Shown here: positions 1 to 64,000 of the stretch, in pieces
Layout: each line of letters begins with the position of its first letter
How positions within the stretch are numbered: position 1 is the first letter of the stretch
Assembly: GCA_024275165.1 (NCBI GenBank)
Contig: JAJRZQ010000025.1
Span: 50,519 to 114,518 of the forward strand
DNA from: a bacterium
GTDB taxonomy: Bacteria > SAR324 > XYD2-FULL-50-16
Length of the DNA: 64,000 bases
Reading direction: 5' to 3'
Program-made: the position numbers and the translations under genes
The notes under the pieces: model-generated
What the model saw: only the letters and a program-made list of their open reading frames with translations
Told to the model about the DNA's origin: nothing
The model's database searches: none

Positions 1-331
1 CTAAAGAAACCGCCAGGGCAGAAGCCAACACAGGCTCAGACCCGAAGAGTTGAAAACAGGTCACCCCCACTAAGGCGGAGAAAAAATGCCCTCCCAAAAG
101 GTTTCTCGGTTGGGACAAGGGCGCCTCAATCGCCCCGTAGAGCAACACGGCAGAGGCGCCAAAACTCCCGATAATCATTACCAGGTCGTTGCTGGTCGCC
201 CAATTCCAATGCAAGGCGGCGACACAGGCAATCCCTAAAAAGCTCCCCAACCAGGACCAGAAAATTTCGATTTTAGGGATTCGCGGGGCACTCCGCCCGA
301 CTCCCTTCATTTTTTTTATATACTGCTTCAC
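1..331 (-). CDS. HPP family membrane protein (N-terminal part; runs off the window edge)
   Basis: Not in the ORF track. Manual translation from GTG at 331 (RBS-like AGAGGA upstream): MKQYIKKMKGVGRSAPRIPKIEIFWSWLGSFLGIACV...IIGSFGASAVLLYGAIEAPLSQPRNLLGGH. The SFGASAVLLY...PLSQPRN..GGH signature is typical of HPP proteins. Confidence 0.85.
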   Translation of the reverse strand, partial: MKQYIKKMKGVGRSAPRIPKIEIFWSWLGSFLGIACVAALHWNWATSNDLVMIIGSFGASAVLLYGAIEAPLSQPRNLLGGHFFSALVGVTCFQLFGSEPVLASALAVSL

Positions 332-353
332 CTAATTCCTCTTTGCAAATTGC

Positions 354-914
354 CTAGTCCGAGCTCCTCCTCGGCCCCTGACGCACCAATAAAACTCCGG
401 TCCAAAAAACCAGAAACATCAAAAAAACTGGGGCCGCCCACAACATAGCGACCCCGGTAGCCTGTTGTTGTTCTAAAGAAAAGCTCGCGCAAACCTGCAC
501 CGATGTTTGACTTAAAATCAACCCGTACATGCTCCACATGGCGATGCCATAGATTGCCGCGGCAATTTGCACGGGAAAGGCCAAAAGCGGCAAGCTCAAG
601 GCTAGTACCGCCCCAGATATCAAAAGACTCAAATGAGCCAAAAAATCAATCCCCTCTTGGGCTACCGCCAAATCCAAAGAACGAGGGACCATCCAAAACA
701 AAACCCCACCCCAGCCTAAAATCAGCAGACCCAAAGCATTGCCCGGCCCCCAAGAGAGGCGCAAAGGGCTGAAACGCACTCCCACAGCCCCTAAAATGAA
801 AAGCAAGGGGAACTGAATCAGCATCAAGCGACTCATGGAGTCATCCAGGTAGGGATCGAGAGGGGGGAACATCAACAGAGCTACGGTTAGCGCCCAAAAC
901 AATCGGCGAATCAT
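354..914 (-). CDS. Polytopic membrane protein, CtaG/DUF1404-like oxidase assembly factor (orf1 of norSY-senC-type clusters)
   Basis: The track ORF starts at 1055. The likely start is ATG 914 (MIRRLFWALT), which overlaps the SCO stop as ATGA. About 5 hydrophobic segments and a His in LAHLSLL. Confidence 0.6.
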   Translation of the reverse strand: MIRRLFWALTVALLMFPPLDPYLDDSMSRLMLIQFPLLFILGAVGVRFSPLRLSWGPGNALGLLILGWGGVLFWMVPRSLDLAVAQEGIDFLAHLSLLISGAVLALSLPLLAFPVQIAAAIYGIAMWSMYGLILSQTSVQVCASFSLEQQQATGVAMLWAAPVFLMFLVFWTGVLLVRQGPRRSSD

Positions 915-1543
915 AACCCCTCTTCCCGCAAGGCTGCCTGCAACACCTCCCAAGTGGGAACCTCGGCAAAAGATTGCGTGATCAACCCTTGGGGGTTGAT
1001 CAAAAAGGTTCGGTTGGTATGACGAAGCTGACCCTGAAGATCCAACTCGACCCAAGCGCCCATGGCTTTAAGTTGCTCCCAGTAGGCCTCCAGCCCGATG
1101 TCCTGAGGGCTGGCAAGCAGCCATTGCCGAGGCGAGCCATAGCCCTCCCACACCAGACGCAATAGTTTTACTGAATCCTGCTCCGGGTTTACCGTTAAGG
1201 TCAAGAGGGTTAGAGAGGTTTCTTTTTGCTCTTGCAGCTTTTGGTGCAACCCTTGATAAGCTTCGACCGCCAAGGGACAGGAGACCGAACAAGCGAGAAA
1301 ACCAATATTCAACAAATAAAAACGGCCTCTCAGTTGATCTAGGCGAAAGCCCCTCCCCTGATGATCCAAAAACCATAAAAGGGGAGGGAGCCTGGGCAAG
1401 GGCTCGGCAGCTTGAAACACAAATTCGTCGGTGGTAAAGGCCTTAAAACCCAAAGTCCACCAAGAAAGCCCCCCCCAGATCAGCCCTAAGGCAACCAGGG
1501 GGGCGGCTCCCAATTTGAAAAAAAGCCCTAGTTGCCTGACCAT
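911..1543 (-). CDS. senC: SCO1/SenC family copper chaperone
   Basis: N-terminal TM helix, CxxxC motif (ACSVSCP), conserved His in HTNRTFLINPQG, TVNPEQDS motif. Confidence 0.85.
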   Translation of the reverse strand: MVRQLGLFFKLGAAPLVALGLIWGGLSWWTLGFKAFTTDEFVFQAAEPLPRLPPLLWFLDHQGRGFRLDQLRGRFYLLNIGFLACSVSCPLAVEAYQGLHQKLQEQKETSLTLLTLTVNPEQDSVKLLRLVWEGYGSPRQWLLASPQDIGLEAYWEQLKAMGAWVELDLQGQLRHTNRTFLINPQGLITQSFAEVPTWEVLQAALREEGL

Positions 1544-2967
1544 GCCTGCTTGACGCCTTTAAAGACGGCAATGTAATAGGCTATTGCCCCCACCGCGATC
1601 AAAAGGATAAACAAAGAGGCAATGCCTGCGGTCATTTGCCCTACCTGGGCGACCGACTTTATGGGAAGGGAGTCGTAATTCGCCATGCGGCGAGGCACAG
1701 ACTGAATTCCCCCAATAAAGAACATGGCGACAAAGCCAAAGCCGCCCAAAAGCAAGCTCCAGAGGCCAAAGCGAGCGAGCTTATCCTCTTTTGGCCCCAT
1801 CAGGTAATAAAGAACCGCCAAGATCATCAAGACCACACCGAGCAAAAAGTAGGTATGGAAGTGACCGGGAACCCATTGCGTGTTGTGCAAAACTTGGTTT
1901 AAACGAATGGTGGAGTCCACCACGGCGGCAAAACCGCCAACAATCCAACCCATGATCCCCAAGACAAAGGCCAGGGGAACAAAACTCCATTTCATGTCAG
2001 CGCGGTAAATCTGGGCGAAAACCCCAAAAATGGTCACCACGGTTGCCGGCACGGTACTCAAGTAAGAGGCGAACTGCCCGACATACTGCACCCAAACCGG
2101 TTGCCCGAAGTCAAAATAGAGGTGATGGAAGTAAGCGAGAAGAATCAAAAACAAGCTCGCGTTCCAAGAAAGGGCAATGATCTTGTTCATCTTCCAAGCG
2201 CGCCCCGAGTAGAGGGGCAGCATGGCATAAACCGCGGCAACCCCAAAATAAAGGGTGATATTCACTAAAGTATGGCCGAATAAAAAGACCATGTTTTTCA
2301 TCAACAGGGCATCAAACTCAAGCGCCGGATTGAGCCATTTCGCCAAGTAGAGCATGAGCATGATCGCGCCCACAACGGTGGTCAAGGCCCCTGCGATCAT
2401 GCTCACCGAAGTGATCACCACCATGGGGGGCAAGTCTTTTTCTTTGGGGTTTCCACTGAGATATCCCCAGCCCAGCCCCTCGGCAAAGCCATACCTTTTG
2501 GCAATGGCGCGGAGTACATCCAACTGCCCCAAAAGCCAAGCGACCCCTAAAAGCATTACGGAAATCACCGCGGTGCCCACCGCCCATTCGGGCCAAGTCT
2601 TGATAAAAGGCAAAGGATAAAGCACATACCAACCGGCCCCGAAGCGACCGATTAAGGTCGAGAGCATCAACCCCACCACCCCTAAAAGGATCAGGACATA
2701 ATTGAATTTAGCCAGCCCCAAACTCGGTTTCGTGTATTGGGATATGAGATACCAGACCCCAATATAGGCCGCTACATAAAGTACCCCTACCATTCCCAAC
2801 CCGTGCAGGGTCATTAAGGCATAAAAGAAGTCCGGGGGCAGATCCAGGGCTCCTGCTTGGTTGAGGCGCATGGTAAAACCCAAGAGTACCAGCACAAAGA
2901 ATACGACCAACCCCGTAATGGCGTATACAATCGCCAATCTTTTGGTCTGCAATTGATTCTCAGACAT
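1528..2967 (-). CDS. Heme-copper oxidase superfamily subunit I, probable sNOR-type nitric oxide reductase catalytic subunit (NorY-like)
   Basis: About 12 TM helices and all six His ligands (MTLHG, FGHTLVN, YFHHLY, GHFH). The H-x3-Y cross-link Tyr is replaced by Asn. Confidence 0.85.
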   Translation of the reverse strand: MSENQLQTKRLAIVYAITGLVVFFVLVLLGFTMRLNQAGALDLPPDFFYALMTLHGLGMVGVLYVAAYIGVWYLISQYTKPSLGLAKFNYVLILLGVVGLMLSTLIGRFGAGWYVLYPLPFIKTWPEWAVGTAVISVMLLGVAWLLGQLDVLRAIAKRYGFAEGLGWGYLSGNPKEKDLPPMVVITSVSMIAGALTTVVGAIMLMLYLAKWLNPALEFDALLMKNMVFLFGHTLVNITLYFGVAAVYAMLPLYSGRAWKMNKIIALSWNASLFLILLAYFHHLYFDFGQPVWVQYVGQFASYLSTVPATVVTIFGVFAQIYRADMKWSFVPLAFVLGIMGWIVGGFAAVVDSTIRLNQVLHNTQWVPGHFHTYFLLGVVLMILAVLYYLMGPKEDKLARFGLWSLLLGGFGFVAMFFIGGIQSVPRRMANYDSLPIKSVAQVGQMTAGIASLFILLIAVGAIAYYIAVFKGVKQAWSGN

Positions 2968-2988
2968 TTTTTTTCTCCTTTTGGATGC

Positions 2989-3537
2989 TTATAAAACGGT
3001 GAATTTAGAAGTCATGGACTGGTGTCCCATGCCGCAATATTCGAGACAGACTAAAAAATATTCACCCGGTTCATTAAAGGTATAATATAGCTTGGAAGGA
3101 TACCCCGGCATCGCTTGGGTCTGGATCAACAATTGCCCTTGGGAATTGTAGATGGCCAAGCCGTGGTTGACATCTTCGGAGCTGATTGAGAATTGCACCA
3201 ACTTCCCGGCGGGAACAGCGGTGGGGGCAATTTCGGTGGTGCCCGATAAGGCTTTGATCTCGGTGACTTCCCAGAACCACAGCTTTCCCTTTACGGTGAC
3301 CTCGTACGCTGGAGCCGCGCCCTCAGGCGGGAAGTAAGGCAAGCCCCGCAAGGTAGCAAAAAGAGTAATGAGAATGACCAGGGATAAAAATATAAAATAT
3401 TTGCCCCGCATGGCGTAAATGCCTGGGGTGACGGCCTCTGCCCTTTCAGGGCTGCGAGTCGAGCGAATCAACCAAAAGGTGATGCCAAAAATGGTCATCG
3501 TCCCAATGAGGGTTATGAGTCCTGCTTGCCAAGCCAT
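2989..3537 (-). CDS. CuA-containing subunit II (NorS-like) of the heme-copper enzyme
   Basis: Two N-terminal hydrophobic segments, a cupredoxin domain with DVNHG and the complete CuA motif CLEYCGMGHQSM. Confidence 0.9.
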   Translation of the reverse strand: MAWQAGLITLIGTMTIFGITFWLIRSTRSPERAEAVTPGIYAMRGKYFIFLSLVILITLFATLRGLPYFPPEGAAPAYEVTVKGKLWFWEVTEIKALSGTTEIAPTAVPAGKLVQFSISSEDVNHGLAIYNSQGQLLIQTQAMPGYPSKLYYTFNEPGEYFLVCLEYCGMGHQSMTSKFTVL

Positions 3538-3648
3538 AGTACCTACCTTTATTGTAGAAGCGTTAACAGAGGGGGAATGCTTTCACCCCGTTTCATTGTA
3601 TGCTGAGGCGATTTTGTTTACGATAGGGTGGTTGCCTCCAGCCCCCTA

Positions 3649-3671
3649 AAGATGCATTTAAATTACATCTT
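3649..3671. promoter_or_regulatory. NsrR operator (11-1-11 inverted repeat)
   Basis: AAGATGCATTT-A-AATTACATCTT closely matches the established NsrR consensus AAGATGYATTT-N-AAATRCATCTT. It lies between nsrR and the oxidase operon. Confidence 0.85.
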
Positions 3672-3685
3672 TTATAAAACAGGCT

Positions 3686-3699
3686 TCGATTTAAATCAA
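3686..3699. promoter_or_regulatory. FNR/DNR (CRP-FNR family) box
   Basis: TCGAT-TTAA-ATCAA, one mismatch from TTGAT-N4-ATCAA. Confidence 0.55.
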
Positions 3700-3705
3700 T
3701 ATGTA

Positions 3706-3716
3706 AAATGCATCTT
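3706..3716. promoter_or_regulatory. Perfect NsrR half-site (second, weaker operator)
   Basis: AAATGCATCTT is a consensus right half. The corresponding left half is degenerate. Confidence 0.5.
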
Positions 3717-3804
3717 TATGGACTTTGCCGAAGCCCGCTTGTTCATTTGTGAAAAATAGGCTATCCTGAATGAAAAAGGTTTCATTTACTACCCGCACAA
3801 AGCC

Positions 3805-4260
3805 ATGCGCATTACCAAACAATCCGATTACGCCTTGCGCGTACTCATGTACCTTTGTGCCTATCCAAAACGCTCTTGCACCATCAAGGAGATTTCCGAG
3901 AGCTTTGACATCTCCCAAAACCATTTAATGAAGGTCGTTCAGCATTTGGCGCAGCACGGCTTTGTCAAAACAATCCGGGGGAAAAACGGAGGGATTTGGC
4001 TCGGCCGGCCGGCAGAGCAAATTTTAGTGGGGGAGGTCTTACGCAAACTTGGCGAGGGGGATGATTTATTAGAATGTTTTAGAGAAGAAGACAGCTGTAA
4101 GATATCCCCCCTCTGCGCGTTGAAAAAAATCTTTAACCAGGCGAACGAAGCCTTTTTCAACGCGTTGAATCAATACAGTCTCGCTGACATCATTGGTGAT
4201 CGGGCAGCGATTTCCAACCTGCTGCAACGCTTGCCAAGCCCATGCAAGCTTGAGGCTTAA
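3805..4260 (+). CDS. nsrR: Rrf2-family NO-sensing repressor NsrR
   Basis: MRITKQSDYALR with Asp8, the SQNHLMKVVQHL helix, three Fe-S Cys (ECFREEDSCKISPLC), and an adjacent NsrR box. Confidence 0.85.
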   Translation: MRITKQSDYALRVLMYLCAYPKRSCTIKEISESFDISQNHLMKVVQHLAQHGFVKTIRGKNGGIWLGRPAEQILVGEVLRKLGEGDDLLECFREEDSCKISPLCALKKIFNQANEAFFNALNQYSLADIIGDRAAISNLLQRLPSPCKLEA

Positions 4261-4268
4261 AGGCGCCT

Positions 4269-5147
4269 CTACTCAATATTTTGCACCTGCTCTCTAAGCT
4301 TTTCAATCTCTACCTTTAGCTCTACCCCAATCTCTGCCACCTTGTGATGCCCCGCTTTAGAACAAAGCGTATTGGCCTCGCGGTTGAACTCTTGCAACAA
4401 AAAATCAAGCTTACGGCCTATCGGTACCTCTGCCGCCAGCAACTCGCCAAAGTGGGTTAAATGGGCACGGAAGCGCTCCAACTCTTCGGTGATGTCGCCT
4501 TTGTCGATAAAAATTCCCAGCTCTTGCAAAATTCTCGGGTCTTCTGGGTTCAACATCCCCCCAGCCTGCTCCACCGCGGTCGCCAGCCGCTTTTTATACA
4601 ACGCCGTGATTTCTTTTTTATAACCTGCGATGGGTTGAATCAAGCCCAGCATATGCCGCAATCGAGTCCGCATCTCTTGAGCTAAAAGCTCGCCCTCTCG
4701 AGAGCGCATGGCGACCATTTCTTTTGCCGCAGCGGCTAATGTCTTTTGAAAGAGCCTCTGCACCATGGCTTCATCCACCTCAGGCTGCTGATAGGTAAAA
4801 AGTCCCTTGACCTGTTGCAGGTCGGCCAGATTGAGTCGCAAGGGTTGGCCGATGCGCTCTTCCAGTTGCCCCTTGAGGGCTAAAAACCCACCCAACACCT
4901 TTTCGTCATAGGTTAATCGCTCTTCAACCTGCCCCTCAAAAGACAAGGTGATCTGTACATCCACCTTACCGCGGTGAATCCAAGAGCGGAGGTTTTTTTT
5001 AAATTCTTCCTCCCAGGGACTGTAGGCCTTGGGCATAAAAACCCTCACCTCGAAATGGCGGTGGTTGACGCTGCGCATCTCGACTTGGCACAGTAGCCCC
5101 GCTTGGCTGGTTTCGGCCTTGGCAAAGCCGGTCATGGATTTTATCAT
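4269..5147 (-). CDS. yicC: YicC/YloC family endoribonuclease
   Basis: Starts MIKSMTGF; contains EMRSVNHR, DITEEL.R, GRKLDFLLQEFNREANT..SK and EKLREQVQNIE. Confidence 0.92.
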   Translation of the reverse strand: MIKSMTGFAKAETSQAGLLCQVEMRSVNHRHFEVRVFMPKAYSPWEEEFKKNLRSWIHRGKVDVQITLSFEGQVEERLTYDEKVLGGFLALKGQLEERIGQPLRLNLADLQQVKGLFTYQQPEVDEAMVQRLFQKTLAAAAKEMVAMRSREGELLAQEMRTRLRHMLGLIQPIAGYKKEITALYKKRLATAVEQAGGMLNPEDPRILQELGIFIDKGDITEELERFRAHLTHFGELLAAEVPIGRKLDFLLQEFNREANTLCSKAGHHKVAEIGVELKVEIEKLREQVQNIE

Positions 5148-5181
5148 TTTATTCTCGTTTCTTGGCGTAAAGGGGTTGAGC

Positions 5182-7245
5182 CTAAGCCAGGCCTTGGGAC
5201 TTGCGTTTTTCATCAAAGCGCTTGCGCTGCGAGGGGTTCATCAACACCTCATAGGCCTCTCCGATCAAACGGGTCATGCGTTCCGACTCTTCTTTGACCC
5301 AGGCAAAGTTGGAGGTTTGATGTTTGTCGGGGTGATACTCTTTTAGTTTTTCCTTATAAGCCCGTTTGATCTCTTCGGGGCTCGCCTGCGCAGGTAGGGC
5401 GAGCAATTGGTAGTAATCGACAAAGTCGCCCTTTTTAGGGCGATAGGGCTCCGTTTTCGCCTCTTGCTGTTGTTGCTCTTTTTTCTCTTTTTGCGCCTCT
5501 TCTTGTTTTGCCTTGGCCTGTTGCGCTTTTTTACGCTCCGCTTCCGCTGTTTTCGCTGATTCTTTCCTCCCAGTGGGTTTTTTTCTTTTTTTGATTTCCT
5601 GAAAGCGTTGGCTCAGCTCTTGACTCAGTTTTTGCAACTCAAGGGTTAAACCGGAAAAATCCACTCCCTGGACTCGCGCCTTTCGTTGCAGGGCTTCCAA
5701 CTGGGCTTTGGTGGCTTGCCAAGTGGTGACAAACTCCCGTCGGCGGTCTGCCTCCAGGCATTTTTGCAGTTGGTTCGAAACCTGCGAAAAAAGGAGGATA
5801 AAGGCTTTGCGGGGGTCGGTTTGCCTGCTTTTTGTTCCTGGGGCAACAAAGGGACGCCCTGCCTGGAAGGCAAAAGAGAACAGGTGAATTTGCCTGGCCT
5901 TCAAATAGCGCGACCATAAAAAAAGCGCGAGGAGGGCGAAAAGAACCCAGAAAATACCTTGCAGCAGGCCTTTGCGCTCTCGCGCTTCGATCTGGGTTAA
6001 ATAGCGGGTCGCTTCCGCGTCTTTAGGGTACTTGGCCAACAGAGCCTTCAGCAAAACCTTGGCGGTTTCATCGCTCCCCTGATTAATCTGCTCCACCGCG
6101 CTTTTCAGTTTGTTGCTCGCGTCAACCTGGTTGTAAATTTCTCGTTGCAGTTTGCGGCTTAGAGCATAACTCGATGAGCTCAAGGGGACCTGGCCGATAT
6201 ACTTTAAAGCGGCCTGCCAATTTTTATTTTCCGCCTCCACGAAAGCGAGCTGATAATAATCGAGTTCCTCCGGCGTTGCTTTGCCACTGCTTTGAATCAT
6301 CCGTTCCAGCTTGCCGCCATCGTCATAGAGCCCCTCAAACCCCGTATAAAGGCGTTGATTCGCTGTTTGCCTCAAGGGGGCGCTGCGCCCTTGAGGCTGT
6401 AGGTTCTCAATCGAATGCAGGGAATACTTCACCCCTCGTTTTTGTTCTCCCTTTTGGTATAAGACCAAAAGGTTTTCTCCGCTTTCATCCAAGGCCATTG
6501 CTATGGGCCGCTGTCCCTTATGCCCAAGGTTTTGTTCTAGGGCGATCTCTTTTTTTAAGAGGTCCCAGCGGGCGAGGTGATCGGAGGCATCTAAACTGTA
6601 GAGGTTTTGCCCGTCCGGGCTGGCGGCGCCAATGAGGGTCTCTTGGTGTCCTTTTAAGCTTTGGGGGTGTTTTGCGTCTTGGGTATGAATCAGGGTTAAC
6701 TCTTTAGCGCCCTTGAACAGAACGATCAAGCGTCTGTCTTTTAAGGGAACCATACTCCGCACCGGCCTGGGCGGGTCTGCCGTAAAAACAGAGGATTGCT
6801 TTTGATTGTTTAAGTTGATGCTATCAATGCTGGCCCCGCGACTAAAAAAGACCTCGTTCCCCTCTTGGGAAAAACGAGCGTCTTGAATCGCCGGGCCATC
6901 GCTCCGCTGGAGTTGGTAGATTAATTGCGCCCCTGCCAGATCGAGTTCGTAGACCTCCAAGCGCTCTTTAGAGGCAAGGAGCAAACGCGTGGGTTTGCCT
7001 TTGGAAAACTCCACCGCGTTGGGCTGATCTCCAGAGGATTCCCAATGGGTCAACTCCGTCATCGCCCCGGTTTCCATCAGGCTATAGAGGTTGCGTTTCC
7101 CAAAGCGACTCACCTTTAAGAGTTGTTGCCCATCGGGGCTAAAGATAAAAAGCCCTGAGGGGCTTTCTGCCCAGGCAACGGTAGAAAGCGCCCACAACAA
7201 GGTTAGAGCCCAGAAGCTGATTTTAAATTTTTTGCAATTCCACAT
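5182..7245 (-). CDS. Membrane-anchored protein with signal peptide, beta-propeller-like and TPR-like regions, one TM helix, coiled coil and C-terminal J domain
   Basis: Probable start ATG 7245. Signal FWALTLLWALSTVAWA; WD-like repeats (LKGHQETLIGAA...SLDASDHLARWDL); TM GIFWVLFALLALFLW; J domain DYYQLL...IKRAYKEKLKEYHPDK...LIGEAYEVL. Confidence 0.7.
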   Translation of the reverse strand: MWNCKKFKISFWALTLLWALSTVAWAESPSGLFIFSPDGQQLLKVSRFGKRNLYSLMETGAMTELTHWESSGDQPNAVEFSKGKPTRLLLASKERLEVYELDLAGAQLIYQLQRSDGPAIQDARFSQEGNEVFFSRGASIDSINLNNQKQSSVFTADPPRPVRSMVPLKDRRLIVLFKGAKELTLIHTQDAKHPQSLKGHQETLIGAASPDGQNLYSLDASDHLARWDLLKKEIALEQNLGHKGQRPIAMALDESGENLLVLYQKGEQKRGVKYSLHSIENLQPQGRSAPLRQTANQRLYTGFEGLYDDGGKLERMIQSSGKATPEELDYYQLAFVEAENKNWQAALKYIGQVPLSSSSYALSRKLQREIYNQVDASNKLKSAVEQINQGSDETAKVLLKALLAKYPKDAEATRYLTQIEARERKGLLQGIFWVLFALLALFLWSRYLKARQIHLFSFAFQAGRPFVAPGTKSRQTDPRKAFILLFSQVSNQLQKCLEADRRREFVTTWQATKAQLEALQRKARVQGVDFSGLTLELQKLSQELSQRFQEIKKRKKPTGRKESAKTAEAERKKAQQAKAKQEEAQKEKKEQQQQEAKTEPYRPKKGDFVDYYQLLALPAQASPEEIKRAYKEKLKEYHPDKHQTSNFAWVKEESERMTRLIGEAYEVLMNPSQRKRFDEKRKSQGLA

Positions 7246-7921
7246 AATAAACAGGGAGGCCCTGGGATTTGAACAGCAATTCAAATTCAGTGGGAATATT
7301 CTCAATCTCGCTTTGGTGCAGGTCGTGACAAAGGTGAGACACCTCAAACCTAGAGTCGCCCTGCAAAAACTCCAAGCTGCTTTGGAAGTATTCTTGGTGG
7401 TCCGTTTTAAAGACAAAACGACCTTGGGACATTAAAAGCTGGTGAAGGGTTTCTAAAAAAGCAGGTTGGATCAAGCGATTTTTGCGATGCTTTTTTTTAG
7501 GCCAAGGGTCTGGGAAATTGACATGCAACAACTCGACCGAGCCCGGCCTAATCCATTCGGTGGCCACTTCGGCTAGGGAGCGAATCAAGCGTACATTGTT
7601 GATTTCTCCTTTTTTTAATTTTTTCGCCGCAAAGACCAAGCGCTTAAAGCGTAATTCAAACCCCAAAAATCTTTTTTCCGGATACCTTAAAGCGAATTGG
7701 CGTAAAAAATTACCGGAACCGCAACCGAGGTCAACCACCAAAGGGCCATGAAGAAACTCAATATTTTTTAAATCGCTCCGGGCGGATTCCACCCCGTCAA
7801 ACCAAATCAAATCCGCGTATTCAAAAATCCTGGTTGAATAGGGGTTTCGCTCCGGATTGAGTTTAAGTATCTCTGCCGGTTTTCTCAATTTACGAATCGG
7901 TTGCTTTTTTAAGGCGTCCAC
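7223..7921 (-). CDS. trmB: tRNA (guanine-N7)-methyltransferase
   Basis: VDLGCGSGNF SAM motif, FPDPWPKKKHRKNRL, FKTD, TEFE. Confidence 0.93.
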   Translation of the reverse strand: MDALKKQPIRKLRKPAEILKLNPERNPYSTRIFEYADLIWFDGVESARSDLKNIEFLHGPLVVDLGCGSGNFLRQFALRYPEKRFLGFELRFKRLVFAAKKLKKGEINNVRLIRSLAEVATEWIRPGSVELLHVNFPDPWPKKKHRKNRLIQPAFLETLHQLLMSQGRFVFKTDHQEYFQSSLEFLQGDSRFEVSHLCHDLHQSEIENIPTEFELLFKSQGLPVYYVELQKI

Positions 7922-7974
7922 AGTATTTTTATTTCCAGATTAAATCGACCCCATTGCCCAGGAGTTGGAAAAAA

Positions 7975-8949
7975 ATGCGCTTGATCCCACGCTCCCTACT
8001 TTTGGGGATAATTTTATTACTTTATCCATCTTTTTCTCTTCTGGCAATGGATAGGCTCCCTTGCGCCGGGGCCGCCTTGGCCGAAACCTTTTTGCCCGGG
8101 GCGGGCTTTGCCTTGAGCGGGAGTTGGGACAAGGCCTTGATTTTAGGCGGTGCCCGCTGGGCGACTATAAATCAATATTCTCAAGCGATTAAAGAAGCAG
8201 GCTATCAAGAAAAAGCAGATCAAATTTATGTGATCCGTGATTACACCGAAACGGCAAGTCAAAAAAACGAACTAGAAATATATTACAACCTCCCCACCTG
8301 GAACGCCAATTACTACGGCAGTCTTGCGGGCGATCTTTGGTTGATCAGCCTCAGCGACCTCTATGCCAATTCTTGCGAGCAAAACAACGAAACCTATGGT
8401 TATCTCGCCGCGCCCTTACAAATCGGTCACTTTTACGATAACTGGATGTTTTACCCCCCCATTTTGTTGGCGCTCTATAGCTACCAAACCTTTGATCAAA
8501 ATAGCACGGCAAATTATTATTTGGGAATGGGCCTCAGCGAGGGGCGACTCAAGCAAGATGCCTTTAGCCAATATTATTTGGTGGGTGTGGGCGAAGAGAT
8601 GTTTTTTCGAGGAGTGGTGCAAAATTGGTTTTTTGGGCTCTATGGAGAAAATTTCGGCCTCTCCAAAGAGCTTTCTCGACATTTGGCCGTTTGGAGCGGG
8701 GCCGCGGTTTTTGGCGCGGCCCACAACGGGCAGGGGCTCAGCGCCGCGCCAGGGGGGGCTTTTTTCATGGGGGCTTATTTGGGATACAGCTACCAGCCCT
8801 CCCTCGACGAGTTCGACCTCACCACCGCCATCGCCATCCATGCCTGGTGGAATATCTTGGTCACCTACGCGGTGTTAAACCACGCGACCTTTACAGAAAC
8901 CGAAAAAGAAGTGCAAGTCCCCCTATTGAATGTGGCCTTTCAATTTTAG
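7975..8949 (+). CDS. CPBP (Abi/CAAX-like) intramembrane glutamic endopeptidase with an N-terminal extension
   Basis: EEMFFRG, FGAAH and HAWWN motifs; N-terminal signal-like segment. Confidence 0.75.
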   Translation: MRLIPRSLLLGIILLLYPSFSLLAMDRLPCAGAALAETFLPGAGFALSGSWDKALILGGARWATINQYSQAIKEAGYQEKADQIYVIRDYTETASQKNELEIYYNLPTWNANYYGSLAGDLWLISLSDLYANSCEQNNETYGYLAAPLQIGHFYDNWMFYPPILLALYSYQTFDQNSTANYYLGMGLSEGRLKQDAFSQYYLVGVGEEMFFRGVVQNWFFGLYGENFGLSKELSRHLAVWSGAAVFGAAHNGQGLSAAPGGAFFMGAYLGYSYQPSLDEFDLTTAIAIHAWWNILVTYAVLNHATFTETEKEVQVPLLNVAFQF

Positions 8950-10391
8950 CCTAGGGGGTCGTGAAAACCGTGATTTTCCTCACAGGTCGAACAAGGGGTG
9001 AGGCGCTCGCAAGCCGAGAGCAGGCAACTGATCGTCTTTCCCTGAAGTCGTAAAATCACCCGCTCCATATGAGCGGCACGGCTGCCTTTGACTCCTATAA
9101 TCGCCCCGGGCTCATCATAGCTTTTGATGTCTTCTAAAAGCTTCGCCAAAGCGGGGTAATAACGGACATCCAACAAAGGGTGGGCCTGTTGAATCCGCTG
9201 CGCCAAGATTACCCCCGTGCCCCCGGTGAGCAGCAGGTGGTCAAGCTTTTTGGGGATATGCTCCGCAATGACTTCCGCGCTGAGGCTCAAGTCCTCTTCC
9301 AATTCACCGAGGTTTCCGATCACGGCGACATAGCTTTCTCCAGGGAGTTGAGTCAGCGTGTACAGCAGGTTGATCACCGATTCGGGGTTGGCGTTATAGG
9401 TATCGTCAATCAAGATGGCCCCCCTCGCGGTTTGCAGCAGCCCGCCCCTTCCCTTTTCGGTTGGAAGTTCCAAGCGATCCGGAAGCTTTTGAAATAAACC
9501 CAACTCGCAAAAAAGGGGCATTAGAGCCGTTAGGGTGGCAGGGGCATGGTACCCGGGGGAGGCAAGAAAAAAGTTCCGCTCTCCTTGGGGGGTTTTAATC
9601 CGCACCTCTTGCCCCTCTAACCGGTGATTAAGGCGCTCGTAAGCGTATTCCCCCCGAGCCTCGCCAAAGCTCACCCGTTTTAAAGGCGAACTCAACTCCA
9701 TGAGCTTGGTATCTTCCGCGGGCACAATCGCCAAGCCACCGGGCCGTTGGTGAGAAAAAATCTCCATCTTGGCTTGATAGGTCTTTTCCAAACTGCCGAA
9801 CCTGCCTAAATGGGCGTGGCCCACATTGAGCAACAAAGTGAAGTCCGCCGGAGCGATGCGGCTCAATAAAGCCAACTCCCCCAGGTTGTTGGTCCCCATT
9901 TCCAAAATCAGAATTTCCGTCTCTGGCCGCACCGCCAAAACCGTCAAGGGGCAGCCGATATGATTGTTGAAGTTTCCCGGGTTCGCGATCAAAGAATAAT
10001 AAGGCTTTAAAAGATAGGCCAGCCAAGTCTTGGCCGTTGTTTTACCGGAGCTGCCGGTCAAGGCGATGATCTTTCCCCTAAATTGCTTCGCCTGATGCCG
10101 CGCCAGCAGATGCAAGGCCGTTAAAACATCCTCAACCCAGAGTAAATGGAGCCCTCTTACCCTAGGGACTTCCTTGGAAACCAAAGCGAGCTTCACCCCC
10201 GACCCCTCTAGGGAGGGAAGAAAAGCATGGGCATCGCTCGCCCCGGGGAGGGTGAAAAAGATTTCCGCCCCTTGGGTCGCCCGTGAATCAAAAGTTCCCC
10301 CCACTAGGGTTTGGGTTAAGTCTTCTGGAGGGTTTAGCCATCTGCCTTGCGTGAGCTCGGCGATCTGCCCGAAGGTCAAAAGAGGGTTCAT
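8946..10391 (-). CDS. murF: UDP-MurNAc-tripeptide:D-Ala-D-Ala ligase
   Basis: DSR, LTGSSGKTTAK, NFNNHIGCPLT, EMGTNNLGE, DDTYNANPES, VKGSRAAHME. Confidence 0.9.
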   Translation of the reverse strand: MNPLLTFGQIAELTQGRWLNPPEDLTQTLVGGTFDSRATQGAEIFFTLPGASDAHAFLPSLEGSGVKLALVSKEVPRVRGLHLLWVEDVLTALHLLARHQAKQFRGKIIALTGSSGKTTAKTWLAYLLKPYYSLIANPGNFNNHIGCPLTVLAVRPETEILILEMGTNNLGELALLSRIAPADFTLLLNVGHAHLGRFGSLEKTYQAKMEIFSHQRPGGLAIVPAEDTKLMELSSPLKRVSFGEARGEYAYERLNHRLEGQEVRIKTPQGERNFFLASPGYHAPATLTALMPLFCELGLFQKLPDRLELPTEKGRGGLLQTARGAILIDDTYNANPESVINLLYTLTQLPGESYVAVIGNLGELEEDLSLSAEVIAEHIPKKLDHLLLTGGTGVILAQRIQQAHPLLDVRYYPALAKLLEDIKSYDEPGAIIGVKGSRAAHMERVILRLQGKTISCLLSACERLTPCSTCEENHGFHDPLG

Positions 10392-11506
10392 GTTGCAGGG
10401 GGGAAAAAATCAAAAATTTGCAATTGCCGGTTTTCCGCCCGGGCCGCTTCTTGGGATGGGTGAATCAACTGCCCTAAACTTAAACCCAAAAGGCGAATTT
10501 TTCTGCCCTCTGCCGAGCTTTGCCAGAGGCTTGCTAGTTTTTCTTGGGCAAAACAACGCATCTGCTCGAAACTTAGAGGGCCTTGGCGCTGGCTCAGGGC
10601 TCGGGTGATTTGGGTAAAGTCGGAAAATTTTACCTTTAAGGTAAAGCTTCTGCCTTGTTGTTGCTTGCCTTGAAGCCGTTTGTAAAGCCCTACAAAGAGA
10701 TTTTCCAATTCCTCGGCCAAGGCCGGGCCGTGAGCTAGGTCTTGGGAGAAGGTGGACTCAATCCCGATTGATTTTCGTTCTCGGCGCGGGGTCACTTCCC
10801 TAAAGTCCAACCCCCTGGCGTAGAGGTAAAGCTGCCCCCCCATTTTACCCAAGGTGTTTTCCAACTCGGCCAAAGAATAACGATGAAGGTCTCGCACTCG
10901 TTGAATGCCCTGGGCGACCAGTTTCGCGCCTGTTACCTTGCCCACCCCGAACAGAACCCCTACGGGCAAGGGAGCCAAAAAATCCAAGGCCTTTTGCGGG
11001 GGGACGACGGTCAAGCCGTCCGGCTTATTTTGCCCTGTTGCCAACTTGGCTAAAAATTTATTGTAACTGACCCCCGCTGACGCCGTGAGGCCGGTTTGGC
11101 TTAAGATTTCTTGGCGAATCCGTTGGGCAATCCAGGTTGCGGAAGGAACCTCCATCAGGTTTTGGGTGACATCCAACCAGGCTTCGTCTAAAGATAAAGG
11201 CTCAACTAAGTCGGTGTATTGGTAAAAAATTTGCCGAACCTGCTGAGAGATTTCCGCGTAGCGCTCAAAGCGGGGAGGGAGAAAAACGGCCTGGGGGCAC
11301 CGCCTATAGGCTTCAGCGCAAGGCATGGCGGAGCGTATTCCGAACTTTCTTGCCTCGTAGCTCGCCGCGCAGACCACCCCACGGCTTTGGGGGCTGCCCC
11401 CGACTAAGACGGGTCGCCCTTGTAGGCTCGGTTGGTCTAGAATTTCCACGGAGGCAAAAAAAGCGTCCATGTCAACATGGATAATCTTTCTTAGAGGAAG
11501 GTTCAT
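10388..11506 (-). CDS. dinB: DNA polymerase IV (DinB)
   Basis: IIHVDMDAFFASVE, AASYEARKFG, SLDEAWLD, NKFLAK, GVG, KSIG.E.TF. Start taken at ATG 11506. Confidence 0.95.
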   Translation of the reverse strand: MNLPLRKIIHVDMDAFFASVEILDQPSLQGRPVLVGGSPQSRGVVCAASYEARKFGIRSAMPCAEAYRRCPQAVFLPPRFERYAEISQQVRQIFYQYTDLVEPLSLDEAWLDVTQNLMEVPSATWIAQRIRQEILSQTGLTASAGVSYNKFLAKLATGQNKPDGLTVVPPQKALDFLAPLPVGVLFGVGKVTGAKLVAQGIQRVRDLHRYSLAELENTLGKMGGQLYLYARGLDFREVTPRRERKSIGIESTFSQDLAHGPALAEELENLFVGLYKRLQGKQQQGRSFTLKVKFSDFTQITRALSQRQGPLSFEQMRCFAQEKLASLWQSSAEGRKIRLLGLSLGQLIHPSQEAARAENRQLQIFDFFPPAT

Positions 11507-11582
11507 CGGCCCCCAACAGGGTAAATTGAACAAATGTTCTGATTTAATCTAACCTCCTGGAGGGGGAAAGACAAGGGTTTTT

Positions 11583-12245
11583 ATGATTATCGCGATTGAT
11601 GGCCCCGCAGGGAGCGGAAAAAGCACCGTAGCCAAACTGTTAGCCCAAGAACTGGGGATCGAATACATTGATTCGGGCGCCATCTATCGCACCTTAGCCT
11701 ACTTCGGGGTGCGACAATGGGGGGAGGCGCAAGGCCACGCAGAAGAGATTGCCGCATATTTTACGCAAGCCCCCTCAGCCTTGCGGATTCTCTACCGAGA
11801 CCACCGGCAAATCATGCTGTTGCAAGGCAAAGAACTACAACAAGAAATCCGCGGTTTAAAAGTAACCGCTCAGGTGCGCTGGGTCGCCAATCATAAAGGA
11901 TGCCGGGATTTTGCCAACGCCCAGATACGCGCTATCGCCAACCAATACGCTTGCGTGGTGGATGGTCGAGATATCGGCACGGTGGTCTTTCCTCGTTCTC
12001 TCAATAAGTTTTATTTAAATGCCGACCCCCGGGTACGGGCTGTGAGACGGGCGCAAGAGCTCGGCATCGCTTTAGCGGGGGCTGAGTTTGAAGCCTTGGT
12101 GAGAGAAATTCAAGAGCGGGATCAAAACGATATGCAAAGAGAGCTGGCCCCCTTGCAAAAAGCAACGGACGCCATCGAAATCGACAGTACCGGCTTAACC
12201 CCTCAAGAAGTGCTGGCCTCCATTCGCCAACAACTTGTCTTGTAG
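11583..12245 (+). CDS. cmk: Cytidylate kinase
   Basis: IAIDGPAGSGKST, DSGAIYR, VDGRDIGTVVFP. Confidence 0.95.
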   Translation: MIIAIDGPAGSGKSTVAKLLAQELGIEYIDSGAIYRTLAYFGVRQWGEAQGHAEEIAAYFTQAPSALRILYRDHRQIMLLQGKELQQEIRGLKVTAQVRWVANHKGCRDFANAQIRAIANQYACVVDGRDIGTVVFPRSLNKFYLNADPRVRAVRRAQELGIALAGAEFEALVREIQERDQNDMQRELAPLQKATDAIEIDSTGLTPQEVLASIRQQLVL

Positions 12246-12254
12246 CCAAGGGGC

Positions 12255-12740
12255 TTAACCGGCTAAAGGCTTAGGCTTGCTGAGGGTAAAGGCGGCAAAA
12301 ATCCGTTTTGCCTCGACCAATAAGAACTTCCTCCCTCGCCAGGGCAGGTACCAGCCTAAAGCGGTGGTGGGCATCTTAGGGGGAAGGCGTTTGATCGCTG
12401 TAATTTCTCGCCGGGGCGCCTTTAAACTGGACTTATCCAAATAGCCCAAGGTGTTTTCGATATAAAGTCCCAACAGAGGGTCTTTTTTGTCTTTTTGCTG
12501 AAAAAAGAACACCTGCCCTCCCTTGCTGAAGCTCAAGGGACTTAAACCGAGCAACTGCCCAAAGTGAAGCAAGTGCCCGGTAGGCGCTTTTGGGTTCGAG
12601 GAGGTAAATTGCCAAGCAAAGCCTTGATCTTGACTCGAAGAGATTTCCAACTCCCGCATAGATAAAGGCGGGGAATATTCTTCTGGGTCTAAAGCAAAAT
12701 CAAACCCCGCTTGATGGAAAATTAAGTAATGCTGGTCCAT
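12255..12740 (-). CDS. Hypothetical protein, possibly CheW-like domain
   Basis: YLIF..AG..FAL start, LGQLLG and LGLYIENTLG patterns resemble CheW; weak. Confidence 0.45.
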   Translation of the reverse strand: MDQHYLIFHQAGFDFALDPEEYSPPLSMRELEISSSQDQGFAWQFTSSNPKAPTGHLLHFGQLLGLSPLSFSKGGQVFFFQQKDKKDPLLGLYIENTLGYLDKSSLKAPRREITAIKRLPPKMPTTALGWYLPWRGRKFLLVEAKRIFAAFTLSKPKPLAG

Positions 12741-12855
12741 GAAAAAAAGGCTCCGGGCTTGCTTTGTTTCTTTCTGAGGTTTATATTTCTATTTCGCCTC
12801 ACAGGGTTTTGTCAAATTTCTCTGTCTAAAGGTTTAAACCACAATATCGCGCAGC

Positions 12856-14754
12856 ATGAATCAACGGACCGACCCCCCCTCTTACCCCTTGCTGGAACAG
12901 CTTTCTAGTGTCAAGGAGTTACAGGGCTATTCTATTGCCAAGCTGGAGCAACTAGCCCAGTCCTGCCGCGCGCGCATGATCGAGGTGACCAGTAAAAACG
13001 GAGGGCACTTAGCCAGTAGCCTAGGCACCGTGGAATTAACCCTGGCCTTGGCAAAGGTATTTGACCTTTCTAAAGACAAACTCATTTGGGATGTCGGGCA
13101 CCAAGCCTATACTTATAAATTGATCACGGGGCGGCATGCCCAATTTGATCAATTGGGTAAAAAAGAGGGCATCGGCAAATTTTTAAAACGCAGCGAATCC
13201 CCCTTAGATCACTTTGGCGCGGGGCACGCTTCCACCTCGATCTCTGCCGGCTTAGGCATTGCCGTGGGCAATCGCCTGCAAAAAAAAGGGGATAAAACCA
13301 TCGTGGTCATTGGGGACGGCTCCCTAACGGGCGGCATGGCCTACGAGGCGATGAACCACGCCGGGCACCTTTCCGAAGACCTAATCGTCATCCTCAACGA
13401 CAATGAAATGTCGATTGATCCGGTGGTCGGGGCCTTGTCGAAAACCATCATCAACATCTCTGCCTCAAAATCCTTTAACCTCTTTCGAGGGGAAATCAGT
13501 CGCCTCTCGAAAGAGAGCATTCTCCCTCGCCCCTTACTCAATGGCTTAAAGCGGGTCAATGAATCCTTTATGGCCTTTTTTACCCAAGGGGTTTGGTTTG
13601 AAAACCTAAATTTTCGCTATTTTGGTCAGGTCGATGGGCATAAGTTTAAAGATTTGATCAGCCTGTTCAAACATACCAAAAACATCCCCGGCCCACTGCT
13701 GCTTCATGTTTCGACCCAAAAAGGAAAGGGCTACTCCTTTGCCGAAGAAGACGCCTTAAATTATCACGGAGTCAGCGCCTTTGACCCCAGTACGGGCCAA
13801 GCCCACGCGAAAAGCGCCAAGGGAAAGAGCTATACGGCGATCTGGGAGGAATGCTTCACCGAGATCATGAAAAAAGACGAGCAAGTCGTGGCGTTGTCCG
13901 CCGCCATGTTGGGCAACACCGGCTTAGCCGACTTGGAAAAAGAATACCCCACCCGCATCTTTGATGTCGGCATCGCAGAAGAGCACGGGGTTACTTTTTC
14001 CGCCGGTTTGGCCACCGAGGGGTTAAAACCTTTTGTGGTGATCTATTCCACCTTTTTGCAGCGCGCCATGGATCAAATCGTGCATGATGTGGCGCTGCAA
14101 AACCTGCCCGTGCGCTTTATCCTAGATCGGGCGGGCTTTGTCGGCCCGGATGGGGCAACGCATCATGGAGTTTTAGATTTAACCTACTTGAGAATGATCC
14201 CCAATCTTGTTATTCTGGCCCCTAAGGATGGAGACGAGTTCAAAGCCATGATCCACTTTGTCCACCACTATGACCAGGGGCCCATTGCCTTGCGTTTTCC
14301 CAGGGCGAACTGCGAAAAGCAAAACATGAACACCGCTCCCATTCAATTGGGTCGGGGCGAATTGCTCGCTCCAGGAAAGGATGTCTGCTTGATTGCCCTA
14401 GGCACCCTGGTGGAGGGGGCCTTAAACTTAAAAGCTCAATTGGCTGAAAAGGGGATCGAAGCAAGCGTAATCAACGCGCGCTTTGCCAAGCCCTTGGATG
14501 AAAAATTAATTTTGAGCCAAGCGCGTAACGCGCCCGCTTTGATCACCTTAGAAGAAGGCAGCGAGATCGGCGGGTTCGGCAGCGCGATTTTAGAGCTTTT
14601 GGCAAAACAAGGCCTGATGAAACCGGTTTTGCGTCTCGCGATTCCCGACCGGTTTTTTGAGCATGCCAGCCGTGACGAACAACTTGAGGCGGCGGGGCTA
14701 AGTGAGAAACAAATGCGACGGCGCATTGAGGATTTTTTACAACAACTTAATTAA
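12856..14754 (+). CDS. dxs: 1-deoxy-D-xylulose-5-phosphate synthase
   Basis: GGHLASSLGTVELT, WDVGHQAY, GDGSLTGG...NDNEMSI, DVGIAEEH, IYSTFLQRA. Confidence 0.97.
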   Translation: MNQRTDPPSYPLLEQLSSVKELQGYSIAKLEQLAQSCRARMIEVTSKNGGHLASSLGTVELTLALAKVFDLSKDKLIWDVGHQAYTYKLITGRHAQFDQLGKKEGIGKFLKRSESPLDHFGAGHASTSISAGLGIAVGNRLQKKGDKTIVVIGDGSLTGGMAYEAMNHAGHLSEDLIVILNDNEMSIDPVVGALSKTIINISASKSFNLFRGEISRLSKESILPRPLLNGLKRVNESFMAFFTQGVWFENLNFRYFGQVDGHKFKDLISLFKHTKNIPGPLLLHVSTQKGKGYSFAEEDALNYHGVSAFDPSTGQAHAKSAKGKSYTAIWEECFTEIMKKDEQVVALSAAMLGNTGLADLEKEYPTRIFDVGIAEEHGVTFSAGLATEGLKPFVVIYSTFLQRAMDQIVHDVALQNLPVRFILDRAGFVGPDGATHHGVLDLTYLRMIPNLVILAPKDGDEFKAMIHFVHHYDQGPIALRFPRANCEKQNMNTAPIQLGRGELLAPGKDVCLIALGTLVEGALNLKAQLAEKGIEASVINARFAKPLDEKLILSQARNAPALITLEEGSEIGGFGSAILELLAKQGLMKPVLRLAIPDRFFEHASRDEQLEAAGLSEKQMRRRIEDFLQQLN

Positions 14755-14757
14755 AGC

Positions 14758-15255
14758 ATGAACCAGAATTTTCTTTTTGCTTGGCCCATGGCCTGGTTGG
14801 CGCTCTCTACCCTCTATGGGTTTGATGGGGGTCTGCGGCTTTTTGGCCGCCCTTGGGTGGCGATTGTTTTGTTTTTCGGCTGCTGGTTTCTCTTAGAAAG
14901 CCTGCGCCAGCGACCCACAAACCAAACCAAGGGGCAAAACCCAAGCTTCAACCAGGCCAAGAGCAAAAAAAAGGTCTTGCGCCTCCAAGATTACCGCTTC
15001 CAAGACCCCCCCCCTGAATCGGGTTGGGTCTCGGTTTATCGCAGTGAAGACCCGGCCATGGTGGGCATGGTTCAATCTATCTTAGCCTCACGCGAAGTGG
15101 CGACCCAGGTGATCAATCTACATGCGGCCAGTTTTTTTCCCAATGTTGAAGGCATGGCCATGGAAATCTGTGTGGCCCCAAAACAGTCAGGCCAAGCTTT
15201 ACAAATCTTGAGGGATCACAACCTCATTCCTCCGGTGAAGGATCAATTTTCATGA
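14758..15255 (+). CDS. Membrane protein with C-terminal DUF2007-like domain
   Basis: Two N-terminal TM segments; C-terminal WVSVY...MVQSILASREV...EICV....GQALQIL pattern. Confidence 0.55.
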   Translation: MNQNFLFAWPMAWLALSTLYGFDGGLRLFGRPWVAIVLFFGCWFLLESLRQRPTNQTKGQNPSFNQAKSKKKVLRLQDYRFQDPPPESGWVSVYRSEDPAMVGMVQSILASREVATQVINLHAASFFPNVEGMAMEICVAPKQSGQALQILRDHNLIPPVKDQFS

Positions 15256-16988
15256 TCGCAGAAGCTCTACTCAAAAAAGCCCAAACCTGGGCCGAAAATC
15301 CAGCCTTTGACCTTGCCTTTCGCCAAGAGATTTTAAATCTTATCGAGCAAAACCAGGAAACGGAACTGACAGATCGTTTTTATAAAGATCTGGAATTCGG
15401 CACCGGTGGTTTACGGGGCATTATGGGCGCCGGCTCCAATCGAATGAATGTCTATACGGTGCGCCTCGCCTCGCAGGGGTTGGCCAACTACATCTTAAAG
15501 TCCGGGGCGCCCTCCCCCTCCATCGCCATTGCCTACGATTCCAGAAATCACTCCGCCTCCTTTGCCTTGGAAGTGGCCAAGGTAATGGCGGGCAACCAGA
15601 TCACCGCTTGGTTGTTTGACGAACTGCGCCCCACCCCTTTGCTGAGTTTCGCGGTTCGCAGCTTGCAAACCACTGCCGGAGTCGTGGTCACGGCGAGTCA
15701 CAACCCGAAGGAGTACAACGGGTATAAGGTCTATTGGTCCGATGGCTGTCAGGTAACAGCCCCCCACGATGGCTTGATTATTCAAGAGGTCAAGGCCTTG
15801 ACCGATTTTTCCCAAATCAAGGTCGCCGAGGAGCAAGCCGCTAAAAAAGCGGGCCTTATTCAAGCGATCCCCACCTCTGTAGAAGAAGACTACTACCGGC
15901 AAGTCATTGCCTTAAGCCAGAGCCGAAAAGAAACCCATAGGGGCTTTGGAGTGGTCTACACCCCCCTGCACGGAACCGGCAAGACCCCTGTTGTGGAGGT
16001 CTTAACCCGCAGGGGCTTTGACCAATTGACGCTGGTGGCGCAACAAGCAGAACCGGATGGGAATTTTTCCACCCTGCGCAGCCCCAACCCCGAAGAGGCC
16101 GGCGCCTTAGAATTGGCCGTAGAAACCGCGACAGCGCAAGATTACTTAATCATCGCCACAGACCCTGACGCCGACCGCATCGGGGCTATGACCAAGCACC
16201 ACGGGGAATGGGAACTCCTCAACGGCAACCAGATTGGGCAAATTCTGCTTTTTTATTACTTGAATAAATTAAAGGAAAGCGGGAATTTGCCCCAAAAAGG
16301 CGTATATGTCAGCACCATCGTGACCAGTACCTTAGGGGCGAAAATCGCCGGTAAATTTGGCTTAAAGGTTTATGAAACCCTAACGGGCTTTAAATGGATC
16401 GGTCAGGTCATCGGTGAAATAGAAAAAAATCCCCAACGGGGGGAGACTTATGTCTTTGGCACCGAAGAAAGCCACGGCTATCTCTTTGGCGATTTCGTAC
16501 GCGATAAGGACGCGATCAGCGCGGCGATGATCTTAGCCGAAGCGGCGGCGGAACTGCATGAATACGGTTTGAGCTTGATGGATTTGCTCAACCAGATTCA
16601 TCAAATCTACGACTTTCACACCGACGCCTTGGTCAACAAAACCATCAAGGGGAAAAGCGGACAAGAAAGAATCCAAAGGATCATGCAGGGGTTGCGAAAG
16701 CATCCCCCCACTTTTATTGGGGGGATCGCGGTGGAGCGAATTTTCGACTACCAAACCCAAACCATCACGGCCAGTGAAGGGGGGGAAGAGGTCGGTTCTT
16801 TAGACCTGCCGCAATCGAATGTCATCGCCTTTTTGCTCGCCGATGGCAGCCGCATCACGGCGCGCCCTTCAGGGACCGAACCGAAGATTAAATTTTACTT
16901 CAATCTCTGCGGCGGCAACGCCAAGCAGTTGAGTATCCAACGAGAGCTTTATATTCGCGACTTCAACCACCTCATCAACGAGTATTAA
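15252..16988 (+). CDS. pgm: Phosphoglucomutase/phosphomannomutase
   Basis: FGTGGLRG, phosphoserine motif TASHNP, DPDADR, GTEES, RPSGTEPKIK. Confidence 0.93.
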   Translation: MIAEALLKKAQTWAENPAFDLAFRQEILNLIEQNQETELTDRFYKDLEFGTGGLRGIMGAGSNRMNVYTVRLASQGLANYILKSGAPSPSIAIAYDSRNHSASFALEVAKVMAGNQITAWLFDELRPTPLLSFAVRSLQTTAGVVVTASHNPKEYNGYKVYWSDGCQVTAPHDGLIIQEVKALTDFSQIKVAEEQAAKKAGLIQAIPTSVEEDYYRQVIALSQSRKETHRGFGVVYTPLHGTGKTPVVEVLTRRGFDQLTLVAQQAEPDGNFSTLRSPNPEEAGALELAVETATAQDYLIIATDPDADRIGAMTKHHGEWELLNGNQIGQILLFYYLNKLKESGNLPQKGVYVSTIVTSTLGAKIAGKFGLKVYETLTGFKWIGQVIGEIEKNPQRGETYVFGTEESHGYLFGDFVRDKDAISAAMILAEAAAELHEYGLSLMDLLNQIHQIYDFHTDALVNKTIKGKSGQERIQRIMQGLRKHPPTFIGGIAVERIFDYQTQTITASEGGEEVGSLDLPQSNVIAFLLADGSRITARPSGTEPKIKFYFNLCGGNAKQLSIQRELYIRDFNHLINEY

Positions 16989-16990
16989 CT

Positions 16991-17209
16991 ATGGAAAAAG
17001 CAGATTTAACCCTCATCGAAAAGCACCGCAAGGACAATTACCAACTCGATAAACTGTTTAAAGAACACCTGGAGTTAAAAGAGCGCATCCACAAAATGGA
17101 AGGGGCAAAGGGGTTGGGCGCCAATGAGGAAAAAGAATTGCACCTGTTAAAGAAAAAAAAGTTGGATGGTCGCGAAAAGCTGGAAGACCTCTTAAAAGAA
17201 TTACGCTAA
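16991..17209 (+). CDS. DUF465/YdcH-like small coiled-coil protein
   Basis: LFKEHLEL...LKKKKL..RE pattern, 72 aa. Confidence 0.75.
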   Translation: MEKADLTLIEKHRKDNYQLDKLFKEHLELKERIHKMEGAKGLGANEEKELHLLKKKKLDGREKLEDLLKELR

Positions 17210-17213
17210 GGGC

Positions 17214-17978
17214 ATGGAACCCCTTACCCTTTGGGGGTTCCTCTTTTTTTCCGGGGCCCTCTTCGGCTCTTTTATTTTTACGACCGCAAAGCGGCTGGCC
17301 CAGGGGCAAAGCTTACTCACCCCTTCTCGCTGCGATGCCTGCGGCGCGCCGATCAGCCCCTTGGGGCTGGTTCCCTTTGTGGGCTGGCTCGTTCAACGAG
17401 GTCGCTGTAGGGCCTGCAAAACACCCATTTCCTGGAAATATCCCTGTTTTGAGTTGATCAACGGCCTTTGGGTTTGCTGGGTTTTTGCCCAAAACGGGCT
17501 GAATGGGGCCGGCTACTTTACCCTGGCCATCACGGAATTGTTTTGGCTGCTCGCGCTGCTCGATTTCCTCTCCTTGGAAATAGCCCTCACCCCTTTATTG
17601 CTCGCCCTTTTGCTGCGAGGGGCGGAGTTGACCTTTTTTGCCCCAGAGCAATTTATCGATGCCTTGATCGGTCTCTTTGCCGGGGCCGGGGTATTGCATT
17701 GGGTGCGGAGTCTGTATTTTTTCCTGCGCCACCGTGAGGGATTGGGGGAGGGGGACGCCACCCTATTGGGCTTAATCGGCTTTTGGCTCGGTTGGCAGGC
17801 TCTGTTGCCTGTTTTGTTTCTCGCCAGCCTATTGGGGGTTTTATTCGCCTTAACCCTTATATTATTTCGCTTTGCCACGATTCGACAAGAATTTGCCTTT
17901 GGCCCTTGGCTTATTTTAGCAAGCTTTGTATTCTGGTCTTTTCAGCCTCTATTGCAGCCGGGCCGCCTCTTTTATTAA
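17214..17978 (+). CDS. pilD: Prepilin peptidase (A24)
   Basis: GSF, PSRCDACG, GRCRAC, YPCFE, GLGEGDATL, FAFGPWL. Confidence 0.9.
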   Translation: MEPLTLWGFLFFSGALFGSFIFTTAKRLAQGQSLLTPSRCDACGAPISPLGLVPFVGWLVQRGRCRACKTPISWKYPCFELINGLWVCWVFAQNGLNGAGYFTLAITELFWLLALLDFLSLEIALTPLLLALLLRGAELTFFAPEQFIDALIGLFAGAGVLHWVRSLYFFLRHREGLGEGDATLLGLIGFWLGWQALLPVLFLASLLGVLFALTLILFRFATIRQEFAFGPWLILASFVFWSFQPLLQPGRLFY

Positions 17979-17989
17979 GGATTCGATTC

Positions 17990-19033
17990 ATGAACCACAG
18001 CACCAAGGAAAAGAAAAATCTGAATTGGAAAAACTTAGGTTTTTCATACATTAAAACCGATTGGCGTTTTACCGCCTTGTGGGAAGACGGGAAATGGAAC
18101 CAAGGGGAATTGGTCCGCTCCGAGGTGATGAACCTCCATGAAGGGAGCCCGGTTTTGCATTACGCCCAAAGCTGCTTTGAGGGGTTAAAAGCCTTTAGTA
18201 GTCCCGAGGGCAAGGCGCTGCTCTTTCGCAGCAACCTGAATTGGGAACGGATGAAAGAAACCAGCGCCCGTTTGATGATGCCTGAAGTTCCGGAAGAACT
18301 TTTTATGCGTGGCCTCATTGAGTGCATTAAGGCCAACGAGGCCTGGATTCCCCCCTATGGATCGGGAGCCAGCCTGTACATTCGCCCCATGTTGATCGGG
18401 ATTGGGGAAAATCTAGGTTTAAGACCGGCTTCGAAATATGAATTTCGGATTTTCGCCTGCCCTGTAGGCCCTTATTACAAAAGCGGGGGGTTGAGTTTGA
18501 TCCGGCTCGCGGTAACGGATTTAGATCGGGCCGCCCCCCAGGGAACCGGCGCGGTAAAAACCGGCGCCAATTACGCCGGGGGGCTGTTGGCTACCCATCG
18601 CGCCAAGGAGTTGGGCGCCACCGAGGCCTTGTATTTGGATTCTTCACAACGCCGGTATTTAGAAGAGGCTGGGAGCGCCAACATTGTGCTTAAGATGACT
18701 CGGAATCGCTTTGTCACCCCTAGTTCCAGCAGTATTTTACCGAGCGTAACCCGCAAAAGTCTGATGGTTTTAGCGGAACAGGAATTGGGGTTAACCCTGG
18801 AAGAGCGCCCTGTTGACCTGCGCGCCGAAATAAATGAAATCGAAGAATTCGGTGCCTGCGGAACCGCTGCGGTACTGAGCCCCGTCAGTCATGTCTTGCT
18901 CGATGGCCCCTGGCACGCCTTTTACAAAGAAGGTCAAGAGGTCGGGCCGGTGATGCAGCGGCTTTACCAGACTCTCACGGCCATACAAAAGGGGGAGCAA
19001 GAAGACAAATACGGCTGGACTCTGCTCATTTAA
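17990..19033 (+). CDS. ilvE: Branched-chain amino acid aminotransferase
   Basis: LHYAQSCFEGLKA, YIRP, KTGANYA (PLP Lys), EEAGSAN, ILPSVTRKS, GTAAV. Start at ATG 17990, not 17783. Confidence 0.93.
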   Translation: MNHSTKEKKNLNWKNLGFSYIKTDWRFTALWEDGKWNQGELVRSEVMNLHEGSPVLHYAQSCFEGLKAFSSPEGKALLFRSNLNWERMKETSARLMMPEVPEELFMRGLIECIKANEAWIPPYGSGASLYIRPMLIGIGENLGLRPASKYEFRIFACPVGPYYKSGGLSLIRLAVTDLDRAAPQGTGAVKTGANYAGGLLATHRAKELGATEALYLDSSQRRYLEEAGSANIVLKMTRNRFVTPSSSSILPSVTRKSLMVLAEQELGLTLEERPVDLRAEINEIEEFGACGTAAVLSPVSHVLLDGPWHAFYKEGQEVGPVMQRLYQTLTAIQKGEQEDKYGWTLLI

Positions 19034-19172
19034 GGCAAGCTCCGGCCTGAGTTCTCCAGGTTTTTGCGAGCAAAAGTTTTTTGTTGCTTTTGCTTCAGGG
19101 CAGCGGCAACACCCCTCTTCTTGAGTCTCGACCAAAGGAGAAGGTGACCTTTTAACTCAGCGAAATTTGTTG

Positions 19173-19364
19173 ATGAAAGCAATCAAAGTCAAATGCCCCC
19201 AATGTAAACGCTTGACCTCTTGGGAAAACAACCCCTATCGCCCCTTTTGCTGCGAGCGCTGCAAGCTAATTGATCTAGGCCATTGGGCCGATGGCTCGTA
19301 TAGCCTGCCCGCGCAGGATGAAGCCCCTTCCAAGGAGGAAGGATACCATGATGATGAAATTTAA
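19173..19364 (+). CDS. yacG: DNA gyrase inhibitor YacG
   Basis: CPQC...RPFCCERCKLIDLGHWA. Confidence 0.92.
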   Translation: MKAIKVKCPQCKRLTSWENNPYRPFCCERCKLIDLGHWADGSYSLPAQDEAPSKEEGYHDDEI

Positions 19365-21228
19365 ACTTTTCTTTTTTTGCCTGCTTTTGCTGCCCGCCCC
19401 CCTTTGGGCAAGTTATGCGCCCGGGCAAAAGGTGGTTTCCTTTCAAGCCCACCTCGACCCGGTAAACACGCGGGAGGGGGAAAACCTACGCTTGGTGGTT
19501 AAGGCGCGGATCAAGCCGGGGTGGCATATCTATTCGGTGATTCCCCAAGGGGAAGACGCCCCGCCTCCCACAAAGATAGACTACCGGATTTTGCCCTTTG
19601 AATTCGACGGCCCCCTCTATGAGACCAAACCGGTAAAACGCTTTGACTCGGCTATTGGGCTCACTTTAGCCTACCACGAGCAGCAAGCCGTCTTTTATCA
19701 GAACTTTTGGGTTCCCGATGTGGATTTAGGCCCTTGGGACCTAGAAATCATTATCGTCTATCAGGCCTGCGACGCGCGCATCTGCCTGCCTCCCGTGGAA
19801 GAGACCCTGAGGATCCCCTTTGTGATGGAAGAAGGGGATATGCGAGAGGAGTACAAATCCCCCCAACGAGATATCGACCCGCTCTGGTCGAAGGGCATGG
19901 GCGGCACGGAGGCAAGCACCATCTGGGCCTTTTTGGGTTTGGCGGTCATGATGGGGCTCGCCAGCCTGGTCATGCCTTGTGTCTTCCCCATGATCCCCAT
20001 TACGGTGACCTACTTTTCCAAACAAGCAGAAGGGAGCCACCGCCGCTTGCTGAAGCTCTCGGCCCTGTTCGGCTTAGGCATCATGGGAACCTATACCGGT
20101 TTAGGGCTGGTGATCGCCGGTCTGTTCGGCGCCGGAACCGTGACCCGATTCGCCACCAATCCTTGGGTCAACCTAAGTATTGCCGGGCTTTTTATTCTCT
20201 TTGCCTTAAGCCTAATCGGACTGTTTCGGATTGATATTCCCGCCTCTTGGCAAAGTTACTTCGACCAGAAAGCCAGAAAGCTCGGTGGGGCCACCGGGGT
20301 TTTGCTGATGGGTTTTACCTTTACCCTAACCGCCTTTACCTGCACGGTGCAATTCGTGGGCACCTTGATGATCGCCGCCGCGGGGGGGGAATGGCTCTGG
20401 CCCTTGGTGGGCATGCTGGTGTACTCTTTTGTCTTTGCCTTTCCCTTTTTTCTCTTGGCTCTAGCCCCGGCCTTGGTGCAACGGATGCAGGGCAAATCAG
20501 GGGAATGGATGGGCCGCAGCAAGGTGGTTTTGGGTATCTTGGAGCTGGCGGCAAGTTTAAAGTTTATCTCCAACGCGGACTTGGTCTGGCAGACCAACCG
20601 CTTAAGCCGAGACTTAAACCTGCAAATTTGGTTGGCCCTTTTGGGGGTCATTATTCTCTACCTGCTGTGGACGGGCTTGCGCCCTAAGCTTAATCGCTCT
20701 TTATGGCAATGGACAGCGGTCGGGGTTTTTACCCTCTTGCTCTATTGGACCAGTCAGGGGTTGGGCAATCATAGCTTGGGGGGAGTGGTCGATAGTCTTT
20801 TGCCGCCTCCTTCGGGCACGGCTCGTTTGAGCGGCGACTTTGCCAGTAAAGAAGAGGTGGAAGCCCTAACCTGGTATGACGACCTCGATTTAGCCTTGCC
20901 CGCGGCCGCCTTGCGGGATAAACCGATCTTTGTGGAGTTTACGGGCTACACCTGTGTCAACTGCCGCTGGATGGAACAAAATGTACTGGCGCAAAAACAG
21001 GTTCATGAACAACTCGCGAATGACTTTGTTTTGTTGCGCCTTTACACTGATGGAGGGGACCAGGCAGAACGCAACCAAGAGATTCAAATCTCGCGCTACC
21101 GCACCGTGGCCCTGCCGCTCTATGCCATTATCGACCCAGAGGGGAGGGACTTGCGGCATTACATCGGCATGTCGCCGACTCTAGAAGAGTTTATCGCCTT
21201 TATGCGAGGGGATACAACTAAAGAATAA
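19348..21228 (+). CDS. dsbD: Thiol:disulfide interchange protein DsbD (three-domain)
   Basis: Signal peptide, N-domain QACDARIC, TM domain MPCVFPMIP and FTCT, thioredoxin domain FTGYTCVNC. Confidence 0.88.
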   Translation: MMMKFKLFFFCLLLLPAPLWASYAPGQKVVSFQAHLDPVNTREGENLRLVVKARIKPGWHIYSVIPQGEDAPPPTKIDYRILPFEFDGPLYETKPVKRFDSAIGLTLAYHEQQAVFYQNFWVPDVDLGPWDLEIIIVYQACDARICLPPVEETLRIPFVMEEGDMREEYKSPQRDIDPLWSKGMGGTEASTIWAFLGLAVMMGLASLVMPCVFPMIPITVTYFSKQAEGSHRRLLKLSALFGLGIMGTYTGLGLVIAGLFGAGTVTRFATNPWVNLSIAGLFILFALSLIGLFRIDIPASWQSYFDQKARKLGGATGVLLMGFTFTLTAFTCTVQFVGTLMIAAAGGEWLWPLVGMLVYSFVFAFPFFLLALAPALVQRMQGKSGEWMGRSKVVLGILELAASLKFISNADLVWQTNRLSRDLNLQIWLALLGVIILYLLWTGLRPKLNRSLWQWTAVGVFTLLLYWTSQGLGNHSLGGVVDSLLPPPSGTARLSGDFASKEEVEALTWYDDLDLALPAAALRDKPIFVEFTGYTCVNCRWMEQNVLAQKQVHEQLANDFVLLRLYTDGGDQAERNQEIQISRYRTVALPLYAIIDPEGRDLRHYIGMSPTLEEFIAFMRGDTTKE

Positions 21229-21241
21229 CAAGTTGACGCGC

Positions 21242-21763
21242 CTATTTAAGGGCATTGTCTTGGAGTTCAAAGAGTTGTTCCAGTTGCTTGTCGCTCCGCT
21301 GTTCGCTGCTGAACCTCAAAATGACGGGCCGCACCAAGTCTAAATAATCTTGGGTCGAAAGCCGCAAGAGGTCGTTGAGATAACCGGTGTTGCAGGTCAT
21401 TTCAGCCTGCTTTGCCAAGGCCTCGGCCAAAAAGACCTTCATCCCCCAAAGGACCCCAAAGGGGGGGGAGGCCCCAACCTCGCAATCGGGAAAGCGGTAC
21501 ACGAATTCATCCTCTTTGACCAACTCCACCAGCTTAGCCCGGGCTCCTTTACGAATTTGTTCCAAGTCCGCCTGCATGGAGGCGGGCAACACCGCCATCA
21601 CCAATTACCCATCAAGCCGCAAAATCAAGGTTTTAGCCAATGCCCGACCCGATACATGCGCCGCTTCGGCCACTTCTAAGGCCGTATAAGCGGGGGAATG
21701 CAGAATCAAGCGGTATTTAATGCCCTTTTTATCTAAAAAGCTTTTTAATTTTTCTACAATCAT
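21242..21763 (-). pseudogene. YbaK/EbsC/ProX-family aminoacyl-tRNA deacylase interrupted by an in-frame TAA at 21605-21607
   Basis: A single frame reads ...[26 protein letters not shown]...CEVGASPPFG. Both track ORFs (21605..21862 and 21242..21604) are in the same frame. Confidence 0.85.
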
Positions 21764-21783
21764 CATACCTCCAATTACAACTT

Positions 21784-22032
21784 CTAGCCCCACTTTTGGG
21801 CAAGGTAGTTGTAGATCAACGCAAAACAGAACCCCCCAACCAGAGCGTCGAGAAAAGCCCAAACCAGGCCGATTACACTGCCCAAGGGGCTGACTTGGTA
21901 ACCAAGATAAAAATTTCCGACCCAGTTCAGGCTAAAATCGCCCTGCCACAGGGCGAGCCAGGTCAAAGTAAACAACCCCGCTCCCGCAAAGAGCCCACAG
22001 GTCAAACCAAAGGCTTTTGGATGGAGTTTCAT
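21784..22032 (-). CDS. Small two-TM membrane protein of unknown function
   Basis: 82 aa with two hydrophobic segments ([11 protein letters not shown]..., [14 protein letters not shown]). Confidence 0.7.
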
Positions 22033-22107
22033 GAGTTCCTCCTAGATTTAAATCCGCATAATTACCTATGCTTAACCTAGCACAATCACGAAAGAAATGA
22101 AAATATT

Positions 22108-22743
22108 TTATTGAGGTAAATCAGCGTAAAATTGACAATAGGTCTGGATACAGCAGTCGTCGCAGAGTGGTTTTCTAGCTTTGCAGATATAGCGACCATG
22201 CAAAATCAGCAGGTGATGCGCTTTGGGGCGAGCCCATTTGGGCACCACCTTGAGCAAGCTGGGTTCGGTGCTTTGGGGATTTTTGGTTTTCACCAGTCCC
22301 AAGCGGTTGGAGAGGCGAAAGACATGGGTATCCACCGGGATGGTGGGCTCTCCAAAGGCGATGTTCAAAACCACTCCCGCTGTTTTGGCGCCCACCCCGG
22401 CTAGGGCTTCCAGTTCCTTTCTGGTGTTGGGGACTTGTCCTTGATGTTGTTCGACTAAAGAGCGGCAGCAGCTTGCCAGGTTTTTGGCCTTGCCGTTAAA
22501 GAGGCCGATGGATTGGATGAAGGGGCGAATCCCCTCTTCACCAAGCTCCAGCATGGCTTGAGGCGTAGGAGCTCGGGCAAAGAGGGCGGGGGTGACCCGG
22601 TTGACCGATTGGTCTGTTGCTTGGGCAGAGAGGATGACCGCCACCAGCAATTCAAAGTGATTGCCATATCGCAGGTCCGATTGAGGGTTCGGGTGGGCGG
22701 TGTTTAAGGCTTGAAAAAGGGCCTCGATTGAATTGGCGTTCAC
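22108..22743 (-). CDS. nth: Endonuclease III
   Basis: LLVAVILSAQATD, HhH LAGVGAKTA, VDTHVFR, Fe-S motif CKARKPLCDDCCIQTYC. Confidence 0.96.
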   Translation of the reverse strand: MNANSIEALFQALNTAHPNPQSDLRYGNHFELLVAVILSAQATDQSVNRVTPALFARAPTPQAMLELGEEGIRPFIQSIGLFNGKAKNLASCCRSLVEQHQGQVPNTRKELEALAGVGAKTAGVVLNIAFGEPTIPVDTHVFRLSNRLGLVKTKNPQSTEPSLLKVVPKWARPKAHHLLILHGRYICKARKPLCDDCCIQTYCQFYADLPQ

Positions 22744-22748
22744 CTTGA

Positions 22749-24137
22749 TTACTCCTCTTCAATCATCGCGTGGACTACGGCCAAAGCCTTGTCTGCGTCG
22801 ATATCCCGAATGGCGCAGGAGATGTTGATTTCACTGGCCCCCTGGCTGATCACCTCGATATTGATCCCCGCCTCGGCAAGTCGGCTAAACATCCTGCCCG
22901 AAACTCCCACCTTGTGCCGCATCCCGCGGCCCACTAAACTTAAGATAGCCATGTTTTTTTTCACCGTTACTTGCCCTAGGGTTTTCAACTCCTCCAAGGC
23001 GGGCTGAAATTCCTGATGCTCGGCTAAGGTCATGGAGATATTGACCTCGCTGGTAGCGATCATATCAATCACGATTTCATGCCGATTTAAAACCGTAAAC
23101 ACTTTGGTCATAAACCCATAGGCCATCAACATACGGTTGGAATAAAGGTTGATGAGGGTGACCCCTCGCTTGATCGTCACCGCCGTGGGGCGGTGGTCTC
23201 TATTTTTTTGCGTTAGGGGCCGAGGGTCGATTAAGGTGCCTGGTTTGGAGGGGTCAAAGGTGTTTTTGATGCGCACGGGGATCAGTTCCCTCGTCACCTG
23301 TTCCATGGTAAAGGGATGAATCACCTCGGAACCGTAATAGGTTAGTTCCAAGGCCTCTTCCGGGCTGATGGAAGGTAGCACCTTGGCGGTTTTCACCTTA
23401 TTGGGGTCCGCGGAAAAAATTCCATCCACCTCTTTCCAAATCTGCAATTCCGTTGCCTTGCAACCGGCAGCGATTAAGGCGGCGGTGAAATCGGTATATC
23501 CTCGACCAATGGAGCGGATAATCCCCCCCTCGACAAAGCCAAAAAACCCAGTGATCACCGGCACCTTGCTCCCGCACTCCGCTAAGCGCCCGCAGATTTC
23601 AGTTTGCAGGTAAACGCAAAATTCAAGACTTACTTCTTTGAATTTTTTGGAAATTATATTTTCTAGATTGACAAACTCCGCGTCAACCCCCAAGGAGTTG
23701 AGTAAGGCGGTAAAAATTCTCGCTGCCAGCTTTTCGCCTAGACTGACAATGACATCGTTGCTGCGAGGGCTGATCTCCCCAATCACCGCGATGGCGTCCA
23801 AGAAAGATTTTAATTGATGAAAATCCTCACGAACCTCTTCTTGGACCAGCCCTTGAATTCGCCGATCCTTCACCGCTTCTTGGATGGTGGATAAATGCCG
23901 CTCTTCGAGATGGTCGATAAACTTATAATAGGTGCCCCCATGAATCGCCGCCTCGGCAGCGGCTAAGAGCTGGCTGGTGGTGCCTTCGGTCTTGACTTTG
24001 CTGCTCATGGCACTGAGAACGATGGCGACCTGATTCCCCTCTGCCAAAGTGCTTTTGACAATCTCCGCCACATTTATTAATCGTTCCGCGGTTCCAATAG
24101 AGGTTCCGCCGAATTTTTGCACCAACAATTTTTTCAT
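22749..24137 (-). CDS. lysC: Aspartate kinase with two ACT domains, Hom3-like subtype
   Basis: QKFGGTS, GRGYTD, WKEVDGIFSADP, ELTYYGSEVIHPFTMEQV, ISQGASEINIS. Confidence 0.93.
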   Translation of the reverse strand: MKKLLVQKFGGTSIGTAERLINVAEIVKSTLAEGNQVAIVLSAMSSKVKTEGTTSQLLAAAEAAIHGGTYYKFIDHLEERHLSTIQEAVKDRRIQGLVQEEVREDFHQLKSFLDAIAVIGEISPRSNDVIVSLGEKLAARIFTALLNSLGVDAEFVNLENIISKKFKEVSLEFCVYLQTEICGRLAECGSKVPVITGFFGFVEGGIIRSIGRGYTDFTAALIAAGCKATELQIWKEVDGIFSADPNKVKTAKVLPSISPEEALELTYYGSEVIHPFTMEQVTRELIPVRIKNTFDPSKPGTLIDPRPLTQKNRDHRPTAVTIKRGVTLINLYSNRMLMAYGFMTKVFTVLNRHEIVIDMIATSEVNISMTLAEHQEFQPALEELKTLGQVTVKKNMAILSLVGRGMRHKVGVSGRMFSRLAEAGINIEVISQGASEINISCAIRDIDADKALAVVHAMIEEE

Positions 24138-24210
24138 TTCTCTATCAAAAAAAGAGTTAACAAGACCGAGTTGAAAGGGGCTCTTTCATTGTGTTTCGCA
24201 GGGGGAAGGC

Positions 24211-26739
24211 TTATAATTCTTCATCATAGGCCGCTTCTCCGGCTGAAGGTTCCGCCTCCGGGGGGAGGTCGTCGATCTCTTGTTCATGGCAGGCCACGGG
24301 CGCCGTTCCCGCGGCGAAATATTCAAAATAAGCGGTGGGGTTGCCTTCGCAATCGAGCAGGCCCGTTGAGGGGACGACCTTCACCATTTGAATGCTATCG
24401 GGCTGCCTAAAGGGCTCGATCGGGTAATTGGCCACCGCGGATTGCATATAGTTCAGCCACACGGGCAAGGCGGTACGGCTCCCCGTTTCGAGTTCGCCGA
24501 GCGTTTTATGATTGTCGTCAAAACCCATGTAAACCCCGGTCATGAGTTGCGGCACCATCCCCATAAACCAAGCGTCGGTATAGTTGTTGGTGGTGCCCGT
24601 CTTGCCCGCTACGGGCCGCCCCAAGGCCCTGGCCCGCACGCCCGTACCGTACAGCACCGCGTCCCGTAAGGTAATGGTGGTTAAAAAAGCCACATCGGGG
24701 TCTAAGACCTGTTCCCCTTCTTGGGCAAGGTTTTCTTCCAAAACCTTGCCGTCCCGGGTGGTTACCTTACGAATATAACGGGGGTAAACCAGCTTCCCCC
24801 CATTGAGAAAAATCGCATAGGTTTTTACCATCTCGGCCAAGGTGACGCTGGCCGTGCCTAAGCCGATGGTCAGGTCGTCGGGCAATTCGGCCTTCATGCC
24901 CAGCTTGCGGGCATGCTCAATGATCCGTTCCGGGGTCAGACTCATCGAAAGGCGAATGGTGGGGATGTTTTTCGAATGGATCAAGGCCTCTTTTAAGGGC
25001 ATGCGCCCCTTAAATCCCTTGGAAAAGTTGCCGGGCCGCCAATCGGAACCCTTAATCACCAAGGGGGTATCTTCCAAGGGGGTAACCCGGGTATAACCTT
25101 CTTGAAAAGCCAGAGAATATAAAATCGGTTTAAAACTACTCCCCGGCTGCCTGCGCGACTGGGTCGCCCGATTGAATTCGCTTTCGCGAAAATCATAACC
25201 GCCGCTCAAGACCCGGACCCCTCCGCTGAAGGGCTCCATGGAAAACAAGGCTCCATTGGCTTTGGGCCGCTGGTACAAAGCAAGGGAAAAGGCCTGGGCC
25301 GAGGGCAAATAGTCATCCACGGAAAGCTCGATCACATCCCCTACTTTTAAGATTTTACGCAAATCTCTCAGTTTGGTTTTCCAACTCAGAGGATGCTCGT
25401 AATCCACCGGCCTGGCCCATTCCATCCCCCGCAGATAAATCGTGCCTTGATGTGGGCCCAACTCCACCAAGGCTTTGGTCGCGGAAAGCTCTGAAACCAC
25501 ACCCGTTACCTGACCCCCAATGGTAAAGTGATTGGCTTGGGTCAATTCTTTAAGCTTGCTGGAGTAAAGGTGTTCTGCATGTTGTTTTTCTTCGGCAGGC
25601 AAAGCGTCAAAGCGGGCCTGGTTGAGCCCCGTCTCTTCTGCGAAGAATTCTTGGTCCATGGCGAGGTTCACCTCTTCCCAGAGATTGCCCATGGGGCCGC
25701 GGTAGCCCTGGCGCCGATCATGGGCGTCCAACCCGGCTACCAAGGCCATTTGCGCGGCAACCTGCTGCTCTAAATCCATCTCGGTATAAACTTGCAAGCC
25801 CCCTTGATAAAGCTGCTCCATGCCGTATTGATCGAGAATATACTGACGAATATGCTCTGTATAATAACTCGCTTCGTTCGCGTCTTGGTTTTTATTCAGT
25901 TTGAGGCGAATGGGGGAGGATTTCGCCTCCAGATACTCCACTTTGGTGATGAAATTCTCTTTGTACATTGCCGCCAGCACGAGGTTGCGCCGTCGGAGAG
26001 CGTTTTTTTTGCTGGAAGTCGGTGCCCAGCGGCTTGGGGCTTGGGGCAGGCCTGCCAGTAAAGCCACTTCTTGCAGGTTTAAGTCGCCCGCGCTTTTGGA
26101 AAAATATCCCTGCGCCGCTGCTTCTAAACCATAAGAGCCGTGGCCGAAGTAGGTCTTGTTTAAATAAAGTTCCAAGATTTCTTTTTTGGTAAAACGCATC
26201 TCCATCTGCACGGCAAGCAACAATTCCTTGATTTTGCGGATCAGCTTTTTTTCCGTACTCAGCAAAAACATCTTGGCGGTCTGCTGGGTTAAGGTACTGG
26301 CTCCCTGCACAAAGCTCAAATGAGCCACATCCACAATCAAGGCCTTGATGATGCGGATGGGGTCCACTCCGAAGTGATAATAAAAGCGGCTGTCTTCAAT
26401 GGCCAGCAAAGCTTGGATCATCTGGGGGGGGACCTGTTTATAGGGAATCAAGACCCTGCGCTTGGTGTAAAACTCGGTCACCAGGCGGCCATTTCGATCA
26501 TAGACCTGCGTGGGCAGGTCGTATTGGGGGCGTTCTAATTGCTCTAAACTGGGTAAGGTCAAAGAGAGGATATACAAAAAAATCAAGAGCAAGGCCGTGC
26601 CCACTAAGGTAAACCATCCCATGGTCAGCAACAGCGCGGCCCGCTTGGGCTTACGGCGCTCTAGGGCTAAAAACCAGGCCCAATAGGGCGCTGTTTTTTC
26701 TACAAGTAGGGCCTTGACCCTGAAATAATAGTTCTTCAT
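24211..26739 (-). CDS. mrcA: Penicillin-binding protein 1A
   Basis: Transglycosylase motifs AIEDSRF, QGASTLTQQ, RKIKE, LYLN; transpeptidase motifs RQPGSSFKP, SKN, GKTGTTN. Confidence 0.95.
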   Translation of the reverse strand: MKNYYFRVKALLVEKTAPYWAWFLALERRKPKRAALLLTMGWFTLVGTALLLIFLYILSLTLPSLEQLERPQYDLPTQVYDRNGRLVTEFYTKRRVLIPYKQVPPQMIQALLAIEDSRFYYHFGVDPIRIIKALIVDVAHLSFVQGASTLTQQTAKMFLLSTEKKLIRKIKELLLAVQMEMRFTKKEILELYLNKTYFGHGSYGLEAAAQGYFSKSAGDLNLQEVALLAGLPQAPSRWAPTSSKKNALRRRNLVLAAMYKENFITKVEYLEAKSSPIRLKLNKNQDANEASYYTEHIRQYILDQYGMEQLYQGGLQVYTEMDLEQQVAAQMALVAGLDAHDRRQGYRGPMGNLWEEVNLAMDQEFFAEETGLNQARFDALPAEEKQHAEHLYSSKLKELTQANHFTIGGQVTGVVSELSATKALVELGPHQGTIYLRGMEWARPVDYEHPLSWKTKLRDLRKILKVGDVIELSVDDYLPSAQAFSLALYQRPKANGALFSMEPFSGGVRVLSGGYDFRESEFNRATQSRRQPGSSFKPILYSLAFQEGYTRVTPLEDTPLVIKGSDWRPGNFSKGFKGRMPLKEALIHSKNIPTIRLSMSLTPERIIEHARKLGMKAELPDDLTIGLGTASVTLAEMVKTYAIFLNGGKLVYPRYIRKVTTRDGKVLEENLAQEGEQVLDPDVAFLTTITLRDAVLYGTGVRARALGRPVAGKTGTTNNYTDAWFMGMVPQLMTGVYMGFDDNHKTLGELETGSRTALPVWLNYMQSAVANYPIEPFRQPDSIQMVKVVPSTGLLDCEGNPTAYFEYFAAGTAPVACHEQEIDDLPPEAEPSAGEAAYDEEL

Positions 26740-27818
26740 CAGAGCAGATAAAGGTGGTTCGCGTGGATTACGATGGTGTTTTGAGGTTTATGCTTTTGCA
26801 GCCATTGGCCGATCTCCGGACTTGCTTGGTTGACCAAACCGGCACCGAGACGAATGCCCTTTTCATTTTGAATCAAGACGACCTCTTTAGCGGCAAAATC
26901 CCCCCGGGCCTCGATTAAACCAACCGCCAAAAGGCTTTTTCTTGCTTTAAGGGCTTTTTCCGCGCCGCCATCAACGACTAAGGTGCCTTTATTTTGCGCC
27001 GCGGTCTGCACCCATTTGCCGTGAGCGGTCAGCTTGAGCCGCTTGCCTTGGGGGCGGAAATGCGTTCCTCCCCTTCCTTGTTGAATGGCAGAAAGGAGGC
27101 AATGGGACTTTTTCCCCGCTGTTACCCGGGTGGGGATACCGTAAGAGGTCGCCAGTTCGGCCGCTTTGAGCTTCGAATACATCCCCCCCGTGCCGCCCTT
27201 GGCAAAACTGTCTTCACACATGGCCCACATCGCGGGGGTGATCTCTTCCACCTCTTCAATGAGGGTGGCTGCGGGATGAAGATGAGGGTCGGCGGTAAAA
27301 AACCCTTCAATATCACTTAAGATAATCAACTGATCGACTTCCAGCAAGATCGCCGTTAAGGCGGCGAGTTGGTCGTTATCCCCAAAACTGTATTCGGCGT
27401 ACGAAACCACATCGTTTTCATTGATAATGGGTAAAACCCCGTGGGCGAGCAGGTTTTCTAAAGTGGTTTTGATATTGTTGTAGCTGGTGGGGTCGTGAAA
27501 ATCCTTCCGGGTCAGCAATGCCTGGGCGGGCATGACCCCCTGCTCGCGCAGAAAGTCGCCATAGACTTGAAAGATTCGCCCCTGGCCCACGGCAGAGAGC
27601 ATCTGTTTTCTGATCAAGGGATCTTGTACCGTCGAAAATTCAAAAAACTCCCGCCCTGCTCCGTTGGCCCCCGAACTCACTAAAACAACCTCATAACCCT
27701 CTTTTTTCAAGGTGAGGATCTGTTCGGTCAGATCGGCCATGATGTTGTAATCGAGGCGACCATTGGCACGGGTCAATACATTGGTTCCCACCTTGACTAA
27801 AATTCTATCCTTCTTCAT
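26739..27818 (-). CDS. proB: Glutamate 5-kinase
   Basis: VKVGTN, VSSGA, INENDVV, FGDNDQL, GTGGM.SKL.AA, C-terminal PUA domain. Confidence 0.95.
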   Translation of the reverse strand: MKKDRILVKVGTNVLTRANGRLDYNIMADLTEQILTLKKEGYEVVLVSSGANGAGREFFEFSTVQDPLIRKQMLSAVGQGRIFQVYGDFLREQGVMPAQALLTRKDFHDPTSYNNIKTTLENLLAHGVLPIINENDVVSYAEYSFGDNDQLAALTAILLEVDQLIILSDIEGFFTADPHLHPAATLIEEVEEITPAMWAMCEDSFAKGGTGGMYSKLKAAELATSYGIPTRVTAGKKSHCLLSAIQQGRGGTHFRPQGKRLKLTAHGKWVQTAAQNKGTLVVDGGAEKALKARKSLLAVGLIEARGDFAAKEVVLIQNEKGIRLGAGLVNQASPEIGQWLQKHKPQNTIVIHANHLYLL

Positions 27819-28371
27819 GACTGGGCTCTAAGGTTTGCGGGGTCGCGGTGGACTCTAAGAGATCAAAATCCTCCGGTAGGGGGAGGTCTTGAAGCTTTTG
27901 AAAACCAAAAACCTCTAAAAAGAGCTTGCTCGTGCCGTAGATCAGGGGCCTACCGGGGATGTCCTTCTTGCCTTGAATCCGAATCAACCCCTTATCCAGC
28001 AAACTTTTTAAGGCATAACTGGCATCTACCCCACGCACCTCTTCCACCTCCGCTTTGGTGATCGGCTGCTTGTAGGCCACCACGGATAGGGTTTCCAAAG
28101 CCGAAACACTTAAACGCAAGGGTTTGATTTCTTTCGCTTGTACAATCCAAGGTTGGAAGGCTGCCAAGGTATGCAGCAGGTACCCGTTCGCGGTTTTTTC
28201 CAAACAAAAGGCGCGGTTGTGCTTTGCGTAAAACTGACTCAATTCCTCTAGCGCTTTTTTCACCTCGGTTTTTTCCGCGCCGGAAAGTTTACCCAATTCG
28301 GCTAGAGTTAAAGGTTTGGCATGAGCGAAGAGAACCGCTTCGATAATCTGACTGACAGGGGGCGCGACCAA
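27805..28371 (-). CDS. scpB: SMC-Scp complex subunit ScpB
   Basis: IEAVLF, LSVSALETLSVVAYKQPITK, RGV, PGRPLIYGT..FL..FG. Likely TTG start at 28371 behind GGAG. Confidence 0.92.
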   Translation of the reverse strand: MVAPPVSQIIEAVLFAHAKPLTLAELGKLSGAEKTEVKKALEELSQFYAKHNRAFCLEKTANGYLLHTLAAFQPWIVQAKEIKPLRLSVSALETLSVVAYKQPITKAEVEEVRGVDASYALKSLLDKGLIRIQGKKDIPGRPLIYGTSKLFLEVFGFQKLQDLPLPEDFDLLESTATPQTLEPSHEEG

Positions 28372-28512
28372 GTCTTCTCCTTTGAAGATGCATCCTTGTT
28401 TTTCTATCAGCCTTTCATTATCTTCGTCCAGAGCGCAAAGGCTCTGCATGGACAGAAGCCCCACTATCGGGTAGGTTAAGGAATCTTTAGGCAATCTAGA
28501 TTGAGAAAAAGC

Positions 28513-29037
28513 ATGCAAGCTGAGCAAATTCAATTCGGCCAGGGGGTGCGCTTGGGTCAAAACGCCGTTTTAACGGGGCGGGTCACGGTGGGGGAAGAGA
28601 GTTCCTTGTGGCACAATGTGGTGATTCGCGGCGATGTGGAGCCCATTATCATCGGGAAACGGGTCAATATTCAAGATGCCACGGTGCTGCATGGTCAATT
28701 GGGCAAGTACGGGGTCACCATTGGGGATGATGTCTCGATTGGGCATGGGTGCATTCTCCACGGCTGCGAGTTGGCGAGCAATTCCTTTATCGGCATGGGG
28801 GCCATGGTGATGAACGGGGCTTATATCGGTCGCTTCGTGCTGGTCGCCGCGGGGAGCCTCGTCCCCGAGGGGAAACGCTTTGACGAACCCTATACCTTGA
28901 TTATGGGGCGGCCCGCCAAGGTGGCGCGCAAACTCAATGAAAAAGAAATCGCCTTGATTGAAGGCACCCCAAAGCGCTATGTGGGTTACGCCCAACAATG
29001 GTTGCCCCCCACTCCGGAAGAGTATGGGAAGGGATAA
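28513..29037 (+). CDS. Gamma carbonic anhydrase family (YrdA/CaiE-like) hexapeptide-repeat protein
   Basis: VIRGD, NIQD.TVLH, IGH..ILHGC. Confidence 0.9.
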   Translation: MQAEQIQFGQGVRLGQNAVLTGRVTVGEESSLWHNVVIRGDVEPIIIGKRVNIQDATVLHGQLGKYGVTIGDDVSIGHGCILHGCELASNSFIGMGAMVMNGAYIGRFVLVAAGSLVPEGKRFDEPYTLIMGRPAKVARKLNEKEIALIEGTPKRYVGYAQQWLPPTPEEYGKG

Positions 29038-29968
29038 AACCTACGACCAATACAAAAAACATAAATCCCCGAAACTCAAGGGGCTGCGCCATTGGGCGGA
29101 GTTTATCGCCTTAAGGGGCTTAGAGGGCTTTGCCCGTCTTTTTTCCCTCCGGCAAAACCAGGCCTGGGGCCGGGCCTTTGGCCGCCTTGCCTTTAAGCTG
29201 GCTAAAAAAGATCAAGGGATCGCCTTATATCAATTGAAGTTTGCCTTGCCCCATCTCACCGAGGCGGAGCAAAGGGATTTGGCGCGGCAATCTTTTGAAA
29301 ATGTAGGGCAAACCCTCTTTGAAACCTTAGTCATTCACCGTTTTCGCCAAAACCCCAGCCAGTGGATTCATTTAGAAAACGAATCCCTGGTTCACAAGGC
29401 CTTGGCCCAGGGCAAGGGAGCGATTTTTATTTTCGGTCACTTGGGCAACTGGGAACTGCTGCCTCTGGTTTACGAGATGCTGGGGATTGAAGGCTTTGCC
29501 ATTGAAAGCCCCATCGGGGAAGATAAACTCGACGACCTACTGGCAAAAAAGCGCGCCAGCAAAAACATCACCATGATTCCCAGGGGGGATGCCAAGGCGG
29601 CAAAAAGCATTCTCTCTAATTTTCGCAGCAATCGGGTCATGCTCTTTGCCTTGGATCAAGACATGAAGGTCAAGGGGCACTTTGTTGACTTTTTTGGGAA
29701 AAAAGCAGCCACTGCCAAGGGAGCGGCCCATTTGGCGGTGAAGTTCTCCGCCCCCGTAATCGGCGCCTTTGGCCTGCGCCAGCAAGAGGGCACCCACCAA
29801 TATCGCTTTGTCCCCCTCAGCAGCCCCCCCTACCAAGGGGGCGAGCTTGAAGAAATCAGCCTAACCCAAAGCTATACCCAGGCGATTGAAGCACAAATCC
29901 GCCAAGACCTGAGCCAATGGGTTTGGTTTCATCGCCGCTGGAAAACCCGCCCGCAAGAGGAGGGATAA
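29024..29968 (+). CDS. lpxL: Lipid A late acyltransferase (LpxL/HtrB family)
   Basis: GHLGNWE, DQD, FFG, QWVWFHRRWK. Confidence 0.88.
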   Translation: MGRDKTYDQYKKHKSPKLKGLRHWAEFIALRGLEGFARLFSLRQNQAWGRAFGRLAFKLAKKDQGIALYQLKFALPHLTEAEQRDLARQSFENVGQTLFETLVIHRFRQNPSQWIHLENESLVHKALAQGKGAIFIFGHLGNWELLPLVYEMLGIEGFAIESPIGEDKLDDLLAKKRASKNITMIPRGDAKAAKSILSNFRSNRVMLFALDQDMKVKGHFVDFFGKKAATAKGAAHLAVKFSAPVIGAFGLRQQEGTHQYRFVPLSSPPYQGGELEEISLTQSYTQAIEAQIRQDLSQWVWFHRRWKTRPQEEG

Positions 29969-29971
29969 AAC

Positions 29972-30535
29972 ATGTTTCGTTATCTGAGCATTTTTTTTAT
30001 CTTGCTCGCCTTGGTCTTTTGGGGGGTGTTTCGATTGATGAACCGCCCCCAGCCCTTGGGGCTGAATTTGGCAAAAGACCTAGAACAAACGCGGGATTTA
30101 GAGCAGGCCCCCCCCTTGCAGCTTCGCCAGATGGAGCTGTACGAGTTTCAGGAGAATCAAGAATCCTTGCGGATCTTTGCCCAAGAGGCGTTGATTTATG
30201 AAGAGCAGGAAAAAAGTTTTCTCTTTGGGGTACTGGCAAAGATTTACGAAAAAAACCAAGCCAACCCCACTCAGGTCAAGGCACAAAAGGCAAGCCTGAA
30301 CGGAAAGACCGACATGGTCATTTTAAACGGCAAGGTGGAAGTAAACTGGGATCAAGAGAGCTTATTGCAAACCGACATTCTTTTTTACGATCACCAGGCA
30401 GAACGGCTCTTTAACCGCAATAAGGTTTGGCTTCGCTCCCGCTTAGACGAGGTCGAGGGGGATAGCCTGTCTTATGATTTGAAAAAAGGGCTTCTTTTGA
30501 TCCAAAACCCGATCTTGACCTTATTTGAAGGATGA
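29972..30535 (+). CDS. lptC: LPS export protein LptC
   Basis: One N-terminal TM helix followed by a beta-jellyroll-like region; located between lpxL and lptA. Confidence 0.75.
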   Translation: MFRYLSIFFILLALVFWGVFRLMNRPQPLGLNLAKDLEQTRDLEQAPPLQLRQMELYEFQENQESLRIFAQEALIYEEQEKSFLFGVLAKIYEKNQANPTQVKAQKASLNGKTDMVILNGKVEVNWDQESLLQTDILFYDHQAERLFNRNKVWLRSRLDEVEGDSLSYDLKKGLLLIQNPILTLFEG

Positions 30536-31392
30536 AAAAGCTACTGTTCAGCCTCTTTTGTTTGCTCCCCCTAAGCCTTGCCGCCGGGGACAAGGCACGG
30601 ATTACCAGCGAGCGCATGCGGGTGGATAAGGATCAGGGGGTAATGATACTCGAGGGCAAGGTTCGCGGGCTCTTGCGCAATAAGGGAACCAAACTCCAAG
30701 CAGAACGCATGGAACTGAGACGCCCCCCCGAAGGGGGAAAGGTCAATTGGGGCCGCGCGGAGGGGAATTTATGGCTGAGCGAGGAAAACCACCTGGCTTT
30801 GGCCGATTACGCCATTTTTGATGATGCCATCGCCACCACCCACCTTCAGGGGCGGGTCTTTGTCACCACGGGAGAGCTTTTTTTAAAAGGGCATAAGCTC
30901 GATTACCAGTACGAGGTGGATAAGGGCCGACTGGTGGGGAAAAAGCAACCCTGCGAGGTCATCTATCATAAAAAAGACCCGGATTCAACGGGGCAGCGCT
31001 TGCCCGTCGAGGCTTGGGCGGATGAGGTCTTGTTTAACCGCGAGCTTTCCAAGGTGGTTTTGCAGGGGAGAGTGAAGGTGATCTACCAGGGGGATCGGTC
31101 CCAGATGCAGGCGAATCGGGTTACCCTGTATTTTAATGAGCAAGAGGAATTGGAGCGGGTCTTGGCGGAGGGGCATTTTCGCATGACCCAACCCAAGCGC
31201 GCCTCTCGCGCTGCCCGGGCTTTGTTCGACTACGGCCCGCAAACCGTCAAGCTGATGGGGAAGGCCTTTGCGCAAGAGGTCGGGGAAGCGGCGGTGCGAG
31301 GCGAGGTCATTAAAATGCACATGAACGAGGACTTAGGGATTATCGAATCAGGGAGGCATCAGCCAGTGCGGATTGATGTCGACATTAAATAA
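30532..31392 (+). CDS. lptA: LptA/OstA-family protein, apparently two jellyroll domains
   Basis: Signal peptide; two repeats of L.G.V...(Q)G..LQA.R...; 286 aa. Confidence 0.65.
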   Translation: MKKLLFSLFCLLPLSLAAGDKARITSERMRVDKDQGVMILEGKVRGLLRNKGTKLQAERMELRRPPEGGKVNWGRAEGNLWLSEENHLALADYAIFDDAIATTHLQGRVFVTTGELFLKGHKLDYQYEVDKGRLVGKKQPCEVIYHKKDPDSTGQRLPVEAWADEVLFNRELSKVVLQGRVKVIYQGDRSQMQANRVTLYFNEQEELERVLAEGHFRMTQPKRASRAARALFDYGPQTVKLMGKAFAQEVGEAAVRGEVIKMHMNEDLGIIESGRHQPVRIDVDIK

Positions 31393-31426
31393 GCAAAACC
31401 TACCCTGCCAAAAGGAAAAAGCCGGT

Positions 31427-32293
31427 TTAAGGAAAGGCAAAACCCAAAGAAAACTTCTCGATTTTTCGGTTGTAGTCTAACAGGCTTTCCCCATAACCTG
31501 AAAACCTTTGGAGGTACAACTCCACTCCAGGCGCCCTAAGGCCGAAGAAGAAGGCGAGAGGGAGACGCAGGTCCAATTGCGTGGTTTGATAACGAGCGTT
31601 CCACCCCTGGCGGTATTTCAAGAGGGCTCTCCAACTCTCCCCTTGAGCCTGGGCCTTTAGCTCCCCGTGACCTAGATATTGTTGAATATCAGGATTATCC
31701 TGCCCAAAGCTGCCGAAATCGTTTTTTTCTCGGTCCATGACCTGCCAAAGCTTTGCCCCGACCACAAACCTGGCCCCCAAGGCGCGCTCTACCTCGATAT
31801 AAGAGCGATTCCAACTGCGTGAGAGGTTGATTTCTTCCCCCTGGGCCGTAAAATAGGCTTTTTGGCCGTTGGATTCATGCTCCCACAAGCCGAGCCGTAA
31901 AACTCGCCAATCCCCCATCGGGCCGAAATCCCAAAAAAATTGAGGATTATAATTGGCGTCTCGAAAAAGACGGGAGTTTTGTTTGTCCCATAGCTGCCAG
32001 TAAAACCGTTGGGTATAAGCGAAATAAAGCGACTCCCAAAGTTGTTTTTGAAAGCTTAACTGAACCTTCAACTCCGCATCCTTCATGCCTTGGTTCTGCC
32101 CTTCGCCTTGGAGAAAACGAGAATAGAGGATGAAGTTGGGCCGGTAGGCCTGTAAGCTTTGTAAAAAAGGGGAGGGCTCTTGGGCCTGTAAAGGCCGGGC
32201 CTGAAAGAAAAAACAGAGAAAAGCGAACCCGAGCCCGGCCCGCGAAAGCCGCCGCCCCCAGTGGGGCGGCAGAGAAAAACTAATGCCCGCCAC
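31427..32293 (-). CDS. pldA: Outer membrane phospholipase A
   Basis: QLSFQK, YFAYTQ..YWQ, FRDANYNP, catalytic HESNG, SRSWNR, YGESLLDYN. Confidence 0.9.
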   Translation of the reverse strand: MAGISFSLPPHWGRRLSRAGLGFAFLCFFFQARPLQAQEPSPFLQSLQAYRPNFILYSRFLQGEGQNQGMKDAELKVQLSFQKQLWESLYFAYTQRFYWQLWDKQNSRLFRDANYNPQFFWDFGPMGDWRVLRLGLWEHESNGQKAYFTAQGEEINLSRSWNRSYIEVERALGARFVVGAKLWQVMDREKNDFGSFGQDNPDIQQYLGHGELKAQAQGESWRALLKYRQGWNARYQTTQLDLRLPLAFFFGLRAPGVELYLQRFSGYGESLLDYNRKIEKFSLGFAFP

Positions 32294-33323
32294 CGCTTAC
32301 AGCGATGTTGGGGTAAGGGGTTTTATCTGTCCTTGCGGGAAGCACAGGATAAATAACGCGAGGCGCTTTGCCCGTCAAGCTCTTTAAAAAAGCCACGATG
32401 CGGCTGCGTTGCCGAGTCGTTAAATCCACCCCCAATTGTACCTTGGCCATAATGGTTACCGCTTCATCCAAGCGATGCACCTTGCCGGAATGAAAATAGG
32501 GTGCCGTTAAAGCGATATTGCGCAGGGTGGGCACGCGAAATACATATTTATCGGCGGCCTTCTTGGTCACCTTTTGCCGTCCCTTGTCCGCGGGTGGGCG
32601 AACTTGATCGCTCGGGGCCTTGACTACTCCGAATTTGGCGTACATTCCGCCGCCGATTCCCACCCCGTTATGGCAAGAATTACAGCCTTTATCCAAAAAG
32701 AGCTGCAAACCCTCTTTTTCAGCTCGGCTCAAGGCGTTCTTTTTTCCCTTCAGGTAGGCGTCAAAACGGCTTGGGGTATTTAAGGTACTCTCAAACAGGG
32801 CAATGGCCTTGGCCATGTTGTCAAAAGTCACCGATTTTTTGCCGGGAAAGGCTTTTTTAAAGGCCCTGACATAACCGGGCATGCTTTTTAGGGTTTCTTC
32901 CACCTTAGCGGGGCTGTTGTTCATCTCTACCCCAGCTTGCACCGGGCCCTTGGCTTGAGCTTCCAGACTCGGCGCGCGACCATCCCAAAACTGAGCGAGA
33001 TGAAAAACGGAGTTCAATACGGTGGGCGCGTTCCGCGGCCCCTTGGCCCATCCATGCCCAATGCTGGTTTCTTGTAGGTCCGCCCCTCCCAAACCGAGAT
33101 TGTGGCAAGTGTTGCAACTGATCAATTGACTGGCGCTCAAACGGGGGTCGAAAAAAAGCATCTTGCCTAATTCTAAGCGAGCCCGGCTCATTTTATTGCC
33201 TTTCAGGGCCGGGGCCGATTTGGGCAAAGGCTTAAAGGAGGCCTTTGCCTGATCCAATAAGGCATCCGCCTGTAGAGGTAGGGCTAAACACAATAAAACA
33301 AGGCTCAACAGGGTTTTTTTCAT
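32280..33323 (-). CDS. ccp: Di-heme cytochrome c peroxidase
   Basis: Signal peptide, LFFDPRLS, CNTCH, RNAPTV.N, QFWDGRA, CNSCH, FRVPTLRN, APYFHSG. Confidence 0.93.
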   Translation of the reverse strand: MKKTLLSLVLLCLALPLQADALLDQAKASFKPLPKSAPALKGNKMSRARLELGKMLFFDPRLSASQLISCNTCHNLGLGGADLQETSIGHGWAKGPRNAPTVLNSVFHLAQFWDGRAPSLEAQAKGPVQAGVEMNNSPAKVEETLKSMPGYVRAFKKAFPGKKSVTFDNMAKAIALFESTLNTPSRFDAYLKGKKNALSRAEKEGLQLFLDKGCNSCHNGVGIGGGMYAKFGVVKAPSDQVRPPADKGRQKVTKKAADKYVFRVPTLRNIALTAPYFHSGKVHRLDEAVTIMAKVQLGVDLTTRQRSRIVAFLKSLTGKAPRVIYPVLPARTDKTPYPNIAVSGGGH

Positions 33324-33558
33324 ATTCAAACTCTTAAATATTAAAATGGTCTAAAAAAATAAAATATACTCTCCCTTAGGTTTCTTGCCAAGCCCTCTCT
33401 TGCCAGAGGCGGTTTAAAGCCCCTAGACTAACGAGGTAAAACAAAAATTTTCCATGCTTTGACCGCGGTCGAGCCTCCCTCCATGGAGCGCTTCGGTCTC
33501 TTTTGGAGTTGGATTAAAAAAAATCCCCCTCTGGTGGATGCAAACCAAACGATACTTT

Positions 33559-34551
33559 ATGAAATTGTATTTTTTTCTTGTGCTGACTCTGCTCTCGGCC
33601 TGCGACTCCTGGGACACCCCTCGTCGTGTCCATCTCACCATTGGTACCGGAGGCTTGACCGGGGTTTATTATCCCACGGGGCAAAGCATCGCGAAGTTAC
33701 TCAACCAAAAGAAAAAACAACACAACTTAAAGGCCCAGGCCGAATCCACTGCTGGTTCGGTATACAATATCAATGCCCTGCTCGCGGGAGAAATGGAAGT
33801 AGCCCTTGCCCAAAGCGACCGGGTTTATCAAGCTTACCAAGGGGAAAAGGAATGGAAAGAAGCCGGGCCCCAGCGAGAGTTGCGCAGTCTCTTTGCCCTG
33901 CACAGCGAAGTGGTTACCTTGATCGTCTCCAAAGCAAGCGGAATCCAACAATTCCAAGACCTAAAAGGCAAACGAATCAACTTGGGCAACTTAGGCAGTG
34001 GGCAGTTGGCCAACGCTCAAGATGCCCTAAATGCCTTTGGCATTTCAGTCAACGACATTCAGGCAGAATATGTCAAAGCCATTGAGGCCCCGGGACTACT
34101 CCAAGACGAGCGGCTCGATGCCTTTTTCTACACCGTGGGCCACCCCAATGGAAACATCAAGGAAGCGGCAAATGGCCGCCTCCCCATCCGTATCCTGCCC
34201 ATCACGGGGCCGGAGATCAAGTTAATGATCTTAGAACAACCCTATTACAGCCTCGCGGGCATCCCTTTAAAATATTACCAAAAAGGGGCCATGGATGAGG
34301 TGGCGCAGAGTTTTGGAGTCAAGGCCATGGTCTTGACCCGGGCTCAGGTGAGCGACGAGATTGCCTATTGGGTTACCAAGCAAACCTTCGACAATTTAGA
34401 GGAATTTAAGGCAACCCATCCCGCTTTTGCGGGCCTAACGAAGGCAAACATGCTCCAGGGGTTGTTTGCCCCCCTGCACCCCGGGGCAATTCGCTATTAT
34501 AAAGAGGTCGGAATGCGTATTCCTCCGAACCTGCTCCCTCCCCATGAGTGA
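33559..34551 (+). CDS. TAXI-family TRAP solute-binding lipoprotein
   Basis: Lipobox LSAC, IGTGG.TGVYYP.G, STAGSVYN, PLHPGA.RYY. Confidence 0.92.
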   Translation: MKLYFFLVLTLLSACDSWDTPRRVHLTIGTGGLTGVYYPTGQSIAKLLNQKKKQHNLKAQAESTAGSVYNINALLAGEMEVALAQSDRVYQAYQGEKEWKEAGPQRELRSLFALHSEVVTLIVSKASGIQQFQDLKGKRINLGNLGSGQLANAQDALNAFGISVNDIQAEYVKAIEAPGLLQDERLDAFFYTVGHPNGNIKEAANGRLPIRILPITGPEIKLMILEQPYYSLAGIPLKYYQKGAMDEVAQSFGVKAMVLTRAQVSDEIAYWVTKQTFDNLEEFKATHPAFAGLTKANMLQGLFAPLHPGAIRYYKEVGMRIPPNLLPPHE

Positions 34552-36472
34552 ATTGCCGCCAGAGGTCGAATCGACTTCAGCCCCTGTTTTAGGGCTGAAA
34601 ACGAAGTGGCTTTATAGTGGCCTTGCCCTAAGTTGGGCCTTGTTCCAGCTTTCCTTAGCCAGTTGGCTGATTTTGGATTCCCTTGTCGCGCGGGCGATTC
34701 ACTTGAGTTTTGGCCTGTTCTTGGCGTATCTGCTGTACCCTGCCCGAAAAAACGCCCCGGGCTTGCTCTGGATGGATTTGTTTTTTGCCGCGGCCAGCCT
34801 GCCGGTCGCCCTTTATGTGGTGTGGGATTTTCAAGGGCTGGCCTTGCGCATGGGCCGCCCCAGCAGCCTCGACCTAGGGATGGGGCTTTTGCTGGTCGCG
34901 CTTTTACTCGAGGCCACCCGCCGGGCGGTGGGCCTTGCCTTGCCTTTAATCGTCCTGGTAATCTCCGCCTATGGGTTTTTGGGCCCTTGGCTACCCGGCC
35001 CCTTCAGCCTGCGCGGGGTTAGCTTGGCCAAATATGTATCCCAGGTGAGTCTTTCCAGCGAAGGGATTTTTGGGATTCCCTTAGATGTCAGCGCCTCTAC
35101 GATTTTTCTCTTTGTGCTGTTTGGAGCGATTTTAGAGCGGGGCGGAGCCGGTAAATTCTTTACCGACCTCGCCTTGGCTCTCTTGGGCCGGTACAAGGGC
35201 GGCCCCGCCAAGGCAGCGGTGGCCAGCAGCGGCTTGACGGGATTGGTGAGCGGTTCTTCCATCGCCAACATCGTCACCACCGGAACCTTTACCATTCCCT
35301 TAATGAAAAAATCGGGCCTGCCCGCCACCAAAGCGGCGGCCACGGAGGTCGCCGCCAGCACGGACGGCCAACTGATGCCGCCCATCATGGGGGCGGCCGC
35401 TTTTATTATCGCCGAATATGTCAATATCCCCTATTGGGAGGTCGTTAAGGCGGCCTTTATTCCTGCTTTCATCAGTTATTTTGCCCTCTTTTGGTTGACC
35501 CATCTCGAAGCCGGTAAATTGGGGCTCAAGGGCCTGCCCGCGAATCTACTCCCGCAAGCGAAAGCGGTTTTAAAAGAGGGGTACCTGCACCTGCTTCCCT
35601 TAGGCGTGCTGCTTTTTGAATTGATGGTGCTGATGCACAGCCCGAAACTCGCTGTTTTTCGAGCGATTTTAATCGCCTTAGCCTTGATTTTATTGAAACA
35701 TCGGGGGCGACCCGCCGCTTTTGTGTTGATCGCCCAGGGGATGATTCAAGGGAGCCGCAATATGGTCTCTTTGGCCCTGGCTACGGCTGCCGCGGGGATT
35801 ATTGTCGGGGTCGTGGGGTTGGGGATTGGGGGGATGCTCAACAGCTTGGTCGAGGCCTTAAGCGGGGGAAACCTCCTTTTATTGCTCCTGATCACCGCGA
35901 TAGTCAGCCTCATCTTGGGGATGGGGCTGCCCACCACCGCAACCTATATCGTGATGGCGAGCCTGACGGCGCCGGTGATTGTGCATGTGGGAGCAGCGCA
36001 AAACTGGGCGATCCCCCTTTTGGCGGCGCACCTTTTCTGTTTTTATTTTGGTATTTTAGCCGATGACACCCCACCGGTGGGGCTGGCGAGCTATACCGCC
36101 GCGGCCATTGCGGGTTCCGACCCCATTGCTACGGGTTGGCAGGGCTTTTTGTATGATCTGCGTACCGCCATCATTCCCTTTATGTTTGTTCTCAACCCTG
36201 AACTGATCTTGCACGGGGTAACCCATTGGGGCGAGATTTTGCTGATCTTCTTTTTTGCCGCCATGGCCGCCATGGCCTTTACCAGTGCCCTGCACGGCTG
36301 GTGGTTGCGACGGGTCAACCCGGTAGAACGAATCTTTTTATTTGCCGCCAGCTTGTTGCTTTTTTATCCTCAAGTCATGGGATTCGAGCGGATGTTCGGT
36401 TATGGATCGGGGTTGCTGATTTTAGGTTTCGTCTTTACCAGTCAGCGCCGACTTCACCGCGAAAAATCCTAG
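34544..36472 (+). CDS. TRAP transporter 4TM/12TM fusion permease
   Basis: GGPAKAAV, SGSSIAN..TTG.FTIPLMK, GQLMPPIMGAAAF, LGMGLPTTA.Y, ADDTPPVGLA. Confidence 0.93.
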   Translation: MSELPPEVESTSAPVLGLKTKWLYSGLALSWALFQLSLASWLILDSLVARAIHLSFGLFLAYLLYPARKNAPGLLWMDLFFAAASLPVALYVVWDFQGLALRMGRPSSLDLGMGLLLVALLLEATRRAVGLALPLIVLVISAYGFLGPWLPGPFSLRGVSLAKYVSQVSLSSEGIFGIPLDVSASTIFLFVLFGAILERGGAGKFFTDLALALLGRYKGGPAKAAVASSGLTGLVSGSSIANIVTTGTFTIPLMKKSGLPATKAAATEVAASTDGQLMPPIMGAAAFIIAEYVNIPYWEVVKAAFIPAFISYFALFWLTHLEAGKLGLKGLPANLLPQAKAVLKEGYLHLLPLGVLLFELMVLMHSPKLAVFRAILIALALILLKHRGRPAAFVLIAQGMIQGSRNMVSLALATAAAGIIVGVVGLGIGGMLNSLVEALSGGNLLLLLLITAIVSLILGMGLPTTATYIVMASLTAPVIVHVGAAQNWAIPLLAAHLFCFYFGILADDTPPVGLASYTAAAIAGSDPIATGWQGFLYDLRTAIIPFMFVLNPELILHGVTHWGEILLIFFFAAMAAMAFTSALHGWWLRRVNPVERIFLFAASLLLFYPQVMGFERMFGYGSGLLILGFVFTSQRRLHREKS

Positions 36473-36496
36473 CGCGCTCGTTTTTTAGAGGGTTTT

Positions 36497-37075
36497 TCAA
36501 TAAAGACTGCAATAGACAAGCGGCCACATTCCCAGAACAAAATACCAGCCATATCGGGTCATTCTAAATATTTCCGCTTCCGCGGCCCCCCGCAAGCGGG
36601 TACGGATCCAAGCTAGGGCGGTTATGGCACTCAGGGCATGCAGCCCCAGCAAGCAGAGCAATAAACAACAGACGACCGCTTCCTTGTTGGAAATCCAATT
36701 CAGGCTTTGTTGGATCAGCATGACCCATTCATAGCCCTGAAAAAGCATAAAAAAACCGCCGAGCGCCAAGGTATAGCATAACTGTTTTTTCGTTTTTTCC
36801 ACCAAACCCTGAGAGAAAAAAAGCCCCCCAAGCCATAGACTGTACCCGCTATAGAGCAAAATTAGGCTATTGATGCCGGTGGTCCACAGGGGGAGGAAAA
36901 CTTGATCGTTATGCCAGTGGGATTTAGCGGTGGTAAAACTCTGCCGCAGGCCGAGCAGAACCACGAAGAGAATCACCTCTACCGCCAAAAAAGTCAGCAG
37001 GGCCAGCGTCTCGGTGGAGAGGGACGGTTTATAAGGGTCTAAAGAGGGAGTCTCTGGGCTTGGCTTTAAGCTCAT
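36497..37075 (-). CDS. Heme-copper oxidase subunit III-like membrane protein (stand-alone)
   Basis: FLAVE..LF, NSLILL.SG, FQGYEW, GLHAL, WYFV...WP.VY..LY pattern of COX3/CyoC/NorE. Confidence 0.75.
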   Translation of the reverse strand: MSLKPSPETPSLDPYKPSLSTETLALLTFLAVEVILFVVLLGLRQSFTTAKSHWHNDQVFLPLWTTGINSLILLYSGYSLWLGGLFFSQGLVEKTKKQLCYTLALGGFFMLFQGYEWVMLIQQSLNWISNKEAVVCCLLLCLLGLHALSAITALAWIRTRLRGAAEAEIFRMTRYGWYFVLGMWPLVYCSLY

Positions 37076-37230
37076 TTCATTCTCCAGTCCATTTACAGTG
37101 AGTCTACTCCGCTGTTGGCAGAGATTCGGTAGGGCATTTTACCGATTTAAAAAGCATATTTTATTCCTTTCTCGCTTGACCGAAAATTTAAATTAAGATA
37201 ATTTGAAGGCTAAAAATAAATAAACACCTC

Positions 37231-37623
37231 ATGAAATCAACCCTTCCCATTAGCAAAACCTTCGCATTTACAGGCCTTGTCGCTCTGTTACTGGCGTTTT
37301 TTTGCTTTGGGTGGCATTCTTTGCAAAGCTTCAGCAAACAGGGCGCCTATGCATACGCTGCCCCGCAAATGGCTCAAACCGCCCAACCTGGGGAGCATCA
37401 CTCCGAGCAGGCGACTTGCTGTGCGAAAATCCAACATTCCGTCTTTTCTACCTTAACTCAAGTCGAATTGCGTTGGCCTAGCGCTGTTGGGGTAGGGGGG
37501 ATGATTTTTTCTCTGCTCTTTTTTTCCTCTTCTTTTGTTTTCAAGGTTGCCCCCTGGTTATCGGTTCCCCCACCGATTTATGCCCAAGGGTTAGTGCGCC
37601 AAAAAATCCAGCTCAATCAATAA
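37231..37623 (+). CDS. Small membrane-associated protein with an HH/CC motif, leader of the metal efflux operon
   Basis: Hydrophobic N-terminus, GEHHSEQATCC, Pro-rich C-terminus (VPPPIY). Confidence 0.55.
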   Translation: MKSTLPISKTFAFTGLVALLLAFFCFGWHSLQSFSKQGAYAYAAPQMAQTAQPGEHHSEQATCCAKIQHSVFSTLTQVELRWPSAVGVGGMIFSLLFFSSSFVFKVAPWLSVPPPIYAQGLVRQKIQLNQ

Positions 37624-37688
37624 CCCCCCCTCTTAGGCTGAAGGGCGCGGATTCACCGCCCCCTGACTTTGCAACCTAGGAGGAGGCG

Positions 37689-39197
37689 ATGCGTCTACTT
37701 TTTACTCTATTTTTCTGTTTATTTTATGGGTTACCCCTCTGGGCAGAACCCAATGAGGTTTTTACCCAAAAGGGCTACCAACTCAAGAACTTTGAACTCG
37801 ATCCCAGCCCCGCGCAGGTTGGAGATTTGACCTGCTTTTTTGAGATATACGATAAAGAAGGCAACCCCTTAGAAGGGTTGGATATCGAGGTTGAAATCTT
37901 CATGCCCGAAATGGGGACCATGCCCCGCATGGGCGCCGCTTACAAAGCGACCTCCATGGGTCAAGGCCGTTATGAGGTCGAGTTGGAAGTCGGGATGGGC
38001 GGGAGTTGGGAACTCCCCATCCGTATCCTGGACCAGGAAAAACAAATTATCGTCGCTTGGCCCTTCAGCTTTACGGTGGGGACTCCCGGCATCATCTACA
38101 AGGGGCGTAGAGAAAAAAGCGCCTCCAACTCCGCCGAGGCGCAAGGCCCCACCATCTATTTAGCCGAGCCCCGCCGCCAGTTGATCGGGGTGGAGTTGGG
38201 CCAAGCGACCATGAAACCCATCAGCCGCAAGGTCCGCACCTTGGCGCGCATCGAAACCGCCGAGTCTCTAACCTTTGACCTGCAACTCAAATACGACGCC
38301 AACCTAGATAAACTCTACGCTGATCGGGAAGGGGAGTACATCACCAAGGGGCAACCTCTTTTTGAGGTCTATTCCGAAGAACTCTACACCGCTCAAGACA
38401 TCTACTTGGAACTCTTGCGAGGCAAACGAAAAAGCCGGATGGATAAACGGCTCTTGCAGTCTGCTAAGGATAAGCTTTTACTCATGGATTTAACCGAGGA
38501 AGAGATTCACAGCTTAGAAAAACGCAATCGCCCCCCCCGCCGCTGGCTGGTCAAAAGTCCGGTCTCCGGCTATTTGATGAGAAAGTACCAAGCCGAGGGC
38601 AGTTTTGCCAAAAAAGGACAGAATATCTTTCGCATTACGGAGCTGAAAAAGCTCTGGGCCTTAGCCGATGTCTTTGAATACGAATCTTGGATTGTCCATA
38701 AAAACGATCCCGTCATCTTGAGCCTCTCTTACAGGCAGGATATACAGATTCGGGGCCGAGTCGATTATGTTTATCCCTATATGGAAGAAAAAACCCGCAG
38801 CATCAAGGTGCGAATCCTCTTGGAAAACCCGGATCTGGCCCTCAAACCAGGGATGTACGCCGATGCCCTGATCGAAAGCTATTTGGGCGAACGGCTGGTG
38901 CTGCCCCGCCGCGCGGTTTTGTTTTCGGGGCAACATAAGTATGTCTTTGTCTCTTTGGGCGATGGGTACTTTGAGCCAAGGGAGATTGAAACGGGGGTGG
39001 AAGACGGCAATCTCTTTGAGGTAGTCAAGGGCTTGAAAGCCGGTGACTGGGTCAGTTTCTCGGCCAACTTTTTAATCAGCTCCGAGGCGCGACTGCAAAA
39101 GGCCCTGCCCCGTTGGGGGGCCCCGAAAGCGAAAAAGACCGAAATGGCCGAACCCATGCAGGGAATGGAGCATACCCCCTCTGAGGCCGCGCCATGA
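37689..39197 (+). CDS. cusB: CusB-like RND membrane fusion protein with N-terminal YtkA/FixH-like domain
   Basis: Signal peptide; FMPEMGTMPRMG...MGGSW domain; MFP core (KGQPLFEVYSEEL, SPVSG, LWALADVFE, LKPGMY, ANFLISSE). Confidence 0.85.
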   Translation: MRLLFTLFFCLFYGLPLWAEPNEVFTQKGYQLKNFELDPSPAQVGDLTCFFEIYDKEGNPLEGLDIEVEIFMPEMGTMPRMGAAYKATSMGQGRYEVELEVGMGGSWELPIRILDQEKQIIVAWPFSFTVGTPGIIYKGRREKSASNSAEAQGPTIYLAEPRRQLIGVELGQATMKPISRKVRTLARIETAESLTFDLQLKYDANLDKLYADREGEYITKGQPLFEVYSEELYTAQDIYLELLRGKRKSRMDKRLLQSAKDKLLLMDLTEEEIHSLEKRNRPPRRWLVKSPVSGYLMRKYQAEGSFAKKGQNIFRITELKKLWALADVFEYESWIVHKNDPVILSLSYRQDIQIRGRVDYVYPYMEEKTRSIKVRILLENPDLALKPGMYADALIESYLGERLVLPRRAVLFSGQHKYVFVSLGDGYFEPREIETGVEDGNLFEVVKGLKAGDWVSFSANFLISSEARLQKALPRWGAPKAKKTEMAEPMQGMEHTPSEAAP

Positions 39198-42100
39198 TTG
39201 AAAAAATTATTCATACCTCGGTTCGCCATTGGGTGGTGGTGATCTTCTTCTGCCTGCTGTTGGGTTGGACGAGCTGGCAGGCCATGAAGGCCACACCGCT
39301 GGACGCGCTGCCTGATTTATCCGATGTGCAGGTGATTGTCTATTCGGAGTGGACCGGGCAAAGTCCGGATCTGGTTGAGGATCAAGTCACCTATCCCTTG
39401 GTCACCGCCTTGATGGGGGCGCCCAAGGTGCGCTATGTGCGGGGGCAGAGCTTTTTTGGCTTAAGCTTCGTCAATGTGATCTTTGAAGAGGGGACCGACC
39501 TCTATTGGGGCCGGACCCGGGTCTTGGAATACCTCTCCTCGATTCGCGCCGAACTGCCCCCGGGGGTCAACCCCGAGCTGGGGCCCGATGCCACCGGAGT
39601 GGGCTGGATTTATCAATACGCCTTGAAGGATACCTCGGGCAAACGCAGTCTGGCCGATTTGCGGAGCTTGCAGGACTGGGTGATCCGTTACGATTTAAAA
39701 GGCCTCTCTGGAGTGGCCGAGGTCGCCAGCCTGGGGGGCTTTATCCGCCAGTATCAGGTGGAAATCGACCCCATCAAGTTGCGGGCCTATGACATCTCCA
39801 TCGCCCAAGTGGTCAAGGCGGTGCAAAGCTCCAACCGGGATATGGGAGCCAAAATCTTGGAGGTTTCGGGTACCGAGCATTTCATCCGGGGAAGGGGCTA
39901 TGTCAAGACCCCCGAAGACTTAGAAGTCATCCCCGTGGGGGAGTTTCAAGGCACCCCGATCTTTTTGCGGGAATTGGGACGGGTCACCTTAGGGCCCGCC
40001 ATGCGCAGGGGCGCCGCTGACTTGGATGGATTAGGGGAAGCCGTGGGTGGAATCGTGGTCATGCGCTGGGGGGGAGACGCGAGAAAAATCCTCCAAAGCG
40101 TCAAGGACAAACTCACAGAGGTGCAAAAAAGCCTGCCCGAAGGGGTGGAGATCATCCCCGTCTATGACCGGAGCGAACTGATCGACGAGGCGATTGAAAA
40201 CCTGATGCACAAGCTTATCGAAGAGGTTGTCATCGTCTCCTTGGTGGTGATTTTGTTCCTCTGGCATTTCAAAAGCGCTTTAATCGCCATCATCCCCTTG
40301 CCTTTGGCCATCATGGCAAGCTTCATCCCCTTAAGCGCCAGCGGGCTCAACGCCAATATCATGAGCCTCTCAGGAATCGCCATCGCCATTGGGGCCATGA
40401 TCGACGCCAGCATTATCTTGGTGGAAAACGCCCATAAAAAATTGGAGAAATGGGAAGAGACGGGCCGGAAGGAGGCCCGCATCTAGGTGATTGCCAAAGC
40501 CATGGCCGAGATGGGGCGCCCTCTTTTTTTCGCCCTCTTGGTGATTACGGTAAGCTTTCTTCCCATCTTTGCCCTCACCGGGCAAGAGGGGAAGCTCTTT
40601 AAACCCTTGGCCTGGACCAAAACCTTTTCCATGGCTTGGGCCGCCATTTTGGCTATCACCCTGACCCCGGCCTTGGCCGTGCCCTTTTTGCGCGGCAAAA
40701 TGCCCACCGAAGAACACCATCCTTTGAGCAAAATACTGCGGGCCGCTTATTTACCGGCTTGCAATTGGGCTTTGGAGCATAAGAAAACGGTCTTGATATT
40801 GGCCTTGCTCATGGTGTCTTCCATTCCCATCATTGCCGGCCGTTTGGGCAGCGAGTTCATGCCGCCCTTAAACGAGGGAACTCTGTTGTACATGCCCACG
40901 GCGGTGCCGGGCATGAGCATGGATGAAGGGATTGATGTGGCCCACCGCATCGGAGCCCGCATCATGACCGTGCCCGAGGTCAAACATGTCATGACCAAAG
41001 TGGGCCGGGCCGACAGCGCTACCGATGCCGCGCCCCTTTCCATGATCGAGGCGGTGATCAGTTTCAAGCCAACCGATGAGTGGCGCGAGGGCATGGATAT
41101 GCCGAAACTCATCTCGGAACTGGATCAAACCAGCCAGATCCCCGGGATGCCCAACATCTGGTGGATGCCCATCCAAACCCGTACCGAAATGTTGGCTACG
41201 GGAATCCGTTCCGCCATTGGGATCAAAGTTTTAGGGGCAGACTTGGCTCAGATCGAAGAGGTCGGGAAAAACATCGAAACCCTACTCAAAGACACCAAAG
41301 GAACCCGCAGTGTTTTTGCGGAACGCAGCACCGGCGGTTATTTTATTGATTTTGACATTGACCGCAAAGCCATCGCTCGTTACGGCCTGACCGTGGGAGA
41401 GGTCTTAGACGCCCTTTCGGTCGCCATCGGCGGCAAAGAAATCGGTAAGGTAATCTTGGGTCGAGAACGCTACCCCATCCAGATTCGCTACCAACGAGAT
41501 TCGAGGTCCAACCTCCCTGACCTGTTGCAGGTTTTGGTTCCCACGCCTAAAGGAATACAAATTCCCTTGGCCCACCTGGCTCAAATGAAGGTCAAAACCG
41601 GCCCTCCCATGATTCGCGACGAAAACGGGAGGTTGGCGAGCTTCGTTTTTGTGGAGATCAACGGGGAAGTCAGCCTAGGCGACTATGTGAGCCACGCTAA
41701 GGAGGTACTCGATCAAAACCTCACCCTTCCCGTAGGCGTAAGTTTGGTTTGGGCGGGGCAGTACGAACATATGTCCAGGGCTTGGGATAGTTTAAAACTC
41801 TTGATCCCCGTTACCTTTGCCTTGATTTTTCTTTTGATCTTTTTCAACACCGGGAGCGCTATTGAGACGGCAATCGTTTTATTGGCGGTTCCCTTTAGCT
41901 TGATCGGAGCCTTTTGGCTTTTATGGATTTTAGGTTACAACCTCTCCATCGCCGTTTGGGTCGGGGTCATCGCGCTCGCGGGCCTGGACGCTGAAACGGG
42001 AGTGGTCATGCTGTTATACCTCAAGCAAAGCTATACCCAATGGCAAGCTGAAGGCAAGATGCGTAACCTGAAGGATCTGCATGGCGCCATCATCGAGGGG

Positions 42101-42331
42101 GCGGTGCAGCGCATCCGCCCCAAAATGATGACCGCCGGAGCCATGCTGATCGGCCTCTTGCCCATTATGTGGGCAGGCGGTGTCGGGAGTCAGGCCATGA
42201 AACGAATCGCCGCCCCCATGGTGGGGGGAATCGTGACCAGTGTGGCTTTGGAACTCTTAATCTACCCGGTGATCTTTTCTCTTTGGAAAGGTCGCAAATT
42301 TAAAAAACCTCTTCTTGTGGAGAAAAAATGA
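39194..42331 (+). pseudogene. cusA: CusA/CzcA heavy-metal RND permease interrupted by an in-frame TAG at 40484-40486
   Basis: 430 aa plus 614 aa in one frame (EARI*VIAKAMAEMG) give about 1045 aa. Motifs LDALPDLSDVQVI, GAMIDASI..VEN, EFMPPLNEG, RIRPKMMT, and Cu-type Met sites LYMP, LSMIE, TEMLATG. Confidence 0.88.
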
Positions 42332-42801
42332 AAATCTTAATCTCAATCCTCTTAATCGCCTTGTTGCCTTTCTTTGCCTTTGCTGGAGCCCCCAATCACT
42401 CGGAAATGGGGCATTCCAAGATGGGGCACAAGGAGATGGGGCATGCGGATCATGCCAAAATGGTTACTTTAAAAAAAGCGAAAAAACCAAGCCGCAAAAG
42501 CAAAAAAGGGCATTTTCTGCTGACCCTGCCTGAGATTCCTACCGCGCCGGGCCTGGCCCACCTCAACTTAGCCTTGAGCCATGCTGACGGCAAACCGATC
42601 AGCAACCAAGCGAAGCTGAGCATTACCCAAAAAATGCCGGGCATGGAAATGGACCTAACCCCCGTAAAAATCACCCCTAAAGGAGCAGGAGAATACGCCT
42701 TAGAAGTTCATTTGCCCATGCCCGGTTTTTGGAAACTTCAAGTTCAGATCACCGATGGCCCGGTCCAAGACCAGGGAACCCTAAAAATCATTCTACCCTA
42801 G
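42328..42801 (+). CDS. Exported YtkA/FixH-like protein with His/Met-rich N-terminus
   Basis: Signal peptide, HSEMGHSKMGHKEMGHADHAKM, KMPGMEMD, GEY...LPMPGFW. Confidence 0.75.
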   Translation: MKILISILLIALLPFFAFAGAPNHSEMGHSKMGHKEMGHADHAKMVTLKKAKKPSRKSKKGHFLLTLPEIPTAPGLAHLNLALSHADGKPISNQAKLSITQKMPGMEMDLTPVKITPKGAGEYALEVHLPMPGFWKLQVQITDGPVQDQGTLKIILP

Positions 42802-42810
42802 AGAGGTCTT

Positions 42811-44067
42811 TTGAAACCCGTTGCTTTATTTTTGCTGCTCCTTTGTTTTGGAGCGCAATTTGTCGAGGCTGAAGAGACCGCGCCAACACCCCTAAAAAAA
42901 CTGCTTGATCAAGCGATGAAGCAAAATCCCAGTTTAGCGGAGGCGCGCCTATCGAGCGAGCAAGGGCAGGTGGGCTATGAGGGGGCGGCGGCCTGGGCGC
43001 CGCCTCGACTCAGCGTAACCCAACTCTCCCAACCAATGGAAACGAGCATGGGGCTGCAAACTCGAACCTACAGCCTAACCCAACCCGTGCCCTTTCCCGG
43101 TTCGGGCTGGTTGCTGGAAGACATTGCCCAAGCCAAGACCGAAGCCTTACAGCACCAAGAAGAATGGACAAAACGCCGGATCATCGCTGAGGTGAAATCG
43201 GTTTATTACGACCTCTGGCAGTTGCAGGCTACCCCTGAATTGATTGAGGAAAACGAACAGATATCCGAAAAAATCGGGATTTTAGGCGGCCTGGAGCGCA
43301 GGGTAGAAACCCTAAAAGTCGTACTCACCGCGCAAGCGAAATTAGGAGAAAACGGAAAAATACTCTTTGACTTGGAACAAAAAGCCTTAGCGGCAAGGTA
43401 TCATTTGAGTCACCTTTTAGGCCAAGGGAGTAAACTCTGGAACGGCAAGGTTCAAGACCCGGGGTTACCGGAACTCAAAACAAGCTTAAGCAAACTGCTC
43501 GCCGCTGCCCGGGATTACTTCCCCCGTTTGCGGGCGCAAGACAAAAAAGCTCAGGCCGCAAAGGCGCAAGCTCGTTACCATGAATACCAAGCCTGGGTGC
43601 CTGAGTTTTCATTTGGTTTAAACTACACCCAAAACGACCCCTTAAGCGATGGAACCAAGGGGCAGAACTCAACCAGCCTCAGCTTAGGGATGAGCCTACC
43701 CTTTGGCAATGGAGAGATCGGAACCAAGAAAAGACAAGCGCAACTAGAAGAGGAAAAACAACAACTCCAATACGAGGAAGAAAGCAACCAATTGGAAGCC
43801 GATTTAGCCCAAGCTTATGCCCAGGCCCAACAAGCTTATAAATTGGTCGCCCTTTATCAAGAAGAATTGTTGCCCCCGGCGCGCCAGCAAATCTCCATCG
43901 CGCAACGAATGTATAAAACCGGTAAAAGCGGGGCCATTGAAGCCTTAGCCGCGAGCGCCCAAATGATCGGGCTCAAGGTCGGCGAACTCCAGGCAAAAAG
44001 TGATTACCTTAAATCCTTAGTTCGCTTAGAACTCTTTACGGGGCTCATCCTTACTGAATCTGAATGA
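42811..44067 (+). CDS. TolC/CusC-family outer membrane efflux factor
   Basis: Signal peptide, AMKQNPSL, QPVPFPG, LGMSLPF, A..MYKTGK, KSLVRLE pattern. Confidence 0.85.
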   Translation: MKPVALFLLLLCFGAQFVEAEETAPTPLKKLLDQAMKQNPSLAEARLSSEQGQVGYEGAAAWAPPRLSVTQLSQPMETSMGLQTRTYSLTQPVPFPGSGWLLEDIAQAKTEALQHQEEWTKRRIIAEVKSVYYDLWQLQATPELIEENEQISEKIGILGGLERRVETLKVVLTAQAKLGENGKILFDLEQKALAARYHLSHLLGQGSKLWNGKVQDPGLPELKTSLSKLLAAARDYFPRLRAQDKKAQAAKAQARYHEYQAWVPEFSFGLNYTQNDPLSDGTKGQNSTSLSLGMSLPFGNGEIGTKKRQAQLEEEKQQLQYEEESNQLEADLAQAYAQAQQAYKLVALYQEELLPPARQQISIAQRMYKTGKSGAIEALAASAQMIGLKVGELQAKSDYLKSLVRLELFTGLILTESE

Positions 44068-44800
44068 TTTTCAACTCACTCCCCATCCCTTTTAAATTGC
44101 GGTTGAGTTTGCTTTTAATCTGGGTGATCCGTTTTTTCGGCTCTCGCCCTACCCGAATGCGGTAGATGGTGGCGCTTTCCAATTTCACCTCTTCTAAATA
44201 AGCGTCAAAGCCTTTGGTTCTCAGTTGATTGACTAAGGCTTGAGCCCGGTCGCGGCTTCTTGTGGCCATAACCTGTACGCTAAAGAGAGGCCCGGAGTGA
44301 GAAGGGGTATCGCTTAAGACTTGATCCGTCCAACTGGGTTTGAATTTCTCCACCTTTTTTGCGGGGGCTTTTTTCTTTGCCTTAGCAGGCTTTTCAGGCT
44401 CAATTGCCAATCCGCCCTGGCTTTGAGCCTGTTTTAAGACAGCGCGGCTTTTTTGCCTGCGTGTTTCTTCGCCTTGAACTTGATCCGCCTCTTGAGTGAT
44501 TTTTTCAAAATCCCGTTTTAAATCCTCCAAGCCGGTTTGATCTTTTTTCAGATTATAAATCGAGAGGTCTTCGTTTGAGCTCTCTTCTACCCTAGGGGCG
44601 GTGATTTGTTGTCTTTCAAGGGGGGGCAAGGCCTCTGGAACCCGCTGGGCCTTGCCGAAAATCACCCCAAGATAAAAAGCGGTCGCCAAAGAAAGCCCGG
44701 CTAAGACTAAGAGAGTGATTAGGCCCTTGGCATCCATATCTAAAGAGAATTGTGAGCCCTGAGCCCGCTTTTTGGGTTTGGGAGGGGGTATTGATGCCAT
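44051..44800 (-). CDS. SPOR-domain cell division protein (FtsN/DedD-like)
   Basis: One N-terminal TM helix, charged linker, FSVQVMA......A..LV..L...GFDAY...YRIRVG. Confidence 0.85.
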   Translation of the reverse strand: MASIPPPKPKKRAQGSQFSLDMDAKGLITLLVLAGLSLATAFYLGVIFGKAQRVPEALPPLERQQITAPRVEESSNEDLSIYNLKKDQTGLEDLKRDFEKITQEADQVQGEETRRQKSRAVLKQAQSQGGLAIEPEKPAKAKKKAPAKKVEKFKPSWTDQVLSDTPSHSGPLFSVQVMATRSRDRAQALVNQLRTKGFDAYLEEVKLESATIYRIRVGREPKKRITQIKSKLNRNLKGMGSELKIIQIQ

Positions 44801-44805
44801 GATGC

Positions 44806-46185
44806 TTAGTATGCGTTAGGGTGAACAAAACCCTTGACCAGGGTGAGGAGCAGAATTTTTATGTCAAACCACAAAGACCAATTGGTTAGGTAATAGATAT
44901 CGTATTCGATCCGTTTTTCCAAGGAGGTATTTCCCCGCCAGCCATTCACCTGGGCCCAGCCTGTAATCCCCGCTTTCATCTTATGGCGCAGCATGTAGTT
45001 GGGGATTTCTTTTTTAAATTCCTCAATCAAAACGGGTCGCTCCGGCCTGGGGCCGACCAAACTCATGTTGCCTTTAAAGACATTAAAAAATTGGGGAATC
45101 TCGTCTAAACTGGTTTTGCGCATCAAGGCCCCGATAGGGGTAACCCGTTCATCCCCCGCCTTAGCCCAAACCGCGCCGGTAGCCTGTTCGGCGTCCATGC
45201 GCATGCTGCGGAACTTATACATCCAAAAGGTAACCCCATCGAGCCCGGTACGCTCCTGCCTGTACAGCACCGGCCCTTTGCTGGTCAACTTGATCCACAA
45301 GGGCAAACCCAAGAAAAAGGGACTAAACAGCACGATGCCCACCAAAGCGCCAAAAAGATCGAACAATCGTTTGAGCACTCGGTTCCAACCAGAAAGCGGG
45401 CTTTGGCGCAGGGCTAAAATCGGCATGCCCTCAAGGTCTAAAATCTCTGGATTGATGTTCAAGCTGTGCTGGATATCGGGCACGCTAAACAGATCGGCCA
45501 GGGATTCGCGTAGATGAAAACTGATCTCGTCTAAGTCGGATTGATCCTTGGCATCGACCGCGATATAAACCTGCTGCACCCCCTCTTGCTCGATGAGGAG
45601 GGGCAAATCTCGATACTTCCCCAAATACAAGGCTCCCTTTAAGCTTGTCGTAGGAGCCACATAGCCATGTACCTTCAAACCCAAACCGGGATGAGCCGCG
45701 ATTTTTTCCAAAAAGCTTTGCGCTGTCGCCCCTCCCCCGACCACCAAAATATGCAGGAGATTTTTTCCCTTACGGCGCACAAAGGCTAAAAACATCCGCG
45801 CGGCAAAACGCCCCGTTGCGAGAAACAATAGGGTAGACCAAGCAAAATGCAGGGCAAAAACCCGCGAAAAACTAAAGTCGCGATAAAAGAAGGACAGACC
45901 CAAAAGCATGACCAAAAAGAGGCCGTATCCTTTAAACAACCGCCAGGCCTCATGACGAGAGCGCATGAGATTTTTATAAAGGCCCGAGAGCAAAGAACAA
46001 ACCCCCGCTAAAGCGATGATCAAGGGAAGGGGGTCTAAGTAAGCGGAAAAAAGCGGCGGATCACTCACAAAAGGCCGATTATGCCAATGAAATCGCAACT
46101 CGTAGGCAAAGAGCCACGCCGCTCCGACCAAGGCGAGATCCAGCAGGAACAGCAAGGAGATAAAAATTTGCGATAAACGAATCAT
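44806..46185 (-). CDS. wcaJ: Undecaprenyl-phosphate glucose phosphotransferase (WcaJ-like)
   Basis: KRLFD, GPVLYRQER.G, YKFRSM, RKTSLDEIPQFFNV..G.MSLVGPRPE, GITGWAQVNG.RG. Confidence 0.92.
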   Translation of the reverse strand: MIRLSQIFISLLFLLDLALVGAAWLFAYELRFHWHNRPFVSDPPLFSAYLDPLPLIIALAGVCSLLSGLYKNLMRSRHEAWRLFKGYGLFLVMLLGLSFFYRDFSFSRVFALHFAWSTLLFLATGRFAARMFLAFVRRKGKNLLHILVVGGGATAQSFLEKIAAHPGLGLKVHGYVAPTTSLKGALYLGKYRDLPLLIEQEGVQQVYIAVDAKDQSDLDEISFHLRESLADLFSVPDIQHSLNINPEILDLEGMPILALRQSPLSGWNRVLKRLFDLFGALVGIVLFSPFFLGLPLWIKLTSKGPVLYRQERTGLDGVTFWMYKFRSMRMDAEQATGAVWAKAGDERVTPIGALMRKTSLDEIPQFFNVFKGNMSLVGPRPERPVLIEEFKKEIPNYMLRHKMKAGITGWAQVNGWRGNTSLEKRIEYDIYYLTNWSLWFDIKILLLTLVKGFVHPNAY

Positions 46186-47309
46186 GGGCGCTGTTCCATA
46201 AATTCTTTGACGAGTTGGGTGAACCTCACTAAAAAGGCGTCTTCGCCAAAGCCCCGCGCGTGGCTGCGAATCCAGATCGGGTCAAATTTTGCTTCTAGTT
46301 GCTCGAAATCTTCTAAGGCCTGGTTGACTTCACGGGCTTCTTGCCGCAAAAAAAAGATTCCGCTCGACTTATCTGGCTGTTGGCGGTTTTCGACTACCGT
46401 TTCCAACACCCCTCCGGCCTTGTAGGCGATCACGGGCAAGCCTTGGGCCATCGCTTCTAGAGGGATCATGCCAAAATCTTCCTCTCCCGCAAAGAGCAAG
46501 GCCTTAGCCCCCTGAATCCAGCTTTTTACTTTTTCCAGGGATTGATAGCCCACAAAGCGGATGTTGTCCTTTGCCGCGGCCTTTAGTTTTGCTTTTTCGG
46601 AGCCCTCCCCAATCACCACTAAGGGTTTGCCGGTCTGGTTGAAGGCTTGGACTAAGAGGTCCACTTTTTTATAGGGGGTCAAGGCCCCGAAGCTAAGGTA
46701 GTATTCCCCTCCTAGTGGTTTTACTTCTCCCATAAAGAGGTCCAACTCAATGGGGGGATAACAAACCTTGGCCTCTTTGCGCCAAAAGCGGCGTATTCGC
46801 TCTTGCACATTGACCGAGTTGGCCAAAAAGGCATCGACATTGTCCACCGTGGTTTCATCCCACTTGCGCAAGGCAACAAGCCGATTGGCCGCCAAGTTGC
46901 GCAGCAAAAAGGGAAGGGGCTCTAGGTAGGCCCGCTCAAAGCCGTAGCAATAGCGCATGGGGGTATGGACATAACACAAGTGCGGGGTATTTTGGTTGAG
47001 TTTCCCCCGGGGGATACCCTTGGCGGGGCCGGACTCGGAAGAAAGGATTAAATCGTATTTTTTCTTCAGTTTTAAGCTTTGGACCCCTTTGGGGTAGAGG
47101 GGAAAGACTTTTTGGTGGTGTTTGCGCAAAAAGGGGGTATTGATCACCGAAGCTTGAACCTCATGCCCTTGCAAATGGTTTTTCATCTTGGCTTCATCGT
47201 AAAAGAGGGTGTAGATGTCTGCCTTGGGGAACAGCTTTAAGAGGCTCTCGATTACTTTTTCCCCCCCCCGCCAGGTGACAAACCAATAATGGATCACCGC
47301 CACCTCCAA
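46182..47309 (-). CDS. GT4 family glycosyltransferase
   Basis: HYW....GGEKV, YVHTPMRY, EDFGMIPLEAMAQG.PV. Start uncertain (TTG 47309 assumed). Confidence 0.88.
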   Translation of the reverse strand: MEVAVIHYWFVTWRGGEKVIESLLKLFPKADIYTLFYDEAKMKNHLQGHEVQASVINTPFLRKHHQKVFPLYPKGVQSLKLKKKYDLILSSESGPAKGIPRGKLNQNTPHLCYVHTPMRYCYGFERAYLEPLPFLLRNLAANRLVALRKWDETTVDNVDAFLANSVNVQERIRRFWRKEAKVCYPPIELDLFMGEVKPLGGEYYLSFGALTPYKKVDLLVQAFNQTGKPLVVIGEGSEKAKLKAAAKDNIRFVGYQSLEKVKSWIQGAKALLFAGEEDFGMIPLEAMAQGLPVIAYKAGGVLETVVENRQQPDKSSGIFFLRQEAREVNQALEDFEQLEAKFDPIWIRSHARGFGEDAFLVRFTQLVKEFMEQRP

Positions 47310-47328
47310 CTCGGCTAGGTTGAGCGCA

Positions 47329-47769
47329 TTACCGTCCGCTGCTGCCAAAACCGCCCTCGCCTCGTTGCGTGTTTTTGATTTCTTCAACCTCTTGCACCTC
47401 AAAGGGTTCTAGTTTGCGCAAAATCAATTGCCCAACGCGGCTTCCGATCAAGGCCCGGGCCTCTTCCAATCCGTTCCCTCGGCCCAAGTAGCGCATGGGC
47501 ATGAACAAGCGGCCCCGATAATCCGGGTCGATGATGCCCAAACCGTTGCTCATCATAAAATCATGTTTATAGATGGAAGAGCGAGGGAGCAACTCGGTAT
47601 AGTAGCCCGCGGGGGGCTCGATGGAGATGCCGCAATCGAAAAAAAAGATGCCGGCTCTTTTTTCCACGACCTCCATCAAGGTTAAATCCAACCCGGCGTC
47701 GCTGGCATGGGCCTTTTGGGGGGTGTCCATCCCCGAATAATGGAGTTTGACCTTTAAAACCAAGCTCAT
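47329..47769 (-). CDS. dut: dUTP diphosphatase
   Basis: DAGLDL, PRSS, GIIDPDYRG, GQL, RGEGGFGSSG. Confidence 0.95.
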   Translation of the reverse strand: MSLVLKVKLHYSGMDTPQKAHASDAGLDLTLMEVVEKRAGIFFFDCGISIEPPAGYYTELLPRSSIYKHDFMMSNGLGIIDPDYRGRLFMPMRYLGRGNGLEEARALIGSRVGQLILRKLEPFEVQEVEEIKNTQRGEGGFGSSGR

Positions 47770-49022
47770 ACAACCTCAACAAGGCGGTAGTTTTTCTTAC
47801 CTGTTCGTAAAACCAAGTATGTTTCGCTGGCAAGGTTCTCTAAGGTTAAGCGATATTCCAAAGAGCCTTGGGGTTGGTTGTTCACATAAGTCCCTCCCTG
47901 CTCGATCAACTTTCTCGCCTGCCCCTTCGAGGCGCAGGCTCCGGTTTCCACTAGAGCGTCGATCAGGCTCCAACCCTGTTCCAGGGTCGCTTTTTTAATC
48001 CGGCTACCGGGGATATGGGCAAAGATCTCGCTCAAGGTCGGGTCGTCTAGGTTTTCAATTGCCGCCCCAAACAGCACCTTGCTCGCTTGAATCGCCTTGG
48101 CGAGCTGCTCGGGCCCATGCACCCGGCCGGTGACTTCTGCGGCGAGGCGTTGTTGCGCCTTTCTCAAATGGGGTTCTTTTAGGGTTGCTTGGGCCAAGTC
48201 TTCAATCTCTGCCAAGGGCACCTCGGTAAAAACCTTCAAAAAGCGGATTACATCCTCATCGGCTTGCCGCAGAAAAAACTGATAAAAAGCGTAGGGGCTG
48301 GTTTTTTCCGCCGAGAGCCAGATGGTACCCTTTTCCGACTTGCCGAATTTGCTCCCGTCGGACTTGGTGATCAAGGGCATGGTCAGGCCATAAAGAGGGT
48401 CTGCTCCTCCCATGCGGCGAGAGAGGTCAATGCCGCTGACGATATTGCCCCACTGGTCGGAGCCGCCAACTTGCAGCGTCACCCCCCTGCTTTGATTGAG
48501 TTCATAAAAGTCATAGGCCTGCAACAGCATATAACTGAATTCGGTGTAGCTGATTCCGTTGCCCTCTAAACGGCTTTTTATCGAATCGCGAGTCACCATT
48601 TGGTTGACGGAGAAATGCTTGCCCACATCACGGAGAAACTCAATATAGCTGAATTTACCCAGCCAATCGGCATTGTTGACCACCTCGGTGGAGCCCTTTA
48701 AAAACAGGTTGATTTGGCTTACAATACCTTGAATGTTGGCGGCAATCTGCTCTGGCGAAAGCAGGTTTCGCTCAGCGCTCTTCCCCCCCGGGTCGCCGAT
48801 CATTCCCGTGGCCCCGCCCGCCAAGCCAAGGGGCTCATGCCCCGCTTTTTGCAGGATCCCCATTAAGTTAAACAGGGCGAGCTGCCCCACATGCAGGCTG
48901 TCTGCCGTGGGATCAAAACCCACATAAAATTTCAATCCCCCTTGATTAAGCTTTTCTTCCAGCTCTGCATGGGTCATGTTTTCAATCAAGCCTCGGGCTT
49001 GCAGTTCTTCGCTCAGTTTCAT
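47766..49022 (-). CDS. tyrS: Tyrosyl-tRNA synthetase
   Basis: YVGFDPTADSLHVGQ, QVGGSDQWGNI, KFGKS, C-terminal S4 domain. Confidence 0.97.
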   Translation of the reverse strand: MKLSEELQARGLIENMTHAELEEKLNQGGLKFYVGFDPTADSLHVGQLALFNLMGILQKAGHEPLGLAGGATGMIGDPGGKSAERNLLSPEQIAANIQGIVSQINLFLKGSTEVVNNADWLGKFSYIEFLRDVGKHFSVNQMVTRDSIKSRLEGNGISYTEFSYMLLQAYDFYELNQSRGVTLQVGGSDQWGNIVSGIDLSRRMGGADPLYGLTMPLITKSDGSKFGKSEKGTIWLSAEKTSPYAFYQFFLRQADEDVIRFLKVFTEVPLAEIEDLAQATLKEPHLRKAQQRLAAEVTGRVHGPEQLAKAIQASKVLFGAAIENLDDPTLSEIFAHIPGSRIKKATLEQGWSLIDALVETGACASKGQARKLIEQGGTYVNNQPQGSLEYRLTLENLASETYLVLRTGKKNYRLVEVV

Positions 49023-49036
49023 GGATCGTTTTCCGG

Positions 49037-49531
49037 TTATAGGGCGCGAATGATTTCGGTGACGATTTTCTGTTTGCTCAAGCCCTTGGTTTGGACTTGA
49101 ATATCCGCCTGTTCATAGATGGGGCGGCGTTTTTGATAAAGTTCGATCAGGGTTTGCGTGGGATCGTCTGTTTGCAACAGAGGGCGGGTGTTTTTTCTCG
49201 CTACCCTTTCTTTAATATCTTCAAAGTCCGCGTCTAAAAAAACGCTGGGGCCCAAGGCCTTGACCTTTTCCCAGTTCCCCTCGGTAGCGACCATCCCGCC
49301 GCCTGTAGAAATCACCAGGTTTTGGTAATGACTAAAAGCAAAAAGGGTTTCGGTTTCTTTTTTTCGAAACCAGGGCTCACCCTTTTCCGCAAAAATCTGC
49401 GAGATGCTCAAGCCCACATCGGCCTCAATCAACTTATCGGTATCCACAAAGCGATAACCGAGCCGCTCGGCAAGCTTTCTCCCAATGGCGCTTTTTCCCG
49501 CTCCCATAAAACCCACTAAAAAAATGCGCAT
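49037..49531 (-). CDS. aroK: Shikimate kinase
   Basis: LVGFMGAGKS, DTD, FR..E, STGGG, RPLL. Confidence 0.95.
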   Translation of the reverse strand: MRIFLVGFMGAGKSAIGRKLAERLGYRFVDTDKLIEADVGLSISQIFAEKGEPWFRKKETETLFAFSHYQNLVISTGGGMVATEGNWEKVKALGPSVFLDADFEDIKERVARKNTRPLLQTDDPTQTLIELYQKRRPIYEQADIQVQTKGLSKQKIVTEIIRAL

Positions 49532-50496
49532 TAAAAGCCCTCTTCACTCTGGAGCATCTCTTGGTCGATCTGAATGGTTGCCCTTTCTTTAAGCTTCGCC
49601 ATCCAAATGGCGTAGGCCTTGGGTTGTTTTTGGCGGATTAAGGTCTGCTTGATCAAGGAGCTGGCTTCCTCTTGCCGCAGGCGTTTTCTGGCTCGATATT
49701 TGACATAAAAGAAAATATGGTAGCCATCTTGCGAATGCACCACCTCGCTCACTTTATTTTGATAATTGAGGGCAAAAATGGCGTTTTCCATCTCTAAGGG
49801 GAGCTCACCCCGCTCCACGAAACCCATGTCTCCGCCCGCGTCCCGGTCGGGGCTGATGGAATATTGCGCAATCGCCTTGTCGATTTTCCCCTTGCGAATC
49901 AGTTGCTGGCGCAAGCTGTTTGCCTCGGCAAGAGTGGAAAGGGTGATGTTTTTTACCTTAATGGCTTTGGGCTGGATCAATTTTTTTCGATTCGCCCGGT
50001 AGTAGGCATTGATTTCTCGCTTGGTAATGGGGATGCGGCTCACCACCTCTTGATGGAGCAATTTTCTGGTTAAAATGATGAGGCGCAAGCGTTCCACCCA
50101 TTCATCCCGGGTGAGGCCCTGTTGTTTTAAAATTCGCTCAAAACCCGCTTGGGGGTAAGGGGACAAGGCGGCTTCGACCTCGGATTGCAGTTCTTTATCC
50201 ATCACCTGCACCCCGCGGCGAGCCGCTTCTTGCTGAATCAGCTCTGCTTCGATCATGCGCTGGATGACTAAGCTTTTGACGGCCGGTAGATGTTCCTTAT
50301 CTTGCTGCAACAGCTTGGAATAATTGTTTACAAATTCCTGTACCTTGGTCTGAAAGCGTTTGAGGGGGATTTTTTTATTGTTGACCACCGCAATGGTTTC
50401 GTCTTCAATCCCAATCCCGCGTTCCAACTGGGCTGAGTCACAGGCCGTCAGCAAGAACAAGGAAAGGCAGAACAAGAAAATTCGCTTTAATCTCAT
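49531..50496 (-). CDS. SurA/PrsA-like parvulin PPIase lipoprotein
   Basis: Lipobox LTAC, SurA_N-like region, YS......GGDMGF, SEVVHSQDGYHIF. Confidence 0.8.
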   Translation of the reverse strand: MRLKRIFLFCLSLFLLTACDSAQLERGIGIEDETIAVVNNKKIPLKRFQTKVQEFVNNYSKLLQQDKEHLPAVKSLVIQRMIEAELIQQEAARRGVQVMDKELQSEVEAALSPYPQAGFERILKQQGLTRDEWVERLRLIILTRKLLHQEVVSRIPITKREINAYYRANRKKLIQPKAIKVKNITLSTLAEANSLRQQLIRKGKIDKAIAQYSISPDRDAGGDMGFVERGELPLEMENAIFALNYQNKVSEVVHSQDGYHIFFYVKYRARKRLRQEEASSLIKQTLIRQKQPKAYAIWMAKLKERATIQIDQEMLQSEEGF

Positions 50497-53400
50497 GGAT
50501 TCGCTGGGGCTATAACCTGACTGAAAAAATCGAGCAGCCTTTGAGCGATGGCCTTGGGGGCCGGCTCTTTAAGTTGAAACTTCAGTCCGCCTTGGGGCAA
50601 CAGCCTCGCCCCCCTTTGCCCCTGGAGCCAAGGCATGAGCAGGGCCGGATCGGGGTTGAAGGCTTCACTAAAATAAAGGGTCAATTCTGTTTTTTGCTGC
50701 GCCAATTGGATCAATCCCATTTCCTTGGCTAAAAGGCGAATCTGCATCACATAAAATAGATTTAAGGCCTCCAGGGGTAAGGGGCCGTAACGGTCTTCCA
50801 AGTTGCTCCGTACTTCCCACAGGCCAGCTTGATTTTTCGCCGCAGCGATTGCCTTGTAAGCCTCTAACCTTTGATTCATACTTGGAATGAAGGGTTCTGG
50901 CAAGCTGCCTTGCTGCTCTAAATGCAGCTTGAACTCCGCCTGGGGCGCGGTTTCAAGCGGCTCGTCCCCGGTTAGTTTACCCACCGCCTCTTCAATCATC
51001 TGGGTGTAAAGCTCAAAACCCAATTGATTGATATGCCCCGATTGCTTTGAGCCCAAAAGATCCCCGGCCCCCCGCAATTCTAAATCGTAACTGGCAAGCT
51101 TAAACCCCGCGCCCAAATGATTGAGTTCGCTTAAGATATTTAGGCGTTTCTTGGCCACCTCGCTTAAAAGCTTTTCCTTAGGGGTTAAGAGATAGCAGTA
51201 AGCCTGCTCCTTGGCGCGGCCCACTCGGCCCCGCAACTGATAAAGCTGGGAGAGGCCGAGTTGATCGGCATTGTTGATTAAGATGGTATTGGCATTGGGG
51301 ATATCCAACCCCGACTCGACAATGGTGGTGGCCAGCAAAAGATCGGTTTTTTTATGGATGAAATCGAACATGATTTTTTCCAATTCATGTTCGTGCATCT
51401 GCCCATGCCCAATCGCGATACGCACCTTAGGGAGAATTGATTTTAAGAAATTCCCCACCTCGTGAATGGATTCCACCCGATTGTGGATAAAGAAAATCTG
51501 CCCCCCTCGGCGGAGTTCTCGACTCACCGCCTCTTTGATGACAAACTCGTTAAGCTTCATCAAACGGGTACGCACGGCGCGGCGGTCTAAAGGGGCGGTG
51601 TTGATGATGGAGATATCGCGAATCCCCATCAAGGCCATGTGCAGGGTACGGGGGATGGGAGTGGCAGAGAGGGTGAGGCAGTCAATCGAGGTCCGCATCT
51701 GCTTGATTCGCTCTTTGTGTTTCACTCCAAAGCGTTGTTCCTCGTCCACCACCAACAGGCCTAGGTTTTTAAACTCCACATCCTTGGATAAAAGCCGATG
51801 GGTGCCCACGAGAATATCGACCTTGCCTTGTTTCAGGTCTTGGAGGGTTTCATTGATTTGTTTCGGAGAGACAAAGCGGCTGATCAAGGCGACCTTTACC
51901 GCTTGATCCCGCATGCGCTCTTTAAAGGTATCAAAATGCTGCTGCGCCAAGATGGTCGTCGGCGCCAAAATCCCGACCTGCATCCCCCCCACAACGGCTT
52001 TAAAGGCGGCGCGCAAGGCGATTTCAGTCTTGCCGAAGCCCACATCCCCACAAACGAGGCGATCCATGGGTTGCTCGCTTTCCATGTCTGTCTTGACCTC
52101 TTCAATGACCTTGGTTTGGTCTGGAGTTTCGGCAAAGGGAAAGGCCAAGGCGAACTCCTGACCCAGTTCCCCATCGGGGGCAAAGGCGTGACCCCTTCGC
52201 GCCGCTCGTTTTGCGTAGAGTACCACCAACTCCTGAGCGAGTTCATCCACCTCGGCTTGAATCTTGGCCTTGGTTTTGACCCAGGCCCGATCCCCCAACT
52301 TCGCCAAACGGGGGCGCTGCCCCTCAGCCCCCTTATATTTTTGCACCAAGTGAAATTTTTCCACGGGAACATAAACCTTGTCGCTCCCTTGGTAGTTCAA
52401 CACTAAAAAATCGGCTTCTCCGCCGTTACCGGTGGATATTTTTTTCAAGCCCTCATACGCCCCGACCCCATACTCCACATGGACAACAAAATCCCCCTCT
52501 TTTAAATCGCCTAGGCTGGACATGAAATATTTCAGGCTCGATTCCTTGACTCTGCGCTTTTTTTCCTTGGGGCCGAAGATATCTTCTTCGGTCACCACCG
52601 CGAGCGAGCACTGCCCCTCTGCCCCCACAAAACGGTAGCCCTGATTAAGCCCCTGGGTATCTAAGATCAGCCCCGGGCTGCTGGGGCTGGAGGGCAAGAG
52701 CATCCAGGCTAAGCGTTCCTCAGGGCTCACTGAAGATTGAAGGGTGGGGCTGATCTGATAGGATTCTAAGAATTGGCGTAGATGATCGGCCCTGGATTCA
52801 CTCCCCGCGGCGATCCATACCTTGGCCCCCTCTTTTTGCCATTGGATCAACCGCTCCAATACTCGTTGGGCCGAGCTTTTCATCGCCTGATCGGGTTGCA
52901 GGGCGTAGGCCGCGATCTCGCCGGTTCCGCTTGCCTGTAAGTCCAAGCCGGAGGGGCCCTCTTCATGGAGGGGAGTCAAGTCAATCCTCTGCAAGCCAAA
53001 GAGCTGGGAAAACATTTCCGTATCCGAACGATAAAGCCGTTGCGGCTCCAAAGAAGGCTCCCCCTGCTCCAAGGCGTATTGGTATTCTTGCAACACCTGC
53101 TCAAAGGCTTGTTTAGCTTGGTTTTGGGTTGTTTCTTGGTCTAAAAACAGCAGCAGAGGCGGAGTTAAAAAATATTCTTCCAAGCCGCGAGTGGTTTCAT
53201 AAAAAAGAGGTAAAAAGGCTTCGATCCCTGAAAAGAGTTGCCCGGCCTCTAAGGCTTCACGAATCTGAAAAAAACGGTTTTTTTCCGCTCGTTCACGGGT
53301 TTCATTGAGCCCCTGCGACCCCCGCCGAGCATAGGGATCCGCTAAAATCACCTCGCTGGCGGGAAAGAGTTTCACCCGCTCTAGACTCGCCCCGCTGCCT

Positions 53401-54026
53401 TGGGTTTCAACGGAAAAATGCCGCAGGCTTTCGATTTCGATATCAAAAAAGTCCAAGCGCACCGGTTCATCCAAATCCAAGGGGAAAAGGTCGAAAATTC
53501 CTCCCCGGCGGCTGAACTCACCTTTTTCTTCCACCATCTCCACTCGGTTGTAGCCCAATTGGATCAAGCGGTGGGCGAGGTCTTCGGGGTCGATTTCCTC
53601 CCCCACTTGCAAGTCAAAGGCAAATTCCTGTAAGGGCTCTGGGGGCAAAAGCCGTTGCAATAAGGCCTGCGCCGTGGTCACCAGAATTTTCACCTCTCCT
53701 TGTCGCAAGGCCATCAGGGTTTTGAGCCTTAAAGCGGTGACCCCCTTGGAAGGGGATTGATTGTCATAGGGCAGGCAGTCTTGATGAGGGAAAAAACCGA
53801 TCCGGCAGGGAGGAAAATAAAAACGCAGGTCTTCATAAGCTTCCAACCCCTCTTCATAGGTGGGGGCGATGAGCAACAAGTCTTTCGGGGTTTCTTTGGC
53901 TAAGAGGGCCGCAAAAAGCAACCCCGCCCCGCCGGGGGCGGAAAAAATTCTAGCCCCCCCCCTAGAGCTGTTTATGGCTTGACTGGAAAGGGATTGCAGG
54001 TGCTGAGTTAAAGAAAGCTTGCTCAT
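50493..54026 (-). CDS. mfd: Transcription-repair coupling factor
   Basis: RRGGIFD, VVHVEYGVG, MDRLVCGDVGFGKTE, DEEQRFGV, SATPIPRTL, LYQLRGRVGR, DLELRGAG. Confidence 0.97.
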   Translation of the reverse strand: MSKLSLTQHLQSLSSQAINSSRGGARIFSAPGGAGLLFAALLAKETPKDLLLIAPTYEEGLEAYEDLRFYFPPCRIGFFPHQDCLPYDNQSPSKGVTALRLKTLMALRQGEVKILVTTAQALLQRLLPPEPLQEFAFDLQVGEEIDPEDLAHRLIQLGYNRVEMVEEKGEFSRRGGIFDLFPLDLDEPVRLDFFDIEIESLRHFSVETQGSGASLERVKLFPASEVILADPYARRGSQGLNETRERAEKNRFFQIREALEAGQLFSGIEAFLPLFYETTRGLEEYFLTPPLLLFLDQETTQNQAKQAFEQVLQEYQYALEQGEPSLEPQRLYRSDTEMFSQLFGLQRIDLTPLHEEGPSGLDLQASGTGEIAAYALQPDQAMKSSAQRVLERLIQWQKEGAKVWIAAGSESRADHLRQFLESYQISPTLQSSVSPEERLAWMLLPSSPSSPGLILDTQGLNQGYRFVGAEGQCSLAVVTEEDIFGPKEKKRRVKESSLKYFMSSLGDLKEGDFVVHVEYGVGAYEGLKKISTGNGGEADFLVLNYQGSDKVYVPVEKFHLVQKYKGAEGQRPRLAKLGDRAWVKTKAKIQAEVDELAQELVVLYAKRAARRGHAFAPDGELGQEFALAFPFAETPDQTKVIEEVKTDMESEQPMDRLVCGDVGFGKTEIALRAAFKAVVGGMQVGILAPTTILAQQHFDTFKERMRDQAVKVALISRFVSPKQINETLQDLKQGKVDILVGTHRLLSKDVEFKNLGLLVVDEEQRFGVKHKERIKQMRTSIDCLTLSATPIPRTLHMALMGIRDISIINTAPLDRRAVRTRLMKLNEFVIKEAVSRELRRGGQIFFIHNRVESIHEVGNFLKSILPKVRIAIGHGQMHEHELEKIMFDFIHKKTDLLLATTIVESGLDIPNANTILINNADQLGLSQLYQLRGRVGRAKEQAYCYLLTPKEKLLSEVAKKRLNILSELNHLGAGFKLASYDLELRGAGDLLGSKQSGHINQLGFELYTQMIEEAVGKLTGDEPLETAPQAEFKLHLEQQGSLPEPFIPSMNQRLEAYKAIAAAKNQAGLWEVRSNLEDRYGPLPLEALNLFYVMQIRLLAKEMGLIQLAQQKTELTLYFSEAFNPDPALLMPWLQGQRGARLLPQGGLKFQLKEPAPKAIAQRLLDFFSQVIAPANP

Positions 54027-54304
54027 GGGGTTTGACGAGTCGAAAGAGAAGATTTAGTCTGAATAATTAACAGGAATTTGATTCGATTTGCTAGTCCGTT
54101 CAGAGGGGGCACCGTCCAATCTGTAGGCTCGCGGATACGCTAAAGGTTCAAATTAAAAGGGCGCCGCAAAGCCAAGGCCTTAAAAATAATGAGTCTTGGC
54201 ACAAGCAAAGGGCTTTTATCCAAATTCATGCTTTTGCTGGAGAAAAACGCGATTTTGCGAACTCCTCTCAGCAAAAAGCAAATTCTAAGTACAAGACCCC
54301 CTGA

Positions 54305-56950
<2,646 letters not shown>

Positions 56951-56954
<4 letters not shown>

Positions 56955-57223
56955 CCGGCAGGTAAAATAGAACCAAAATGCTTCGCGATCACGATAGCAA
57001 AGCAAAAAACGCAGACTTGCACCCAGACCACGGTCAGAAATAACCCGGCCTCTCCACTGCGGAAACTAAAAAAAACGCCTCGCATGGAAAACTCATCGGA
57101 CTTCGTTGCCATTCCAGGTTGCACCTCGGTGCTGCGGGTTTTGCCCAAAAACTGGAGCAAGATGGTTCCCGCGACAGCTCCGGTGAGCCAAAACATCCAA
57201 CTATCTACAATCGACTCAATCAT
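56951..57223 (-). CDS. Small two-TM hypothetical protein
   Basis: 90 aa ORF with two hydrophobic segments, co-oriented with its neighbours. Confidence 0.55.
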
Positions 57224-57231
57224 TTTTCCCT

Positions 57232-57600
57232 TTATTGAGGCGGTGATTTAAAATGCACGCTCAAGGCGATAAAAAAGAGCAGGGTCGCGCCGAGGTGAAT
57301 CTCACTGATCGGGCTGATTCGCTTTGAGCCATAGAGGTACAAGACAAAACCGCTCAACAGCAGCGTCAGCCCTAAAACAACCTGCAAACTTCCCGTTAGG
57401 TTGCGGCGGTGGCCGGTTTTTAATAAAGCCTGATGCTGACTGAGATGATCATAACAAAAAAGCAGAAAAATCACGCTGTAAAAAAAACCTAAGATCAGGT
57501 GCCCCCAAGTAAGTAGGTCGTTCCCTTCCAAAACCCAGGGGGTGAGGGCAAAGCCGCTCAGGGTCAAAAGCAGGGTTAAGGCTTGTAAAAGTCGTTTCAT
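57232..57600 (-). CDS. Four-TM protein with paired His residues (DUF4405/cytochrome b-like)
   Basis: WGHLILG...YDH and EIHLGAT...SVH His pairs in alternate helices. Confidence 0.55.
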   Translation of the reverse strand: MKRLLQALTLLLTLSGFALTPWVLEGNDLLTWGHLILGFFYSVIFLLFCYDHLSQHQALLKTGHRRNLTGSLQVVLGLTLLLSGFVLYLYGSKRISPISEIHLGATLLFFIALSVHFKSPPQ

Positions 57601-57618
57601 AAAACCGCTGGCATCCCC

Positions 57619-58020
57619 TCAGCTTTTTTGCTTGCGCAATAACATTTCCACCCCTTCTAAGAGCATTTTATTTTCCTGTTCGCGCAGTTCCAATTGCCTG
57701 CTTCGGCTCTGATTTTCAAGTAAGAGTTCCCGCTTGTTGGACTCTAACTCTTCGATCTGAGTGCTTAGGGTCAGCTCTTTTTGTTGTTGCGCAGCCGGAT
57801 CAAGCTTTGTCTTTTCTCGTTGGACCCAAGCGCGAATGGATTCCCGCAAAAGCTGAGACATTCCGTTGAGCTCTTTGCGCACCGTGCTGCGAAGATGTTC
57901 TTTCATGCGTTCTTGAAAGGAATCTTCAAAAAAAACATCCAATATCCGTTGTTCCATCGGATTGGTCGGGCTCATCCCCGCAGGGGGAAGAGGCGGATGA
58001 AGGTTGCGCTCGTCGCTCAT
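57619..58020 (-). CDS. Hypothetical coiled-coil protein
   Basis: 133 aa, charged heptad-like C-terminal half. Confidence 0.65.
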   Translation of the reverse strand: MSDERNLHPPLPPAGMSPTNPMEQRILDVFFEDSFQERMKEHLRSTVRKELNGMSQLLRESIRAWVQREKTKLDPAAQQQKELTLSTQIEELESNKRELLLENQSRSRQLELREQENKMLLEGVEMLLRKQKS

Positions 58021-58055
58021 ATCACATGCCGAATTAGAGGCTATTTAAAAACCCC

Positions 58056-58181
58056 GCCCTGGACTTTTCAGGTTCGAAGGGTTGGGGAGTGCGTTCACCA
58101 CCCCATCATTCATTCATTTTTTATGGTTCACCTTGGGCTTGCGAGCCCTTGGCCTAGCGCAAAAGACTCACCCAGCAGGGC
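58056..58181. other. Candidate structured RNA element in the leader of the 57619..58020 gene
   Basis: GCCCTG(58056-61)/CAGGGC(58176-81) and CTTTT/AAAAG close two internal hairpins (GGGGAGTG-CGTT-CACCACCCC; GGGCT-TGCG-AGCCC). Confidence 0.25.
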
Positions 58182-58411
58182 TCTCTTTGCCAATGCAAAG
58201 ACCCCGCCAAAACATAGCCTTACCAAGGTGGTTGGACCTTTTTATAGTATAGGAACCTCTGAAAAACTCCTTGCCTACCGCTTGCTCAAACGGTAGGTTC
58301 GTGCCCTTCGGGCTGATTATGGCCCCTGGGGCGCGTCGAGTTTTTCCGTCTTTTCTGCTGGGAATGAAATCCACAATCCCAACGCGAATCAATAAGTCGC
58401 GCTTTTTGATT

Positions 58412-58579
58412 TGGCAAGGCATCCCTGCCTTGCTGGGAAACTCCGCGTTTTTCAGGGTTTCCTATACTCCACCTTGCGGTAAATGCCATGCGGCTTCTTT
58501 GTCCATTGAAGACGCAGTCACAGCCCCTTACCGGTTCAATGCTCCGTCCTGGAGGTTCAAAGTCGCGGTAGCCTTGCAT
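58412..58579 (+). ncRNA. Candidate 6S RNA-like rod (strand uncertain, + preferred)
   Basis: Nested stems found by hand: 58414-20/58571-77, 58437-44/58551-58, 58454-57/58547-50, central bubble, 58477-82/58528-33, apical 58489-97/58508-16. Confidence 0.4.
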
Positions 58580-58601
58580 AAAATTGAATCCCCAAACCAG
58601 C

Positions 58602-59549
58602 TTATTGCACATGATAGGTCAAATTCACCGGGTCGCCACCCCGCTGTAACTTAAGACTAAAATTCTTTTCACTGCGGAGTACCTTGAACAATTCCATGGC
58701 TTTTTCCGGACTGTCGATCTGGTTGCCGTTCACCTCTAAAATCACATCTTCGTTTTTTAAGCCTAGTTTATCATAGAGGCTACCGGGGTCAATCGCTTTG
58801 ATTTGATAGCCCTCAAAGCCGCCATCCTTTTCAAAAGGAACGACTCTCGCCTGATTGAGCAGTTTGGTGAAATTGTTCAACTCCGCGTCCAACTCTTCAG
58901 AGCGGAGAAAAAATTCATTGCCCTGTTGGCGCACCTTCATGTCCCCTTTTTGAGCGGTAGAGGGAGGGGCGCTCCCTTGAGCCGTCGCGCTTTGCGCTGG
59001 GGCCTTGGCCCCGCTGCGATCCACCAGGTTTAGACGCAAGGTTTCCTCTCCTTGACGAATCTCAACATAATTCTCAGCCGCCACGACCCGCCCTAAAAAA
59101 GCGGAACCAAGCGCATCCCCAGTACCATAAGGCGATTCTTGCTTGGTTTTTTTATCATAGATAATGGCAAAACCCAAAAAAAAGCCCCGCAACTCCAAAG
59201 TGGAGACCATCTGATTTAAACCCACGCTGCTTTGGGTCGGCTTAGAGGGGGCGGCGTTGGCAAAGCTCCCTACCTCCACTTGAAACAGGTTCGCGCGCAA
59301 AATACCGGCATACTGCTCGAGGTGTTTTGTCGTTGCGGGAGCGGGGCGCCGGTTGCCAAGTCTCATTGTTGCGCTGGAGGTTTGCTCCAACAGCTCGTAT
59401 TCGATAAGCTTAGCCCCCCAAGTCGCGCTTTGCCACAAGACCCCGAGCAAAAAAAGGAGATTGATCCAGCGAATCCCTACTTCTAAGGTGAGCTTTCCTT
59501 TGAGTTGAGACCCAAATTGAGCCCCCATTTGCGCCCATTGTTCCATCAC
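58602..59549 (-). CDS. gspC: Type II secretion protein C (GspC) with C-terminal PDZ domain
   Basis: N-terminal TM helix, NLF motif, HR-like region, PDZ GYQIKAIDPGSLYDKLGLKNEDVILEVNG. Confidence 0.85.
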   Translation of the reverse strand: MMEQWAQMGAQFGSQLKGKLTLEVGIRWINLLFLLGVLWQSATWGAKLIEYELLEQTSSATMRLGNRRPAPATTKHLEQYAGILRANLFQVEVGSFANAAPSKPTQSSVGLNQMVSTLELRGFFLGFAIIYDKKTKQESPYGTGDALGSAFLGRVVAAENYVEIRQGEETLRLNLVDRSGAKAPAQSATAQGSAPPSTAQKGDMKVRQQGNEFFLRSEELDAELNNFTKLLNQARVVPFEKDGGFEGYQIKAIDPGSLYDKLGLKNEDVILEVNGNQIDSPEKAMELFKVLRSEKNFSLKLQRGGDPVNLTYHVQ

Positions 59550-59647
59550 CCTTTCCTTTTCCCTTTTGCATTGCCTTTAAAACCCCCTGAGTTCGCACCA
59601 GGAATTGAGATTTTATTGTACAACGCTCAACCAAAGCAAGCAATCCC

Positions 59648-60583
59648 TTAACCTCGATAGCTTTTTCCCTGCCAACTTTGGGCTTTTTTGAGGTTGTTTA
59701 AAATATAGTTCTGGGTTTTGCGTTTTTCCAAACACCAATTGGGGGCAACGAGCTGAGCGGGGTCTTCTACGCTGGCGGCGAGCCGTTGCACGGCGATCTC
59801 CGGATTGAGCCCCTCTAAAAAGAACTTCACCTTGTCGGTATAAACTTCCAGGTTATCGGGGGTAAATTCCCCTTGTTGGTACATCTCTGCTAAAGGGGTG
59901 CCGGTCAAGACATGCAGGTTATGCAGCTTCACACTCTCTAAGGGGAGGCCGTTGCAAATCTCTGCCGCCTCTCGCACCTCCTTGAAGTCTTCATTGGGAA
60001 AGCCAAAAATCAGGTGAACCCCGACCTCGACCCCGGCCTCTTCCCTTAACCGCGTCACCGCGTCCAAGCTGGCTTGGGCACTGTGCCCCCGTTTGAGCCA
60101 AGCTACCCGGCCCTCTCTAAAGGACTGGGCGCCGATTTCAATGGAGAGGTAGGCCTGCTCGGCGATGCGGCGAAAAAGCGGAAAAATCCCCTTGGGTAAA
60201 CAATCGGGCCTGGTGCCGATCACCAGCCCCTTTACCCCGGGCTGGCTGAGCGCGTCCATGAGGTTTTTTTCCAAATGCCGCAAGCGACCAAAGGTGCTGG
60301 TATAGGGCTGAAAATAGACCAAAAAGGCGTCAATGCCCATTTTATCGCGCATTCGTTTTGTATTAACGCGAATCTGGGTTTCCAAAGATTGCCCATAGAT
60401 CACCTGCTGCCCCCCGGCGCCCCAATCGTCGCAAAAAATACAGACTTCTTTCGCCTCTCTGACCGGGCAGGTCTCGCTGATCTGTACCGAGATTTTACGC
60501 ACCTTTTGCCCAAAGCGCTTGCGATAATACTGCCCAATGGAATAATAGGGTAGGCCGCCTTCAAAAACCACGGTAGGCCCCAT
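59648..60583 (-). CDS. TIGR01212/YhcC-family radical SAM protein
   Basis: TCP......CIFC, YFQPYTST, IGTRPDC, GVHLIFGFP, VKLHNLHV..GT, VQRL. Confidence 0.88.
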   Translation of the reverse strand: MGPTVVFEGGLPYYSIGQYYRKRFGQKVRKISVQISETCPVREAKEVCIFCDDWGAGGQQVIYGQSLETQIRVNTKRMRDKMGIDAFLVYFQPYTSTFGRLRHLEKNLMDALSQPGVKGLVIGTRPDCLPKGIFPLFRRIAEQAYLSIEIGAQSFREGRVAWLKRGHSAQASLDAVTRLREEAGVEVGVHLIFGFPNEDFKEVREAAEICNGLPLESVKLHNLHVLTGTPLAEMYQQGEFTPDNLEVYTDKVKFFLEGLNPEIAVQRLAASVEDPAQLVAPNWCLEKRKTQNYILNNLKKAQSWQGKSYRG

Positions 60584-61952
60584 GTTCTCTGCGTTTTTTG
60601 CTGGTGTAGATCTCGGTGGTGCCGAGGGTGACCAATTCGTATAAAATAGCTTGCTTGCCGGTTTGGGGCCGCAAGATACGGCCTAGGCGCTGTACATGCT
60701 CGCGGGTCGTGCTGCTGCCCGAAACCACAATGGCCACCCCTGCCTCGGGGACATCCACCCCTTCGTTCAATACTCGAGAATTCACCAAGTAGGGCCAACG
60801 ACCAGAACGAAAGTGAGCTAAAATCTTCTTGCGCTCCTTGGCTTTGGTTTCGTGGGTGATCAAGGGCAATAAAAAAAGGGAAGCGATTTTTAAAGCGGTT
60901 TTATTGTCTTGGGTAAAAATCAATATTCGGTCTTGTTTGTGTTGGTGCAACAGGGCGGCGATTTGTTCCAGCTTCGCCCCAGAACTGGTTGAAATCTCTT
61001 TTTGACGGCGAAAGGCCTGTAAGGCTTCCCTTCCTTCGGGGCTGCGATAGGCGCGCGTGACAAAGCGTTCCCAGGCACCGGGAAAGGAAAAATTTTCCCC
61101 CCGCTCATCGCGAAAAGCGAGGTAGATGCCCCTGGCGTATTCATACTCCTCTCGTTCTTCTTCGTTCAGTTCGACCTCCACCACGCGCGTCTCATAGGGG
61201 GCCAAATATTGACCGCTCATCTGCTGAATCTGCTGCTGGTACACCAAGGGGCCGCAGACCTCGTTCAACAAAAGCAACCGGTCGGCCTCTTCATTGGGAG
61301 TGGCGGTCAGCCCTAAGCGATAGGGGGCTAAGTAACTGCGGGCCATTTCTCCATAACCGGGGGCAGGCAAATGGTGGCACTCGTCGAAAACCAAAAGGCC
61401 AAATCGCCTCCCCAACGATTCGGCGTGAATCCTCGCGGAGTCATAGGTGGAAACGGTGAGAGGTAAAATCTCCTTCGCTCCCCCACCCAACAAACCCACC
61501 GGTTGCTTAAATTGCTCGCTCAAAATCCTTTGCCATTGTAAAATAAGATCAATCGTGGGGGCCAAAACCAAGGTGGAGCGTCCTATTTTTTCCATCACCA
61601 TGGCGGCCAAATAACTCTTTCCCGAGCCGGTGGGCAATACGCAAACCCCTCTTTTAGCCTTTTGCCAAGCCTTTAAGGCGGCAAGCTGATAGGCATGAGG
61701 GGGAAAGGGGTTGTGCAGTTTTAAGTTGAGATGAGCATAGTTTGGCGCGGAATCTGAATAGCTTAGCCTGTTTCGATGCAGATAACGAATCAACTCGCGA
61801 TATTGGTAGGCGTGAGCTAGATATAGCCCTTGCCGATCATCCCAAGTTAGAAAAGAAAACTCCTGGGGTAAGGGTTTGCGCCCAGAAAAATCAACCTGGA
61901 GGCTACCTGCGGCAAAGGTGATGGTGGGAGCAGTCCAGTTTGAAAAAACCAT
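60561..61952 (-). CDS. SF2 helicase, XPB/Rad25-like (DEAD/DEAH-box)
   Basis: LPTGSGKS, DECHH, GLTATP, VLNEGVDVPEA, QRLGRILR. Confidence 0.88.
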   Translation of the reverse strand: MVFSNWTAPTITFAAGSLQVDFSGRKPLPQEFSFLTWDDRQGLYLAHAYQYRELIRYLHRNRLSYSDSAPNYAHLNLKLHNPFPPHAYQLAALKAWQKAKRGVCVLPTGSGKSYLAAMVMEKIGRSTLVLAPTIDLILQWQRILSEQFKQPVGLLGGGAKEILPLTVSTYDSARIHAESLGRRFGLLVFDECHHLPAPGYGEMARSYLAPYRLGLTATPNEEADRLLLLNEVCGPLVYQQQIQQMSGQYLAPYETRVVEVELNEEEREEYEYARGIYLAFRDERGENFSFPGAWERFVTRAYRSPEGREALQAFRRQKEISTSSGAKLEQIAALLHQHKQDRILIFTQDNKTALKIASLFLLPLITHETKAKERKKILAHFRSGRWPYLVNSRVLNEGVDVPEAGVAIVVSGSSTTREHVQRLGRILRPQTGKQAILYELVTLGTTEIYTSKKRREHGAYRGF

Positions 61953-61961
61953 GAGCGGTCA

Positions 61962-62168
61962 ATGGAAAAAAAAGATAAAAACACCGTCCCCCATGAGGCG
62001 ATTTTACTCAGTAAATTGATTACCGAACAACGCAGCATAAAGATCACCTTTCCCGATGGGGAGTACTTGATTGATCAGCTCCGATGGCATACCGTAAATC
62101 AACTGGGCCTCGTCTCGGGAAAAGTCGTCAATAAACAGGCGATTAAATATTGGGAGCCTGTCATATAG
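61962..62168 (+). CDS. Hfq/Sm-like small protein, cyanobacterial-type
   Basis: 68 aa: helix LLSKLITEQ, Sm1-like IKITFPDGEYL..QLRW, Sm2-like VVNKQAIKYWEP. Confidence 0.55.
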   Translation: MEKKDKNTVPHEAILLSKLITEQRSIKITFPDGEYLIDQLRWHTVNQLGLVSGKVVNKQAIKYWEPVI

Positions 62169-62206
62169 GCTACCCCAAGCACAACACCTTGAAAAGCCGT
62201 TTCCCC

Positions 62207-63862
62207 ATGTCTAGGCTGAAAAAAACAAAATATTCCAAAAGCACTTTTGAGGTTTTAACCGCAGAAGAACAGGCAGAGATGCGAACTCGGCCTAGGCTGG
62301 TTGAAAAAACCTCCTTCAGGGCTAAGCTTAATGAATGGTTTATGCCCACCAGCCTGCTCTTAGGCTTTACCTTGGCCTTTTATCTGTTGCAGGTGACCTT
62401 GAGCGTGGGGTGGTCGAACCCCTTTGCGCTCCTTTCCCGCTCCTTGGGGGTCACCTTAGAGAACATGGACAACGCCACGAGCTTTTTTGTGGAGGCTTCG
62501 GCGGCGATCTTAGGCATTGTCATCACCGTGGTCGCGATTGTGCTGCAATTGGCGGCGCAGCGCTATGGCGCGCGCTTGGTTGATTTGTTTTTGGCCGACT
62601 CGATCAATCGGATTTATTTCTTTTATATGGTTTCGGCGTTGCTGTACGCGATCATGACCGCCTTTAGCCCCAAAGAGGGGTTCTTTCCCCAATACGCTAT
62701 CGAAACCTTGCTCTTTGGCACCTTGGTGGAAATCGCCCTGTTGGCGCCTTACTTTCTTTATATGTTTCGCTTTTTGACCCCCACCAATCTGCTCAGCGCG
62801 ATTCAGGAGTCCAACCAAGAAGCAATGAAAAAAGCCTGCGCCGCCACCAATCAAACTGAATTGAGGAAGCTGCAACTCGAATCGGGTCGAACCATTGAAC
62901 AGGTCACCGATACCGCCCTTTCGGCGACCAGTCAGATGGATCGAAATTTAGGCCTCATGGCGATCAATCAGATTCGAGAAATCGGGATGGACTATTTGGA
63001 GATGAAAAACAAACTCCCCGAAGAATGGTTTGCCATTGGCCCCGAGATGTTTATTGGAATCAGTTCGGAGTTTTATAAAGAAATCTGTGAAAAAAAACTT
63101 TGGTTCGAAGCCAAAGCCTTCATGGATATGGAGCTGATTTATAAATCCTCCATTCGTACCATGCCCGACGCGGTCTCCGCCATTGCTTACAATATTCGGG
63201 TGTTGGGCCTTGAGGCCATGAAAATCAAAGACGATGATTTATTAGACCTCGTGGTTCAATTCTTAAATACCTTTATCCGCATCAGCCTCAATGAAAAAAA
63301 TGTCCGGGCTATTTTCAATCTCTTTTACCAATATCGGCTTTTGGCAGAAGAAATCTTCATCTATAACCCGGAAATGTCGCAAAAAATTCTCTTTTATTTT
63401 AAATATTACGGGGAAACCTGTTTGCAGCAAGGCCTTTTTTTCGTCATGTATACCGCTGCCTACGACATGGAGACCATGGTAGCCGCCGCTTTTGACCGAG
63501 AAGCCACCAATATAAAAGAATTGCTTTTGATTTTTTTAGGGCTCGAAGATAATGTGGATCGAAAAAAGGATGTTTTCGCTTTTACGGGGATTCGCAAAGC
63601 GCAGCTTATTTTGGCGACTTATTTTTACTCCAAGGGAGACCGAGAACTGATCCAATTGATTCTAAACGACCTGAAATCAGAAACCGTAGAGCAGTTGACG
63701 GCTTGGCGCGATGGCCTGCTCGCCGTGCAAAGTCGAAAATTTTGGGAAGTCACGGATCGGGGGGTTAATTTAGAATATATCGACTTGGAACAAAAAAAAC
63801 AATTGAAGCTCTTTTATAATGAATTTATTCTAGCCCATGCAGATCAATTTAAGAGTTCGTAA
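62207..63862 (+). CDS. DUF2254-like predicted membrane protein
   Basis: About four N-terminal TM helices (AILGIVITVVAIVLQLAAQRYGARLVDLF) followed by a long helical cytoplasmic region. Confidence 0.7.
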   Translation: MSRLKKTKYSKSTFEVLTAEEQAEMRTRPRLVEKTSFRAKLNEWFMPTSLLLGFTLAFYLLQVTLSVGWSNPFALLSRSLGVTLENMDNATSFFVEASAAILGIVITVVAIVLQLAAQRYGARLVDLFLADSINRIYFFYMVSALLYAIMTAFSPKEGFFPQYAIETLLFGTLVEIALLAPYFLYMFRFLTPTNLLSAIQESNQEAMKKACAATNQTELRKLQLESGRTIEQVTDTALSATSQMDRNLGLMAINQIREIGMDYLEMKNKLPEEWFAIGPEMFIGISSEFYKEICEKKLWFEAKAFMDMELIYKSSIRTMPDAVSAIAYNIRVLGLEAMKIKDDDLLDLVVQFLNTFIRISLNEKNVRAIFNLFYQYRLLAEEIFIYNPEMSQKILFYFKYYGETCLQQGLFFVMYTAAYDMETMVAAAFDREATNIKELLLIFLGLEDNVDRKKDVFAFTGIRKAQLILATYFYSKGDRELIQLILNDLKSETVEQLTAWRDGLLAVQSRKFWEVTDRGVNLEYIDLEQKKQLKLFYNEFILAHADQFKSS

Positions 63863-64000
63863 AATACTGACCCGGTTGTCGCTCACAGCAGGGCTGATCG
63901 GGGCCTTGAGCGGCGTTCTTTTGGCGGCCCCCAACCCTTATGAGTCCGCTATCATCAAAAAGCAGGTGCAAGCTTCCTTTCGCATTTTTATCGACATGTG
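63837..64000 (+). CDS. Exported hypothetical protein (partial, runs off the window edge)
   Basis: Manual translation MQINLRVRKILTRLSLTAGLIGALSGVLLAAPNPYESAIIKKQVQASFRIFIDM...; signal-peptide-like; open to the end of the window. Confidence 0.5.
   Translation, partial: MQINLRVRKILTRLSLTAGLIGALSGVLLAAPNPYESAIIKKQVQASFRIFIDM

Follow-up and report, generated by a model that had tools for sequence, protein, structure and literature searches.

An operon at the beginning of a 64,000-nucleotide stretch of bacterial DNA (the window) codes for a heme-copper enzyme that is a further member of the already published sNOR family. We are almost certain that its subunit I belongs to this family, as a preliminary description of the DNA had proposed: its active-site motif, its CuA partner subunit, the order of the genes, the architecture of the subunits and a clade shared with an sNOR named as such in the literature all agree. 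The main activity of the enzyme would rather likely be NO reduction. This activity is a prediction for the entire sNOR family, and since no member has been purified or assayed, it rests on analogy.

The operon comprises five genes on the minus strand, in the order subunit II, subunit I, SCO, orf1-like and HPP (Table 1; coordinates were re-read from the window). The elements that had been reported earlier all lie at their given positions and on that strand. The order of the first four genes corresponds, as had been suggested, to norS-norY-senC-orf1, and it recurs in relatives.

Table 1. Features of the sNOR-type operon and of its upstream region (window positions).
Feature	Position	Strand	Evidence or remarks
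Subunit II, NorS-like	2989..3537	-	182 aa; Pfam COX2, 31.6 bits
CuA ligand motif H-x38-C-x-E-x-C-x3-H-x2-M, first His H125	3013..3165	-	Subunit II sequence
Subunit I, NorY-like	1528..2967	-	479 aa; 12 predicted TM helices; Pfam COX1, 203 bits
Codons H232-T-L-V-N236 (CuB/FeB His and Asn replacing Tyr)	2260..2274	-	Sequence and alignments
Codons H281 and H282, helix VII metal ligands	2122..2127	-	Sequence and alignment
SCO1/SenC copper chaperone	911..1543	-	Pfam SCO1-SenC, 52.7 bits; CSVSC motif
orf1-like membrane protein	354..914	-	186 aa; 5 TM helices; homologues after SCO in relatives
HPP-family membrane protein, cut by window start	1..331	-	Pfam TM_HPP, 204.6 bits (full protein)
Rrf2-family regulator, NsrR-like, divergent	3805..4260	+	151 aa; Pfam Rrf2, 128 bits
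Candidate NsrR-type 11-1-11 operator AAGATGCATTTAAATTACATCTT	3649..3671	none	Match to E. coli ytfE operator
FNR/Dnr-like box TCGAT-TTAA-ATCAA	3686..3699	none	9/10 vs TTGAT-N4-ATCAA

Subunit I retains the six His ligands already recognized in the preliminary description (H55, H232, H281, H282, H369 and H371), all of them invariant in an alignment with 19 relatives. Helix VI indeed reads FGHTLVN, with N236 (codon AAT, 2262-2260) four residues past H232 and followed by I237. When the family profile was aligned to solved A-family oxidases, N236 fell exactly on the Tyr of GHPEVY. The corresponding column of an 89-sequence alignment contains Tyr in the A-family (10/10) and B-like (11/11) proteins, Asn in all 43 Asn-type proteins, Gln in eNOR-like proteins and Glu in cNOR/qNOR proteins. 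The motif is not a product of chance, since H-x3-N is invariant in 19 relatives and, of the 91 representative proteins whose sequence spans helix VI, 72 retain it. A cross-linked Tyr is present in every heme-copper enzyme characterised as an O2 reductase, and the loss of this Tyr is a published criterion for NORs. In agreement with the initial reading of the sequence, no Tyr compensates at the C-family position: the residue six positions before the HH pair is Ile275. Tyr279, two positions before that pair, interchanges with Phe among relatives.

[quoted passage not shown] Tyr240, which is located one helical turn below Asn236, is found in 39 and Tyr247 in 41 of the 43 Asn-type members. The position following Tyr247 is the sole frequent Glu column of subunit I (63% of the family), and it is occupied by Ala248 in the window protein. 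A conserved Glu has been published as part of a putative proton path in sNOR, and the sequence suggests that this 'conserved glutamate' may be missing here. The score of subunit I with the curated NCBIfam CtaD model is 97.8, vs a cut-off of 670. Its AlphaFold model (pLDDT 83.9) gave TM-scores of 0.73-0.83 with A-family and ba3 subunit I structures.

Subunit II is composed of two N-terminal TM helices and a CuA cupredoxin domain, whose ligand motif is intact, as first described. With the NCBIfam CoxB model it scores 77.6 bits, far under the cut-off of 147.7. The SCO protein carries CSVSC and a conserved His. The membrane protein encoded next is real and conserved, in agreement with the preliminary description, which had placed its start at 1055. 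That start had to be revised: ATG 914, which forms an ATGA overlap with the SCO stop codon, appears most likely, giving the 186-residue protein of Table 1. Among the matches listed, 68 related loci, one of them the Ruegeria ('Silicibacter') pomeroyi cluster, encode homologues of 180-215 aa after SCO; the window protein is homologous to the R. pomeroyi counterpart. Pfam searches with 22 members of the orf1-like family returned 16 weak matches to DUF1404 and 10 matches to Caa3_CtaG, with a best E value of 3e-7. The structure model has a pLDDT of 95.2; a structure search with it retrieved no solved relative at E <= 0.001, and its profile showed no significant match to that of the T. roseum CtaG-like protein (probability 1.7%). 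A role as an assembly factor, distantly related to CtaG/DUF1404 proteins, is probable for the orf1-like protein. The HPP gene begins 22 nt past the orf1-like gene on the same strand (full gene C14:50310-50849, 179 aa), and an HPP gene occupies this place in the two closest relatives as well, and likewise in two Leptospirales loci. HPP proteins have been introduced as a nitrite-transporter family (Maeda 2014).

For the phylogenetic analysis, a maximum-likelihood tree of 89 heme-copper enzymes was built with the Asn column left out and the labels checked against the PDB. It includes the R. pomeroyi enzyme as the sNOR reference and no ammonia-oxidizer NorY, bNOR, gNOR or nNOR sequence. The 43 Asn-type proteins, among which are the window protein, the R. 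pomeroyi megaplasmid protein and the T. roseum protein, form one clade (ultrafast bootstrap 100, SH-aLRT 99, recovered in 100% of bootstrap trees) that is separate from the A, ba3 + eNOR, C and cNOR/qNOR enzymes. Such a placement had been proposed as a check on the sNOR reading, and subunit I does not group with Tyr-containing O2 reductases. The closest Tyr-bearing relatives are B-like oxidases. The true ba3-type proteins (L115 and L116, 565 bits to 3EH3) belong to another clade, and cNOR/qNOR enzymes are on the far side of the tree from the window protein.

Related loci were taken as the best 80 from a search of genome contigs, with no nitrifier among the matches listed. A search of a plasmid collection yielded the R. 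pomeroyi, T. roseum and Parasedimentitalea loci, and none from Nitrosomonas or Nitrosococcus. Among the matches listed, the four-gene order is found in about 66-68 of 82 related loci, and SCO is downstream of subunit I in 66 of the 82. The loci with this order belong to Bacteroidota, Gemmatimonadota, Spirochaetota, Aquificota, Verrucomicrobiota and Proteobacteria. The mislabelling anticipated in the preliminary description does occur: NCBI calls relatives 'cbb3-type cytochrome c oxidase subunit I', and KEGG puts sNOR under coxA. Its statement that the enzyme occurs outside ammonia oxidizers is not new. A table adapted from Hemp and Gennis (2008) lists Silicibacter, Deinococcus and Geobacillus as sNOR holders, the active-site residue of the 'Silicibacter' entry is N, and sNOR was counted in 344 GTDB genomes in 2024.

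The regulatory region favours a link to NO. The best NCBIfam model for the divergently encoded Rrf2 protein is NsrR (132.7 bits, under the cut-off of 182), with RirA close at 125, and the protein possesses Asp8 and Cys91, Cys98 and Cys104. The candidate operator is identical at 21 of 23 positions to the NsrR operator of E. coli ytfE (AAGATGCATTTAAAATGCATCTT), a ChIP-verified site. It also matches 20 of the 22 positions of the 11-1-11 inverted repeat AAGATGCATTT-N-AAATGCATCTT, the enterobacterial NsrR consensus. No other site in the 2.69-Mb genome reaches at least 18/22, and the next best sites, at 17/22, occur at about the shuffle rate. Ahead of the orthologous operons the enterobacterial consensus has no match of at least 17/22; those intergenic regions harbour diverged palindromes with the same ATTT-N-AAAT core. 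The R. pomeroyi cluster has the same divergent Rrf2 gene, with a perfect palindrome, and in Nitrosococcus oceani nsrR (Noc2967) adjoins senC-norY-norS.

The consensus of FNR/Dnr sites is TTGAT-N4-ATCAA, and a similar box is found 33 bp upstream of the centre of the candidate NsrR operator. The genome has two genes of the CRP/FNR family, one of which codes for a protein with an E--SR recognition helix. The box may be a functional site, and a transcription start could be proposed from its position. Scanning the locus for sigma-70 promoters and terminators gave nothing above shuffles.

The genes found beside family members also favour a link to NO. Among the matches listed, Rrf2 genes adjoin 14 loci, RIC/ScdA-hemerythrin genes 7, HPP genes 4 in addition to the window and NnrS genes 3, and formate/nitrite transporters are encoded beside 3 family loci and 2 plasmid loci. 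Both the predicted operator in the promoter region and this gene context favour an NO-related role. The genome carries NapA, the periplasmic nitrate reductase. We found no nirK, nirS or nrfA in it, and thus there is no obvious internal source of NO. Hmp and other NOR-type heme-copper enzymes were not found in the genome either. Given the presence of NapA and the absence of nirK/nirS and Hmp, NO scavenging is a better explanation than denitrification: most likely, the enzyme would remove NO arising from nitrite chemistry or from neighbouring organisms, and would not be the last step of a denitrification chain.

We propose the following mechanism. A periplasmic donor would pass electrons to the CuA centre of subunit II, from which they would travel via the low-spin heme (H55/H371) to a binuclear centre predicted to comprise the high-spin heme (H369) and a metal bound by H232, H281 and H282. 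There, two NO molecules would be converted into N2O. The His-Tyr cofactor required for four-electron O2 reduction would be absent, owing to N236. SCO is expected to load CuA, and the orf1-like protein would assist as a probable CtaG-type assembly factor. The divergent NsrR-like [Fe-S] regulator would repress the operon via the predicted operator and be released by NO; low O2 or NO may further activate the operon through the FNR/Dnr-type box. Nitrite may be transported by the HPP protein.

Other readings of the enzyme have to be weighed against NO reduction. It might be a low-O2 terminal oxidase or a dual O2/NO reductase that operates without the covalent His-Tyr cofactor, with Tyr240 as a possible proton and electron donor. 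Sedlacek et al. argued for an oxidase role of the N. europaea sNOR, whose transcripts were up 2.7 to 10.8-fold under O2 limitation. The genome has only one other heme-copper oxidase, an A-type enzyme, and cbb3 and cytochrome bd oxidases were not found in it; there is thus no recognised high-affinity oxidase, which leaves room for such a role. The FNR-like box, the conservation of Tyr240 and Tyr247 and the B-like oxidases as closest Tyr-bearing relatives would fit as well. We nevertheless consider this explanation unlikely, because the cross-linked Tyr is common to every characterised O2-reducing heme-copper enzyme and because the genome's only predicted NsrR operator, an NO-specific signal, sits at this operon. 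In addition, the genes beside family members serve in nitrosative stress and nitrite transport and not in oxidase biogenesis, and bNOR, an NO reductase, has the same Asn. That the enzyme is a true O2 or dual O2/NO reductase using Tyr240 in place of a His-Tyr cofactor seems doubtful to us; if true, it would overturn the cross-linked-tyrosine rule for heme-copper O2 reduction.

There is a slim chance that the binuclear centre performs other nitrogen-oxide chemistry, e.g. NO dismutation, N2O reduction or nitrite reduction. Altered heme-copper offshoots have been proposed in the literature for the first two reactions, and genes of nitrite-transporter families (HPP, FNT) adjoin sNOR clusters. However, the families proposed as NOD and N2O reductases are related to qNOR/cNOR and carry other ligand changes, and NOD-like 'HN' proteins and His-less cNOR relatives are found elsewhere in the 89-enzyme tree. 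The active site of the window enzyme is the same as in bNOR, which is a demonstrated NO reductase. Finally, the protein has virtually no chance of being an ordinary cytochrome c oxidase of the B or A type whose Asn reflects an artefact of alignment or an inactivating mutation of recent date, although database names of its relatives say cytochrome c oxidase and its fold matches that of oxidase subunit I. HMM and MAFFT alignments, made independently, both place the Asn on the Tyr, and it is invariant in 43 diverse sequences forming a well-supported clade, which rules out an artefact, and the score with the curated oxidase model is far below its cut-off.

The sNOR-type enzymes matter because they may make a real share of biological N2O, yet they are labelled cytochrome c oxidases by annotation pipelines. 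This locus adds a regulatory argument for an NO role, with the only predicted NsrR operator of the genome located at the operon. It leaves the known distribution and active site of sNOR unchanged, and it provides one more well-defined candidate for expression, next to the R. pomeroyi cluster, which is amenable to genetics.

Among known systems, cNOR and qNOR (NorB) share the predicted reaction with the window enzyme. They are C-family relatives in which the aligned residue is a Glu and the FeB site contains conserved glutamates, with heme c or quinol as donor in place of CuA. The ba3 oxidase of Thermus thermophilus has the same fold (TM-score 0.73-0.77, 22% identity) and a CuA subunit, with a profile score of 43 bits. 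Its residues H233, Y237, H282 and H283 have nearly the same numbering as H232, N236, H281 and H282 of the window protein. In contrast with the latter, where N236 is found, it has the cross-linked Tyr as well as 13 helices, and it reduces O2. The eNOR of Rhodothermus marinus, shown to reduce NO, is likewise a CuA-type, B-like offshoot without the Tyr, but it has Gln (GHSSQQ) rather than Asn, is about 555-580 aa long rather than 479 and forms a separate clade beside the ba3-type oxidases.

The bNOR of Bacillus azotoformans (qCuANOR), a biochemically proven NO reductase, shares CuA, the B-type oxidase origin, the Asn and a linked SenC and membrane protein. It is restricted to Bacillales and has a subunit I of ~560 aa with 13 TM helices, a subunit II with one TM helix and a small third subunit. 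The window enzyme differs from it: its subunit I has 479 residues and 12 TM helices, its subunit II has two TM helices, and its host is of proteobacterial type. bNOR was reported as not closely related to sNOR, the resemblance being attributed to convergent evolution.

The closest correspondence is with the sNOR of ammonia oxidizers, R. pomeroyi, Geobacillus, B. azotoformans ('type II') and Ca. Methylomirabilis, which have the same H-x3-N motif, CuA subunit II, ~480-aa subunit I with 12 TM helices, 2-TM subunit II and order of SCO and 5-TM orf. Some features set the window locus apart. Its subunit I is just 37% identical to that of R. pomeroyi, though in the same clade; an HPP gene replaces the formate/nitrite transporter of the R. 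pomeroyi and T. roseum clusters; Ala248 is found where most sNORs have Glu; and the predicted operator is of the enterobacterial NsrR type. Its host also differs from other sNOR hosts, being a Lambdaproteobacteria-like MAG with NapA and Dsr-type genes in which no nirK/nirS was found. An Rrf2/NsrR gene lies beside the cluster in the window, R. pomeroyi and Nitrosococcus oceani alike, and the 12-TM / 2-TM / 5-TM architecture of the Bacillus/Geobacillus 'type II' cluster equals that of the window locus.

The operon of the putative NO reductase comprises four tightly packed genes on the minus strand, whose order (subunit II, subunit I, SCO, membrane ORF) is that given in the preliminary description. 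The membrane ORF (orf1-like) most likely starts at the ATG overlapping the SCO stop codon (ATGA), which gives it the size of its 68 homologues. An HPP-family gene of the nitrite-transporter family begins 22 nt further on the same strand. Subunit II starts with two TM helices and carries a complete CuA motif (H-x38-CxExCx3Hx2M), and subunit I has 12 predicted TM helices. The AlphaFold model of the latter (pLDDT 83.9) gave TM-scores of 0.73–0.83 with A-family and ba3 subunits I. Judged from the sequences of both subunits, this is a divergent heme-copper enzyme and no standard oxidase, because the curated CtaD and CoxB models score far below their cut-offs (97.8 versus 670 and 77.6 versus 147.7, respectively).

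Features of the operon, its genome and related loci (window coordinates unless a contig or locus is named)
Feature	Position	Strand	Remarks
HPP-family gene	runs off window start	minus	179 aa in full; TM_HPP 204.6 bits (full protein)
Membrane ORF (orf1-like)	354–914 (914: most likely start, ATG)	minus	186 aa; five helices
SCO/SenC protein	911–1543	minus	210 aa; Pfam SCO1-SenC; CSVSC motif
Subunit I	1528–2967	minus	479 aa; Pfam COX1, 203 bits
Subunit II	2989–3537	minus	182 aa; Pfam COX2
Predicted NsrR operator	3649–3671		AAGATGCATTTAAATTACATCTT; differs at 2/23 positions from E. coli ytfE NsrR operator
Rrf2 gene	3805–4260	plus	divergent from subunit II; best NCBIfam model NsrR, below cut-off
744-aa protein	5182–7416	minus	C-terminal DnaJ domain (57.5 bits); long N-terminal region, weak beta-propeller and TPR matches
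NMO-family gene, own genome	C14:48979–50271	plus	430 aa; just outside window start; nitronate monooxygenase family
DsrA/DsrB-like adjacent pair, own genome	C17:157232–158986
NapA, own genome	C21:27197–28708		1314 bits, over cut-off
NasA-like + NirB-like pair, own genome	C47:224278–229958
sNOR-like cluster, Thermomicrobium roseum megaplasmid	L083:6432–10226
qNOR-like L132, Gammaproteobacteria MAG (G003:C47)	1307–3739
qNOR-like L134, Aureispira MAG (G024:C32)	1314–3758

All six His ligands are kept in subunit I (H55, H232, H281, H282, H369 and H371) and, like N236, are invariant in 19 relatives (51–75% identity). In the profile of these relatives aligned with solved A-family oxidases, 'fGHtlvN' falls on 'FGHPEVY', so that Asn sits on the cross-link Tyr. 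In an alignment of 89 heme-copper sequences, this column is always Tyr in A-family and B-like proteins; eNOR-like proteins have Gln there, cNOR/qNOR have Glu and 43/43 members of the window protein's group have Asn. The C-family tyrosine position (HH-6) is occupied by Ile275; hence, the compensating Tyr is absent, as had been noticed. The preliminary description of the site is right on every point. In a search of representatives of 1.84 billion proteins, 91 of the best 150 span helix VI; 72 of these have H-x3-N, and Tyr-bearing GHPVVY proteins reach 243 bits at most. At position 248, 63% of family members carry Glu and the window protein Ala; the proposed sNOR proton path includes a 'conserved glutamate', which may or may not be the same position.

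Heme-copper subunits were collected from 24 genomes holding a relative, and a tree was built (IQ-TREE, LG+C20+F+G4, 493 columns, Asn column taken out) with the R. pomeroyi protein, in place of an ammonia-oxidizer NorY, as sNOR reference. Groups were labelled by motif, and labels were verified against solved structures for three proteins: L116 is ba3-type (565 bits to 3EH3), L128 is a cNOR NorB (303 bits to 3O0R) and P0163, of the Tyr-bearing sister group, lies roughly as far from ba3 as from aa3. A single Asn clade (ultrafast bootstrap 100, SH-aLRT 99, in 100% of bootstrap trees and in the quick tree too) contains the window protein, which does not group with Tyr-containing O2 reductases, and megaplasmid proteins of T. 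roseum and Ruegeria pomeroyi DSS-3 (formerly Silicibacter pomeroyi). Of the two R. pomeroyi megaplasmid heme-copper enzymes examined (the Asn-clade one and CcoN), only the former has Asn. The related loci among the matches listed number 82 and span at least six phyla; 66–68 of them keep the four-gene order. This clade, with the R. pomeroyi enzyme, and the shared architecture and gene order bear out the proposed sNOR identity.

In the qNOR-like L132 and L134 (810–814 aa), whose genomes each also hold an sNOR, H-N stands in place of the helix VII His pair ('SHNFYW'), which has been proposed to mark enzymes resembling nitric oxide dismutase. Four eNOR-like ORFs (L119, L120, L125 and L126; ~555–578 aa, GHSSQQ) align a Lys ('GHFKG') with the second helix X His, a low-spin heme ligand position; the heme may be ligated differently there, or the alignment may be shifted. 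The cNOR-related L135, L136 and L137 (430–446 aa), from genomes of Bacteroidota and Leptospirales, are without the metal-binding His of helix VI. They group in a clade of their own (100/97) and could be the N2O-reductase-like family that has been proposed. P0157 and P0170 (470–476 aa), full-length sNOR-family relatives in which almost every metal- or heme-ligating His is replaced, look like degenerate paralogues.

The orf1-like protein is modelled as a confident five-helix fold, for which structure comparison found no solved relative. Since its similarity to CtaG/DUF1404 is weak, it is a putative assembly factor. Behind the sNOR-like pair of T. roseum, SCO and the short orf1 are replaced by a formate/nitrite transporter and a full-length Caa3_CtaG (173.7 bits), which supports orf1 as a reduced CtaG-type factor.

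The predicted NsrR operator lies in the 267 bp between the subunit II and Rrf2 genes; its E. coli counterpart is ChIP-verified. It is the only site with at least 18/22 consensus matches in the 2.69-Mb genome, the next five, at 17/22, being at the level of shuffled sequence. The Rrf2 regulator carries Asp8 and Cys91/98/104. TCGAT-TTAA-ATCAA, 33 bases upstream of the operator centre, is what we take to be an FNR/Dnr-type box (9/10 to consensus). Were it a class II activator site, the predicted operator would lie over positions -10 to +1; a scan for sigma-70 promoters gave nothing above shuffled sequence. The genome has two CRP/FNR-family genes, of which one encodes an E--SR recognition helix and lacks the Cys cluster typical of FNR. 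The NsrR/Rrf2 logic recurs in R. pomeroyi (divergent Rrf2 gene, perfect palindrome centred on ATTT-A-AAAT), in the two closest relatives among the matches listed (diverged 11-1-11 palindromes) and in Nitrosococcus oceani, where nsrR (Noc2967) adjoins senC-norY-norS.

The closest named genome among the matches listed is a Candidatus Lambdaproteobacteria MAG (subunit I 75% identical). The host is a nitrate-reducing, sulfur-cycling bacterium, with QrcB-like proteins encoded away from the Dsr pair; searches of its genome (98% complete) gave no match to nirK, nirS, nrfA, cytochrome bd or globin/Hmp. Its only heme-copper enzymes are an A-type one and the window enzyme. The host is able to form nitrite, but a dedicated nitrite reductase that makes NO is missing. 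The enzyme therefore looks like a scavenger of NO that may conserve energy, rather than like step three of a denitrification chain. Recurrent family neighbours among the matches listed are Rrf2 (14 loci), RIC/ScdA-hemerythrin (7), NnrS (3), HPP (4 plus the window) and formate/nitrite transporters (3 plus R. pomeroyi and T. roseum), a setting of nitrosative stress and nitrite and not of oxidase biogenesis. Related loci do not share the NMO gene, which is convergent with the HPP gene at the operon's end.

To date, no member of the sNOR family has been purified. On the basis of transcripts, Sedlacek et al. made the case that the enzyme of Nitrosomonas europaea may be a high-affinity oxidase. Such a function would be consistent with the lack of cbb3 and bd in the window's genome and with the FNR-like box, but the missing cross-link Tyr and the predicted NsrR operator speak against it, as does bNOR, a proven NO reductase with the same Asn.

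That automated pipelines label sNOR as cytochrome c oxidase is already published. Occurrence outside ammonia oxidizers holds here but is not new: in a table adapted from Hemp and Gennis (2008), the sNOR entry gives the active-site residue N and names 'Betaproteobacteria, Silicibacter, Deinococcus, Geobacillus'. In 2024, sNOR was counted in 95 NCBI and 344 GTDB genomes and in 872 sequences from IMG metagenomes, and its distribution was described as broad. Metagenomic denitrification surveys now routinely screen for sNOR. What the window locus adds is the regulatory and genomic context of the operon. In architecture the operon equals what Heylen and Keltjens call the 'type II' cluster of Bacillus/Geobacillus, which has SenC and a 4-5-TM protein beside a 12-TM subunit I and a 2-TM subunit II and is counted as sNOR by Murali et al.

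Follow-up and report, generated by a model that had tools for sequence, protein, structure and literature searches.

A predicted NsrR-repressed promoter upstream of an sNOR operon in an uncultured SAR324-related bacterium

What controls an sNOR operon that is encoded divergently from an Rrf2-family regulator gene, and what does this control reveal about the enzyme? The function of sNOR is disputed, the protein being viewed either as a NO reductase or as a high-affinity, NO-tolerant oxidase. It is widespread, being present in the majority of ammonia oxidisers as well as in numerous uncultured lineages, and N2O emission may be due in part to it. It is marked as uncharacterised in Murali et al., and a study of N. 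europaea asks for further work on sNOR function. The locus analysed here belongs to a window of 64,000 nucleotides (C14:50519-114518), which is the whole stretch of DNA that was analysed, from a MAG of 2.69 Mb that is 98% complete. Its host is an uncultured, SAR324-related bacterium whose nearest named relative is 'Candidatus Lambdaproteobacteria bacterium RIFOXYD2_FULL_50_16', the two being members of the same family. The original prediction placed the operon under a dual switch that combines repression by NsrR with class II activation by a protein of the FNR/DNR type. Direct repression by NsrR is supported by the clade to which the regulator belongs and by conserved boxes, while the FNR/DNR part of the switch is not.

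The divergent nsrR-sNOR locus

Five genes of the minus strand (HPP to subunit II) are divergent from the plus-strand Rrf2 gene. The intergenic region between nsrR and the putative sNOR operon spans 267 bp (3538-3804). The genes are the following:

2-331, minus strand: membrane protein of the HPP family, the final one encoded on the operon strand; its gene runs off the window (Pfam TM_HPP)
354-1055, minus strand: orf1 membrane protein (weak DUF1404 match; conserved position)
911-1543, minus strand: SenC/SCO1 copper chaperone (Pfam SCO1-SenC)
1528-2967, minus strand: sNOR subunit I, heme-copper oxidase homologue with GHTLVN in helix VI (Pfam COX1, 203 bits)
2989-3537, minus strand: sNOR subunit II with a COX2/cupredoxin domain of CuA type (Pfam COX2; NCBIfam CoxB below its cut-off)
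3805-4260, plus strand: nsrR, coding a predicted [4Fe-4S] NO-sensing repressor of the Rrf2 family, 151 aa (Pfam, NCBIfam, structure match and neighbourhood)

The gene order CuA subunit II, subunit I, SenC and membrane orf1 is that of the norS-norY-senC-orf1 'sNOR' cluster, a layout named in PMC4940428 and PMC6967387. The order with SenC/SCO1 is kept in related loci (L087, L089, L090, L091 and L099), and an HPP gene follows orf1 also in L005, L006 and L090. Some members of the HPP family transport nitrite. The true start of orf1 is probably near position 920, given that its orthologues are 183-196 aa long. Subunit I keeps the CuB histidines and has Asn in place of the cross-link Tyr (H-x3-N in helix VI), residues H232 and N236 being invariant across 25 homologues. 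Asn at this position is the signature of sNOR/bNOR enzymes.

Two NsrR boxes and the predicted promoter between them

The intergenic region and the start of the operon transcript contain the following predicted elements:

3538-3664, minus strand: predicted 5' leader of the sNOR operon, ~127 nt, without recognisable RNA element
3649-3671, no strand assigned: predicted NsrR operator 1, a full 11-1-11 palindrome, AAGATGCATTTAAATTACATCTT (consensus match, conservation)
3671-3676, minus strand: predicted -10 hexamer TATAAA of the sNOR operon promoter (conservation only)
3686-3699, minus strand: FNR-like dyad TCGATTTAAATCAA (minus strand TTGATTTAAATCGA), probably fortuitous (one mismatch)
3694-3699, minus strand: predicted -35 hexamer TTGATT of the sNOR operon promoter, identical with the right half of the FNR-like box (conservation)
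3694-3716, no strand assigned: predicted NsrR operator 2, a hybrid box (perfect half-site, conservation, metagenome pattern)
3739-3767, plus strand: candidate nsrR promoter TTGTTC, 17 bp, TATCCT (weak consensus match, by inference only)

Operator 1 (AAGATGCATTTAAATTACATCTT) has 2 mismatches to the 22-position consensus AAGATGCATTTNAAATGCATCTT. The near-consensus palindrome of the original prediction therefore stands: 100 shuffles of the window gave 0 matches with up to 3 mismatches, and 3649-3671 is the sole site with up to 4 mismatches in the 2.69-Mb genome. A search of the genome with strict and relaxed consensus yielded no further convincing NsrR target, and matches with 5 mismatches occur in approximately the number expected by chance (a rough estimate, made without shuffles). 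The perfect half-site AAATGCATCTT that had been noticed at 3706-3716 is likewise present and makes up the right half of a weaker 23-bp box, operator 2 (3694-3716), whose degenerate half (3694-3704) contains the -35. This left half is conserved as AAGCAATAT, not as a true half-site, and may be a promoter element rather than part of an operator.

The -35 TTGATT (3699-3694) and the -10 TATAAA (3676-3671) are spaced by 17 bp, and the final A of the -10 is also the first A of the operator 1 palindrome. Transcription of the operon is predicted to start near 3664, with operator 1 spanning about -7 to +16. Note that a generic promoter scan flagged neither this promoter nor the candidate nsrR promoter, because the scan asks for a T at the last position of the -10, where TATAAA has A, and TTGTTC agrees at only 3 of 6 positions. 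The leader shows no recognisable RNA element: its fold (132 nt) is unremarkable (z-score -0.31), Rfam models searched against 3300-4000 gave nothing at gathering score (sub-threshold eukaryotic miRNA/snoRNA noise only), and no conservation of the leader sequence was found among relatives.

The comparison drew on 8 related and about 57 metagenome loci. Divergent orientation of nsrR and sNOR is kept in 7 loci and recurs in the family members G007 and G008 and in contigs L087/L088, L089, L091 and L099. The orthologous intergenic regions are otherwise unalignable (mean identity 54%) and share discrete blocks. These are a 23-bp box, AAG-N17-CTT, that aligns with 3649-3671 and is abutted by TA(n)AAA, a block at 3693-3717 (AAAKCAAYAT..AAAATRC..CTTT) and, about 22 bp beyond the latter, C..TTG. 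The best NsrR-consensus match is the aligned site 1 in 6 of 6 orthologous loci (4.6-12 kb each), and site 2, located 44-49 bp from site 1, ranks second or third in each locus, being second in the one analysed here. The closest relatives have a degenerate site 1 that carries 4-6 mismatches. Between the boxes, the operon strand of all six sNOR loci carries TTG(C/A)TT, exactly 17 bp and TAnnn(A/T), and a facing -35/-10 pair is read from the sequences and their alignment also in both qNOR loci. The A(T/G)CAA at the -35 is invariant in 9 aligned loci and site 2 is conserved in 9 loci. Conservation upstream of orthologous operons had been proposed as a check of the boxes; those of NsrR keep their positions in all orthologous loci, where they bracket a conserved promoter of sigma70 type.

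The next-closest Rrf2 homologues are encoded divergently to qNOR (L097 and L098, SAR324-type contigs) and to cytochrome P460 (L100). The two boxes recur at these loci at a spacing of 42-45 bp, together with a -35 and a -10 that face in the same direction. Family member G007 codes for an sNOR-linked and a qNOR-linked copy of NsrR that are 63% identical to each other. The NsrR boxes give no signal upstream of 78 other sNOR operons, found in Bacteroidota, Gemmatimonadota, Myxococcota, Alphaproteobacteria and others (2 weak matches in 37 kb compared with 13 in 637 kb elsewhere), and the NsrR-sNOR link is therefore lineage-specific. The only further Rrf2 neighbour of sNOR is found in L016 (Xanthobacteraceae), where the Rrf2 gene is co-oriented.

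A metagenome scan with the exact pattern of the site-2 block returned 120 loci. An NsrR-like protein is encoded in 64 of them, and 57 of the 120 have its gene directly downstream in the same orientation. The score of the upstream palindrome is bimodal: 34 loci have up to 5 mismatches at a distance of 39-48 bp (mostly 47 bp), the remaining loci being at background level (9-11 mismatches). Divergent partner ORFs of at least 150 aa code for a globin domain in 22 of 35 cases and for the FAD and NAD domains of flavohaemoglobin in 20 of 35; the other divergent partners include one alternative oxidase (AOX) and one NnrS. The partner strand of 16 out of 21 distinct loci reads half-site, TTGCTT, 17 or 18 bp, -10, palindrome, ribosome-binding site and ATG, the -35 being TTGCTT in nearly all metagenome cassettes. 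nsrR and its two-box bidirectional promoter might then form a portable 'NO-switch' cassette recombined before genes of flavohaemoglobin, qNOR, sNOR, cytochrome P460, NnrS and AOX, an idea that we put forward tentatively and hold to be slightly on the doubtful side. If true, position behind the cassette could predict NO-related function genome-wide.

We judge it quite probable, from sequence comparison, that region 3538-3804 represents the standard promoter module under NsrR repression that numerous bacteria have between nsrR and hmp, the gene of the NO-detoxifying flavohaemoglobin. Here the module is joined to the sNOR operon, which is very likely under NO control. A minus-strand promoter of sigma70 type (3699-3694, 17 bp, 3676-3671) would drive norS/norY-senC-orf1-HPP from ~3664. 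Holo-NsrR, with its [4Fe-4S] cluster, would bind the palindrome 3649-3671, from the last base of the -10 across the start site, and also the hybrid box (3694-3716) that shares bases with the -35. When present at both sites it would occlude RNA polymerase. NO would nitrosylate the NsrR cluster, the repressor would leave the DNA and the operon would be transcribed, such that derepression alone would suffice and no activator would be needed. The sequence elements, their uniqueness in the genome, their conserved positions and the NO-related neighbours of the regulator clade are observed directly, whereas we infer the promoter hexamers and the start (from conservation only), the binding of NsrR, the response to NO and the repressive sign of control.

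The two boxes could instead serve mainly the autoregulation of nsrR, the sNOR operon having a separate promoter, unregulated or differently regulated, within the 127 bp nearer its ATG. In 57 metagenome loci the site-2 motif accompanies nsrR regardless of the partner gene, and site 2 includes TAAAAT when read in the direction of nsrR. Where the metagenome loci are compact, a mere 11-30 bp separate site 2 from the start of nsrR, and the nsrR promoter must there overlap the site. Yet 3538-3648 is not conserved and carries no promoter-like match on the minus strand, and in every locus the -35/-10 pair that lies between the boxes is directed towards the partner gene. The palindrome of hmp cassettes is moreover found 10-25 bp before the ribosome-binding site and start codon of the partner, which it must therefore control. 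This reading is thus very unlikely, and autoregulation is in any case compatible with control of the operon. Together with an NsrR-repressed operon promoter, the reading preferred here, autoregulation of nsrR at the window locus is possible, as the original prediction had considered. The nsrR promoter of this clade may be TTGTTC-17-TATCCT (3739-3767), found downstream of both boxes. Its C..TTG is invariant in six sNOR-linked loci; the qNOR loci have TTGTAA-17-TATCTT at its place, and L100 has no aligned sequence there.

The FNR-like dyad and the identity of the regulator

A TTGAT-N4-ATCGA box had been proposed as target of an FNR/DNR activator. It is present on the minus strand at 3686-3699, but such boxes do not exceed the chance level: one-mismatch FNR boxes number 3 in the window for 2.06 expected. 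The genome contains 274 of them, 24 in non-coding DNA. Perfect boxes are not enriched in non-coding DNA either; 9 out of 10 lie inside long ORFs and there is consequently no sign of an FNR regulon. No FNR/DNR orthologue is recognisable among the two Crp-family proteins of the genome. They have no N-terminal FNR Cys cluster, neither is encoded close to N-oxide genes, their best score with an FNR model is 57 bits for a cut-off of 228, no FNR, FixK or CRP cut-off is reached, and DNR and NnrR models give no match.

According to the activation model, an FNR/DNR-type protein would bind TTGATTTAAATCGA (3699-3686), centred at ~-40.5, and act in class II mode on a promoter whose -10 is TAATTT (3665-3660), with NsrR binding over this -10. 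The dyad does match 9 of 10 consensus positions, a one-mismatch box has a prior of ~2% in a non-coding stretch of 267 bp (24 boxes in ~280 kb of non-coding DNA), and one of the two Crp/Fnr-family proteins (C31) has an E-x2-SR recognition helix. TAATTT is found inside the NsrR box, and the box centre is about 40 bp upstream of a start at 3652, as had been calculated. The conserved -10 is however TATAAA (3676-3671), not TAATTT, so the proposed start at ~3652 is probably misplaced by about 12 bp. Relative to a start near 3664 the centre of the box lies at ~-29, which is a repressing and not an activating position.

Comparison of relatives also speaks against the dyad. Its left half (3686-3690) differs in 8 of 8 related loci, and only the half that coincides with the -35 is kept and is fully explained by it. 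The dyad arises here because the -35 is TTGATT instead of TTGCTT and is combined with a chance ATCGA in the spacer. Activation through this site is considered very unlikely and 3686-3699 was rejected as FNR/DNR site, the element probably being just the -35 of the promoter. Such an 'FNR box' generated by a -35 hexamer calls for caution when motifs are read in AT-rich intergenic DNA.

The Rrf2 protein matches Pfam PF02082 with 128 bits (E 3e-37). Its top NCBIfam match is NsrR (NF008240; 132.7 bits, under the cut-off of 182), followed by RirA (125.1). We read this sub-cut-off score as divergence, not exclusion, NF008240 having been trained on enterobacterial NsrR. The best match among solved structures is NsrR of S. 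coelicolor (5n07). The NsrR hallmarks pointed out in the original prediction, Asp8 and three Cys, are in place: in the alignment, Asp8 and Cys91/98/104 correspond to Asp8 and Cys93/99/105 in the S. coelicolor protein. D8, C91, C98, C104 and the recognition helix SQNHLMKVVQ are invariant in 11 members of the clade, and many homologues bear the JGI name 'nitric oxide-sensitive transcriptional repressor'. The regulator genes of this clade neighbour sNOR in 7 loci, qNOR in 2 and cytochrome P460 in 1. Since its closest relatives adjoin sNOR, qNOR, cytochrome P460 or flavohaemoglobin genes, the Rrf2 protein is, by homology and genomic context, assigned as NsrR. The spacing of the Cys residues in E. 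coli NsrR is C-x4-C-x5-C. An iron- or redox-responsive regulator (RirA/IscR/RsrR-like) that places an oxidase operon under iron or Fe-S control could be invoked from the nearly equal NCBIfam scores of RirA and NsrR, both under cut-off, and from a C-x6-C-x5-C spacing that falls between those of E. coli NsrR and of RirA, but it is highly improbable with an operator that matches the NsrR motif, unlike the RirA iron-responsive or IscR motifs, with Asp8 aligned to that of S. coelicolor NsrR, and with hmp, qNOR, sNOR, P460, NnrS and AOX as partner genes of the clade.

The sNOR operon as a probable NsrR target among related systems

The genome codes for no nirK, nirS, qNOR or cNOR, and apart from sNOR it has a single heme-copper enzyme, an aa3-type oxidase in which the GHPEVY motif is normal. 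As these genes are lacking and no further NsrR box occurs in the genome, NsrR seems to act as a local regulator dedicated to this operon. The sNOR enzyme, the only candidate NO reductase of the genome, probably serves detoxification rather than denitrification. The regulatory context was originally taken as independent support for a role of the enzyme in NO metabolism. It does support expression under NO; it does not distinguish reduction of NO from NO-tolerant respiration of O2. NsrR also controls NO-tolerant oxidases (aox), and control by this repressor consequently shows use under NO, not chemistry. AOX is a NO-tolerant O2 reductase and not a NO reductase, a precedent by which NsrR control alone is no proof that sNOR reduces NO. 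The change of the cross-link Tyr to Asn argues in favour of NO reduction by sNOR, in line with the requirement of the cross-linked Tyr for O2 reduction (Murali et al.).

The textbook NsrR promoter before the operon provides independent regulatory evidence that sNOR is deployed upon NO. To the same line of evidence belong the close relatives that have the cassette before qNOR and the genome with a separate cassette for each enzyme. If the idea of a portable cassette is true, it would supply the first regulatory evidence for the sNOR family acting on NO in vivo, in this case as the sole NO reductase of a SAR324-related bacterium that does not denitrify. A promoter fragment of 170 bp and one repressor offer an experimental handle on the system.

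The closest known counterpart is the hmp-nsrR region in the NsrR regulon of proteobacteria and Bacillus (PMC1274295), for which the motif gATGyAT-N5-ATrCATc was published with hmp as core target (Rodionov et al. 2005, PMC1274295, where operators of E. coli hmp and ytfE are also cited). The regulator family and the divergent layout are the same. So are the 11-1-11 operator (AAGATGyATTT-N-AAATrCATCTT) and the two-box design, in which the -10 is immediately followed by the full palindrome and the half-site flanks the -35. The differences are the partner, here an sNOR operon of four to five genes instead of a flavohaemoglobin gene, the leader, which has ~127 nt here and ~20-40 nt there, and the host, a relative of 'Ca. 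Lambdaproteobacteria' (SAR324-related) and not a classical proteobacterium.

NsrR sites were also predicted before norB, and before nirK/aniA, in Neisseria, Chromobacterium, Burkholderia and Ralstonia solanacearum (PMC1274295). As in the window locus, and in its relatives with qNOR, an NsrR site precedes there a membrane NO reductase of the heme-copper superfamily. The enzyme encoded in the window is however sNOR, a B-family-derived, CuA-containing protein that was never purified, instead of qNOR or cNOR, and the organism has no nitrite reductase. The predicted NsrR regulation of Vibrio fischeri aox (PMC1274295) is a further case of a respiratory terminal enzyme under NsrR, AOX being also found among the partners of the metagenome cassettes.

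According to the original prediction, no sNOR operon was known as an NsrR target. This is roughly right in the searchable literature, where no NsrR control of an sNOR operon is described, and the main sNOR paper makes no mention of regulation. The statement has to be qualified for Nitrosococcus oceani, in which nsrR (Noc2967) is located beside the sNOR genes Noc2969-2971 (Stein et al. 2013, PMC3772326, Table 1). There, as here, nsrR is a chromosomal neighbour of the norS-norY-senC cluster; by locus-tag order it lies at the distal end of the cluster, and not divergent from its first gene as in the window. No operator or regulatory link between the N. oceani nsrR and sNOR genes is described in PMC3772326. 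With respect to these systems, the operator-promoter of the window locus is a well-supported prediction that makes sNOR a new type of target for the known NsrR regulon.

Conserved block and intergenic palindromes

Immediately upstream of nsrR genes, the block AAAGCAATATnnAAAATACATCTTT forms a very widely conserved signature in metagenome loci L104-L223. Conservation of its left part, AAGCAATAT, exceeds in these loci what a -35 element alone would require, which suggests that the block would act as an asymmetric operator or have a dual promoter/operator role.

A terminator-like hairpin was called in the promoter/terminator scan within the sNOR leader region:
window 3589-3610 (+), terminator-like hairpin
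This strand is not the one transcribed for the operon, and the hairpin shows no conservation. The imperfect palindrome AAGGAGTTTTTCAGAGGTTCCTT (~23 bp; complement AAGGAACCTCTGAAAAACTCCTT) is present in more than 20 copies in contigs of the genome outside the window, mostly outside long ORFs (examples at C14:13165, C17:9804, C31:46875, C5:27308, C7:63739 and C16:63192), and may form a family of intergenic repeats that resemble REP elements or terminators.

Distal end of the sNOR operon and related enzymes of the genome

Four loci of the window's clade share the gene order orf1, HPP-family gene on the operon strand:
window 2-331 (-), HPP-family membrane protein gene, 3' of orf1
L005 3352-3894, the same
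L006 3362-3898, the same
L090 2677-3219, the same
Metagenome contigs L087, L089, L091 and L099 have no HPP-family gene after orf1. Some HPP-family members are nitrite transporters. Neither nirK nor nirS, nor any cbb3, qNOR or cNOR, was found in the genome, whose sole heme-copper oxidase besides sNOR is of the aa3 type:
C39:1-1239, subunit I (GHPEVY), cut by the contig end

NsrR and Rrf2 genes at other NO-handling loci

NsrR homologues lie at three other loci, and an Rrf2 gene at a fourth:
L097 2547-5447, qNOR locus with divergent NsrR homologue, SAR324-type contig
L098 2569-5453, the same
L100 4289-5474, NsrR homologue divergent to a cytochrome P460 gene
L016 2754-3882, Rrf2 gene directly upstream of and co-oriented with sNOR subunit II, Xanthobacteraceae MAG

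The L097 and L098 genes are the closest NsrR homologues in SAR324-type contigs; their qNOR (739 aa) is a NorB with a cytochrome-c-like amino terminus, and an rnf operon follows the NsrR homologues. The two-box promoter of the window is also found at both loci, and the family member G007 carries two NsrR copies, one qNOR-linked and the other sNOR-linked. The L016 Rrf2 protein has 40% identity and its start is immediately preceded by the degenerate palindrome AAGTAGTATAGTCAATACCAATT; this locus may be an autoregulated rrf2-sNOR operon. The L100 homologue displays 48% identity in the alignment of NsrR clade members, and its locus features a pair of NsrR-like boxes 42 bp apart.
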